A stretch of DNA of 48,467 nt from contig NC_057749.1 of the NCBI RefSeq assembly GCF_004010195.1, forward strand, positions 19,627,438 to 19,675,904. Direction: 5' to 3'. This stretch comes from Chiloscyllium plagiosum (lineage: Eukaryota). The notes beneath the pieces are model-generated. The model was not told the DNA's origin and ran no database searches. It was given only the letters and a program-made list of their open reading frames with translations. Positions 1 to 48,467 of the stretch are shown here, piece after piece. The position numbers were made by a program, and so were the translations under genes. Numbering within the stretch: position 1 is the stretch's first letter; every line of letters starts with the position of its first letter.

Positions 1-232
1 TTGTGTTTTACACATGAAAGAAGTGAAACTATCACTGTATTCTAACAGATGAAAGGCTTAACAGACAATCAACTTTTCAATGTATAATTTCAGTTACATC
101 ACACTGCAAATTTTTGCTATAAATTCTGTGTTACAATCGAGCCCTCCACAATCACCTGATGAAGGAGCGTCGCTCCGAAAGCTAGTGTGCTTCCAGGTTG
201 GACTATAACCTGATGTTGTCTGATTTTTAACT
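1..232 (+). mobile_element. Penelope-like element terminal repeat (pLTR) fragment, tail-less, running off the window start
   Basis: Nearly identical to 6570-6810, which adjoins a GIY-YIG C-terminus. Contains a hammerhead motif at 151-190. Confidence 0.8.
151..190 (+). ncRNA. Minimal type I hammerhead ribozyme motif (PLE-associated)
   Basis: CAC-CTGATGA(156-162)-A-GGAGC-GTC-GCTCC-GAAA(177-180)-GCTA-GTG: core boxes, 5-bp helix II, palindromic AGCT helix III, CAC/GTG helix I. Confidence 0.7.
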
Positions 233-476
233 ATGTTAGTAAGAGCATGTATTAAATGATTGTTCCTGACTACAACTAGTTACTTCAGCCTGTATTCAGA
301 TTTCAGATCCTCAGTTCCAGGAGTCGCTCCGAAAGCTAGTGTGCTTCCAGGTTGGACTATAACCTGATGTTGTCTGATTTTTAACTATGTTAGTAAGAGC
401 ATGTATTAAATGATTGTTCCTGACTACAACTAGTTACTTCAGCCTGTATTCAGATTTCAGATCCTCAGTTCCAGGA
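169..476. repeat. Perfect 154-bp tandem duplication (169-322 / 323-476)
   Basis: Both copies read GTCGCTCCGAAAGCTAG...CTCAGTTCCAGGA with no differences seen. Confidence 0.95.
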
Positions 477-932
477 ATGAAACACTTCAGTTATGAGGAA
501 AGTTTGCAGAAGTTGGGACCGCTTTTCTTGGTGAGGGGAAGACTAGAGGATATTTAGTAGGAGTTTTCAAAATAATGAGGAGTCTGGACAGAGTAGGTAG
601 GGGGAAGCTGTCCCTGCCTGTAAGAGGATCAATAACGAGAAGGCGCAGTTTAAAATTGTTTTGCAAAAGAAGCAGATGCCAAGTGAGCAAACTGTATTTT
701 TTCACATGGTGAGTAGTTGAAGTTTCTGGAAAACATGACCTGGAAATGTGGTGGAGGCAGGTTTAATTGAGATAATCAAGAGGCATTTGGTGATTATTTA
801 AAAAAGACACAGTATTTAAGGTTAAGAGGAAAAGTCAGGATATTGCGACAAAGTTAAAAGGCTTAAACAACTGGTGCAGATACAATGGCTGGCATGGCTT
901 CCTTCTGCATGAAACCATTCTGTGATTTTGTG
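468..932 (+). mobile_element. CR1 LINE 3' end, degraded
   Basis: Reads as the CR1 ORF2 C-terminus (SYEESLQKLG...VGVFKIMRSLDRV) with frameshifts and ends in a TTCTGTGATTTTGTGA tail. Confidence 0.75.
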
Positions 933-1007
933 AGCTGAGCCATTATGTGTTTGTCTCTAATAGTTATTGCATTTCAAATGATTGACAGTCTGGGATATAC
1001 TTAGATA

Positions 1008-2119
1008 CAGGTAGTTCTTGTATAAAGTGTTTTGGCAGTACTATTTGGCTACAATGTCACTAAAGAATTAGGGAATGGTATTTTCAAGAACTCTTACGCC
1101 TGTTCTCAATAGCGTGATTCCAGTGGTGATCATTTTGCATGCTTCGTTCTGTGCTTGTGCTGATGTTAGCACCGACGTCTCTGCACTGTTCTGCACATGC
1201 AGCGATGTCAGGTGTCAGAGTATAAGAGAGATACAGTACAATACAATGAGCAGTTTCAAGAATGCTGTTGACATTATTGCAGAGGTCTGAGGGGATGTCA
1301 GTAAGGACTGCCTGCATTCAGTTTGGCAGCAGCTTGTCCCGGATTTTTTTCAAGATTTTAAATAATGTAAACCATCAGAAGAGCTTCCAAAAATCAAAGA
1401 GCGTTGTGTTACCCTTGTAAAACAGGTTGGCTTTGAAAAAGTGGAAAGTGAGGATATTAAAGAATTGCTTGAGTCCCACTGTGAAGACCTCTCTACAGCT
1501 GATCTACAATAGCTTATCACTGGGGGGGGTGGGCGGCGGAGTGGAAGTTGGAGATGAAGAAGGTGAAATCCAGGATGCAGCATCATGAGAGCTATCCACT
1601 TTTCTTTTGTCTTCTATCCTGAGGGAAATTGAGAGGTAGGTGCAACTCTTAGAGGACAACAGTTACAACACAGAACACAGCAGAGTAGCAGTTTGTGTAA
1701 TAACATATCATCTGGCACCCGATGTACAGCTTCTTCAAGACAGAAGAAAAAGGGCAAAGCAGCAAAACAGGATGTCTTTTTTAAACCAACCCCCAAGAAA
1801 CAGAAGACAATCAACCACAGCCACCCACTTCTGCAACCATAACTGCACCTGAAGGTGATGATGATGACCTTCTATCCCTGTATTAACAAGTTTTTTCAAT
1901 TTAATGTGGCAAATTTACTTCTGTTTCATTAACAAATATGGTTTAACCTTCATTCAGGCTGTGCTATACTTTGTGTTATGCTTTTGGGTGATTTTTGAGT
2001 GATAATGAATGAGATTTTTTGTTGGTCTGCCCCAACCTGACTTTTCCCACAGGCCCCATTAATTCTATTGAGCAAGGTTTCACTGGAACGCAACTATAGC
2101 ATTGTAGGAGAACTACGTG
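1008..2119 (+). mobile_element. Tigger/pogo-like DNA transposon, internally deleted
   Basis: Imperfect TIRs CAGGTAGTTCTTGTATAA / TTGTAGGAGAACTACGTG flanked by TA on both sides. 1249-1510 reads SFKNAVDIIAEV*GDVSKDCLHSVWQQL...GFEKVESEDIKELLESHCEDLSTADLQ, typical of Tigger transposase C-termini, with stops. Confidence 0.8.
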
Positions 2120-2824
2120 TATGTGATAATATGTAAATGCAAACTAATTAAAACTGTTCAGTATTAAAATAGCTGATCCACACTGTTCATTACAATTTCA
2201 TTCATTATATTTTCCCTGTGTGGTAGCTCCTGAACTTCTTCAGGCTTTGCAGTCCCTCTTAACTTTGCAACCTCTCACCCCTTTGGAGCCCCTCTTCCCA
2301 TCATCTGCATTGCCACTTTCCTCGCTACTTTTGCAGCTTCTCTCAACCCCTTGCAACTCCTCCTTCTGCCTGCCCCTTTCCTATACCTCACCTCCTTTCC
2401 AACCTCACATTTCCCTGAGGATGCCAACTTCACTCCATGCACCCACCAGTCCAACAGGTTCGCAACCCATCCTCTACCCCTCTTGGTTTTTGTTACTGAT
2501 ATTTCAGTCTCAGCAGCCTTGCTCATTGGAGCCACTCCATCTTCCCCATTCTGCTTCAAAGAGGCTGCGTATGTCCCATGTTTGCTCCTGATAGGTTTGT
2601 AGAGAAATTGTCAACAGCAAATGCGGGAGAGAATCATCCTTTGATGGGAGAAGCAATCCTGAGATTCTGTGTTTCTGAGATTCCAGGCGTTTTGTGTTTT
2701 TTGGTTGGTCCTCATGATTTGGGGACTTTGATGGGAGAATGTTACTAGTGAGCAACTGTTATGCTGTACAGCACAGCAATGGATCTGTAACTAACTTCCT
2801 TGTTTCAGTTCGTCTCCTCAATCA

Positions 2825-4370
2825 GCATTCCATCCACCACTCACTCTCTCCACCACCAAGGTGCAATGGCAATACTGTATGCTAAATGCAAGATGCACTG
2901 CAGTAACTCACCAAGGTTCCTTGAACAGCATTTTCCAAACCCATAATTACTACCGTGTAGAAGGATAAGGGCAGTGAATGCATGAGAACACCATCACCTG
3001 AAGGTTTTCTTCCAAGCCTAACACTGTTCTGACTGGGAACACTTACTGTTCTTTCACTGTCACTGGGTCAACACGCTAACAGCATGGGATGGGTGTAGAA
3101 CATAGAACGATACAGCACAGAACAGGCCCTTTGGCGCACAATGTTTTGCTGAACATTTGTCCTAGCTTAAGCACCAATCCATGTACCTATCCAATTGCCG
3201 GTTAAAGGTCGCCAATGATTCTGACTCTGCCACTCCCACAGGCAGCGCATTCCATGCCCCCACCACTCTCTGGGTAAAGAACCTACCCCTGACATCCCCC
3301 CTATACCTTCCACCCTTCACCTTAAATTTATGTCCCCTTGTAACACTCTGTTGTACCCGGGGAAAAAGTTTCTGACTGTCTACTCTATCTATGCCTCTGA
3401 TCATCTTATAAACCTCTACCAAGNNNNNNNNNNNNNNNNNNNNNNNNNNNNNNNNNNNNNNNNNNNNNNNNNNNNNNNNNNNNNNNNNNNNNNNNNNNNN
3501 NNNNNNNNNNNNNNNNNNNNNNNNNNNNNNNNNNNNNNNNNNNNNNNNNNNNNNNNNNNNNNNNNNNNNNNNNNNNNNNNNNNNNNNNNNNNNNNNNNNN
3601 NNNNNNNNNNNNNNNNNNNNNNNNNNNNNNNNNNNNNNNNNNNNNNNNNNNNNNNNNNNNNNNNNNNNNNNNNNNNNNNNNNNNNNNNNNNNNNNNNNNN
3701 NNNNNNNNNNNNNNNNNNNNNNNNNNNNNNNNNNNNNNNNNNNNNNNNNNNNNNNNNNNNNNNNNNNNNNNNNNNNNNNNNNNNNNNNNNNNNNNNNNNN
3801 NNNNNNNNNNNNNNNNNNNNNNNNNNNNNNNNNNNNNNNNNNNNNNNNNNNNNNNNNNNNNNNNNNNNNNNNNNNNNNNNNNNNNNNTGCCTTCTGACTT
3901 TCCGCATAAGCCTACCATGGGGAACCTTATGAAATGCCTTACTAAAATCCATGTATACTACATCCACTGCTCTACCCTCATCCACATACTTGGTCACCTC
4001 CTCAAACAATTCAATATGACTTGTAAGGCAAGACCTACCCTTCACAAATCCGTGCTGGCTGTCCCTAATCAAGCAGTGCCTTTCCAGATACTCACAAATC
4101 CTATCCCTCAGTACCCTTTCCATTACTTTGCCTACCACCGAAGTAAGACTAACTGGCCTGTAATTCCCGGGGTTATCCCTATTCCCTTTTTTGAACAGGG
4201 GCACAACATTCGCCACTCTCCAGTCCCCTGGTACCACCCCCGTTGACAGTGTATCTATATCATGGACTGCAGCAGTTCAAGAAGTTGGCTCACCACCAAC
4301 TTCTTACGGTCAATTAGGAAAGAGCAACAAATGCTGACTTAGCTAGCGAAGCACATCCTGTGAAAGAATT
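2825..4370 (+). mobile_element. L2/Crack-like LINE 3' end (2825-3097 and 4249-4370) split by a CR1 insertion
   Basis: Decayed HSLHH...KMHCSNSPRFLEQHFPNP...GLQQFKKLAHHQLL C-terminus. A similar copy lies at 19830-20140. Confidence 0.6.
3098..4248 (-). mobile_element. Young 5'-truncated CR1 LINE (ORF2 RT and C-terminus, gapped)
   Basis: Open frames VPGDWRVANVVPLFKKG...YRPVSLTS...QHGFVKGRSC...YMDFSKAFHKVPH and EVYKMIRGIDRV...TRGHKFK...WNALP. GTTCTATGTTC tail. Possible GTGTA duplication at 3093-3097 / 4249-4253. Confidence 0.95.
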
Positions 4371-4561
4371 TTAAACAATATTAGTGGCAGTGGTCCTCAT
4401 CTATCTCTTCACATTACATAATAGCTTACTTAACCTGTTACATATAAAGATTGCTCTTGGAAGCTTTCCTTACCGATTGAAGTACTCTGTTTTCATGGAT
4501 CTGTGCAAATAACCTTGTGGTTATTGTAAGTCTCTTATCTGACACAGTTCCACTCTCTAGT

Positions 4562-4768
4562 TAAAAATCACACAACACCAGGTTATAGTCCAACAGGTTT
4601 AATTGGAAGCACACTAGATTTCGGAGCGACGCTCCTTCATCAGGTGATTGTGCAGCGTCGCTCCGAAAGCAAGTGTGCTTCCAATTAAACCTGTTGGACT
4701 ATAACCTGGTGTTGTGTGATTTTTAACTTTGTACACCCCAGTCCAACACCGGCATCTCCAAATCATGA
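4562..4768. mobile_element. Non-coding fold-back PLE mini-insert with 12-bp TSD
   Basis: Two inverted pLTR ends, the right one extended by a ~40-nt tail. TSD CCACTCTCTAGT at 4550-4561 and 4769-4780. Minus-strand hammerhead motif at 4611-4650. Confidence 0.9.
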
Positions 4769-5244
4769 CCACTCTCTAGTGGTTGTCACATGGCACTGCA
4801 CAACTTACACCGACATGAGAGGATTCTGTGGGGTGATTTGAGGCTGAGCAAAGGATATTCTCCTTCATGCGCCAACTGATAATTCTCCCTCAAGCAATAA
4901 TCCAGTCATTTCTGTTTCTGAGATTATGCATTTATTTGCCCTATCCTGTTTCCTACCGGAATACAGTGATGACCCTTTGAAAACCGTGAGAATGTTGATA
5001 TGCACAATTTGCTTGGTTCCTGAGCTTTTGTGATATGAATCACTGCAATTCAAGCTAAACCGTATCCTGAGACGATGAAAGTGTGCCATAATATTGGGTT
5101 AAATTACCAGTAAATTTAAAGCTTACATTGTGAGTTACCAAGCTGTAAACCAGGGCTGATTGAGCTGCCAATAGTATCGCTAGCCTTCAACATGCCTTCA
5201 ATTATTTTGTTGCAAAGCTGAAACCAAAATGTCTACTGTTTAAT

Positions 5245-6850
5245 GTTAAAAATCACACAACACCAGGTTATAGTCCAACAGGTTTAATTGGAAGCACACT
5301 AGCTTTTGGAGCGACGCTACTTCATCAGGTGATTGTGGAGGGCTCAATCGTAACACAGAATTTATAGCAAAAATTTGCAGTGTGATGTAACTGAANNNNN
5401 NNNNNNNNNNNNNNNNNNNNNNNNNNNNNNNNNNNNNNNNNNNNNNNNNNNNNNNNNNNNNNNNNNNNNNNNNNNNNNNNNNNNNNNNNNNNNNNNNNNN
5501 NNNNNNNNNNNNNNNNNNNNNNNNNNNNNNNNNNNNNNNNNNNNNNNNNNNNNNNNNNNNNNNNNNNNNNNNNNNNNNNNNNNNNNNNNNNNNNNNNNNN
5601 NNNNNNNNNNNNNNNNNNNNNNNNNNNNNNNNNNNNNNNNNNNNNNNNNNNNNNNNNNNNNNNNNNNNNNNNNNNNNNNNNNNNNNNNNNNNNNNNNNNN
5701 NNNNNNNNNNNNNNNNNNNNNNNNNNNNNNNNNNNNNNNNNNNNNNNNNNNNNNNNNNNNNNNNNNNNNNNNNNNNNNNNNNNNNNNNNNNNNNNNNNNN
5801 NNNNNNNNNNNNNNNNNNNNNNNNNNNNNNNNNNNNNNNNNNNNNNNNNNNNNNNNNNNNNNNNNNNNNNNNNNNNNNNNNNNNNNNNNNNNNNNNNNNN
5901 NNNNNNNNNNNNNNNNNNNNNNNNNNNNNNNNNNNNNNNNNNNNNNNNNNNNNNNNNNNNNNNNNNNNNNNNNNNNNNNNNNNNNNNNNNNNNNNNNNNN
6001 NNNNNNNNNNNNNNNNNNNNNNNNNNNNNNNNNNNNNNNNNNNNNNNNNNNNNNNNNNNNNNNNNNNNNNNNNNNNNNNNNNNNNNNNNNNNNNNNNNNN
6101 NNNNNNNNNNNNNNNNNNNNNNNNNNNNNNNNNNNNNNNNNNNNNNNNNNNNNNNNNNNNNNNNNNNNNNNNNNNNNNNNNNNNNNNNNNNNNNNNNNNN
6201 NNNNNNNNNNNNNNNNNNNNNNNNNNNNNNNNNNNNNNNNNNNNNNNNNNNNNNNNNNNNNNNNNNNNNNNNNNNNNNNNNNNNNNNNNNNNNNNNNNNN
6301 NNNNNNNNNNNNNNNNNNNNNNNNNNNNNNNNNNNNNNNNNNNNNNNNNNNNNNNNNNNNNNNNNNNNNNNNTAATGTGACATGAACCCAAGGTCCCGGT
6401 TGAGGCCCTCCCTATGGGTACCGAACTCTGTTATCTCACTTTTTAGATTAGAATCAATCTAAACATCAGGTCATAGACAGAGAACACAGGGTGCTAACAC
6501 CTTCAACATATTGTCTAGCTATCACCATTGTTCACAGCTAACCCGAGAATGCAACTTTAAAAAAAATGTTTTGTGATTTACACATGAAAGAAGTGAAACT
6601 ATCACTGTATTCTAACAGATGAAAGGCTTAACAGACAATCAATTTTTCAATGTATAATTTCAGTTACATCACACTGCAAATTGTTGCTATAAATTCTGTG
6701 TTACGATCGAGCCTCCACTATCACCTGATGAAGGAGCGTCGCTCCGAAAGCTAGTGTGCTTCCAATTAAACCTGTTGGACTTTAACCTGGTGTTATGTGA
6801 TTTTTAACTTTGTACACCCCAGTCCAACACCAGTATCTCCAAATCATGAC
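5245..6850. mobile_element. PLE insertion with inverted terminal repeats (gapped)
   Basis: Minus-strand pLTR from 5245. Minus-strand FGTHREGLNRDLGFMSH (GIY-YIG C-terminus) at 6374-6426. Plus-strand pLTR with tail at 6427-6850. Near-TSD ACTGT(T)TAATGT at 5235-5246 / 6849-6859. Confidence 0.85.
6720..6758 (+). ncRNA. Minimal type I hammerhead ribozyme motif
   Basis: CAC-CTGATGA(6725-6731)-A-GGAGCGTCGCTCC-GAAA(6746-6749)-GCTA-GTG, core intact. Confidence 0.7.
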
Positions 6851-7974
6851 TGTTAATGTGATTCTGTGACTGGATAATAATTCCTGAACACTCCTGTGTA
6901 TGCTAATATCTACATTAAATAACAATTTAAGATAATCAGACAAGCTTGCTGGAAGCAATATACATTCTTAAACAGAGACCTGCTCTCTGCAAACAAAAAA
7001 AAAGGAATATGGTCCAGTCTTTGAATGTAAAACTTGGGTGGTGGGGGTGGGGGTGCTATAGTTCCTAGTTGTTTTCATCATGGTAATGCCTCATGCCAAT
7101 CAAGGTCAACTTGCCAACCATTCAACACCTTTTTGTCCAGTAGTATGAATATATGTACTCATTTAAAATTTGGCATTCTTGTATTTGTCCTGATGAATGC
7201 AAAATGAAAGCTTCTGCTCTTTTTTAGTAATATTCAGTAATCCTGCATATGTGTGTGTACATGCACACGCGCGCGTCCACATCAGTCCTTCATATCTATA
7301 CCTGCATAAGTCTGAACTAACTTGCATGTGTGGATGATGTTGCTTTTCTTTTCCTGTGCTACTGTGTGATAGAGTGCCCTGAGGAGCTGGTAGTGTACTG
7401 GTAATGTAGAGTGTGTGTATGCTTCTCAAATACCTGTTTTTGACAACACTATACTGCAGGAGGTTTCACTGGGGTGTGGTCCCTTTGGCTGCTGCCTCTG
7501 TAACTTGCTGGGTTTGGCCAGCTCTCTGGGTAACTGCTGGAGCTCAGTGCTTGGATCTCCATTGAGGAGAATTTGAAGTGCCTTATTGGTCCATACTGAA
7601 AGTTGCTGACATGTTAAAAAACATTAACAGAAGAGTTCACAGCACTTGTGTCCATCAAGGAGGTACAGCTCTCACAATGAGCTTCCAGAGCTTGCAGATG
7701 GAGAAGGAGTCACTCTGTATCTCTAAGCTTCTCCACTTCTTTCCAGCCTTTGTGATTTTAGTTGTTTTTTCCTTCAACCTTCTTAGTAAAATGCAGGCTT
7801 CAGTGGTGGACCTAACTACCTCAGCTTCCATACCAGTATCTTCCCAACTTGCATTTATATCGCGCATTTTTAATGGGATGTGGGCATTGTTGGGAAGGAC
7901 AGAATTTGTTGCCCATCCCTAATTGTCATTGAACTGATTGGCTTCATTTCAGTGGGTAATTAAGAGGGTCTGAG

Positions 7975-8200
7975 GAGTGAATATTAAACAGGACTTATTG
8001 CAAGGGGACATGAGCAGAGCACTTTCAATTATTTCAAGATAATAGAAGGTGCAAATTGAATATTTGGCCAGGAGCTGGTTGAAATACGTATTGCTAGAGA
8101 TGACTAAAGCACAAATGAGAATTTGTATGGCTGATGAGCTGAGGCAAGGGAAGAGACTGAATGTTTTGGAAATGAAAGTAACAGATCCACATTGCTGAGG
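7975..8200 (-). mobile_element. L2 LINE ORF2 C-terminal fragment
   Basis: SAIQILICALVISSNTYFNQLLA...LEIIESA resembles the L2 LIHAFVTSRLDYSNALLAG...LQLIQN motif. A second copy lies at 9480-9850. Confidence 0.6.
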
Positions 8201-8544
8201 GTCTGGAGGCACATGTTGGCCAGATTAGTGAAAGCGCTATGGTGAATTTAAACCCATGTCCTTTGTATTACTGACTAAGTAACATTGCCCCTACACCACC
8301 TTCTCTACAGGATGTTTACAACTAACCAAGAGTTCTTGGAATGTAGTCACTTTTGTGAGGATAACAAAAGTAAGTCAGTGGGAGAAAAATATCTACCTTA
8401 TCTATTTTTCATGTTAGTTGAGAGATAAAAACATACTAGCCACTCTAACTTCCCTGTTCTTCTTCAAAGTAATTCCATAGGATTATTAATATGCACCTCA
8501 GAGACCATGTGGGGCATCAGTATAGCACTCCACAGACAACTTGA

Positions 8545-8860
8545 CATTTACACTTTACCTTTAACACAGTGAAATCTTCCCAGACCCTTCACAGGAGTGT
8601 TATCAAGCAAAATTTGACATCAAGCTATATTCCAGGACTGTTGTCAAAAACCTCTTCCAAGTTAGGTTTTAAAGACCATCTTAGAGGAGACAGAAGTAGA
8701 GAAGATTAAGGATATTTTAAGGAAATTTCAGAGCTCAGGCTCCAGACAGATGAAGACATGGCTGCCATTGGTGGAGCAATTGAAATTGTAGATCCTCAGC
8801 AGGCCAGAATTGAAGGATCATATCTCAGAGGTGAGAGGTTAGAGGAGTTTACAGGAATAA
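8545..8860 (-). mobile_element. L2 LINE 3' end, degraded
   Basis: Resembles the reverse complement of the L2 3' end at 26870-27122. Confidence 0.5.
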
Positions 8861-9025
8861 CTTCTTTGGAACTAGTCATACTGGACTTGAAATATTAATT
8901 CTTTTTCTTTTTGAATATTTAATTTGATTTGATTAAAGGACAGAAGTACAGTGAAAAGTGTACAATGTTGCCACACACAGCGCCATCTTGGGTACAAATT
9001 ACCTAGGTACAAAACTTGCATACAA

Positions 9026-9230
9026 GCCCAAAGATGTGCAAGATAGGTGGATTTGCCATGGTAAGTTGTCCATAGTGTTCAGGGATGTGTTGGTGAGGTG
9101 CATTAGCCATAGGAAAATAAAGGGTTGTAGGAATAGGGTAGAGTTATGGGTCTGAGTGTGATACTCTTCGGAGGGTTGGTGTGGACTTCTGGGGGCGATT
9201 GGCTTGTTTCCACACATAGGGATTCTATGT
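9026..9230 (+). mobile_element. HE1/V-SINE 3' half
   Basis: CCCAAAGATGTGCAAGATAGGTGGATTTGCCATG...GTTTCCACACATAGGGATTCTATG, homologous to the full copy at 23691-24032. Confidence 0.8.
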
Positions 9231-9479
9231 TAAGTAGTAACGTAGGGAAACAAAGTTTAAAAGTTAAGAACATTGCTAATGCTTAAATATAAACAGGAAA
9301 ATAAAGAAATAAAGTTAAAAGTTTATATTACACTCCTTCCTAGTATTAAGTGGGAAAATAAAGAAATTTAAAAAAAGGAAACTTGGTGATTTGCTTTCGC
9401 ATTGTCTCTGCTTCAGATTTTCAGTATCCACAATATTGAGCTCTTATTTGAGAATTTTAAAACTTGAGTATTATCACTT

Positions 9480-9850
9480 TGGGAGTCAGTGTTGGTTAGT
9501 GATCACAGAGGTGAATATTAAACAGGATTTGGCGCAAGAGGACATGGGCAGGAGGGTTTTCAATTAGTTCAAGATAATGGAAGCATAAATTGAGCATTTG
9601 GCCTGAAGCAGTTTGAAATAAGTATTTTTAGAGATGACGAAAGCAGGAATGTGAGAGGCAAGAGCAGAGATGGAATGTTTTGGAAGTGGAAGTAAGCAAG
9701 CAAGTTTAGCTGTGATGAAGGTTTTGGAACAGAATTTCAGTTTAGGATCAAATGGAATGACAAAATTGGGAGCAGTCTGGATTGGCCTCAATGGCTTGGT
9801 AGGGTGATCAAGGGTAGCAGGAGAGTATTGGTTTGTGGGTTATAGGAAAC
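9480..9850 (-). mobile_element. L2 LINE ORF2 fragment
   Basis: NFVIPFDPKLKF...HIPAFVISKNTYFKLL. Shares GTGAATATTAAACAGGA with the copy at 7977. Confidence 0.6.
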
Positions 9851-9879
9851 TTGTTGTAAATCTTTTCTGAAGCCTTTCA

Positions 9880-10335
9880 AGTTTAACAAGGATGTTGCCA
9901 GAATTGGAGGTTTTGAGCTATAGGACAGGCTGAATAGGCTGTGGGTTATTTTCCCTCCTGGAGTGTGAGGGGTGACCTTATAGAGGTTTATAAAGTCAGG
10001 AGGGGCATGGGTTGGGTGAATAGCCAAGGTCTTTTTTCCCAGGGTAGGGGAGTCTAAAACTAGATGGCATAGGTTTAAGGTGAGATGGGAAAGATTTAAA
10101 AGTCACCTGAGGGGCAGTATTTTCACATTACAGGGTGGTACGTGTATGGCATGAGCTGTCAGAAGAGGGGATGGAGGCAGATACAATTACGACATTTAAA
10201 AAGCATCTGGATGGGTACTTGAACAGGAAAGATTTAGAGGGATATAGGCCGAATGCTGATAAAAGGGACTACATCTGTTTAGGATATCTGGCATGGACAA
10301 GTTGGACTGTTTCTGTGTTGTATAACCCTAAGGTT
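9880..10335 (+). mobile_element. CR1 LINE 3' end
   Basis: RMLPELE...GDLIEVYK...VVRVWHELSEEGMEADTITTFKKHLDGY. Confidence 0.9.
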
Positions 10336-10572
10336 TTAGGACTGTATAATTCACTAGCACTGGAAGGTTTGAGAGGGTTGGTGGTGAGCTAGGGGTCGGT
10401 ATTGTCATCATGGAGCCTGATATTTTGTTTGAATAATGCTTTTATGGGGCTGCCTGTTAATTGAACCCAAGCAATTTACAACACAGAAGCATGCAGAATG
10501 TAAATACATAATTTGGTCCATTAATCTACTGTTTCACTTTTTACCCATAATCCTGTTCGTTCTTCACTCTGC

Positions 10573-12095
10573 CAAAAGCAGCAACACAAAGGAACTTGGG
10601 GCTACTTGTGCACAAAACCCAGAAAGCTAGCACACAGGTACAGCAGGTCATCAGGAAGGCTAATGGAATGTTGGCCCTTATTTTGATGGGGTTCAATGGA
10701 ATATAAAAGTAGAGACGTCTTGTTGGAAACTGTACCAAAGTGCTGATGAGACCATATAATGTGAGTAATGTGAGCAGTTTGGTCCCCTTGTTTCAAGAGA
10801 GATACCATTTCATTGGAGGCAGTTCACTGGGATGACCCCTGGTATGGAGGAATTGTCTTAGAAGCAAAGATTAAACAAGTTGGGACTCAACTAATTCAAA
10901 AATCAGAAGTGATTTTGTTGAAGAAAGAAAGAATCTTAAAGGGGCTTGACAAGGTAAATGCCAAGAGGATGTTACCCATCCCTTCCCAAGCTAGGGCTAG
11001 AGGGCATAGTCTCAGAATTAAGGGGTGCCAATTTAAGATCAAGATGAGAAGGAATTTCTTTCATAGGCTCAGAGTCAGACAGCATGGAAATAGACCCTTT
11101 GATCCAACTAGTCCATGCTGACCATATTCCAAAACAAAACCAGTCCCACTTGCCTGTGTTTACCCCATATCCTTCCAAACCTTTTCTATTCATGTACTTA
11201 TCCAAGCAACTTTTAAATGCTGTAGCTGTACCTGCATCCCCTGGCAGTTTATTCCACACATGAACCACTCTAAAAACATTGCCTTTCGTGTCCCTTTTAA
11301 AACTTTCTCCTGTAATCTTAAAAATATGCTTCCTATTTTGAACTCCTTTCATCTTGCTGTTCACTCCATTTATGCCCTACATGATCTTATAAATCTTTGT
11401 AAGCTCACCCCTCAACCTCCTACACTACAGTGGAAAAAGTCCCAGCCTATCCCTATAACTCAAATCCTCCAATCCCTGCAACACCTTGGTAAATCTTTTC
11501 TGAACCCTCTCTAATTTAGCAAAACCCTTTCTAAAGCAGGGAGACCAGAACTGCACACAGTACTCGAATAGGCCTCACCAACGTCCTGTACAAACTCAAC
11601 AAGCTGTCCCAACTCTTATATTCAGAGGTTTGAGCAATGAAGAAAGCATGCTAAACATATTCTTAATCATCCTGTCTACCTGGAATACAAATTTCAAAGA
11701 TTATGTGCCTGAACTCCTTAGTCTCTGTTCCATAACTCTACCCAGAACCCATTAATTGTATAAATCCTTGTTTGTTTTACCAAAATGCAATTCCTCACAT
11801 TTATCCAAATTAAACTTTATCTGCCACTCCTCACCCACTGACCCAATTGATCAAGATCTCTTTTCTCAGAGGGTTGTGAATCTTTGGATCTCCTTGCCAC
11901 ACAGAGCTGTGGGGCAAAGTCCTTATCTATTAAGGCTGAAGAAGATAGACTCTTGATGTGTAGGGGAATCAAAGGCTATGGGGAAAGAGCAGGAAAGTGG
12001 ATGTGAGGAGTGTCAGATCAGCCATGATCCTGTTGAATGGCAGACCAGCCTCAAGGAGCTGTACCTTTCACTCCCGTTCTTATTTGTTATGATCT
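10573..12095 (+). mobile_element. CR1 LINE 3' portion (10573-11060 and 11858-12095) interrupted by another CR1
   Basis: ...ARGHSLRIKGCQFKIKMRRNFF resumes as FSQRVVNLWISLP after the insert. Confidence 0.85.
11061..11857 (-). mobile_element. CR1 LINE 3' portion nested in CR1
   Basis: Minus-strand VVHVWNKLPGDAGTATAFKSCLDKY, plus the KFNLDKCEELHFG region. Confidence 0.85.
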
Positions 12096-13338
12096 TAGAG
12101 TCATAGAGAGATATATAAACCTTTAAGTCCAACTCGTCCGTGCCGACCAGATATCCCAACCCAATCTAGTCCCATTTGCTAGCACTTGGCCCATATCCCT
12201 CCAAACGCTTCCTATTCATGTACCCATTCAGATGCCTTTTAAAATGTTGTCATTGTACCAGCCTCCACCATTCCCTCTGACAGTTCATTCCATACACACA
12301 CCACCCTTTGCATGAAAACGTTGCTCCTTAGGTCCCTCTTAAGTCTTGCCCCTCTCACCCTAAACCTATGCCCTCTAGTTTTGGAATCACCCACCCCAGT
12401 GAAAAGACCTTGTGTATTTACCCAATCCATGCCCCTTATGATTTTATAAACCTCTAAAGGTGACCCCTCAGCCTCCAAAGCTGCAGAGAAACAGCCCCAG
12501 ACTAATCAGCCTCTCCCTTTAGCTCAAACCCTCCAACCCTGGCAACATCCTTGCAAATCTTTTCTGAACGCTTTCAAGCTTCACAACAACGTTCCTATAG
12601 CAGGGAGGCCAGAATTGCATACACTATTCCAAAAGTGGCCTAACCGATGTCCTGTACAGCTGCAGCATGACCTCCCAAATCCTATACACAATGCTCTGAC
12701 CAATATGGAACAATGAACCTGCACTCCAAGGTCTCTTTGTTCAGCAATATTACCCAGGACATTACCATTAAGTGTATAAGTCCTGCACTGATTTGTCTTT
12801 CCAAAATGCAGCACCTCACATTTATCTAAATTAAACTCCATCTACCACTCCTCGGCCCATTGGCCTATCTGAGCAAGATCCTGTTCTAATCTGAGGTAAC
12901 CTTCTTCGCTGTCCACAACGCCTCCAGTTTTTGTGTCATCTGCAAACTTACTAACTCTATCTCTATTGTTCTCATCCAAATCATTTATATAAGTGACCTA
13001 GCACCAATCCTTGTGGTACACCACTGGTCTCGGGCCTACAGTCTGAAAAGCAACCTTCCATCACCCCCCTCTGCCTTCTACCTTCCAGCCAGTTCTGTAT
13101 CCAAGTGGATAGTTCTCCCTTGCTAACCAGTCCATCATCAAGAACCTTGTTGAACACCTTACTGAAGTCCATATGGTCTGGCCTCCTTAATCCTTCAAAA
13201 GAACTTCTTCAAAGAACTCTATCAAGTTAGTAAGACAGGATTTCCCATGCAAAAGTCATGTTGACTATCCCTAAATCAGTCCTTGCATATCCAAATATAT
13301 TTAAATCCTGTCCCTCAGGATTCTCTCCAACAACTTCT
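12096..13338 (-). mobile_element. CR1 LINE, 5'-truncated and decayed
   Basis: MDFSKVFNKV...SGVPQGLVLG, KFADDT, MEFNLDKCEVLHFGK, EVYKIIRGMD...TRGHRFRVRG. Confidence 0.92.
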
Positions 13339-13649
13339 TTGTCTTAAATGGGACAAGAAGCAGTTGCAGGATTTCCTCAGAATTACTATTGTACTGCGGT
13401 GTACATTTTATATTGTTTGATTCTTAAACATCTTTGAGGTGAATGTGTGGCCCAATAGACGGTCTCTTTGGAGGTCCATGATGGCCTCTGTGTATATTTT
13501 CGCTACTGACAACAGATGGCAGCAATGACCTGCATGTTCACAATCAGGAACCAGTCACACACAACAACATGCAGCATATATAACAAAATAAAATGATGCA
13601 AGGTGCTTCACAATAGTGTTTATTAAGCAATATTTGACACCACAGAATG

Positions 13650-14090
13650 ATTATATCCCATAAGGAGGCCATTCCGTTACCAAGACTGTGCTGGCTCTCC
13701 GTAGAAGGAATTAATTTAGTCCCACTCCTACGCCTTCTTTCTGTAAAACATTCTTAAGCTAACAATCCAATTACCTTTTGAAAACCTCAATTTCCCTACC
13801 TTCACCACAATTTCAGACAATGCATTCTATTCTCTCACTTGCATGAAAAGGTTTATCCTCTTGTCGCCATTGCTACTTTTGCCAGTCCCTTTAAATTTAT
13901 CCTCTCATTCATGATCCTTTTACTAATGGGAACAGTTTCTCTCTGAAACTGTGTCCATATCCCTCCTGATATTGAACACCTCAACCAAATCTCCACACAG
14001 GCATTGCTTCTCCAAGGACATCAGCTATCAGCCAAGGTTTATTTGATGTAAACAAAGTTGCTCATTGATGGAACCTTTCTCTTGAGTTAA
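13650..14090 (-). mobile_element. Old CR1 3' fragment
   Basis: Degenerate minus-strand CR1 C-terminus and 3'UTR pattern. Confidence 0.55.
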
Positions 14091-14124
14091 AGCTTGAATT
14101 GCATAAAATGATATTAGGATAGAT

Positions 14125-14320
14125 GAACATAAGAACATAAGAATGAGGAGGAGTAGGCCATCGTGTCAGAGTCATTCACAGAAACAGGCCCTTCAGTCCA
14201 ACCAGTCCATATCGACCATAGTCCCAAACTAAACTAGTACAACCTGCCTGTGCTTGGCCCACATTCCTCCAAATATTTTATTCATGTACTTACCTAAATG
14301 TCTTTTAAATATTCTAACTT
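14125..14320 (-). mobile_element. Short CR1 3' tail fragments
   Basis: AACATAAGAACATAAG tail followed by sequence homologous to 11075-11220. Confidence 0.65.
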
Positions 14321-14340
14321 TGCTAGTTGTTTTAAGCAGG

Positions 14341-14887
14341 TGTAACGTGGATATTCCAGGAGAGATGCCACTGGTCAAACCACTTAGTTTTAAAAACAAA
14401 ATTTATTTCCAAGATTACTGAATGAAACACAAACAACAAAAATCAGAATATTGAATGAATTCTCCAAAAACCAAGCAGATCATCCCAAGATAATGATGCT
14501 GTTTCAAATACTTGCAACAATCCCCCTAAATACCCCTTGGCATAAAAGGTAAAAACAAACATAGCTTCTTACAGGGTAGAAGTCAGAGAAAGTTACCAGC
14601 CAGGACTTGCTCCTTTAGGTCCAGTAGCTTTTTTCACACTACTGCTAAAAACCAAACCAAACTAGAGAAAAGCTGAGCTGGCAGAACTAGCCACTTCCGT
14701 GTCCTTGTACAGGTGTTTCTTTTTTAAAAACTTGAAAGCCTTCTGCCTGAGACAATATCTATTAGCTATTATCAAATTGGCCCCAAAACACTACACCCCA
14801 GACTTTTTGGAGTCTGTGTCGTTTATGACCTCTCTGAAAAAAAAGCCAAGGACTGCATGACCTTGTTAAAGGAGTAGCTTCATTACA
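14341..14887 (-). mobile_element. Probable solo LTR (Gypsy-like)
   Basis: TGTAA...TTACA termini, about 547 bp, non-coding, with a minus-strand AATAAA near 14402. No TSD found. Confidence 0.5.
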
Positions 14888-15084
14888 GACCTCATAGAAT
14901 AGTTCCCTCATTGGGACTGTTAATCTGGTCCAATCAGGGAGCCTTGGCTGATAGATAAAATGCAGAGTGAGAAAGATTCTGGCACACTTGAGAGCTGGCT
15001 CTGAAGAGGTAGTACTAGAGTGGAGGATTCGTGTAAATGAAGGGTGACTTGGTGAAGGGATACCAGCCTCTGTGGAGTTTTTCA
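14888..15084 (+). mobile_element. LTR 3' part (Gypsy-like)
   Basis: CCAAT box, TATA-like GATAAAA, a degenerate polyA signal and a terminal CA. Recognised from memory as a shark LTR. Confidence 0.45.
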
Positions 15085-15086
15085 TA

Positions 15087-15735
15087 TCCTCAATTTGAAC
15101 AACTACTTCTCCTTTGACTCCTTTCACTATCTTCAAATAAAAGGTGTGGACATGCATACTCGTAAGTGCCCCAGTTATGCCTGTTTCTTTGTAGGTATGT
15201 GGAATGTTCCTTGCTCCAGTCTTATTCAGGCCCCACTCACAACTCTTTCGCTGGTACAACAATGTCATCAGTGCTGCTTCCCTGTCTCATCCAGAATTGA
15301 AAAATTTAATCAATTTTGCTTCCTGCTTCCAACTTCCACCCTGCTTTCACTTTCACCTGGTCCATCTCTGACTCCTCCCTTCTCATCCTTAACCTCTTTA
15401 TTTCCATTTCTGGGGATAGGCTGGCCATCTATATCCACTGCAAACCCACTGACTCCCATAGTTACATTGACGATACATCCTCACACCTTGCTTTCTGTAA
15501 AGACTCCATTCCACTATCTCAGTTCCTCCAGTTCTGTTGCATCCGTTATGATGATACCAGCTTCCACAGCAGGGAGCGGGGTGAACCTTCAAAACATTCA
15601 CCTTTTTTCCTCAACTGATAACTCTCTACTAATGTAGTTGACAGACTCTCAGATGTGTCCAACCCATCTCCTGCACTTTTGCCCTCATCCCTTTTCTTCC
15701 CACCCACAGCACTGATCGGGTCCCCCCCGGTCCTA
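15087..15735 (+). mobile_element. PLE reverse transcriptase fragment
   Basis: NYFSFDSFHYLQIKGV...PSYACFFVG, then NFHPAFTFTWSISDSSL...KPTDSHSY...SSH...KDSIPLSQF. Confidence 0.9.
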
Positions 15736-16574
15736 TATAGGCCAGTGTGCACAGGGATGTTGGGGAAATGGGACTTAACAGTGAGTTAAGTCAAAAGCAG
15801 GAGGAGTTTTGTTGATCTCAAGCTTTTGAATGCAGAGAAGCAGAAAGGATTGAGTTGGTGTATTCAAGCTGAGAGGTAATAATGGCATAAGTGAATGAGT
15901 CGGCAAGAATGAAAGAAACTATGAAATGGATGTGAAAATAGGTCATCTTCCCAGAATTTGGTTGGAGTACTAGAATCAACCCGAACACTCATAAAGATGT
16001 TACTGAATAGTCTGTCATCACAGTAACCACAAATTAAATTAATAATCATATAATCAATTTCTCAAATTTTGTTAGATGTTGGAATGAATTTGCATGAGCT
16101 TTTGTGTTCAGTTTTTTATAATGTAGCTTTACATTAAAATATAATCAGATTGATATTATCCCATATGGAAAGTCTTTTCAGTTCTGTAATTATGTGAAAT
16201 TATTCAATTTCTTCCTGATGTGTCACACTATTGAATGGAACTCTCATTTATAAACCATCCCCATTCTGAAAGAAGATTCTCCAAGGGTATCTCTAATGGA
16301 GTTAGACTTTGAACACCTCCCAATCAGCCAAGGTTGGTATGTAAACTGGAGCGTGTTACACAAAATGCTGCTTGGATGTGCTCGAGGCAGACTGAAGAGA
16401 AGCAAACACTGTTCAATTCACTCTGCTGAATCCTACCTTAAGAAAAATAACATTTTGTTATTTTTTGTTATTTTGTTAGTGTTTACCCAAAACCTAGAAA
16501 TATATAATGCAAAATTAAGCTAATAAGCCCATTCTAGCTGTGCTAAGGTTCATTTTTATAAGGGTCACTTCCCC

Positions 16575-17365
16575 CCCAATTCCTGTTCTCTTTAACATTC
16601 TACCCAGTCTAATTCTACTCTTCACTGTCAGTTCCATTTCCCCAATATCCCTTTAATATTCCATCCGGTCTAAATCTAACTCTGCCATTCACTCACTCTA
16701 CCTAATAATATCCCAACCAATCTATCCAGACTCCTGTTCATTCTCAGTATCCTTAAATATTCCCCAGTCTAATCACACTCTCCGTTACTCCCTGCACACT
16801 TTAATATCCCACCTTCCCCATCCTGAAGAAGGGCTTATGCCTGAAACGTCGATTCTCCTGCTCCTCAGATGCTGCCTGGACTGCTGTGTTTTTCCAGCAC
16901 CACATTTTTCAACACCTTCCCCATCATGCCTTACACCCTTTACTATCCCACCCAATCTGATTCCACACTCACCCTCACATCCCCAATCCTTTAATATCCC
17001 ACCAAAACTAATTCTCACAGCCACTCTACTCCCTATCTACCTCCCCTCCCTGTACACTTTGATATCTCACCGTCTAAAACCACTCTCTCCCTTCACTTTC
17101 CACACCCTTTAATATTTCAAGCAGTCTAATCCTACTCTCATGCTCACTCCCTGTACCCGTAATATCCTACACTCCCTTCACTTCCTAGACTCTTAGCTTT
17201 CCCACTTAGTCCAATTCTACTCTGCCGACACCATTTAATATTCTACTTAGTCTAATCCCCTCTGCCTCTTACTAGCTGCACTTTTCATCCCGGCCAGCCT
17301 ATCACCACTTCTGCTCATTTCCTCTGCCCTTTAGTACACAGCCTATCTAATCCTATTCTGTCCCT
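16575..17365. repeat. Degenerate pyrimidine-rich minisatellite (~45-50 bp unit)
   Basis: Recurrent CCAGTCTAAT(C/T)CTACTCTC...CTCCCTG.AC.C.TTAATAT.CC blocks. Confidence 0.7.
16823..16912 (+). mobile_element. 90-bp hammerhead-bearing PLE-derived insert with 13-bp TSD
   Basis: Begins CTGAAGA-A-GGGC-TTAT-GCCT-GAAAC-GTC-GAT. TSD CACCTTCCCCATC at 16810-16822 and 16913-16925. Confidence 0.85.
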
Positions 17366-17449
17366 TAATTTTAAAGGAGCTTTTCAGAGGTATCCAAGGG
17401 TATCTCTAATGGATTCTGTTGTACCTTGTGGTCCAAGGTTCCACATTCT

Positions 17450-18857
17450 CACCTTTCACCTCACCAGCCTTCACATGCAAAGAATAATCCTCGGTCATTT
17501 TCGCCAACTCCAACACGACGCCACCACTAAACACATCCTCCCTTCCCTCCCCCGTCTGCATTCCGCAGAGATCGTTCCCTCCGGGCAACCTAGTCCACCC
17601 CTCCATCACACCTAACACCTCTCCCATCACACACGGCACCTTCCCATGCAAGGTGCAACACCTGTCCTTTTACCTCTTCCATGCTCATCATCCAAGGCCC
17701 CAAACACTCATTTCAGATTAAGCAGTGTTTTACTTGTACCTCTTTCAATTTGGTCTATTGCATTTGTTGCTCCCAATGTGGTCTCCTCTATATCGGAGAG
17801 ACAAAACGCCGACTGCGTGATCGCTTTGCTGAGCGCCTTCGGTCTGTACGCAATCAGGTCCCGAACCTTCCCGTGGCTTGCCTCTTCAACACACAATCCT
17901 GCTCCCATGCCCACGTGTCTGTCCTTGGCTTGCTGCAATAGAACATAGAACATAGAAGAATACAGCGCAGTACAGGCCCTTCGGCCCTCAATGTTGCGCC
18001 GATCCAAGCCCACCTAACCTACACTAGCCCACTATCCTCCATATGCCTATCCAATGCCCGCTTAAATGCCCATAATGAGGGAGAGTCCACCACTGTTACT
18101 GGCAGGGCATTCCACGAACTCACGACTCGCTGAGTAAAGAACCTACCCCTAACATCTGTCCTATACCTACCCCCCCCTTAATTTAAAGCTATGCCCCCTT
18201 GTAATAGCTGACTCCATACGAGGAAAAAGATTCTCACTGTCGACCCTATCTAAACCCCTAATCATCTTATACACCTCTATCAAGTCACCCCTAAACCTTC
18301 TTTTCTCCAATGAAAACAACCCCAAGTGCCTCACCCTTTCCTCATACGATCTTTCTACCATACCAGGAAACATCCTGGTAAACCTCNNNNNNNNNNNNNN
18401 NNNNNNNNNNNNNNNNNNNNNNNNNNNNNNNNNNNNNNNNNNNNNNNNNNNNNNNNNNNNNNNNNNNNNNNNNNNNNNNNNNNNNNNNNNNNNNNNNNNN
18501 NNNNNNNNNNNNNNNNNNNNNNNNNNNNNNNNNNNNNNNNNNNNNNNCTACCCTTCTCCCCTGTTTTCCATTTTGCCTCTGCTTCAGCCCTCCCACCCAT
18601 CCCCTACATATTTTGTCACATAGCACTGGCTTCAGCCTTGGTCATTCACAGCTCCTAATCTCCCTATAATCTCTCTATGCACTGTCATTATCACCTCTTT
18701 ATTGATACCTTTGCTTCTGGAGCCATGACTCACCTTCTCAGCCTAGTATAAATACCTCCCTATTTCCCCCTTTTTTTAGCTTTGACAAAGACTTGAAACA
18801 TCAGCTCTTTTCTCTCCTTACAGATGCTGAGATTTTCCAGCATTTTCTCTTTTGGGG
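17450..18857 (+). mobile_element. 5'-truncated PLE (GIY-YIG endonuclease plus pLTR) with a nested CR1
   Basis: FTCTSFNLVYCICCSQCGLLYIGETKRRLRDRFAE at 17681-17938. pLTR at 18547-18857. TSD TCCACATTCT at 17440-17449 and 18858-18867. Confidence 0.88.
17939..18386 (-). mobile_element. Young CR1 3' end nested in a PLE, running into a gap
   Basis: MFPGMVERSYEERVRHLGLFSLEKRRFRGDLIEVYKMIRG with a (TAGAACA)n tail. Confidence 0.93.
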
Positions 18858-19829
18858 TCCACATTCTAACGTGTCCTGTGTGAATATGGAATTCTGGGCC
18901 ACAAACTGAAACTGTCATGACAGGGCGGCATTTTCACATGAACACAATTGAATTCCAGAAATTACTTAAAGTGAGAAGCAATCTGTTACAATTGACCTAG
19001 TCACAACCCTTCAAATTCCGGAAACCATTTTATCAGTTGACCTATTAACCTTCTCAATTATATTAAATAAAGCCTAAGATTCTCTCGGTCTCTTTGTATA
19101 AGTATAGCCACTTAGTTTGCTAACATTCTGCTCGATCTACCCTCGACCATTGCTTTTGATGTTTTTTTAATCAGCCTGTTCCGAGGTGTTGTGATACACC
19201 TTCAGCACAAAGTGGGACTTGAACCCAGAATAGTAACACTACCACTGTGCCACAAGACCCCTCCATTGCACTCATACCATTCCAGAATTGAACATCCATT
19301 TGTTGTCTAACTTGTGCAAGGTCAGAAATGCTGTCTCAACTTTGTGTTTTACACTTTAAAATTCTCTTTTCCCTGTCCTTTTGCTGTTCTATGTTATCTA
19401 AAGTCTTCCAATTGGCTTTCCTAACTTTGCACGCCAAGATGTTGTCACGTTTTCTTTTACATTTGAACTGATAAGTGGTTCTGAAACTATTGGATTGCTG
19501 TAAAAATCCAACTGGTTTGCAACTGTCCTCCTGAAGAGAGAAGACGTAGTTGAGGACTCTTAACTGAAATGACTACTCAGTTGTTTTGAATTGCTACAAT
19601 GCTTCAAAAAGGTAACCCATCACTACCATCTCAAGGGCAGATGCAGTAGATGTCTACACTCCCAAGGTACCTGTCACATGGAAAAGCCAAGAAAAATCAG
19701 TAAAGCTTGGAAGTTATGGCACTGCTGCAAACTCATCCAGCCTACTTTGTTGTGGAAATCCAACTCAGGCCACTTCCATGATTTTCAAACTTTACTGGTT
19801 TTCTCCTTCTGCTATTCTGTGCTCACCTG

Positions 19830-20140
19830 CAATATTTCACAATACTCCCCAAATCCACAACCTCTACTACTGAGAATGACAACGACAGAAGACAAATGGA
19901 AGCATCACTATCTTTGGTCATTGATGTCCACACCTCGCATCAATTTGACTTGAACTGTATTGCCATCCCTTCTGTCACTGGGTCAGCATCCCTTCCTAAC
20001 AGCACTGTGAGTATATATACACCCTGAGGACAACAGAGGTTCAGGAAGGTAGCCCAACAGCACTTTCTGAAACGACAGCTAGAGGTGGACAATAAATGCT
20101 GGCTGACACAGCAATGCCTGCATCCAATGAAACAGATATG
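19830..20140 (+). mobile_element. L2/Crack-like LINE 3' end
   Basis: Homologous to 2900-3097 plus 4250-4370. Confidence 0.55.
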
Positions 20141-20654
20141 AAAAAGAAAGGTCTGTTACAGTTTGCCACAACTCGGTGGGAAACACTAATCCAAATATTA
20201 TACCTTCAAGTCTAACTGCAGGAAATTAATGTAAATCAAAGTATCTCCAAAATAAATCCATTCGCCTCATCTTTCAGTTGCTTTTACTCCTGCTGTTTGT
20301 TCATAAGTCTAGCTGTGTCCACTGTCCCATTTAATTTCCTATGCCCCTTTAAGTGGTCCCTTCTCAAAATCTTTTCAAAATTCATATAAACCATGTCATC
20401 TGTATTTCATTTCTCTATTCTCTAATATTTTGAAGTTTACTGAGGTTGATAGTTAGGACCTGAATGAACCTACTTAACTAGTTCCAAACTTAGAATGTTT
20501 TATATTTTAAATCACTTTAGTTCTTCAAGAACTGAAATACAACTAACTTCATTATCAATTCCGTGTGTTATCCTAAACTATTGCTAGATAATTGGATCTT
20601 TTCTTTCGTTGCATTTTCCAGTATCGGTGGTAATTGCCCAGGTGCTTTGGCAGT

Positions 20655-20936
20655 AATATTGGTGCAACATTTTACCTTAATGATCAAGATGAAGGAACTG
20701 GAGGCATTCTGGCTAAGTTTGAAGACGATACAAAGATAGGTAGAGAGAATTGAGGGGGCAGGGAAGCTGCAGAAGGACTTGACAGGTTAGGAGAGTGAGC
20801 AAAGAACTGGCAGATGGACTATAATGGGGGTGGGAGGGCAGTGTGAGGTCATGCACTGTTGTATAAAGAATAGAGGCATGGGCTATTTTCTAAATGGGGA
20901 GAAAATTCAGAAGTTTGAAGTGCAAAGAGACTTGGG
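20655..20936 (+). mobile_element. CR1 RT fragment
   Basis: LAKFEDDTKIG...KNWQMDYN...CEVMH. Confidence 0.75.
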
Positions 20937-20959
20937 AAGGGAGATGGACAGGTAGGACA

Positions 20960-21165
20960 GTTCCATCCTCCTCTCTGACCTATCATCTTCAGCCTCACCT
21001 TCATCTGCCAATCGCATTCCCAGCTACCTTCCCATTTATCTCAGCCCCCCTTGGGCCAGAAAAACCTCATTCTTGATGAAGGGCTTATGCTCGAAACATC
21101 GATTCTCCTGCTCCTCAGATGCTGCCTGACCGGCTGTACTTTTCCAGCACCGCATTCTTTGACCC
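20960..21165 (+). mobile_element. PLE terminal repeat with a degenerate hammerhead motif
   Basis: TTGATGAAGGGCTTATGCTCGAAACATCGAT at 21073-21103, followed by the same 3' end as 16850-16912. Confidence 0.75.
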
Positions 21166-21194
21166 TAAAATATTTATCCTTGTCATTAAACTAG

Positions 21195-22170
21195 TTAGCC
21201 ATTCAGCCCCTTGAAGCCGCTCTGCAAATCAGTGAGATCATGTGTGATCATCTGCTTCATGAAAAATATTGAGATGTGCAGGAAAATGCTAGTGTGTAGA
21301 GATCTATCAACAAGACTTTAAAAACTTTAAAGAACTAAGCCTCCGCAATCCTCTTAGAGAATTCCAAAGGCTTGCTACCCTCTGATTGAAGACATTCCAC
21401 TTCATCTCAGTTCTTCATGGCCTATTTTATATTCTGAGACTGTTTCCCTTAGTTCTAGACCCCACAGCCAGAACAAATATCCTTCCTATATTCTTCCAAG
21501 ACTCGACGGGGTAGATATTGTAAGTGGGAATGAGATCACCCCTCAGTATTCTAAACTACAGATAAAAGAAGCCCATAGAAAAATCCCTCCATCCCAGGAA
21601 TTAGTTTGGTGAACCTTCTTTGCATTCTTTGTGGCAAATATATATTTCCTTAGATAACTGCACACAATGTTCTAACTTGGTTGTATCAAAACTCAAATTT
21701 CAGTAAGCTCTCTTTATACCTGCACTCATCTTTTTGTAATAAATGCCACCATATCATTTGCCTTTTTAATTGCTTTCTGTACTACATTAACATTCAGCTA
21801 CTCATGAACAAGTACACTCAAGTCCCTTTGAAGTTCAAATACACCCCAACTTCTCACATTTAAGAAATATTCTGTATTTCTGTTTATCTTACCAAAGTAG
21901 ATAACCTCATATATCATATGCCATTTTTAATGACTCCCTGAAGTACCTTTGCATCCTTCTCAAAGGCTCACACGCCCATCTATTTTGTATCATCTGCAAA
22001 CTTGGATATAATACATTTAATCCCCTCATTCAAATCATTAATATAGATTGTGAATATTTAGGGCCTGAGCATTGATCCTTGTAGAACCTGTCAATGTGAC
22101 AATGATGCATTTATTCTTATTCGGTTTTCTGTCAGCCAGTTCTCAATCCTGAATATTCCCATGTGCTGTA
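21195..22170 (-). mobile_element. Old CR1 LINE fragment
   Basis: Minus-strand QGSMLRP, KFADDT and C-terminal remnants. Confidence 0.7.
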
Positions 22171-23311
22171 AATTTGCAGAGCATCCAATCCCATTTTCCT
22201 CTTCTGAAAAGAAAGTGGAGTTATTGAGAAAGTAACTAGTGTATATGCAGGGAATTTTTAAACTATTATTCAGTTTAGATTCTTTCTAGATATTCACTAA
22301 TTTTACATTATTTTAGTCATAAGATGACTGCACACCTTCAAGATTTTTTATTATTGGTGTTCATTTTCAGCTGTTTACTAATCTTAAATATATAAAGGAG
22401 CATTTTTTTTAAATGCAGAGGGGTAAAAAACACACACTGTAGATGTGCTGAATGTTTGAAGATGGTGTGTTTAGGATTTTAATTGGTCAGTTTATTGGGA
22501 GCTTAAAATTTAACTCTAATTTGTATTCCAACCCCAACCCTAATCCCAGCCCTCCAACCTTGAATGAAACCCAAACCTCAGCTGTAACTCTTACACCAAA
22601 TCGCATCCTAATCACCCCCTAATCCTAAGTAGTGCAATTCCAATCACATTTTGGGAGCACAATGCACCCAAATTGCACCCAAAATTGAAACTTGCACTCT
22701 GATGAACAAGATTGAGCAGAAAATGGATTCCTGTATAGCACCATATATTGCTATTCACACTTTAGCCAAGACAGGTGTCCCAATTTCAGATTACACTGAT
22801 ATTGGACTATACCCACCACTAGAACCCCAATGATCCCGTATTCCCCTCAGGTGCGATGGGTAAAAATGACTGTTGTTACCTCACAGCTGAAGAATAGGAG
22901 GCATTACAATACCTACCCACCACATGCACAACTTTAGCCTGAGTGACAGGACAGAATGTCAGCATCAGGGTTAATATCAGGATGACTGTGTCTTGAGCAG
23001 ATCTGTTGCAAAGTCTCAATCAATACCATCACAGAGATGTGCATATCATCTGACTTTACAACTTCTTAATCCATCCATTGTTGAATCATATGATTCCAAT
23101 GGATGCCTAGCTGATTCCCCTATAATCTACCCTCTTGTAAACTAAAACTCTGCTGCTGTTTCTAAACTTGCACCAACTGCAATTCCTTCTCAGTAACCTG
23201 CATTAGCTCCTGGTCGAGCAGAGCTTCAATTTTAAAATTCCGATCCCTGTTTTGAAATCCCTATGACCTTGCCACTCCCTACCTCTAATTTCCTCCACAA
23301 GCCTAGGAGAT

Positions 23312-24365
23312 ATAGTCATATATCATAGCTACAGGCCCTTTCGGTCCACAATGTCTATGCCGACCAACAAACTATACAAAAAAAAGCACCAAACTATACT
23401 CATCCCATTTATCTGCACTAGGTCCATATCCTGCTATGTCCTGGCATTTTAAGTGCTTATCCAGATGCCTAAATGTTGCAAGAGTATCTGCCTCCATCAC
23501 TCTCTCAGTCAGCGCACTCCATATTTTTACCACCCTCTGGGTGGAAAAAACCTTTCCAGAGATCCCTTCTAACACATCTCTATGACTCTAAACCACTTAG
23601 TCCTTACCTTAAACTGATGCCCTTTGATCGGAGATGCATCTGCCATGGGGAAAGGTCCTCAAAATCTACCCTATCTATGCCTCATAATTTTAGATAGATC
23701 CCTACAGTGCGGAAACAGGCCCTTCGGCCCAACAAGTCCACACCGACCCTCCAAAGAGCATCCCACCCAAACCCATTCGCCTACCCTACTACTCTACATT
23801 TACCCTGACAAGTGCACCTAATCTTCACATCCCTGATCACTATGGGGCAATTTAGCATGGCCAACCACCTAATCTGCACATCTCATAGATTGTGGGAGGA
23901 AACCCAAAGGAAATCCACACAGTTGTGGGGAGAATATGCAAACTCCACACAGACAGTCAGCCAAAGTTAGAATCAAACCCAGGTCCCTGGCGCTGTGAGG
24001 CAGCAGTGCTAACCACTGAGCCTCTGTACCGCACTATTTTACATTCCTCAGTCAGCCTGCGACTCCATTTCCAAAGAACTATGAACATGCATTCCAAGGT
24101 CTCTTTGTTCAGCAACATTCCCCAAGACATTCGCAAGGAATTAAGGGCCACAGGGAGGGTGCAGATAAGTGGAATTGAAATGCCCATCAGCCATGATTAA
24201 ATGGCAGATTGGACTTGATGGGCTGAATGGCCTTGCTTCCACTCCTATGTCTTATGGTCTTATACTTAATGGTAAGGTCCATAAGACCACAAGTCCTACC
24301 CTGATTTGATTTTGCAAAATGCAGCACCTCACATTTATCTGAATTAAACTTCATCTGCCACTCAA
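23312..24365 (-). mobile_element. Fragmented CR1 3' region, interrupted by an HE1 SINE and a plus-strand CR1 tail (24150-24260)
   Basis: VFSTQRVVKIWSALTERVMEADTL and WQMKFNSDKCEVLHF. Confidence 0.8.
23691..24032 (-). mobile_element. Full-length HE1/V-SINE (tRNA-derived)
   Basis: Minus strand begins GCGGTACAGAGGCTCAGTGGTTAGCACTGCTGCCTCACAGCGCCAGGGACCTGGGTTTGATTC (Pol III A/B boxes), then a V-domain body and a CR1-like tail. Confidence 0.9.
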
Positions 24366-26033
24366 CAGGCCCTTTGGCTCTCAAAGCCTGAAACTGTCTT
24401 CGCTTAAAATAATCCACATCCCACTATTCCCTTCCTATTCATGTAGTCGTTCAGGTGCTTCTTGAATGCTTCCATCACCTCCTCCGGTAATGCATTCCAA
24501 GCACTTACCACCCTTTGTGTGAAAAATGTGCCTCACACATCCCTTTTAAACTTTCTACCCTCACACCCTGAACCTGTGTCCCCTAATGATTGACCCTTCT
24601 ACCCTCCATTCTATCCAGGCCATTCACAATCTTATAAACTTCTATTAAGTCACCCCTCAACTTCCTGTGTTCCAGTGAAAACAAACCTGTCGATCCAACC
24701 TTTCCTCATAGCTAAAATCCCCCATACCAAGCAACATCCTTGTAAACCTTCTCTGTACCCTGTCCAGATCCTTCTGGTAGTGCGGTGACCATGGGCGTAC
24801 ACAATATTCCAAGTGTGGCCTCACTAAAATTGTATTATGCTCAGCACAACTTGTCTATCCTTATACTCAATGCCCCTTCCAATCAAGGCAAGCAAGCCAT
24901 AAGCCTTTTTTACTACCTTACCTACCTGCACTGCCACCTTCAGTGATCTGTGGACCTGCACACCCAGATCTTTCTGTATATAAATACTCCTAAGGGTTCT
25001 ACCATTCACTGTACAATTCCTACCTGTACTTGACTTTCCAAAATGCATCGCCTCATATTTATCTGGATTAAACTCCATCTGCAATTTTTCTTCTCATGCC
25101 TCCAATTAATCTATATTCTGCTGTATCCTCTGACAATCCTCCTCACTATATGCAACTCCACTAATCTTTGTATCATCCACAAACTTACTACGTAGACCAG
25201 TTACATTTTCGTCCAAATCATTTATGTAGATCACGAACAGCAGAGGTCCCAGCATTGATCCCTGTGGAACACCATTAGTCACAGCCCTCCATTCCGAAAC
25301 ACATCCTTCCAGCGCTACCCTCTGTCTCCTATGACTAAATCAATTCTGTATCCATCTTGCCAGCTCGTGCCTGATACCATGTGACATCACCTTTGGTACC
25401 AGTCTGTCATAAGAGACCTTGTCAAAGTCTTTACTGAAGTCCAGTTAGACAACATCAACTGCTTTTCCCTCAATCAACTTTGTCATCGCCTCAAAAAACT
25501 CGATCAAGTTAGTGAGGCACAACCTCCCCCTGCTCAAAACCATGCTGTCTATTGCTAATAAATCCATTTGCTTCGAAGTGCACATAGATTTTGTACCCGA
25601 AAATCTTTTCCAATGATTTCCTTACTACCAATGTGAGACTCACAGGCTAAAGATTTCCAGGATTATCCCTGCTACCCTTCTTAAACAGTGGGACAACATT
25701 TGCTATTCTCCAGTTCTCTGGGACCTGTGGCCAAAGGGGATACAAGGATATCTATCAATGCTCCAGCAATTTCTTCTCGTCTTCCTCAATATTTTGGTTG
25801 CAATCCCATGAGGACCTGGGGACTTATCAACCTTAATACTTTTTAAGACGCGCAACGCCTCTTCCTTTTTAATAGCAACTTGATTTAAACTTGATATTCC
25901 CTTCCCTGAGATCATCTTCCACCAATTATTTCTCTTTCATGAATATCGTGTTAAAATACTCATTTAGGACCTCACCTATCTCTTCTAGCTCAACACAGAT
26001 TCCCTCCTTTGACCTTGAATGGGCTAAACCTTT

Positions 26034-26242
26034 CAGGAGAAAGTGAGGACTGCAGATGCTGGAGATCAGAGCTGAAAATGTGTTGCTGGAAAAGCGCAGC
26101 AGGTCAGGCAGCATGAAGAAGGGCTTATGCCCAAAACGTCGATATCATTCCTGAAGAAGGGCTTATGCCCGAAACGTCGATTCTCCTGTTCCTTGGATGC
26201 TGCCTGACCTGCTGCGCTTTTCCAGCAACACATTTTTAGCTC
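26034..26242. mobile_element. 209-bp fold-back PLE mini-insert with tandem hammerhead motifs and 14-bp TSD
   Basis: 34-nt tail at 26034-26067. 47-bp inverted arms at 26068-26114 / 26197-26243. TSD TGGGCTAAACCTTT at 26020-26033 / 26243-26256. Confidence 0.92.
26147..26182 (+). ncRNA. Minimal type I hammerhead ribozyme motif (intact core)
   Basis: ATTC-CTGAAGA(26151-26157)-A-GGGC-TTAT-GCCC-GAAAC(26171-26175)-GTC-GATT, with an ACGT palindrome and a GUC cleavage triplet. Confidence 0.78.
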
Positions 26243-27345
26243 TGGGCTAAACCTTTACCCAGCTACCTTTTTTGCTTTTTGCTATTGACTTTTCATGACC
26301 CCTTTTAGCACTTCTAATTCCTTAAGTTCTTTCCTACTTTGTTATGTACTTCAAGGGCTTCATCAGTTCCCAACCTCCTAGACTTTCCTTTTTCTTTCTG
26401 ACTAAGGTCATAACATCCCCAGTCATGCAAGGTTCATATAACTTGCCATACCTATTCTTTACACCACAAGAACGTGCCACTCCTGAATTCTTATCAATTG
26501 CCCTTTGAAATACTCTCAGATTTGTAGATTTATCCTCAAACCACGTCCAATCAAATTTCTCCAGTTCCTGCCTAATATTGTTGTAGTTCGCCTTTCCCCC
26601 AGGTTAACACCGAGGACTGCTGTTATCCCTATCCATGAGTATCTTAAAACTTACAGTATTATAGTCACTACTCCTGAAGTGCTACCCCACTGAAACTTCA
26701 CTCACCTAGGTGGGCTCATTTCCCAAAATCAGGTCCAGCATAACCCCTTCCCTGAATGGATTGTTTTCATACTGTGTTGAGAATCCCTCCTGAATGGTCC
26801 TGAGAAATTCTGTCCCATTCAAGCCCCTAGGACATAGCGAGTCCCAGTCAATACACTCCTTGGTTCATTGGCCTATCTGATGCCGTGAGCTGCCTGGGAC
26901 CTGAAAATCTGGAATCCCTCCTTTGCTTAAACCTCTTCACCACTATCTCCCTTTTTAATATCTGTCTTAAAGTCCACCTCAGTGGCCAAACTTTGGATCA
27001 TCTGATCTAATATTTATGGGGCTTGGTGTCCCATAATGTTCCCACAGGTTCATAATGTTCCTGTGGGGCCCCTTGGGATGGTTTGTTCGGTTAAAGAAGC
27101 TATACAAACATAACCTGTTGTTTCATGTTTTGGAACCGTCATGTGGAAGGATGTGCAATGTTGGTGGGGTGGAGTTGATGGGAAGTGAGGAGCAGGTCAG
27201 GGCTGCTGCTGAGCTTGAAATGCAGCAGCTCACAGCCTCACATTGACTGTTAAACAGGAGTTCTCTGGTCAAGCTGAAGACAGTCAGCAAGTGCACAAAA
27301 TGCCTCTGACTAGACAATGCTTAATTCTGTCTGACTGGCAGCTCC

Positions 27346-29394
27346 TCTATCACGGAGGTCTTAGACGACAGAACACAGGAGAGGCTGGACCAGCCGCTAT
27401 CTCTGGACGAGCTGACCAAGGCCCTCGAGTCCTTCGAAAAGAATAAAACTCCTGGAAGCGACGGCTTACCGGTCGAGCTCTGTTCTGCTCTGTGGGACTT
27501 GATTGGCCAGGACCTGCTGGAGGTGTATGTCAGTATGCTTCGGGCAGGTACCATGAATGAATCCATGAGGAAAGGCATCATCACCCTCAATACAAGCGGA
27601 AGGGGGAAAGAGGGAGAAACTCAAAAATTGGAGACCAATCTCACGGTTGAATGCGGATTACAAAATTCTGTCAAAGGTAACCGCCAACCGGGTCAGGTCT
27701 GCTCTGGGGTCAGTGATTCACCCTGACTAAACTCGTGCTGTACCGGATAGGAAGATCGCTGAGACTCTCGCATTCCTCAGGGATACGATCGCCTATGTGC
27801 AGGACAGAGGGTTAGACACCTGCCTGATCAACCTGGACCAGGATATCACACAGCAAAATGAGAAATGTTCTCTCCAAAATGGGCTTTGGGGAGGGAATCT
27901 GCAATTGGATCAGACTGCTCTACACCAACATTGTCAGTGCAGTCTCAATCAATGGGTGGGAATCAGATAGCTTCCCAGTCAGATCTGGAGTCGGGCAGGG
28001 CTGTCCTCTCCTGCCTTGTTTGTGTGCTGCATAGAGCCTTTTGCTGAGTCCATCAGGAAGGATGCGAGCCTGAGAGGGGTGACTATTCCTGGCAGCTGGG
28101 GCCTGCAGGTTAAGGCCTCCCTGTACATGGATGACGTCGCCGTTTTCTGCTCGGATCCTCTGTCCGTGCGCAGACTCAAGTGCATATGTGACCAGTTTGA
28201 ACGGGCCTCAGGGGCCAAGGTAAACCGAGGCAAGAGCGAGGCCATGCTCTTTGGGAACTGGGCCGACCAATCCTCGATCCCCTTCACAGTCAGGACCGAC
28301 CACCTGATGGTGCTGAGTATTTGGTTCGGCGGGGGGGGGGGGGGGGGCTGGGGCGTGCGCCAAGTCTTGGGAGGAGCATATCAGCAAAGTGAGGCAGAAA
28401 CAGGGCAGATGGAAGCTACGGTCGCTCTCCATTGTGGGAAAAAACCTGGTCATCAGGTGTGAGGCACTGTCAGTTCTGTTATACGTGGCACAGGTCTGGC
28501 CTATTTCCAGAACCTGTGCTGCTGCAGTCACCCAGGCCATCCTCCAATTTATATGGAGGTCAAAGATGAACTGGGTCCGAAGGGACTTGCTGTACAAAGA
28601 TCTGGGCAACGGGGGAAAAAATACACCCAATGCCACCCTCACCCTGATGGCGACCTTGTGGCTGCATCAAGCTGTGCGTGGATCCCCGGTACGCAAACAC
28701 CAAGTGTCATTACGTACTGAAGTTCTACCTGTCCCCGGTGTTGCGAAGGATGGGCCTGGCCTCGCTGCCGCGGAACGCTCCGAGTAGTTGGACTGTTCTG
28801 TATCACCTGTCCTTCGTGCAGAAGTTTATGAAGAAAAACACCTTTGACCACAAGTCCATCAGGAAGTGGTCAGCACGTAGTGTCCTTGAGACCCTACGGG
28901 AAAAGGAGTCCCGAGCAGCGCCGTGACGCGGGACTCCGTGCTCTACGGTCTGTTCCCCGGGACACACACCAGACGAACATCAACTGTGTCTGGAGGATCA
29001 TCAACTCGGTGAAGGACGCTCTCTGGGCGGTCTGAAACCTGTTGATCTTACAGCTGAAGGAGTTGACCCTGACTGAGTGTTGCAGACTGGCACATTCCAA
29101 AGTCCAGGACTACGTGTTGAGGGACGCACTGAAGCTTGGGGCAACTGCCACCAAGGTGCGGTGGGGAAAGACCATCTTGTAACATCTGCCTGCCTAAGAA
29201 GAATAGGGGGCCCACGCAGTCATTTGGGCTCTGCTGACGCTTCAGCTAAATATATGGACATATGATTGATTGACGTACAGACCTGTATATACAGATGATA
29301 AATTCTGATCTCTGTATGTAAATGTATGGCATGACCAACTGTACAGACCATCAAATTATTTTATGAATAAAGTATATTTTTGAAATAAAAAAAA
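27346..29394 (+). mobile_element. 5'-truncated Tx1/L1-clade LINE (ORF2 RT pseudogene) with polyA and 13-bp TSD
   Basis: KTPGSDGLPVE, NWRPISRLNADYKILSK, RQGCPL, YMDD (28124-28135) and GAKVNRGKS. AATAAA at 29366 plus an A-tail. TSD GACTGGCAGCTCC at 27333-27345 and 29395-29407. Confidence 0.95.
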
Positions 29395-29621
29395 GACTGG
29401 CAGCTCCACCCAGTGGAGGCGCTTCAACTGATTTCCCTCTGATGGCTGAGAGATCAGTTTGGCGAGAGTACCCGTGTGTGGTGTATGTGTGTGTATAGAG
29501 CAAGGGTGTCGGATTTCTCCAAAAGCCTTTGGTATAATGTTTCCCCAGGACTTGAGTGGCTGTGCTGTGTTGTGATGTGTAGGAGGTCTGCCGGTGGGAG
29601 TCAGTATACTTGCCTTGCGAT

Positions 29622-29638
29622 TGCTGACTCACACGTCA
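29622..29638. promoter_or_regulatory. AP-1/MARE-like site adjoining a CRE half-site
   Basis: TGCTGACTCAC-ACGTCA in non-repetitive DNA ~650 bp upstream of the candidate ATG. Motif match only. Confidence 0.3.
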
Positions 29639-29689
29639 ATGGGAAGAACTGGGAAGGGGAGGGGAAAGGGGAGAGCCTGTAAACGTGGC

Positions 29690-30190
29690 TGAGAGTGTAG
29701 AAGCAGAAAGACAGGGGCTGTGAGAAAGAAGCAGCTCAGAGAGAGGGATAGCGGCAGATATAGAGAGATTCTCTCTCTCTGTCAGTCTGAGTGTAAGAAA
29801 GAAAGAAAGATAGATACATAGAAAAACAGGCAGAGAAAAACCAAGAAAGAGAATCAATTTTAGTTAAATAGAACGAGACAAACGAGGAGGAACAGAGTGA
29901 CACACATTCATAGAAAAGCAAAGGAAGAAAGAGAGAGAGATGCAAAGAAAGAGGTAGACACAGGCATAGAGGGGAAGAAAGATAGAGACATACACATAGG
30001 CAGAGATAGGTGGAGACATATATAAGCAGAGAGAGACACACACCAATTCACAAACAGAGACACCAGGAAAGTGAAATAGATAAGCAAATAAAAGCAGAGG
30101 AGAAAAGAGAGAGAAACTCAAGGAAACATCTTTATAGACTGAGAGAGACAGAAGAAAATAGACAGAGAGAGAAAACAAAGTAACAAAGGT
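29690..30190. repeat. GA-rich low-complexity tract
   Basis: Degenerate (GA)n/(GAAA)n/(GACA)n with strong purine skew. Confidence 0.85.
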
Positions 30191-30292
30191 GGTAAGAAGA
30201 TTTGGGAGCTTGATCTGTTACTGAGCCTCCATCACACCAGGATTTGCTCCAAGTGAGTGTTCCACTGAGCAGGCAAGCAGGAACGTCTAAGA

Positions 30293-30516
30293 ATGAAGCC
30301 GATGCAGAGGTTACTGCAGCTGCCAGTATCAGCTGTCAACTTGATCAAGCCGCTGTGCCAAGAGGAAACCAAGAGTCCAGTGCTGACCTCGGAGGGTGGC
30401 CAGCAGAACTGGTACAATGCGGTTCAGCCAGATGAACTGAAGCTTTTGAAAGCCTCACCAGATCCTGAACACCAGAGTGAAGAGCCAACTGAACCTGGCC
30501 AGACACAACCAATCCG
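30293..30516 (+). CDS. Candidate first coding exon of an unidentified host gene
   Basis: AGAATG start with A at -3. MKPMQRLLQLPVSAVNLIKPLCQEE...EPGQTQPIR is open to a CG|GTAGGA donor (phase 2), is non-repetitive and has coding-like composition. Possible acceptor CACCAG at 30240. Confidence 0.5.
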
Positions 30517-31015
30517 GTAGGACACTGGTGGATGGCTGTTCCTATAGGGGGCACATTGAAAAGAGCAATAATCCTTCAGATTTTTTGGAGGCGAGATGGG
30601 GAGTCAGTGCGTGGGCCATTTAAGTTGTGTTTCCTTTTAAACTTTTGCATGGCAAAAGGTGTCGATGTATCTATAGTCTGTCGGAATTTTTGTGATTACC
30701 ATGAGGCCATCTGTCAACACACCTTAAATGAACCATTGACAAAGTCCCTTGTCTGCTAACCCCTCTCCAGCTGCATGATGTTGCAAGATTTCTTTGCCTT
30801 CAAATACTGATTTGATTTTAGTCACTCCATTGACAGTCCTGTCTTCAACTTCTTGGGTTGTAAGCATTAGAAATTATTTCTCTAAATCTTTTGACTTTGC
30901 TCTCCTCCCTTAAAACATCTATTAGCTATCTCTTTGACTTTTTCATTATTTCCTTAGATACTGGAATTGGCCATAGCAGATGTAGCTGTAAACTACCACT
31001 TCAGTCATAACTAAT

Positions 31016-31927
31016 GTCATAGAGTCATAGAGATGTACAGCACAGAAATAGACCCTTCAGTCCAACTCATCCATGCCAACCAGATATCCTAACCTAATCT
31101 AGTCCCATTTGTCAGCATTTGGCCCATATATCTCCAAACCCTTCCTATTCATATACCCATCCAATGCCTTTTAAGGCTGTAATTGTACCAGCCTTCACCA
31201 CTTCCTCTGGCAGCTCATTCCATACACACACCCACCCTCTGAGTGAAAACATTGCCCCTTAGGTCTTTTTTAAGTCTTTCCCTCTCACCCTAAACCTATG
31301 CCCAGTAGTTCTGGACTCCCCCACCTCAGGGAAAAGACATTGTTTATTTATCCTATCCATGCCCCTCATGATTTTATAAACCTCTAAGGTCACCCCTCGG
31401 TCTCCGATACTGCAGGGAAAACAGCCCCAGCCTATTCAGCCTCTTCCTATAGTTCAAATCCTTCAACCCTGGCAGCATCCTTGTAAATCTTTTCTGAACC
31501 CTTTCAAGTTTCACAACTTCCTTCCAATAGGAAAGAGACCAGAATTGCTCGTAATATTCCAAAGGTGGCCTAATCAATGTCGCAACATGACCTCCCAACT
31601 CCTATAATCAATGCTCTGTCCAATGAAGGAAAGCATACCAAACACCTTCTACACTATCCTATCTACCTGCGACTCTACTTTCAAGGAGCTATGAACCTGC
31701 AATCTAGGGTCTGTTTGTTCAGCAGTACTCCCGAGGACCTTACCGTTAAGTGTATAAGTCCTACTCTGATTTGGTTTTCCAAAAATACAGCACCTCACAT
31801 TATCTGAATTAAATTCCATCTGCCATTCCTCAGCCCATTGGCCCATCTGATCAAGATCACATTGTACTCTGAGGTAACCTTGTTCGCTGTCCACTATACT
31901 TCCAATTTTGGTGTCATTTGCAAACAT
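31016..31927 (-). mobile_element. CR1 LINE, 5'-truncated
   Basis: FANDTKIG...WAEEWQMEFNSD and LERVQKRFTRMLPGL...RGDL, with an AGAGTCAT tail repeat. Confidence 0.92.
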
Positions 31928-32619
31928 ATATGTGACATAAACAAGAAATGCACAACCGAAAGTTAACACAATGTCAATAAATAGTTTACATTTGCAGTGA
32001 TGTGGTAAAGAATCAAATAAAACAGCTTTTGTTTGGGTGATCGCATGAGATAGGTTGGACAGGCGGACAGTTGAAAAATCATTTAAGATGGAAATGATTT
32101 TTTTTCTCTCAGAGGGTTGAGAGTCCCAGAGAGCATGAGGGGAAAATCATTGATCAGTTTAAGTCAATGAATACTGGGGGAGCTAAGAAAATGGAGTTGA
32201 GGTCACAATCAAATCAATGTCATCTTATCAAATTGCAAAACAGGCTTGAGAAGCCACATGAACTACTTTTACTCCTATTTCAAATATTCATAATTGCTCA
32301 TTCTTGATGAGCTAACACAAGTCATACTCCCCAGGATTGATCATGGTATTAAAAGAACTGCATCTACAATTAAGCTTGGACTCTTTCACAGCATTCCATA
32401 CTACTTGTCGTGCTGGAGATATCAAGTGTAGTCAGCTCACCATGAATGGAGCGGTGATCTTCTGAGCAATCAGGAACGTACGGAACAGGAGCATGAATAG
32501 GCTATTTGATCCAGAGGGAGTTGATGCTAATGACTGGGATCTTGACTGTGATGAAATGTAGAAACTCTAGAGGTTCTGCTTCTGCTTTGATTGGGCCAGC
32601 ATCAGTGACAAACACCAAC

Positions 32620-32890
32620 ATTTCCAAATGTGGTTAACAATGTAATAACGACCAGAGAATCTAGTTTGTGATGTTGACTGAGAGATAGATATTGTCTTAG
32701 CCACTGGACATAGTCCTTTGTTTTTCTTCAAACTAGTGCACGGGATCTTTTATATCCACTGGAATGGGCAGATGGGGTCTCAGTGTAAGATCACTCTTGA
32801 GAGATAGCACTGTGACATTGCTGGATTTCTTCAGTACGCCACTGCAATGTCAACCTTAATTCTTGCGCTCAAGGCTGGAATGGCAGTTAA
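32620..32890 (-). mobile_element. Deu-domain SINE (SacSINE/AmnSINE-like), degraded
   Basis: Reverse-complement similarity to 46915-47135 (GGGATCTTTTATATCCAC). Related remnants lie near 8330-8530, 34190-34690 and 35120-35430. Confidence 0.6.
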
Positions 32891-33276
32891 CCTTATGTTT
32901 CAGAGACAGGAGAGCAACCAACCAAGCCACAGTTGACTTCAGTGTAGTTGCAGCCACATATGTTGTTGGCTGTTGCCAGGGGCCTTGGTTCTGAAACAAG
33001 GATGGACCAGCACCAGGGCAATGACATCTGACCCTGTGTAGAAGGAGTTGGAGACCACAAAACTGTCAGCAGGCTCGCAGCCACCTTCATCATGAATGTT
33101 GGGTGCAGCATGCATATAGAGTTCGTTTGGTGCAGTTCACTATCCATCTTATCTCAGTCTATCAGCAAGCGAACAGCCTGCAATAAAAGCAAGAGTGCTG
33201 TTTCCAGGGCTTGGTGGGTGGAACAGAATGCTCAATTCCAAGAAGGTGAGGTTTATTAGGGTGGTAACTAAGCCAA

Positions 33277-33655
33277 CATAGAGTCAGAGTCATAGAGATG
33301 TACAGCATGGAAACAGACCTTTCGGTCCAACTCATCCATGCCAACCTGAGGTCCTAAATTAATCTAGTCCCAATTTGCCAGCACTTGGCTCATATCTCTC
33401 TAAACCCTTCCAATTCATATACCCATCCAATACCTTTTAAAAATATTATAATTGCACTAGCCTCCACCACTTCCTCTGACAGCTCATTCCATATACACAC
33501 CACCTTCTGCGTTAAAAAGCTGCCTCTTAGGTCTCTTTTAAATCTTTCCCCTCTCACCTAAATCTATGCCCTCTAGTTCTGGACTCCCACACCCCAAGCA
33601 AAAGACCTTGTCTATTTACCCTATCCATGCCCCTCATGATTTTATAAACCTCTAC
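33277..33655 (-). mobile_element. CR1 3' end
   Basis: Closely similar to 31016-31390. Confidence 0.88.
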
Positions 33656-35435
33656 AATTATAAAAACATTTTTGCACGTTGTTCCCAAATTACTTTATAA
33701 CCAGTTACAATGTACAAATTAATGGGTAATAACTTAATTACTTAATAACCAAACTAGGTTATTCAAACCAGCTTAGAAACTAGTGTGGGCATATCTCCTT
33801 GGTGTGAGATTTTGTTACTGTTATTGCTCCTGTGAAACTCCTTGGGATTTTGTTTCTGTTCATGATGCTATATAAATGAAAGTTGTTATTGCTGTTATTG
33901 TTTTGGAACAGGCAGAAACAGGAGCGCAATGTGGCAGGGTGTGCGCCAGGGCAGGAGGGAATAGTCAGAACTGTCAGGGTTTTCTGCTGAGATTGGAATG
34001 TAGTTGCTTGGTGTGCCTAGTTGACCACTAATCCAGAACTCTGCTGCTTGGGATGAAGGTAAGTGAGTGAGGGTTCTACATTACATAATTTGTCTGACTA
34101 GCAGCTCTACCTGATGCGGAAGAGACTCAATTGACCTTCCTTCTCTGACAGATCTGGCTTATAATTAAGCAGTAGAGGGAAAAGGAACTTTCATTTATGT
34201 AGTGCCTCTTATAATCTCAAGATATCCTAACACTCTGCAGCCAAGTAATTACTTGTTTGAGGTATCTTCACTGTTGTCACACAGGGAATATGTTGCCAAT
34301 TTATGCACAACTAGCTCCCATAAATGGCAATATGATGATGACCAGATAATGTCTGACGGTGTTGTTGAAGGATGGATAATTGTCAGGGTATCAGGGATAC
34401 CTTCCCTTTTCTTGTTAAAATTAGTTCTATGACATAGAAACATAAAAATAGGAGCAGGACTGGGTTTTTCGGCCTTTGAGCCTTTCTGCCATTCAGCATG
34501 ATCATTGCTGGTCCTTTATTTCAACACCATACACTCTTTCTTGACAGTTTTAGATCCAGCTGAAAAGATAGATTGAACCTCCAAAACAGCGAAATTCCCT
34601 CAGTGTTGGACAAACTTGATTACATGCTGAAGACTGGGACATGAATCCAAAACCACCTGGACACAGAAATAAGCATGTTAACCTTTGAGTCACACCTAAC
34701 TATCAGCCATAGCCAACTCACAGACAGCCAAGCCTTAGGCATTTGGTGAAATCGTTAGTGCAATGTATCATCCTTTTGTCATTGATCCAAGACTGTGTTA
34801 CATATGGTAATAGCTCCAGCCTGAGTAACGGTTTCACTCTGGCTTTACTTTTTACAGTCAGCTATTAATTGAAGCCTGCTGGGCATCATGGCAGTTTATA
34901 AAAACTGCATCTCCAGTAGTCTAGTCACACTGTATGGATTTGAGTGTTGTTGACTGGATGTTACCAAGAATTCATAAACTGTCCTAGGGAGCTGGGAGGA
35001 AATAACAGTACAGTCATAGAGCAAGATTTGCATTTATGCAGCAGCAGGAGAGGGCCATTCATCCCATCAAGCCTGTTTCAACATTCTGTTTGATCACATC
35101 TGTTCTGTACCTCCCTTTAAATTCTCAAATATGTTACAATTTTGTCACAGAGGAAAATAGTTTATACACAGCAAGCACCCATAGGCATCCATGAAATAAA
35201 CGAACAGAGAATTTGCTTAACGTTGTTTGAACGATAAATATTGACCAAAATACCAGGAAGAATTCCTCATCTGTTAATTATGTGAACTTGTTTGCCTTAC
35301 ATGTTTTCAACTAATTAATAACTGACTGAGGAAATATGTGGGTCCTGAACTAAAGGACAGCATCACTGACAGTGCTGCATTCACACTGGAGTGTCAATCT
35401 GTCCTCGAGTCTCTGCAGGGGGCTCAAATCCATCA

Positions 35436-35650
35436 TCGTCAAAAATTGTGATGCTGGAAAAGCACAGCAGGTCAGGCGGTATCTGAGGAGCAGGGGAAAT
35501 CGACATTTTGAGTGTAAGTCCTTAATCAGGCTTATGGCCAAAAGTGTTGATTATTCTGCTCTGTGGATGCTGCCTGATCTACTGTCCTTTTCCAGCCCTA
35601 CACTATTCAACTCTAATGTCCAGCATCTGCAGTCCTCACTTTCTCCTCCA
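35436..35650. mobile_element. Older fold-back PLE mini-insert with 14-bp TSD
   Basis: Inverted arms plus a CCAGCATCTGCAGTCCTCACTTTCTCCT tail. TSD GCTC(A/G)AATCCATCA at 35422-35435 / 35651-35664. Confidence 0.8.
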
Positions 35651-36231
35651 GCTCGAATCCATCACCCACATTGTGAGATGAGAATGACATTACATGTCAA
35701 TGATCGGTATTTTGAGCAATATACTGACTGCTTTTTTTTGTTTAAAATATAATTTGCAATTTAACTGAAAAAACAAGCCAAAAAAAAGTCTTTACAACTG
35801 CATTCACTTGAGGATATCTTGTCCTCTAGTGTCTCTATTTCATGCTGAAGGTCCAGCCCTTTAAAGGGCATGTAGTATGGAGAGAAATTATTCACTGACA
35901 TGCCTCAGCTAGTCTGCATTATCCATAAATGATAGGACAGGCCTGGTAATCACCAAAACCTTCCATAATGAGCTAGAGTAACCCTAGCCTCAATTGAAAT
36001 GGGCAACTTGTGTCTGTTTACCAGGCCTCATCAAGCTTTACACAGCTGTCTTAGTGGGATTATGAACCCATGACCTCACTGAACTCGCCTAGGTCTGTGG
36101 TTTAACCGGTCCAGTGATATAACCATTACACCACCATATTCCCTATTCAACCCAACCACCACACCCCCCCACCCCCAAATTTTCACTCAGTCAAATTACT
36201 GCATCTTGAATATCAGACTGACGTTTCTATG

Positions 36232-36390
36232 ATAAAAGCAAAGCATTGAAGATGCTGGAAATCTGACAATGTCTTGAGTCAAGTTCTGAAGAAGAGCTAT
36301 AATGGGCTTGAAATGTCGACTGTGTTTCTCTCTCCACAGATGCTGCCAGCCCTGCTGACTTTCTCCAGCATTTTTGTCTTTGCTTTAGAC
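36232..36390 (+). mobile_element. Short PLE-derived repeat (different family) with a degenerate hammerhead motif
   Basis: GTT-CTGAAGA-AGAGC..GCTT-GAAATGTC-GAC at 36283-36320, followed by CAGATGCTGCCAG..CTGCTGA..TTCTCCAGCA. Confidence 0.65.
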
Positions 36391-36639
36391 TCATGTTGTT
36401 CACTGAAACTGACACTGAAATAATGAGGTAGCAATTAAATGAAATGTTCTACATTTGCAAGTATGTTATTTTTCTTGGAATGTCCATTAACATTCCCCAA
36501 AAGTGCAATCACTAGCACATAATAATTTGTCACACTACTATTTGTAGCTTTAAGATAATATGCCACTTCCTGTATTAAAATGTGAATACATTGGTCATCA
36601 TTGATTCATTGTGTTAGGTAGAACTTAAAAAGGTGCTAT

Positions 36640-37515
36640 AAAATAGAAGGTGGAACTCTTGAAGGGGATGCAGGAGCAGAGGGACCTGGATGTATATGCG
36701 CAAAATGCATTATAAGTCATTTCCAACCTGAGATCTCTCTTATTGATTGAGGACAAGTTGCCTAGGATATCTGAAGAAGGTGTTGAATTTAACATAGAAA
36801 AAAAAGTATCAGTTGATGCATTTTGGCAGAATGGCTAGGAAGAGGCAATGTAGACTTAATGTAGGACAGTGGCACCTGGAGCTGCTTGTGTATCCATCTT
36901 TAGAGATAACAGGACATAGTGAAAGAGTAATTAGAAATCAAATGGGGTCTTGGGCTTCAAAAAGTAGACATTTGATCCAAGAACAGGGAAGATGAGATGA
37001 ACCTTTATAATGCTTTGTTTAGGCCTCAACTAGATTGATAGGCCTCAACTGGTTCTTGCCACCACACTTTAGGAAGGATGTGACATCCTTGAAAGGAAAC
37101 AGAAGAGCAGAATGGCTCAAGGGATGAGGAATTTGACACGGTTGAGTTGAAGAAATTGGAGCTGTTCTCCTTAGAGCAAATGAAGTTCAGAGATATTTGA
37201 CAGTGGTATACAAGATTGTGACAGGTTGGATAGAGCAAACAAAGAAAATCTGCTCCTATTAGCTGCTGGTATAAAATGTATGGTGACACAAATTTAGAAT
37301 TTTGGATGTGAAATGCAAAGTGAAGGTGAGGAAGAACTTTTTTGCACAGTGAAACAAAATTGATAATTTCAAAAGAAAATTGGATGAGCACACAGGGCAA
37401 TAAATTTGTCAGGCTGTGGGGGCAGAGTGGATAAATGGGACTGACTGGACTGCTTTGCAGAGCCAGCATGGACTTGATGAGCTGAACCGTCTTAGGTGTC
37501 ACACTGACTCTATGA
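36640..37515 (+). mobile_element. Decayed CR1 fragments
   Basis: EQRDLDV, MHFGR and LELFSLEQMKFRD remnants, with a TGACTCTATGAC tail. Confidence 0.7.
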
Positions 37516-37896
37516 CCCAATTATACTGGTGTTGCCTTGAATTGGGGAGGTCCAAACAGTAAAGCCGGTTGGAGGCAGAGGATGGGGGTGTGGGAGGGCA
37601 GTTTGATTCTTTTATCCTGTTGGGCTTGGTTCATTTTCAAGCTCAAGGCCTGCTATTCCCAACCTTTCAAGATTGAATTGGAGTTACTTAAGATGAATTC
37701 ATACCCTGCCATGTGCAAAATCCCAGAAGGGGCATTGGAAAACAAAATTAGCTTTTTGAGATATTTTTCAATAATTAGTTATGAAAATGTTAGTGAAGAT
37801 TAGGCTGTTTTGCAGAGCTGGTCAGTGTGGGGAGGAAGCCATGTAATGGAACCTTCAAGAATTTAGCCAACCAGAGTTGGCATCTGACTTATTGAG

Positions 37897-38024
37897 GAGA
37901 AAGTGAGGACTGCAGATGCTGGAGATCAGAGTTGAAAAATGTGGTGCTGAAAAAACCCAGCAGGCCAGGCAGCATCCGAGGAGCAGAAGAGTCGACATTT
38001 TGGGCATAAGCCCTTCTTCAGGAA
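37897..38024 (-). mobile_element. 128-bp hammerhead-bearing PLE-derived insert with 8-bp TSD
   Basis: Minus strand starts TTCCTGAAGAAGGGCTTATGCCCAAAATGTCGAC and ends in the tail. TSD TTATTGAG at 37889-37896 / 38025-38032. Confidence 0.82.
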
Positions 38025-38824
38025 TTATTGAGCCAGTACATGCTCCATGTTTCCTGTCACAAGGCCCTGTTAGTATCCAGTAAAGTCTGTGTTTATCATT
38101 TGTTGTGTAAAGATCCTTCCTTCAGCTCACTCCACAGAAAGATCAAGCAATCAGTGCTTTGCTTACCTCAGCATAATTCAAGAGAAACATTTGAACAAAA
38201 GCTGTACATGATGTTTGTTTCTAAAAGGTTAGCCTTGAAAAGTAGTTATATTTATCAGGTGTTTATCCTGCTTAGGCTGAGAGACAGAGTTGAAGTGTGT
38301 GTGTGTGTGTAGACAGACAGAACATCCCTGGTTAGGAACATACAAGGAGGCTTTTCAGCCCTTCTGGCTGTCTGTTATCATTCTGTCTAATTTGCACATT
38401 GACAAAATTTCCTACATTATGCATCTATTACGACCTTGCCAGCAGTGGTAGAGAATTTCCGATTTCTATTCAGATTTTTGTGAAAGGTGTCTCCTGATTT
38501 CTGTCCTTCTGTTAGCAGAAATTAAACTGGATGAGAGGGCCTGGTTAATTCTTTGTGGTCATAGGTACAACTCCCATCACATAAGCTGGAACAAATATGA
38601 AATAAAACTAATTTTGGTAATGGTGACTGTAAAACTACTGGCAATGCTTTATATATCATTTAGTTCACTCCTCTTTTAGGAATAGAAAGCTGCTGCCCTT
38701 ACCACATCTAGACTTACAATAAGGTGATTGTCCTCTGAAATTACTTAGTAACCCACTAATTTGAGGCTATTTAGATGTATGCAACAAATGTTGGCCTTGC
38801 CCACCCATAGAAATAAAATTAAGA

Positions 38825-40910
38825 AAAAAAACAAATTGCTGGAAAAACTCAGCAGGTCTGGCAGCATCTATGAAAAGAAATCAGAGTTAATGTTTCAGGT
38901 TCAGTGATCCTCCTTCAGAATTGAAGTTATTTAGGACAAGGTTGATATTTATGCAGAAGATGTAATGCAGGAGAGTAAACGATGGGTTGAGATTGAGCCC
39001 AAGGAGAGAGAAACACAGTTGGACAAAGGAGTGGTTAAAAATCTGTCTGGGGGAATGAATAGCTGCTAATGGGTACTATTAATAGCTGACAATATGTCTG
39101 GTAGTAACCCATGTGATGAGAAGGCCTGGTGTATAGGGGTTGGGGTAAGGCCCTCAAAACCTAAAATTGTTGAACTCAATATTAAGTTTAGATCAGAGTG
39201 GTGCTGGAAAAGCAAAGCAGGTCAGGCAGCATTCAAGGAGCAACAAAATCAATGTTTTGGGCAAAAGCCCTTCATCAGGAATAGAGGCAGGAAGCCTCCA
39301 GGGTGGAGAGATAAANNNNNNNNNNNNNNNNNNNNNNNNNNNNNNNNNNNNNNNNNNNNNNNNNNNNNNNNNNNNNNNNNNNNNNNNNNNNNNNNNNNGG
39401 GTGGGGATGGAGGTGATAGGTCAGAGGGGAGGGTGGAGCGGATAGGTGGAAAGGAAGATTGGCCAGTGGGACAAGTCATGAGGATGGTGCTGAGCTGGAA
39501 GGTTGGAACTGGGGTAAGGTGGGGGGAAGGGAAATGAGGAAACTGGTGAAGTCCACATTGATGCCATGGGGTTGACGTGTTCAGAGGTGGAAGATGAAGC
39601 GAATGTGGCTGTGGTAGCGAGTCTGTTTCAGTACATGGTTGAAGAGCTTCAGGACAGAGGAGATGATCTGGGGGTTGCAGAGAGAGAGAGAGAGACTCAC
39701 AGATTCTTGTGGAGAGAGGAGGAGAACTTCTTCATGGTAGGCATCCTTGCAAGAACTCAATATTAAGCCCAGAAGGCTAGAGTGCCCAAACGGAAAATAT
39801 GGTGCTGTTCTTATAGCTTGCACTGAGCTTTACTAGAGCACTGCAGAAGGCCTGAAGTGGAGATGTTGGTGAACACAATGGTGTGTTGAAGTGGCAGGCA
39901 ACTAGAAACTCAGGGTCTTTTTTGCAGATAGAACCATAGGTGTTCTGCAAAGCAGTCACCCAGTCTATGCTTAGTTTCCCCAATGTAGAGATCACATTGT
40001 GAGCAATGAGTATAGAAGACTAGACTGAGTGAAGTGCAAGTAAAGCATTGCTTCACCTGGAAGGTGTGTTTAGAGACTTGGATAGTGAGGAGGGAGGAAA
40101 TAAACAGGCAGGTGTTACACCTTCTGCAAAAGCAGGAGAAAGTGTGGGAACATGGAGGAATGGACCAGAGTGTCCTGGAGGGAATGGTCCCTGTGGAAGG
40201 CTGACATGCGAGGGGACGGGTGGTGTTTGGTGGTGGCATCCTGTTGGAGGTTGTGGAAATATCAGCTTGAGGACATGTGGGACCCTATTGTTGTTGTGGG
40301 AGGGAAGAGAGGGTTTGAGGGCTGAAGTGCAGGAGAGAGGTTCAACCTGGCTGAGGGTCCTGTCAACCACAGTGCTGGGGAGTCTTCAGTTGAGGAAGAA
40401 GATGGAGATATTGGAGATCCCTTATTGAAATTGGTATCATCAGAACAAATGCGAGGAACTGGGAGAATGGAATAGTGTCTTTACAGGAAGCAGGATGTGA
40501 GGATGTACAGTCAAGGTATCTGTGGGAGTTGTTGTATTTGTAGTGATATTGGTGGCCAGCCTATTCCCAGAAATGGAAACAGTTATGAGGAAAGGGAAAG
40601 GAGGACTCAGGATGGATCAGGTGAATGTGAGAGCGGGGTGGAAATTGGAAGCAAACTAGACAAAACTTCTCCAATTCAGGAGGAGACACACCAATGATGT
40701 CATTGATATGTTGGAGAAAGAATTGTAGGTGAGGGCTGGAGTAGGACTGGAAGAGGGGATATTCCACGTACCCAACAAAGAGACTAGCATAACTCATGGC
40801 CATCTCTCCAACTTGAAGGAAGTGAGAGGAGTTAAAAGAGACGCTGTTGAGGGTGAGAATGAGCTTGGCCAGGCGGAAGTGAGTGGTGGTGGATGAGGAT
40901 GGTTCAGGCA
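38825..40910 (-). mobile_element. Decayed PLE (RT, GIY-YIG and pLTR) interrupted by a nested PLE
   Basis: SYASLFVGYVE (RT) and FTCTSLSLVFYTHCSQCDLYIGETKHRLGDCFAEHL (GIY-YIG). Hammerhead-like CTGAAGGAGGATCACTGAACCTGAAACATT on the minus strand near 38890-38920. Confidence 0.88.
39187..39752 (-). mobile_element. Internally deleted PLE nested in a PLE, 15-bp TSD
   Basis: TSD GAACTCAATATTAAG at 39172-39186 / 39753-39767. LKLFNHVLKQTRYHSHIRF is joined to QPHGINVDFTSF, followed by a pLTR with CTGATGAAGGGCTTTTGCCCAAAAC. Confidence 0.82.
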
Positions 40911-41389
40911 GTGATTATCCTCTTAATGGGCTGGATTTGAAACACAGTGAAATTTAAATATTCAATTATTAGAACTATCTGAAGTTTCACTATTTTTGCT
41001 CTTTATTAAATCATTTTTTGATTTGGATCTGTCATCTGGGAGCTGAGACCTACAGCTTGTGTTTAAAAAATAGAGAACAAGTGAATTTTTTGTTCATGAG
41101 GCCAGGTTTGAAAGTTGATTTACAGGCTGTTTCTTGTTTAAAAAGTGTTCTACAGATACTTTAACTTCAGAGAGACCAGATCCTTAACCAGATAACAGGT
41201 ACTTTGGTCATTAATAAGGCCAATACCCGGGAACGCAAACCGAAAGTCTGGGAGACAACATAATGATGAAACAGAGGGAGGAACTGGTGTTCTTAGTACT
41301 GGGGCTTTCTGAGAGAAGGAGAATGGCTGCTGATGATTCAACATGAATTTAGATGAACTGACAGTGAAAATCAAAATATGAATATGATT

Positions 41390-43615
41390 TCATAACCATT
41401 TCAGAAACATAGTTACAGAGAGATAAAACTGGGAACTTAATGTATTTGACCTTTCAGAACAATAAGAGGGATGGAAAAGGTGGGGTTACAATGCGATTAA
41501 TAAGGGATTAAGTGAGGACGGTTGAGAGAGATGATTTAGGCTTGGATGATGTAGCATTTATTTGGGCTTAGATTAAAAAAAAGGGAAAGGAGACCTTGGT
41601 AGGAGTAGTGTATAGATCCCAAAACAGTAGCCGCTCTGTAGAAAAATCCATAAATCAACAAATAATTGGAGCACGTAAAAAAGAATAGAGCAATAGTTAT
41701 GGGTGACTTTATTCTTCTTGTTGATTGAGTTAATCAAATTGGAAAGGGTAGCTATAAAAACAAATTCATTGAATGCATTAGGGATAGTTTCCAAGAGCAA
41801 TATATCCCAGAACATACCAGATAGCAGATTATCTTGGATCTGGCAATGCAAAATAAGGTAGGTTTAATAAATGACTTTAGAGTAAAACATCCCCTCGGAA
41901 GTAGTGATCCTAACATGGTAAAAATGAATATTCAATTTTAGAGTGAGAAATTTGGATTAAAAACAACTTAAATAAAGGGCATTACTATGAAATGAAGATA
42001 GAGCTAGCTGAAGTGAATTGGGCAGATAGATTAGCAGGAAAGTTAGTAACCAAACAGTGGCAGACATTTAAAGGAGGTAATTCGTGATTCTTAGCAAAAA
42101 TGCACTCTTGTAAGAAGCGAAAATTCTAAGAGGGTTAAGCTAACCAAGGAAGTTAAGGAGAGTATTAAGTTGAAAGGAAAAGCACATAAGGAGGCAAAAG
42201 ACAATGATAGCCCCGAAGACTGCGATAAATTCAGAATCCAGCAAAGGAGGACTAAAAAGATAAAAAGAAGTGAAAATAAACAATGAGAGCAAAGGAGCAA
42301 GAAATATAAAAACTGACAATCAGCTTCTTAAAAAGGAAGAGTGAGGTCAAGATGAAAAGAAGTTCCTTAGAAAATGAATCTGTTGAGACAGTTATGAGGA
42401 TCAAGGAAATAGCAGAGGAGTTAAACATAGTTAAAAATAGTGGATGCATTGATTGTAATTTTCCAAGAACCTTGGATTCTGGAGAAATACCAGAGGATTG
42501 GAAAGTTGCCAATGTGATACCTCGAAGAAGTCATAAGAGCCCATGGTGTCATAGATAGTATATTGGCATGGATACAAAATTGGCTAATGATCAGGAAACA
42601 ACAAGTGGGAATGAGGCTATTTTTCAGTTTGGTGACCTGTAATCAGTGGGATTCCACAAGGATCATTGCTAGGACACAACTGTTTACAAGATAGATTACT
42701 GACTTGGATGAAGGACGCAAATTTGTAGGCAACACAAAAATAGGTGGAAAGGCAGGTTTCGAGTCGGATACAATTTAGAGAGATACTGATAGGTTAAGTT
42801 AGTGGGCAAAACGTTGGCAAATGGAATATAATGTGGGAAAATGTGAAGTTGTTCATTTTGGAAGGGAAAACAAAAGAACCAGAGTATTGTTTAAATGGAG
42901 AAAAAACTGCAGAAAGCTGCAACACAAAGGGACTTGGAGGTACTAATGCATGAACACAGAAAGCAAGTACACACGGTAGCAGGTAATCAGGAAGACTAAT
43001 GGAATTTTGGGCCTTATTTCTTGGGGGTTGGATTATAAGAGTAGGGACGTCTTATTGTAACATTACAAAGTATTGGTGAGACAATATTTGGAGTACTGTG
43101 AGCAGTTTTGGTCCCCTTAAGGAAACATAACTTTATTGGAGGCAGTTCAGAGAAGGTTCACTAAAATTCTCCCTAGTATGCGGGGATTGTCTTATGAGCA
43201 AAGATTAAACAGATTGGAATTTAAAAGAGTGAGAAATGTTCTCATTGAAGCAATTAGGATTCTTAAGGGGTTTGACAGGGCAAATGCCAAGAGGATGTTT
43301 CCCTTCATAGGTGAGTTTAGGACCAGAGGCATAGACTCAGAATTAAGGGATCCAAACTTAAGACTGAGATGAAAGAAATTTCTTCATTGAGGGTTGTTGA
43401 GAACCTGTTGCTACAGAGAGCTATGGAGCAGAGTCCTTATGTATATTTAAGACTCAGATTCTTGATCAGTAGGATCAAGGGAATTAAGAGTTATGGGGAA
43501 AGGACAGGAAAAGTGGATGTGAGGAGTGTCAGATCAGCCATAATTCTGTTGAATGGTAGAGCAGGCTCCAGGGGCCAAACAGCACACTCCTGTTTCTATT
43601 TCTTATGGCCGTATG
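41390..43615 (+). mobile_element. Long, heavily decayed CR1 ORF2
   Basis: Endonuclease remnants (GKGGVT, VGVVYRS), LDSGEIPEDWKVANV, GIPQGSLLG, WQMEYNVGKCEVVHFG and EAVQRRFTKILP. Confidence 0.88.
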
Positions 43616-43905
43616 GTATATTTGAAGGCTCTCTGCCTAACCTACCATTATCAGCTATTAGAAGTTCAGAGAATAGACACTGAATTATAAATATTACTGG
43701 CTCTTCCTCAATGATCTGGAAAAGGTTGCATTGATTGATTTTTCTGAACATGTCAGTCAAGAGACAAACCTATGTACCTGTGAAACAATGCATCATGGAA
43801 ACTGTTCAAATCATCTGGCCAGTTTTGTTTTTTCCTTTCTTTAAAATTTATCCCTTAACTATTTGTCTGTCGGTCTTTTGTGTGAATAGGGCAGAAAGCA
43901 AAGGT

Positions 43906-44013
43906 GCAAGAGTGCGTGCTGGAAAAGCACAGCATCCGAGGAATAGGAGGTCAGGCAGCATCCGAGGAATAGGAGAGTCGACATTGAGCAAAAGGCCTTC
44001 ATCAGGGATGAGG
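43906..44013 (-). mobile_element. 108-bp hammerhead-bearing PLE-derived insert with 12-bp TSD
   Basis: TSD GAAAGCAAAGGT at 43894-43905 / 44014-44025. Minus-strand CCTGATGAAGGCCTTTTGCTC near the 5' end. Internal duplication of CAGCATCCGAGGAATAGGAG. Confidence 0.78.
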
Positions 44014-45732
44014 GAAAGCAAAGGTTATTAGGTTTCATTCATAAAATTAGATTGTTTTGTTGTTTAACTTTGCTCTGCTAAAGTTATTGTATTGCGAATA
44101 AATTGTTAAGCCTTTTGTTTAAGCTATAAACCTGGTGTCTAGTGTCAGTTATTCACAACCCATCTGGAATCGGTGAGGAATCATTGGGTCAATTTTGAGG
44201 GTTGTTAACTTTTTTAATTTTACAATATTGTGAATACAAAGGTAGGGAGGCTGATTTGATTCTGCTGCCTATCTTTGTGTCATAGCACAATAACTCTCAG
44301 AGTTGATAAATTGTTCCTAACTAGACTTTATATATAAACAGGTCTTGGACACCAAGTTTATAATTTAAACAAAAATTAACAATTTTTCATTCATGTAATT
44401 TTAATGGAACACAGATAAGCAACAAGGCACTGTTATTAATTCCTATGACCTTAAGCCTAACCTTCTTTGATCACAACCCCAACTCATATATAGTGACAGT
44501 TAAGGGATATGTTAAAAAGAAAAGAAAATAATTGTAATTTGCCAGCTCATTAAACGGTTTCAAATGATGAATATCAGGCCTTCAGAAATCCGTGGTCAAT
44601 GGTTTGTGGAAAGGGAATTAGATCGTGCTTGAATTCCTAAAAAAACACTCGTGGCATATTTCCTATCCACAAAGAGCAACCTTCTGCACACTTCAATGCT
44701 GTACCTTGGGATACAGCTGCAACTTATAGACTCATCGAGATGTACACTGTTAGTGTTATGCTGTGCTAAGGAACAAGCACTAAGCATGTGGATTGAACAG
44801 GCTGCATGTCCAGCCTGTTTGCTTGCTGTCATAACTCTGAATCACTCTAAACCTACCTGGATGATACAAACATGCCTGCCTTGAATTGTCTTGTCTTTTT
44901 GCACTTTGCCCCTCAGCCAGAGATACTGGACTCACAGTAGTGATATATATATATATATATATTAATATATATTTGTCTTGCCACTTAACGTACAGTCAGC
45001 AGTCCTCAGTGAATTCAAAGGTGATAGCCTTTTTATCAGGATTTTATCAGGTAAAATAAAAGCAAGGACACGCACTGATGCCAGCCTAGGTGCTCAAGCA
45101 TGATAAGTAATCTGCTTGGGGCAATCTAAGTTAGGATCATCTCCCTATAAAGGGTGAGAAGTGAATCAGGCAGCCCACCATCTATCTCGAGTCTTTCTGA
45201 TCTCTTGTGGGCTGTTTTCCTTCTGAAATGAGAGCAATGCAAGGTTGAAAGAGATGAAAGTGGTGGCACAGTGAATTACTTTTTGTGCTGGTGTGGAGGT
45301 GCCCCCAGTAAATGAGTGGGCAGCGCTCTTACCTTCTTACTGTACATTCCTCCAGATGGCTGAAACTGACTGACCAAGATGACAACCTCAGACAAAGCTG
45401 GCATTGTCTAGCATTATGGCTTCCACTGGAATAAGAGGACTTTCTGCCTGTGCACCAATCCCATCCAGCAGCGCCTCCAAGTCACCATCTTTAAAATGGG
45501 GTGCCAAATCTCTCATCTGCTATGCACAAGACAAATGTTAGGAAACATGCACTGAAGCTCCAGACTGTGTGTGTCTGGGTGTAAAACAGATACTTAAATA
45601 TGACATTGGCACCAAAAATGCTGTCAACGTGAAGATATCCTAGCAGTGGCGAGTTGTTCTGAATGGTTGGTACTAATATTAGAATCTGACAAGAGGAGTG
45701 TTGGTGGGGAGGGTTTGGTAGTTAATGAAGTA

Positions 45733-45931
45733 AGAGTTGATAAAGTGTGGCACTGGAAAAAGCACAGCAGGTCAGGCAGCATCTGAGGAGGAGGAGAACC
45801 AATGTTTAATCAGTCCTGCCTGAAACTTTGATTCTTCTCAACCTCGGATGCTGTCTGACCTGCTGTGCTTTTTCCAGCGCCACATCTTATTGACTTTGAC
45901 TCTCCAGCATCTTCAGTCCTCATTATCTCCT
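45733..45931. mobile_element. Fold-back PLE mini-insert (older)
   Basis: Inverted arms CTGGAAAAAGCACAGCAGGTCAGGCAGCATC / GATGCTGTCTGACCTGCTGTGCTTTTTCCAG plus a tail. TSD unclear. Confidence 0.78.
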
Positions 45932-46914
45932 GGTTAAATTAATTAAGGTTTATAAAATACACAGCGTGAGATCTTGCTAGGACTCACGATGAAAAAGTTC
46001 AATGTAACTGACACTTAGCCACAAGCCTGTAAGATTCAGCCTTTAGTGACAGAGAATGGTGAGGACTGACTGGGGAAATTTAGGTTTTTCAACTTAGGCT
46101 ACAAACAGCTGACAAACTCTCTTGGGAAAGAGAGAAAAAATAATTTGTGGAAAAGGATTTGCAATCCAATACACTCACCCCAATTATACTGTAACTGTAA
46201 TCCAAGAGAGCACAGGTATGAACTAGCAAATTTGCACCCAATCAGGCTCAATAGTATTATAAATCAGTGCCAGAATGTAGGTTCAAAGCCGTTCCAGAGG
46301 CTTACAATCACACCTCACAGAATTGTGCAAATTCTGTTTTTGACATGATAACTTCAGTCAGTCGTTGGCTGTCTCTCGATCTGGGGATGGTGTCTATGCA
46401 TTATCATGTGACTAAACAGGCTGATCTTGACTGCTCATATTTGTGCATGTGGAGCATTCAATTGTTTACAAGGCACTTTGCAATGCTCTGAGGTAATGAA
46501 AGGTGCTACAGAAGTGCATATTCTTCCCTTCCTTCATGGTGTTGCAATTCCTGAGCCACCTCTTTGGATTCAGACTGAGGCCTGTTGTCAGTCCGTTGTG
46601 CCTGCTGTTTGGAGAAGCTATCCCACTGTCATTCCCCTGTTTTTACATCATAGCTCTCTTTGTGGTTCCTTTTGAAATATTTATCCAGTAGGCTCTTGAA
46701 GTCATTATTGAATCTAATTCCAGTGACATTTCAATAGAACATTATCAAACAACTCTGTTTCCCAAAGCTTCCTGTTGGCTGTTTTACTAATCTCCTCAAA
46801 TCTAAGCTGCCTAATTGCCTCTCCTTTCATTACAAAACACTTGCCCCTAATTACTCTATCATAATTTCCACTGCCCCTCTGCTCTGCCTCACAAGTTTAT
46901 ATGCTCAATTTCCA

Positions 46915-47135
46915 CTCTGGGGCTTCAATACAAACCTTCATGTTGACACTCCCAGCAGAATGATAAGGAAGTGCTGTACTGACAGAGGTGCAGTCTTTCA
47001 GATGCGATGTTAAACCATGGGCCAATCAGGTGAGTGTGAAAGATCCCACAGCTCTATTTCAAAGAAGAACAGGGGAGATTTCCCTGGTGTCCTGGCCAAA
47101 GTTTATTCCTCAACCAACATAACAAAACAACAGAA
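46915..47135 (+). mobile_element. Deu-domain SINE (SacSINE/AmnSINE-like)
   Basis: GTGCTGTACTGACAGAGGTGCAGTCTTTCAGATGCGATGTTAAACC...AAAGATCCCACAGCTCTATTTCAAAGAAGAACAGGGGAG...GGTGTCCTGGCCAA matches the Deu core as recalled. Confidence 0.72.
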
Positions 47136-47256
47136 TCTTGGATCATCCTGTGGAGAAGGTATTGATTAAATGCCCAGTCTGAAAGTTGGCACTGTTGACA
47201 GCATAGTATTCCACCACTACCGCACTGGCATGTGAAACTAGGCTCAGCTCCCTGGA

Positions 47257-47610
47257 ATTTTATTTATTCTATCATGATATATGGGTGTCACTGGCAAGGC
47301 CAGTATTGTTGCCCATCCCTAATTACATCTTGAACTGAGTGGCATGCTTGAGGGCATTTAAGAGTCAATCAAATTACTGTAGATCTGGACTGACTTGTTG
47401 GCCAGACTGGGTAAGGGCTGCAGATGTCATTACCCAAGGGGCATTAGTGAACCTAGATGTTATTTTTCAGCAATCAATGATAGTCTCATTGCCACTGTTT
47501 CAAATTTATTGATTGAATTTAAATTGCCATAATGGTATTTGAACCCCTGTTCCTGGAATGTTAGCCTGGGCTCTGGGTTGCTAGTCTAGTGACATAACCA
47601 TTACTTCAGC
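47257..47610 (-). mobile_element. tRNA-derived SINE with an L2/Crack-like 3' tail
   Basis: B-box-like GGGTTCAAATACC on the minus strand near 47535-47547. The tail is complementary to the LINE end at 4290-4350. Confidence 0.6.
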
Positions 47611-47901
47611 AAATCCTAGGTGAATGGTATCTTCAACTCAGCTTCTGCTGATGGGAAAATGCGTCGCTGTTACAGGAGCTTGTTGCTGGGTCAGTAAGAT
47701 TTTTCCATCAGTTTCTGATCCATTATTCATGTTGAGTGTTAGGTATCACAGACACTGCCACATACCTTAGCTTTCAAACAATTGCTTTAATTTACGTATA
47801 ATCCTCCCTTTGACAGAGGCCTCAGAATTCTTGTGTCCATGAGGTGAGATTGATTAGAGATTTCCCAAAAAGTGTTTGTGTTTTGTTTTTTGATGAGTGG
47901 T

Positions 47902-48120
47902 GGGAAAAGTATTAGGCCTTTGTTGTTGCTGACTTGATATACAAGTTTGCCCCAGCCCTCCAATCCCTCTGCTCCAATCCCGACCTCACCATCAAGCCAG
48001 CGGATAAAGGGGGAAAGTATTAGGCTTTGTTGTTGCTGACTTGATATACAAGTTTGCCCCAGCCCTCCAATCCCTCTGCTCCAATCCCGACCTCACCATC
48101 AAGCCAGCGGATAAAGGGGG
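47902..48120. repeat. ~109-bp tandem duplication spanning a flank/PLE junction
   Basis: GGGAAA(A)GTATTAGGC(C)TTTG...GCGGATAAAGG occurs twice with two single-base indels. Confidence 0.92.
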
Positions 48121-48467
48121 CGCAGTGGTAGTCTGGCGCACTGACCTCTACATCGCTGAAGCCAAACGCCAACTTGAGGACACCTCTTCCTACCGCCCCG
48201 TTGACCATGACCCCACCCCCCATCACTAAACCATCATCTCCCAGACCATACACAACCTCATCACCTCAGGAGATCTCCCACCCACAGCTTCCAACCTCAT
48301 AGTCCGGGAACCCCGCACTGCCCAGTTCTACCTCCTTCCCAAGATCCACAAGCCTGACCACCCTGGCCGACCCATTGTCTCAGCATGCTCCTGCCCCACC
48401 GAACTGATCTCTATCTACCTCGACACTGTCCTATCCCCCCTAGTCCAGGAACTCCCCACATACATTC
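48056..48467 (+). mobile_element. Young PLE reverse transcriptase N-terminal part, running off the window end
   Basis: LTIKPADKGGAVVVW...[26 protein letters not shown] in one frame with one stop at 48227-48229. Confidence 0.93.

Follow-up and report, generated by a model that had tools for sequence, protein, structure and literature searches.

A minimal hammerhead motif and a nearby poly(A) site in probable Penelope-like element terminal repeats of Chiloscyllium plagiosum

The DNA analysed here (the window) is a stretch of 48,467 nucleotides from Chiloscyllium plagiosum (NCBI RefSeq assembly GCF_004010195.1, contig NC_057749.1, positions 19,627,438 to 19,675,904 of the forward strand). Read directly from the plus strand, positions 153-187 are CAC-CTGATGA-A-GGAGC-GTC-GCTCC-GAAA-GC-T-A-GTG, a minimal type I hammerhead motif that recurs at 6722-6756 (+) with all 35 nucleotides the same; a preliminary description of this DNA, made from its letters, had placed the two copies at 151-190 and 6720-6758, and both are confirmed. 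In hammerhead numbering, helix I comprises 3 bp (153-155 with 185-187), the catalytic core CUGANGA ... GAAA ... NUH is present at 156-162, 177-180 and C182-U183-A184, the extra nucleotide that minimal hammerheads (min-HHRs) carry between positions 9 and 10.1 is A163, and helix II comprises 5 bp (164-168 with 172-176), closed by the pair G10.1-C11.1 (G164-C176). The junction runs A15.1-G15.2-C16.2-U16.1 and then A17, with the palindrome AGCT at 180-183 and the predicted cut after A184 (after A6753 in the second copy); the AGCU palindrome, the CUA triplet and the cleavage position had thus been read correctly. Mutated minus-strand copies, earlier noted near 4611 and 5296, lie at 4646-4612, where a change of G15.2 to U abolishes the palindrome, and at 5331-5297, where G10.2 of helix II has become U and core position G12 has become A. 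Beyond these, we found additional copies of the 3' half at about 320-390 (+) and at 4654-4769 (+), the latter with U16.1 changed to A. The closing pair G10.1-C11.1 is retained in all six rows compared, and the palindromic 15.2/16.2 without loop 3 in five of the six, the exception being the 4646 copy.

Sequencing reads and contigs show variation around this core. About one third of them have a different loop II (G6738A with T6739G), and C6745T, which turns the closing pair into G-U, occurs in 10-20%. No variant at a core position appeared among the 40 variant rows listed of 172 from reads over 6380-6880.

The motif copies reside in fragments of a Penelope-like element (PLE). The first is carried by a copy of the 3' UTR or pseudo-LTR (pLTR) at 1-236 (+), which continues past the window start, is 92% identical to 6571-6813, lacks a tail and has lost its ATTAAA signal to an 8-nt deletion. 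It runs into an exact 154-bp tandem duplication at 169-476 (+; 169-322 repeated as 323-476), which contributes a second AGCT-A-GTG half-site at 334-341 and may be either a recent duplication or an assembly artefact. This duplication begins in loop II, and would place a further AGCU-A-GUG strand in cis, with its cut after A338. At 4559-4769 lies a head-to-head inverted insertion bounded by an exact 12-bp target-site repeat; its minus arm holds the hammerhead with the broken palindrome (4646-4612), and its plus arm the 3' half and a tail. A further inverted unit, at 5242-6850, is bounded by a repeat that, as read from the flanks, matches at 11/12 bp with one indel. It joins a 5'-truncated minus-strand arm (5242-6410; endonuclease C-terminus, N gap at 5396-6372, 3' UTR, the damaged hammerhead at 5331-5297 and a tail-less end) to an inverted plus-strand arm (6411-6850; 3' UTR, intact hammerhead, poly(A) signal and tail). 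The coding remnant, on the minus strand at 6375-6410, encodes the C-terminal end of a GLNRDxGFMSHY-type GIY-YIG endonuclease, a 13-residue stretch identical at 10 of 13 positions, from 6410, to the best of 120 database proteins; loose ends at 6427 in both DNA runs carry the endonuclease frame about nine family-typical residues further upstream by hand translation. A tblastn match joining 6572-6375 (E 1e-4) was disregarded, being gapped across the inversion. Because the target-site repeats bound the whole of 5242-6850, we treat its endonuclease C-terminus and two motif copies as one insertion, in which the link from endonuclease to 3' UTR crosses the N gap spanned by the minus arm.

A 39-bp "tail" (6812-6850 and 4731-4769, +) marks a single arm of each inverted unit, the partner arms having none, and about 95 nt extend from the motif to the end of the repeat. 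An adjacent inverted copy and a one-sided tail of 30-40 bp are among the PLE hallmarks given in the consulted portions of two published descriptions (PMC8557442, PMC3846280). Within the window there is no complete RT-endonuclease ORF of this AGCU family, of which only the last 13 codons are present; its copies share one 3' end, are truncated to nested extents from the 5' side, and are dead or passive truncated or inverted PLE fragments. The repeat is also present in the sequencing runs of four organisms.

Introns are known in PLE pLTRs. Stretches resembling a 3' splice site, with a branch-point-like sequence, pyrimidines and CAG, occur in both hammerhead families of the window (6800-6822 and 26196-26226), 45-70 nt past the cut; no splice matching such a stretch was present among the 15 joints listed of 50 in reads over 6380-6880. 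We also considered the tail-less ends as marks of intron branch points, a reading dropped because the arms of the second family do not end there. Elsewhere, at 9.8-12.9 kb, 23.4-25.2 kb and 31.0-33.7 kb, the window holds many dispersed copies of other repeats (families D2-D15), which we take to resemble CR1/LINE 3' ends.

The second hammerhead family, for which the preliminary description had reported an ACGU palindrome and a GUC triplet, is present at 16820 and 26148 as CUGAAGA-A-GGGC/GCCC-GAAA-CG-U-C, with decayed copies elsewhere in the window. Its helix II has 4 bp and a 4-nt loop, as against 5 bp and a 3-nt loop in the AGCU family. Head-to-head palindromic insertions of the ACGU family occupy 26064-26248, 45729-45901 and 35438-35607, two of them yielding spurious Rfam miRNA matches. 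Decayed remnants of RT and GIY-YIG endonuclease from other PLEs are found at 15098-15573 (+), 17567-17932 (+), 39937-40908 (-) and 47955-48466 (+); the remnant at 39.7-40.9 kb is upstream of a minus-strand ACGU-family copy at 39282, which ties that family to a different endonuclease type.

To gauge the specificity of the motif we compared two patterns. A loose one matched the window 14 times, with a mean of 4.21 and a maximum of 9 in shuffled sequence, none of 100 shuffles reaching 14. A strict descriptor (helix I of at least 3 bp, helix II of at least 4 bp, palindromic 15.2/16.2, and UH) gave three matches in the window, at 156, 6725 and 16823, the last belonging to the ACGU family; it had no match in any of 300 dinucleotide shuffles of the window, and none of 120 viral loci matching the bare core pattern passed it. 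Nor did the family pattern match in viral and prokaryotic genome contigs. The preliminary description had proposed a search with Rfam hammerhead models, which failed to recover the motif: a scan of the whole window, including the ACGU-family copies, gave no match to any hammerhead family with E of 1 or below, and we infer that the Rfam models miss minimal motifs of this kind. The four Rfam miRNA matches obtained are spurious hairpin artefacts, three of the four sitting on long palindromes.

Scanning of metagenomes, marine or other, retrieved three related loci (L001, L002 and L003). L003 encodes a GIY-YIG endonuclease with a CxxxCxxC linker, followed by a 3' UTR and a hammerhead at 1331-1365; the endonuclease has no Pfam match, shares 43% identity with an RT-endonuclease protein from a turtle, and has database relatives in which RT and endonuclease stand together in one ORF. 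L001 belongs to the same family as L003, with a hammerhead at 967-1001 and an inverted RT fragment (Pfam RVT_1, E 1.5e-5, below cutoff), and L002 has a frameshifted endonuclease end and then a hammerhead that combines AGCU with U17. A search with the endonuclease alignment revealed no viral relatives. Over the 35-nt motif, L003 is identical to the window copy at 33/35 positions and L002 at 29/35, as against 13-21/60 in the ungapped 60-nt flanks, or 33-39/60 with gaps where shuffled flanks give 30-32. The motif is therefore a conserved island between flanks near the shuffle level, and in keeping with the preliminary description the core is far more conserved between families than the surrounding pLTR. 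This near-identity between unrelated flanks may reflect strong constraint or past horizontal transfer. L002 and the window additionally share a stretch around the poly(A) cleavage site (39/60 with gaps, 32 when shuffled). Covariation among six AGCU-type rows, the three ACGU-family rows being left out, consisted of a single double change, from A-U to U-A in helix I of L002, and a lone G-U pair in helix II. It agrees with the proposed structure but was not significant, 73 of 500 shuffles scoring as high.

All four published min-HHR hallmarks are present in 153-187, and we conclude with considerable confidence that the motif is a min-HHR in the pseudo-LTR of an endonuclease-bearing PLE, probably of the Neptune type. 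Its assignment to a PLE terminal repeat, already made in the preliminary description, is borne out by the unit at 5242-6850 and by loci L002 and L003, and for the 153 copy by the 92% identity of its 236 nt. The Neptune label probably holds, going by the CX2-5CxxC linker seen in the relative L003; that part of the AGCU-family ORF lies outside the window, and the linker is common to Neptune and Nematis. Chance resemblance to a hammerhead, for which one might cite the lack of an Rfam match and the roughly four loose core matches to be expected in a window of such size, is refuted to near certainty by the clean record of the strict descriptor in 300 shuffles and 120 viral core matches, and by an island 33/35 identical between unrelated flanks. 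It might also be supposed that the repeat represents a non-autonomous family, SINE or retrozyme-like, and not the terminal repeat of an autonomous PLE, since most window copies are short, no complete ORF accompanies them, and animal retrozymes and PLE pLTRs share type I hammerheads in the available text of bioRxiv 2026.07.22.740005. We regard this as highly improbable: endonuclease-coding sequence is enclosed by a single target-site repeat pair in the unit at 5242-6850, the copies are graded truncations from one 3' end, and the window contains no tandem full units each with a hammerhead.

Like the window motif, the min-HHRs of Cervera and de la Pena (PMC4209133) have the CUGANGA-H core, the extra nucleotide between 9 and 10.1, G10.1-C11.1, palindromic 15.2/16.2 without loop 3, a short helix I, a position in the pLTR, and U-rich 5' and AU-rich 3' flanks; that set holds no shark representative, and we found no discussion of poly(A) sites in its accessible text. 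Neptune-type EN+ PLEs (Craig et al. 2021, PMC8557442) are described with a C-terminal GIY-YIG endonuclease and a CX2-5CxxC linker, as in L003, and, as in the window, with an adjacent inverted 5'-truncated copy, a one-sided tail and a canonical pLTR hammerhead, the comparison of coding regions being limited by the near absence of the window's own ORF. PAc, the Poseidon PLE of Anolis carolinensis (Frangieh et al. 2024, PMC11167929), likewise has a pLTR hammerhead, a tail of 30-40 bp bounded by two sites, downstream of that hammerhead, at which reverse transcription starts, AT-rich targets, and no RNA-seq ends at the cut. It differs in that its ORF starts within the hammerhead, whereas the only ATG inside the window motif runs into a stop after 7 codons, and in that the AGCU-family relative has the cysteine linker of the Neptune/Nematis type. 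Animal non-LTR retrozymes (PMC7229834; bioRxiv 10.64898/2026.07.22.740005) resemble the window in having a type I hammerhead that works as a dimer, and an origin from PLE pLTRs has been proposed for them; unlike the dispersed truncated or inverted PLE ends described here, they form tandem arrays with a full hammerhead in every unit.

The preliminary description had called the junction unusual. In the portion of the min-HHR work accessible to us (PMC4209133) the consensus is GAAAN-palindrome-NU-H, and the palindromic 15.2/16.2 is listed as a defining feature. We counted the 56 representatives of Cervera and de la Pena by hand from PDF-extracted text: the 41 without an inserted loop comprise 29 CG, 5 GC, 5 UA, 1 AU and 1 CA; the AGCU palindrome is found in 5/56 (Adineta vaga (2), Philodina, S. 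mansoni (1) and (3), and the turtle Chrysemys), A17 in 6/56, and the CUA triplet in one, that of the shrimp Marsupenaeus. Only the exact minimal combination GC-U-A is missing from these 56. Judged from the aligned sequences, the AGCU/CUA junction is not unusual and falls within published variation; at 15.2/16.2 the palindrome tolerates G-C in place of C-G, and the AGCU state may be common to a PLE sub-lineage that includes turtles. Compensatory change between the two families of the window, also claimed earlier, stands in part. The G-C/C-G swap is a genuine double substitution in the helix formed by the dimer, but one that belongs to published covariation; the difference in helix II does not qualify as clean compensation, because one inserted A-U pair or two swaps explain it equally well. 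CUA obeys the NUH rule and falls outside the pair GUC and GUA, the fastest natural triplets in the consulted part of PMC3138052; our literature search found no measured rates of CUA cleavage. The main paper on dimer cleavage of such variants is reportedly that of Lunse et al. 2017, which may include GC-U-A junctions.

In this class of motif a single copy cannot close helix III, and we propose for this reason that two copies pair AGCU with AGCU. The first RNA copy would supply the core and helix II, the AGCU of the second would pair with it over 4 bp, and the second copy would be cut after the A of CUA. By analogy with the anole element, the reaction would probably be slow and probably dependent on PLE protein; helix I of the AGCU motif has just 3 bp, and published min-HHRs are reported to cleave poorly even as dimers (PMC4209133, in part). 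Nearest-neighbour folding gave -16.3 kcal/mol for the hammerhead-shaped dimer versus 2 x -8.1 kcal/mol for its monomers, with an inactive, arm-swapped helix II dimer preferred at -30.3 kcal/mol, and in the cis 1.5-mer at 153-341 the hammerhead-shaped fold (-38.4 kcal/mol, against a minimum of -46.8 kcal/mol) was not favoured. Because the programs ignore tertiary contacts of the core, these energies are weak evidence in either direction.

A poly(A) site adjoins the predicted cut at 6765-6810 (+). It consists of ATTAAA at 6765-6770 (AATAAA in many copies), beginning 12 nt past the cut of the 6722-6756 copy, a point of tail addition near 6783-6785 and a GU/U-rich stretch downstream. Such a layout, with an upstream hexamer, a tailing site and a downstream GU/U-rich stretch, is that of the usual metazoan poly(A) site. 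When reads of four runs were mapped to 6380-6880 at 85% likeness, 1,204 of the 3,755 mapped reads (32%) of X21, a polyA single-cell library of organism C (possibly a species other than that of the window; about 2% of the run was read), had A-run loose ends about 30 nt past the cut. These began behind 6781 (584 reads), 6785 (482) and 6756 (138, from a variant lacking 2 nt), counted among the loose ends listed, beyond which lie 944 further rows, and may include A-rich genomic variants. The genomic sequence at the tailing point is not A-rich, and depth in the main (sense) read direction fell by 71% across it in X21, compared with 7% and 18% in two DNA runs. The evidence from X21 is that of one sample, whose sister run X22 gave 0 mapped reads, and its reads pool many copies and may derive from host transcripts. 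Taken together, the A-tailed reads and the layout of the poly(A) site indicate that tails are added shortly beyond the motif to RNAs whose hammerhead has not been cut. Most motif-bearing RNAs stay uncut, and many of them acquire a poly(A) tail some 30 nt beyond the cut site. We saw no pile-up of read ends or starts at the cut in X21, a polyA library that could hardly show one.

Similar signals accompany other hammerheads of this class. AATAAA stands 19 nt past the cut in L001 and L003, and of the 56 published motifs, counted by hand, 9 have AAUAAA and 2 more have AUUAAA within the approximately 15 nt shown beyond the cut, in lineages that are not independent; 1-3 of 56 would be expected for AAUAAA under assumed base compositions. 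The hexamer is missing in L002 and in the ACGU family of the window, as well as from the 153 copy. We found no paper linking PLE hammerheads to polyadenylation in a search of literature open without subscription, two mentions in one review being left aside; the string "polyadenyl" has 0 occurrences in PMC2377424 and PMC3846280.

How far these observations bear on function depends on whether the motif cleaves at all. It may have been kept, as a PLE-derived hammerhead, for a role without cleavage, such as a binding site for PLE protein, a promoter or a start element. Work on the anole PLE, in the sections available to us (PMC11167929), gives this some support, in that hammerhead mutants had no effect on insertion in vitro, no cleavage occurred without protein, and RNA-seq reads neither started nor ended at the cut; in our data about one third of mapped polyA reads stop 30 nt beyond the site with no pile-up of ends, and the dimer fold has no computed advantage. 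Against it, conservation between hosts falls on the catalytic core, the G10.1-C11.1 pair and the pairing of helices I and II, N17 varies within H only (A here, U in L002), and the anole motif does cleave when protein is present, mutants of C3 and G8 abolishing the cleavage (PMC11167929); we accordingly consider a non-cleaving role unlikely. It is very doubtful, too, that the AGCU/CUA junction marks a functionally distinct class, for instance one letting co-resident families dimerise only with their own kind. By sequence logic AGCU and ACGU cannot cross-pair at two central positions, both families occur in one window, the AGCU duplex has a computed score 0.8 kcal/mol more stable than that of ACGU, and exact GC-U-A is absent from the 56 published representatives; yet AGCU and A17 have been published separately in unrelated animals (5/56 and 6/56), A17 is not tied to the AGCU palindrome because L002 pairs AGCU with U17, and differences in helix I already separate the two families.

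Returning to the motif as a cleaving min-HHR, tailing some 30 nt past the cut means that cleavage would separate the RNA from its poly(A) tail. We tentatively raise the possibility, which we consider rather improbable at present, that hammerhead and poly(A) site form a module in this and many other PLE lineages, in which cleavage would strip the tail, so that the RNA would no longer serve as a polyadenylated message for translation. Such cleavage is predicted to be triggered by dimer formation or by PLE protein. As the putative starts of reverse transcription (6811 and 6850) come after the poly(A) site, only read-through RNA would, under the module reading, be copied into insertions.

The AGCU family described here adds one more to a described class, both features of its junction being already in the published alignment. 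Two families with swapped palindromes in one genome, together with a 33/35-identical motif in a distant host, provide a natural comparison for the dimer model. A poly(A) site in use 30 nt past the cut suggests a role in control of RNA 3' ends, a suggestion that would gain weight if it held across PLEs; were it true, host transcripts would also gain 3' ends open to conditional cleavage from the very numerous genomic copies.

Follow-up and report, generated by a model that had tools for sequence, protein, structure and literature searches.

A hairpin insert with one intact and one broken hammerhead motif in Chiloscyllium plagiosum, probably a truncated Penelope-like element insertion

Results

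Anatomy of the insert

The locus lies in a 48,467-nucleotide stretch of the Chiloscyllium plagiosum genome (the window; coordinates refer to it). A 209-bp insert (26034-26242) is framed by a target-site duplication, TGGGCTAAACCTTT, whose left copy (26020-26033) is identical in 14/14 positions to the right copy (26243-26256) identified by repeat analysis; neither copy is assigned a strand. The insert opens with a tail (26034-26068, minus strand), which corresponds to the final ~34 nt of the sense unit of the element (...TCTGATCTCCAGCATCTGCAGTCCTCACTTTCTCCTG) and is found in the antisense (left) arm only. Measured as the overhang of the left arm past the end of the right arm, the tail is 33-35 nt long, depending on the assignment of a 2-nt TG overlap with the duplication. 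The inverted arms (26067-26114 and 26197-26244) are 48 nt each, 98% complementary, and separated by 82 nt. The left arm, an antisense copy of the unit (26067-26114, minus strand), ends ...GGCAGCAT and is 5'-truncated ~20 nt downstream of the hammerhead. The equivalent arm of 29 other hairpins extends to variable depth into the antisense hammerhead.

The loop and right arm contain four segments on the plus strand: a partial sense copy of the hammerhead module, GAAGAAGGGCTTATGCCCAAAACGTCGAT (26115-26143); the linker ATCATTC (26144-26150); an intact minimal hammerhead motif (26151-26181, 0 mismatches to a 31-nt pattern); and the remainder of the sense (right) arm (26182-26242), which has no tail and ends at the proximal reverse-transcription start (...ACATTTTTAGCTC). 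TCATTC in the linker is the element's natural sequence just 5' of the hammerhead, and long copies elsewhere read ...CTTTCCTCATTC followed directly by CTGAAG (L044, L049, L056, L062, L064, L067, L068); the A is the junction base. The end point of the right arm is shared by a tail-less single unit at 16823-16911. The tail sequence also terminates the sense arm, in direct orientation, at 37900-37935 (minus strand) and in L032-L038.

A sequence-only reading of this DNA had already described the 209-bp insert, the 14-bp duplication and the 34-nt tail, all of which we recover, the tail within the range given above. It had also described the inverted arms, which are present but measure 48 nt instead of 47 bp. 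The anatomy of the insert is not due to chance, yet it is ordinary for this genome.

Hammerhead motifs and genomic surroundings

Pattern matching placed an intact motif at 26151-26181 and, upstream of it, a second one at 26113-26143, and confirmed the 38-nt spacing (start to start) and the two core mismatches of the upstream motif that the sequence-only reading had stated. Further matches in the window lie at 16823-16853 (plus strand, 1 mismatch) and 37991-38021 (minus strand, 3 mismatches); in a shuffled-sequence control, 0 matches were expected. The intact motif comprises CUGAAGA, an unpaired A, helix II GGGC/GCCC, the loop UUAU, GAAA and a palindromic ACGU. Its C17 is C26178; from the cut site to the proximal end the distance is 61-64 nt, and to the distal end ~97 nt. 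In the upstream motif (C17 = C26140), A stands for C3 at 26113 and for G12 at 26133, where CCCG has become CCCA. A26113 is a base of the left arm, and the motif copy starts only at 26114/26115, leaving it without C3. G12 is essential in the hammerhead, and the upstream core is dead.

The hammerhead identification is based on our reading of the core and on the description of minimal hammerheads in the available excerpts of Cervera and de la Pena (2014, PMC4209133). Rfam hammerhead models gave 0 matches at gathering score across the whole window, and a permissive Rfam scan of 25950-26330 gave no hammerhead match at E up to 10. Plant microRNA precursor models matched the long stem below threshold (37.6 and 31.6 bits where the gathering score is 85, and 20.3 bits where it is 93) and were discarded as generic hairpin matches.

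The hairpin lies beside the remnant of an older retroelement, in which a reverse-transcriptase fragment (25106-25339, minus strand) was recognized by RVT_1 (E 2.1e-07, 31.3 bits, cut-off 29.6). This remnant also contains ORF fragments. The ORF listing of the window contains no long Penelope-like element (PLE) ORF. A flank search for an empty site or paralogue among sequences cut from the genome found only the locus itself; a resemblance of the L023 flanks to those of the window, noted by eye, was not borne out by this search. A single poly(A) single-cell RNA run showed no locus-specific RNA on the unique flanks. Lying next to an old remnant, the insertion is dead and shows no indication of being transcribed on its own.

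A large family with one tail per hairpin

The intact 31-nt motif has 30,624 exact matches in the 3.56-Gb genome, and the reversed control has 0. A genome search with the 209-bp insert as query returned 1293 candidates, of which 40 were scored. Over almost the full query (position 1-4 to 205-209), at least 39 other loci match at 85-89% identity. In all 30 loci that were aligned, the antisense arm with the tail is on the left and the tail-less sense arm on the right, although these loci were the best scorers against the window's insert and the uniform tail-left layout is biased by this selection. Their flanks are unrelated, and subfamily bases co-vary between the two arms of a copy. The central junctions mostly differ, with few pairs in common (L020/L021, L010/L014); this minority of junction-sharing hairpins may have been copied from hairpin templates or may reflect favoured microhomology. 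In 23 of the 28 copies with script-found boundaries, an exact flanking repeat of 10-18 nt was present, and the other 5 had 6-8 nt (shuffled controls: mean 4.5-7.0 nt). A rule that seemed to emerge from the aligned loci, with TTTTTAGC in the tail-less arm and TTTTCAGC in the tail-bearing arm, was rejected, as most copies in a positional sample and in the RNA reads carry C (at 26237, in 41/42 and 45/47 reads). The pattern appeared among the aligned loci because the matches most like the query had been selected.

The positional sample consisted of the first 30 motif matches on contig 1, which represent 27 insertions and were classified by eye. An inverted partner arm was found in at least 15 of the 27. 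Exactly one arm carried the tail in 14/14 evaluable hairpins, and the same was true of L034 and L036-L038. The sense arm ended at most 6 nt upstream of CUGA in 22 of the 30 motif matches and 7-42 nt upstream in none, while the other 8 extended 43 to ~300 nt into conserved sequence. Such long copies with conserved upstream sequence rule out that the unit is only ~92-127 nt long. The longest upstream extension followed, ~300 nt, is non-coding, and two long-arm hairpins (L067/L068) turn at least 83 nt upstream of the ribozyme. Parts of the element also occur as single arms with or without tail, and hairpins may be tailed on either side.

Recurrent tandem junctions

The sequence-only reading had proposed a genome search for the same double-motif junction. 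We found the hammerhead-to-hammerhead junction of the window in 8 places at up to 2 mismatches (control 0). The other 7 near-identical junctions all have outer architectures different from that of the window, comprising single-arm units, hairpins tailed on the opposite side, and one triple array. Neither the tandem junction nor the hairpin layout, which at least 39 other loci share, is special to this locus. The left junction was found in 28 places at up to 2 mismatches; its 31-nt sequence has one other exact match, on contig C24.

Related junctions are more numerous. ACGTCGA-N(1-6)-ATTCCTGAAGAAGG has 118 genome matches and the fully overlapping tandem junction 20, giving at least 138 tandem junctions with exact flanking sequence, among which that of the window is one variant. 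AACGTC-N(0-18)-GATTCCTGAAG has 143 matches (control 2). Among the first 100 listed of these 143, the overlap is with the GAUUC that immediately follows the cleavage site in 22, the sequence is GAT+GATTCC in 12, and the following GAU (CTGGATGC) is the landing point in ~14. Arrays contain up to four junctions with a 38-39-nt period, and private variants are common to the tandem and antisense motif copies inside one insertion, as in L037. Since the sampled tandem junctions fall mostly on GAU microhomology, they are best understood as template jumps, and their sequences point to the tandem motif being a recurrent product of such jumps. The sequence-only reading had mentioned a one-off template jump as its fallback; the jump appears essentially right, but with 8, 118 and 20 junctions of the respective types it is not a one-off.

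Discussion

A probable truncated PLE insertion

The 209-bp insert is very probably a non-functional, extremely 5'-truncated PLE insertion that stems from one integration event. The available parts of Craig et al. (2021, PMC8557442) describe PLE insertions as 5'-truncated, often with an adjoining inverted truncated copy, and with a 30-40-bp tail that is often at one end only. The locus shows all of these traits: a tail confined to the left arm (33-35 nt at 26034-26068), 5'-truncated copies with an inverted truncated neighbour or partial tandem and, as read from the sequence, a minimal hammerhead upstream of the reverse-transcription start sites. In this respect, the PLE frame of the sequence-only reading, including a minimal hammerhead in need of a partner, holds up, as it fits the tail, duplication and minimal hammerhead published in PMC11167929 and in the available text of PMC8557442 and PMC4209133. 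Autonomous PLEs encode a telomerase-like reverse transcriptase together with a GIY-YIG endonuclease; a Pfam search of the genome for the latter (PF01541) returned one marginal 34-aa match, on a 1-kb contig, and linked no such element to the unit.

The insert could have arisen as follows. The PLE enzyme would cut both target strands ~14 bp apart, giving rise to the duplication, and each target 3' end would prime reverse transcription on the hammerhead-bearing end of a PLE RNA, probably the same RNA for both arms. One cDNA would start at the distal internal site and yield the left antisense arm with the tail; the other would start at the proximal site, ~34 nt upstream, and yield the right sense arm ending ...TTTTTAGCTC. 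The right-arm cDNA would pass through the hammerhead to the 5' end zone of the RNA (TCATTC), presumably the RNA end, then switch back to the GAU immediately 3' of the ribozyme, recopying ~29 nt of the hammerhead module. The left-arm cDNA would stop ~20 nt short of the ribozyme, and joining of the two products would leave a 48-bp inverted repeat whose loop holds a complete hammerhead and a partial one. The hammerhead would lie in the loop simply because, in the parent element, 61-64 nt separate it from the proximal start site.

Alternative explanations

The sequence-only reading had proposed that the tandem ACGU palindromes pair in cis, and had called the hairpin the best candidate for a compact, self-cleaving element of the retrozyme type, with the cut after C26178. 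Two motifs do lie on one strand, 38 nt apart within the 82-nt loop, and tandem junctions recur in arrays of up to four. Minimal PLE hammerheads are also thought to be dimeric, with weak in vitro cleavage by dimeric or trimeric constructs according to the available sections of PMC4209133. However, dimeric hammerheads work crosswise, each core cutting C17 of the other copy, so that cleavage at C26178 needs the core of the upstream motif, in which C3 is missing and A stands at G12; C3G abolishes cleavage by the anole PLE ribozyme (PMC11167929). The helix I partner of the upstream motif is replaced by left-arm sequence held in the 48-bp stem, and the one core that is intact (26151-26173) would have no target within reach except C26140, where helix I would be 2 bp. 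In predicted folds, the hammerhead-like cis fold has -15.8 kcal/mol against an MFE of -19.2, and ACGU:ACGU pairs with a probability of 0.007-0.008 (below 1%) against 0.78-0.93 for the competing GUCGAU:GUCGAU, which buries both C17 residues. The poly(A) single-cell RNA run had 1228 reads on the repeat and 0 on the unique flanks, with a depth of 2-6 in the motif-1 bin and no reported pile-up of molecule ends. Finally, the junctions vary by locus and track GAU microhomology, as expected of by-products. This reading is highly unlikely; the arrangement is one variant among at least 138 tandem junctions, in a genome with 30,624 exact motifs. Judged from its sequence, the additional motif is a broken by-product of template switching and does not appear arranged to self-cleave.

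It is also improbable, if somewhat less so, that the hairpin itself is a self-propagating non-autonomous element, with a master hairpin RNA copied whole and the central differences explained by later deletions in an unstable palindrome. The fixed outer ends common to at least 39 other near-full-length matches, the co-variation of subfamily bases between arms, the few junction-sharing pairs and the exact match to the left junction on contig C24 would fit such propagation. Against it, the left end of the hairpin is always the distal end of the tail, where tailed sense units also stop; it thus behaves like a priming site, unlike the 5' terminus of a hairpin RNA. Identical parts exist as single arms with or without tail and in hairpins tailed on either side; most central junctions differ and show filler or microhomology typical of joining; and the L067/L068 hairpins turn far upstream of the ribozyme. 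A MITE-like DNA transposon with terminal inverted repeats can practically be dismissed. Small size, a 48-bp inverted repeat and a flanking direct repeat are shared with such elements, but the inverted repeat is not terminal, as the tail lies outside it on one side only, the flanking repeats vary between copies (10-18 nt) instead of having the fixed length of a MITE, and single-arm units with duplications of their own are common.

Wider implications

With truncated PLE insertion as the preferred explanation, the locus itself matters little, and the interest is in the family. We advance with considerable doubt the view that tens of thousands of mini-insertions are an in vivo record of PLE enzyme action that includes three footprints: the single tail, the 5' end zone and re-initiation at GAU. 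A single tail in each hairpin suggests extension of the two target strands from the two start sites on one RNA, or on a pair of RNAs held together by the ribozyme. The 5' end zone is sharp, lies 1-6 nt upstream of the ribozyme and frequently carries an extra G, which suggests that copying ran off a short capped leader starting at the hammerhead. The basis for a capped transcript start is the base preceding ATTCC in genome counts (G 4,874, A 2,278 and T 941 against 21,632 for the natural C); among the sampled extra G's, 2/5 lie in the target duplication and 2 more may belong to the left arm. The third footprint, re-initiation at the GAU next to the cleavage site, leads to arrays of 35-39-nt ribozyme modules and suggests telomerase-like repeated copying by a telomerase-related reverse transcriptase. 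If so, the double motif of the window would represent a single round of repeat addition.

The family is a useful natural data set, as thousands of genomic products mirror the two-strand, two-site priming observed in vitro (PMC11167929). Junction statistics could inform second-strand joining and the start position of PLE RNA. For ribozyme and retrozyme surveys the family holds a caution: where PLEs abound in a genome, minimal hammerheads that lie close together or in tandem can be scars of integration.

Comparison with known systems

In LINE-1 twin priming, the second target strand also primes, and inverted and direct segments result inside a single duplication. There, the second primer anneals internally, and the inverted part corresponds to another segment of the element than the direct part; here, in contrast, a single 3'-terminal segment is copied into both arms, starting from two fixed sites.

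Animal non-LTR retrozymes, as presented in the available excerpts of Cervera and de la Pena (2020, PMC7229834) and Li et al. (2026, bioRxiv 10.64898/2026.07.22.740005), are likewise PLE-related, hammerhead-bearing and non-autonomous. According to these excerpts, whole monomers of ~150-450 bp follow one another head to tail, every one bearing a canonical type I ribozyme, and the expressed RNAs, linear and circular, measure ~170-400 nt. The insert contains no head-to-tail whole monomers and no unit flanked by two cleavage-competent ribozymes, given the loss of C3 and the G12-to-A change in the upstream motif. Unlike in the retrozymes so described, the 38-nt module alone is duplicated, one copy is broken, and the rest is inverted.

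Closer parallels are offered by the minimal hammerheads of PLE terminal repeats, which the accessible portions of PMC4209133 describe as massively dispersed, mostly in truncated PLEs, sometimes as opposite-strand pairs 100-700 bp apart, and with an unpaired base 5' of stem II. As far as those portions go, the present motif shares the CUGANGA...GAAA core, the unpaired base, a helix III that is near-absent save for a small palindrome, and an occurrence in thousands of mostly solitary copies and in opposite-strand pairs. Helix II is 4 bp here and 7-8 bp in the schistosome families, and the 30,624 exact 31-mers exceed the ~4,000 copies in coelacanth and ~9,000 in Xenopus reported there.

In purified form, the anole PLE protein cuts both strands and extends them, and its reverse transcription starts at two adjacent internal RNA sites, the sequence between them being the tail; the hammerhead cut site, ~85-92 nt upstream of the start site, is dispensable for insertion (Frangieh et al., 2024, PMC11167929). 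The insert likewise has its hammerhead a short distance upstream of two alternative starts that bracket the tail. With the PLE insertions in that study and in the excerpted text of Craig et al. (2021, PMC8557442), it shares an inverted truncated copy next to a direct one, a tail at one end and, within its family, duplications of variable length. It differs from the insertions described there in that its arms are only ~80-130 nt long, forming a bare hairpin without ORF or terminal-repeat body.

Structure of the hairpin and of the underlying unit

The 209-bp insert (26034-26242) is flanked by a target-site duplication, TGGGCTAAACCTTT, at 26020-26033 and 26243-26256, and contains inverted arms of 48 nt (26067-26114 and 26197-26244, 98% complementary, spaced by 82 nt). 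A 30-nt direct repeat pair lies within it, 38 nt from start to start, and the 31-nt hammerhead pattern is matched without mismatch at 26151-26181 (motif 2) and with 2 mismatches at 26113-26143 (motif 1). The duplication, arms and tandem motifs described in the sequence-only reading were thus borne out.

The window holds two further hammerhead copies, one at 16823 (+) and one at 37991 (-), where shuffles gave an expectation of 0. Both belong to single-arm units. The minus-strand unit (38024-37900), flanked by short direct repeats (CTCAATAA), has a tail in direct orientation; it starts with TTCCTGAAG at 38021, crosses a hammerhead with 3 mismatches, and ends with CTGCAGTCCTCACTTTCTC at 37900. 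The plus-strand unit (16823-16911), with a 12-bp duplication (accttccccatc), lacks the tail, starting with CTGAAG and ending with ATTTTTCAAC. The different ends of the two copies indicate that sense units end at either of 2 places about 34 nt apart. The left arm of the hairpin is an antisense unit terminating at the distal one of these places, and the right arm a sense unit terminating at the proximal one; the "tail" is the 33-35 nt of left arm that overhang the end of the right arm.

The plus-strand single-arm unit lies among degenerate repeats of the form tttaatatcccacc...tctaat (surroundings 16560-17100). About 700 bp to the left of the insert lies an antisense RVT_1 reverse-transcriptase fragment of an older retroelement (25106-25339), and the insert has other ORF fragments of that strand on either side, for which no family match was obtained. 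A further group of ORF fragments (27325-28787, plus strand), resembling retroelement reverse transcriptase by eye (...KTPGSDGLP..., ...YMDDVAVF...), sits in the most GC-rich part of the window (0.51, 28001-30000). At 3162-4276 and 5246-6458, up to six reading frames are open simultaneously, suggesting low-complexity or simple-repeat DNA.

Genome-wide family and the 5' end zone

The hairpin belongs to a very large family. The exact 31-mer hammerhead motif occurs 30,624 times in the genome (reversed control, 0). Querying the 3.56-Gb genome with the insert gave 1293 candidates; among the 40 scored, at least 39 other places matched nearly the whole query at 85-89% identity. The left junction of the hairpin recurs at 28 places with at most 2 mismatches. 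Alignment of 30 matching loci showed outer ends common to all, unrelated flanks and a mostly copy-specific centre, with the antisense arm entering the antisense hammerhead to varying depth before turning into the sense arm. Exact flanking repeats, measured by script, were 10-18 nt long in 23 of the 28 copies with placeable boundaries and 6-8 nt in the remaining 5 (shuffled-flank control mean, 4.5-7.0 nt). Two hairpins (L016 and L017) share one insertion site (AGCTAGGTTRACT) within flanking repeats that are paralogous, and differ in their central and left junctions, reflecting either a preferred target or one duplicated locus whose centre changed later.

For a positional sample, the first 30 motif matches along contig 1, corresponding to 27 insertions, were classified by eye. 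An inverted partner arm was present in at least 15 of the 27, and all 14 evaluable hairpins had exactly one tail, on varying sides. In 22 of the 30 matches the sense arm ended 1-6 nt before CUGA; in the other 8 it carried on for 43 to about 300 nt through a conserved sequence lying upstream (...CTTTCCTCATTC|CTGAAG). This indicates that the unit forms the terminus of a longer element and that a strong stop, or an RNA end, lies at the ribozyme's 5' boundary. Genome-wide, ATTCCTGAAGAAGGGCTTATGCCC is preceded by C, the natural upstream base, in 21,632 cases, by G in 4,874, by A in 2,278 and by T in 941. The G excess may be a copied cap, and many A-preceded cases are perfect palindromes (GGAATTCC). 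One of the sampled hairpins, L045 (G000:C1:484346-487376), has a sense arm that starts just past the ribozyme, contains nothing but the hammerhead and terminates at GTCGATTC beside the duplication, suggesting that priming can also occur, as a minor site, immediately 3' of the ribozyme. At locus L040 (G000:C1:27683-30713), about 150 nt of unrelated sequence, attached to the hammerhead unit at its 5' edge, lie within the duplication AGAGTCCATTAATG. The arrangement resembles a chimeric retrocopy that arose when copying jumped from Penelope-like retroelement (PLE) RNA to another RNA.

Tandem junctions and self-cleavage

The tandem motifs had been read as a compact, retrozyme-like cis-dimer, with a template jump as the fallback. 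The hammerhead-to-hammerhead junction is not unique; with at most 2 mismatches it occurs at 8 places including the window (control, 0). At the other seven places the insertions are independent of one another and vary in architecture: L032, L033 and L035 are single arms bearing two motifs, L034, L037 and L038 are hairpins whose tail lies on the right, and L036 is a triple array. Motif copies inside one insertion share private variants. The pattern ACGTCGA-N(1-6)-ATTCCTGAAGAAGG has 118 genome matches, some of them in runs of four with a period of 38-39 nt. Three arrays (G000:C15:63676070-63676209, C16:2044274-2044340 and C16:37530374-37530434) hold 2-4 tandem-junction matches each at a period of 35-40 nt, implying 3-5 hammerhead modules. 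The junction with full overlap, GTCGATTCCTG, is present 20 times, and AACGTC-N(0-18)-GATTCCTGAAG 143 times (control, 2). Among the first 100 of these 143 listed, acceptor points cluster at GAUUC just after the cleavage site (22 overlapping, 12 GAT+G) and, in about 14, at the next GAU in CTGGATGC. Together with the sense arm of L045, these junctions bear the signs of a reverse transcriptase that runs to the 5' end zone and then primes again on GAU microhomology, not those of a selected tandem. The template jump is supported.

By an established geometry, drawn according to its legend in Fig. 1A of PMC4209133, the two copies of a dimeric hammerhead share helix III, and each core works on the cleavage-site residue (C17) of its partner. 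A cut after C26178, the C17 of motif 2, would therefore require the motif 1 core, which lacks C3, because the copy begins only at 26114/26115, and has G12 replaced by A at 26133; where its helix I strand should be, there is stem sequence. The sole intact core, that of motif 2, could reach no C17 but C26140, with a helix I of just 2 bp. The 209-nt RNA is predicted to fold at -116.7 kcal/mol (z = -11.85) with a 48-bp stem. In the predicted loop, two GUCGAU stretches pair (probability 0.78-0.93), burying both C17 residues, and ACGU:ACGU pairs stay below 0.01; a hammerhead-like fold reaches -15.8 kcal/mol versus -19.2 for the minimum. Nearest-neighbour folding is blind to tertiary contacts and protein, so this result is not decisive. 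With a defective motif 1 core and the competing GUCGAU pairing predicted to be favoured, the retrozyme-like, cis-dimer reading with cleavage after C26178 is not supported.

RNA reads

In one poly(A) single-cell RNA run, 1228 reads fell within the repeat, with a depth of 2-6 in the motif 1 bin, no reads on the unique flanks of the insert and no reported pile-up of molecule ends. As 97% of the mapped RNA continued for at least 20 letters into sequence unlike the window, these reads came from other copies. In run X1, labelled as a different organism (coded organism A), contigs cover the repeat (26019-26256) at high depth, reach the right flank only at low depth (26274-26324) and do not cover the left flank, and the family is therefore probably common to related species.

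Comparison with published PLEs

No reverse transcriptase/GIY-YIG ORF linked to the unit was found among window ORFs, in a genome GIY-YIG search or within about 300 nt upstream, which is the principal gap in the PLE assignment. The PLE frame of the sequence-only reading is supported by its match to published insertion, tail and minimal-hammerhead features. Craig et al. 2021 (PMC8557442) describe PLE insertions as 5'-truncated, often with an adjacent inverted truncated copy, and often bearing a 30-40-bp tail at one end. The protein of an anole PLE cuts both strands of the target and extends them, and reverse transcription starts at 2 adjacent internal RNA sites, the interval between them being the tail; the hammerhead, located a short way upstream of these sites, cleaves in a protein-dependent manner and is dispensable for insertion (Frangieh et al. 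2024, PMC11167929). As described by Cervera and de la Pena 2014 (PMC4209133), minimal hammerheads are located in PLE terminal repeats and massively dispersed, mostly as single motifs attributed to truncated PLEs, some in opposite-strand pairs; in vitro, single motifs were inactive and dimers or trimers weakly active. The hammerheads described there share with the window motif an unpaired base 5' of stem II. The window hairpin is consistent with all these features. Any wider value lies in junction statistics across the whole family rather than in the single-locus hairpin itself, which is a further member of an already known type, the PLE insertion.
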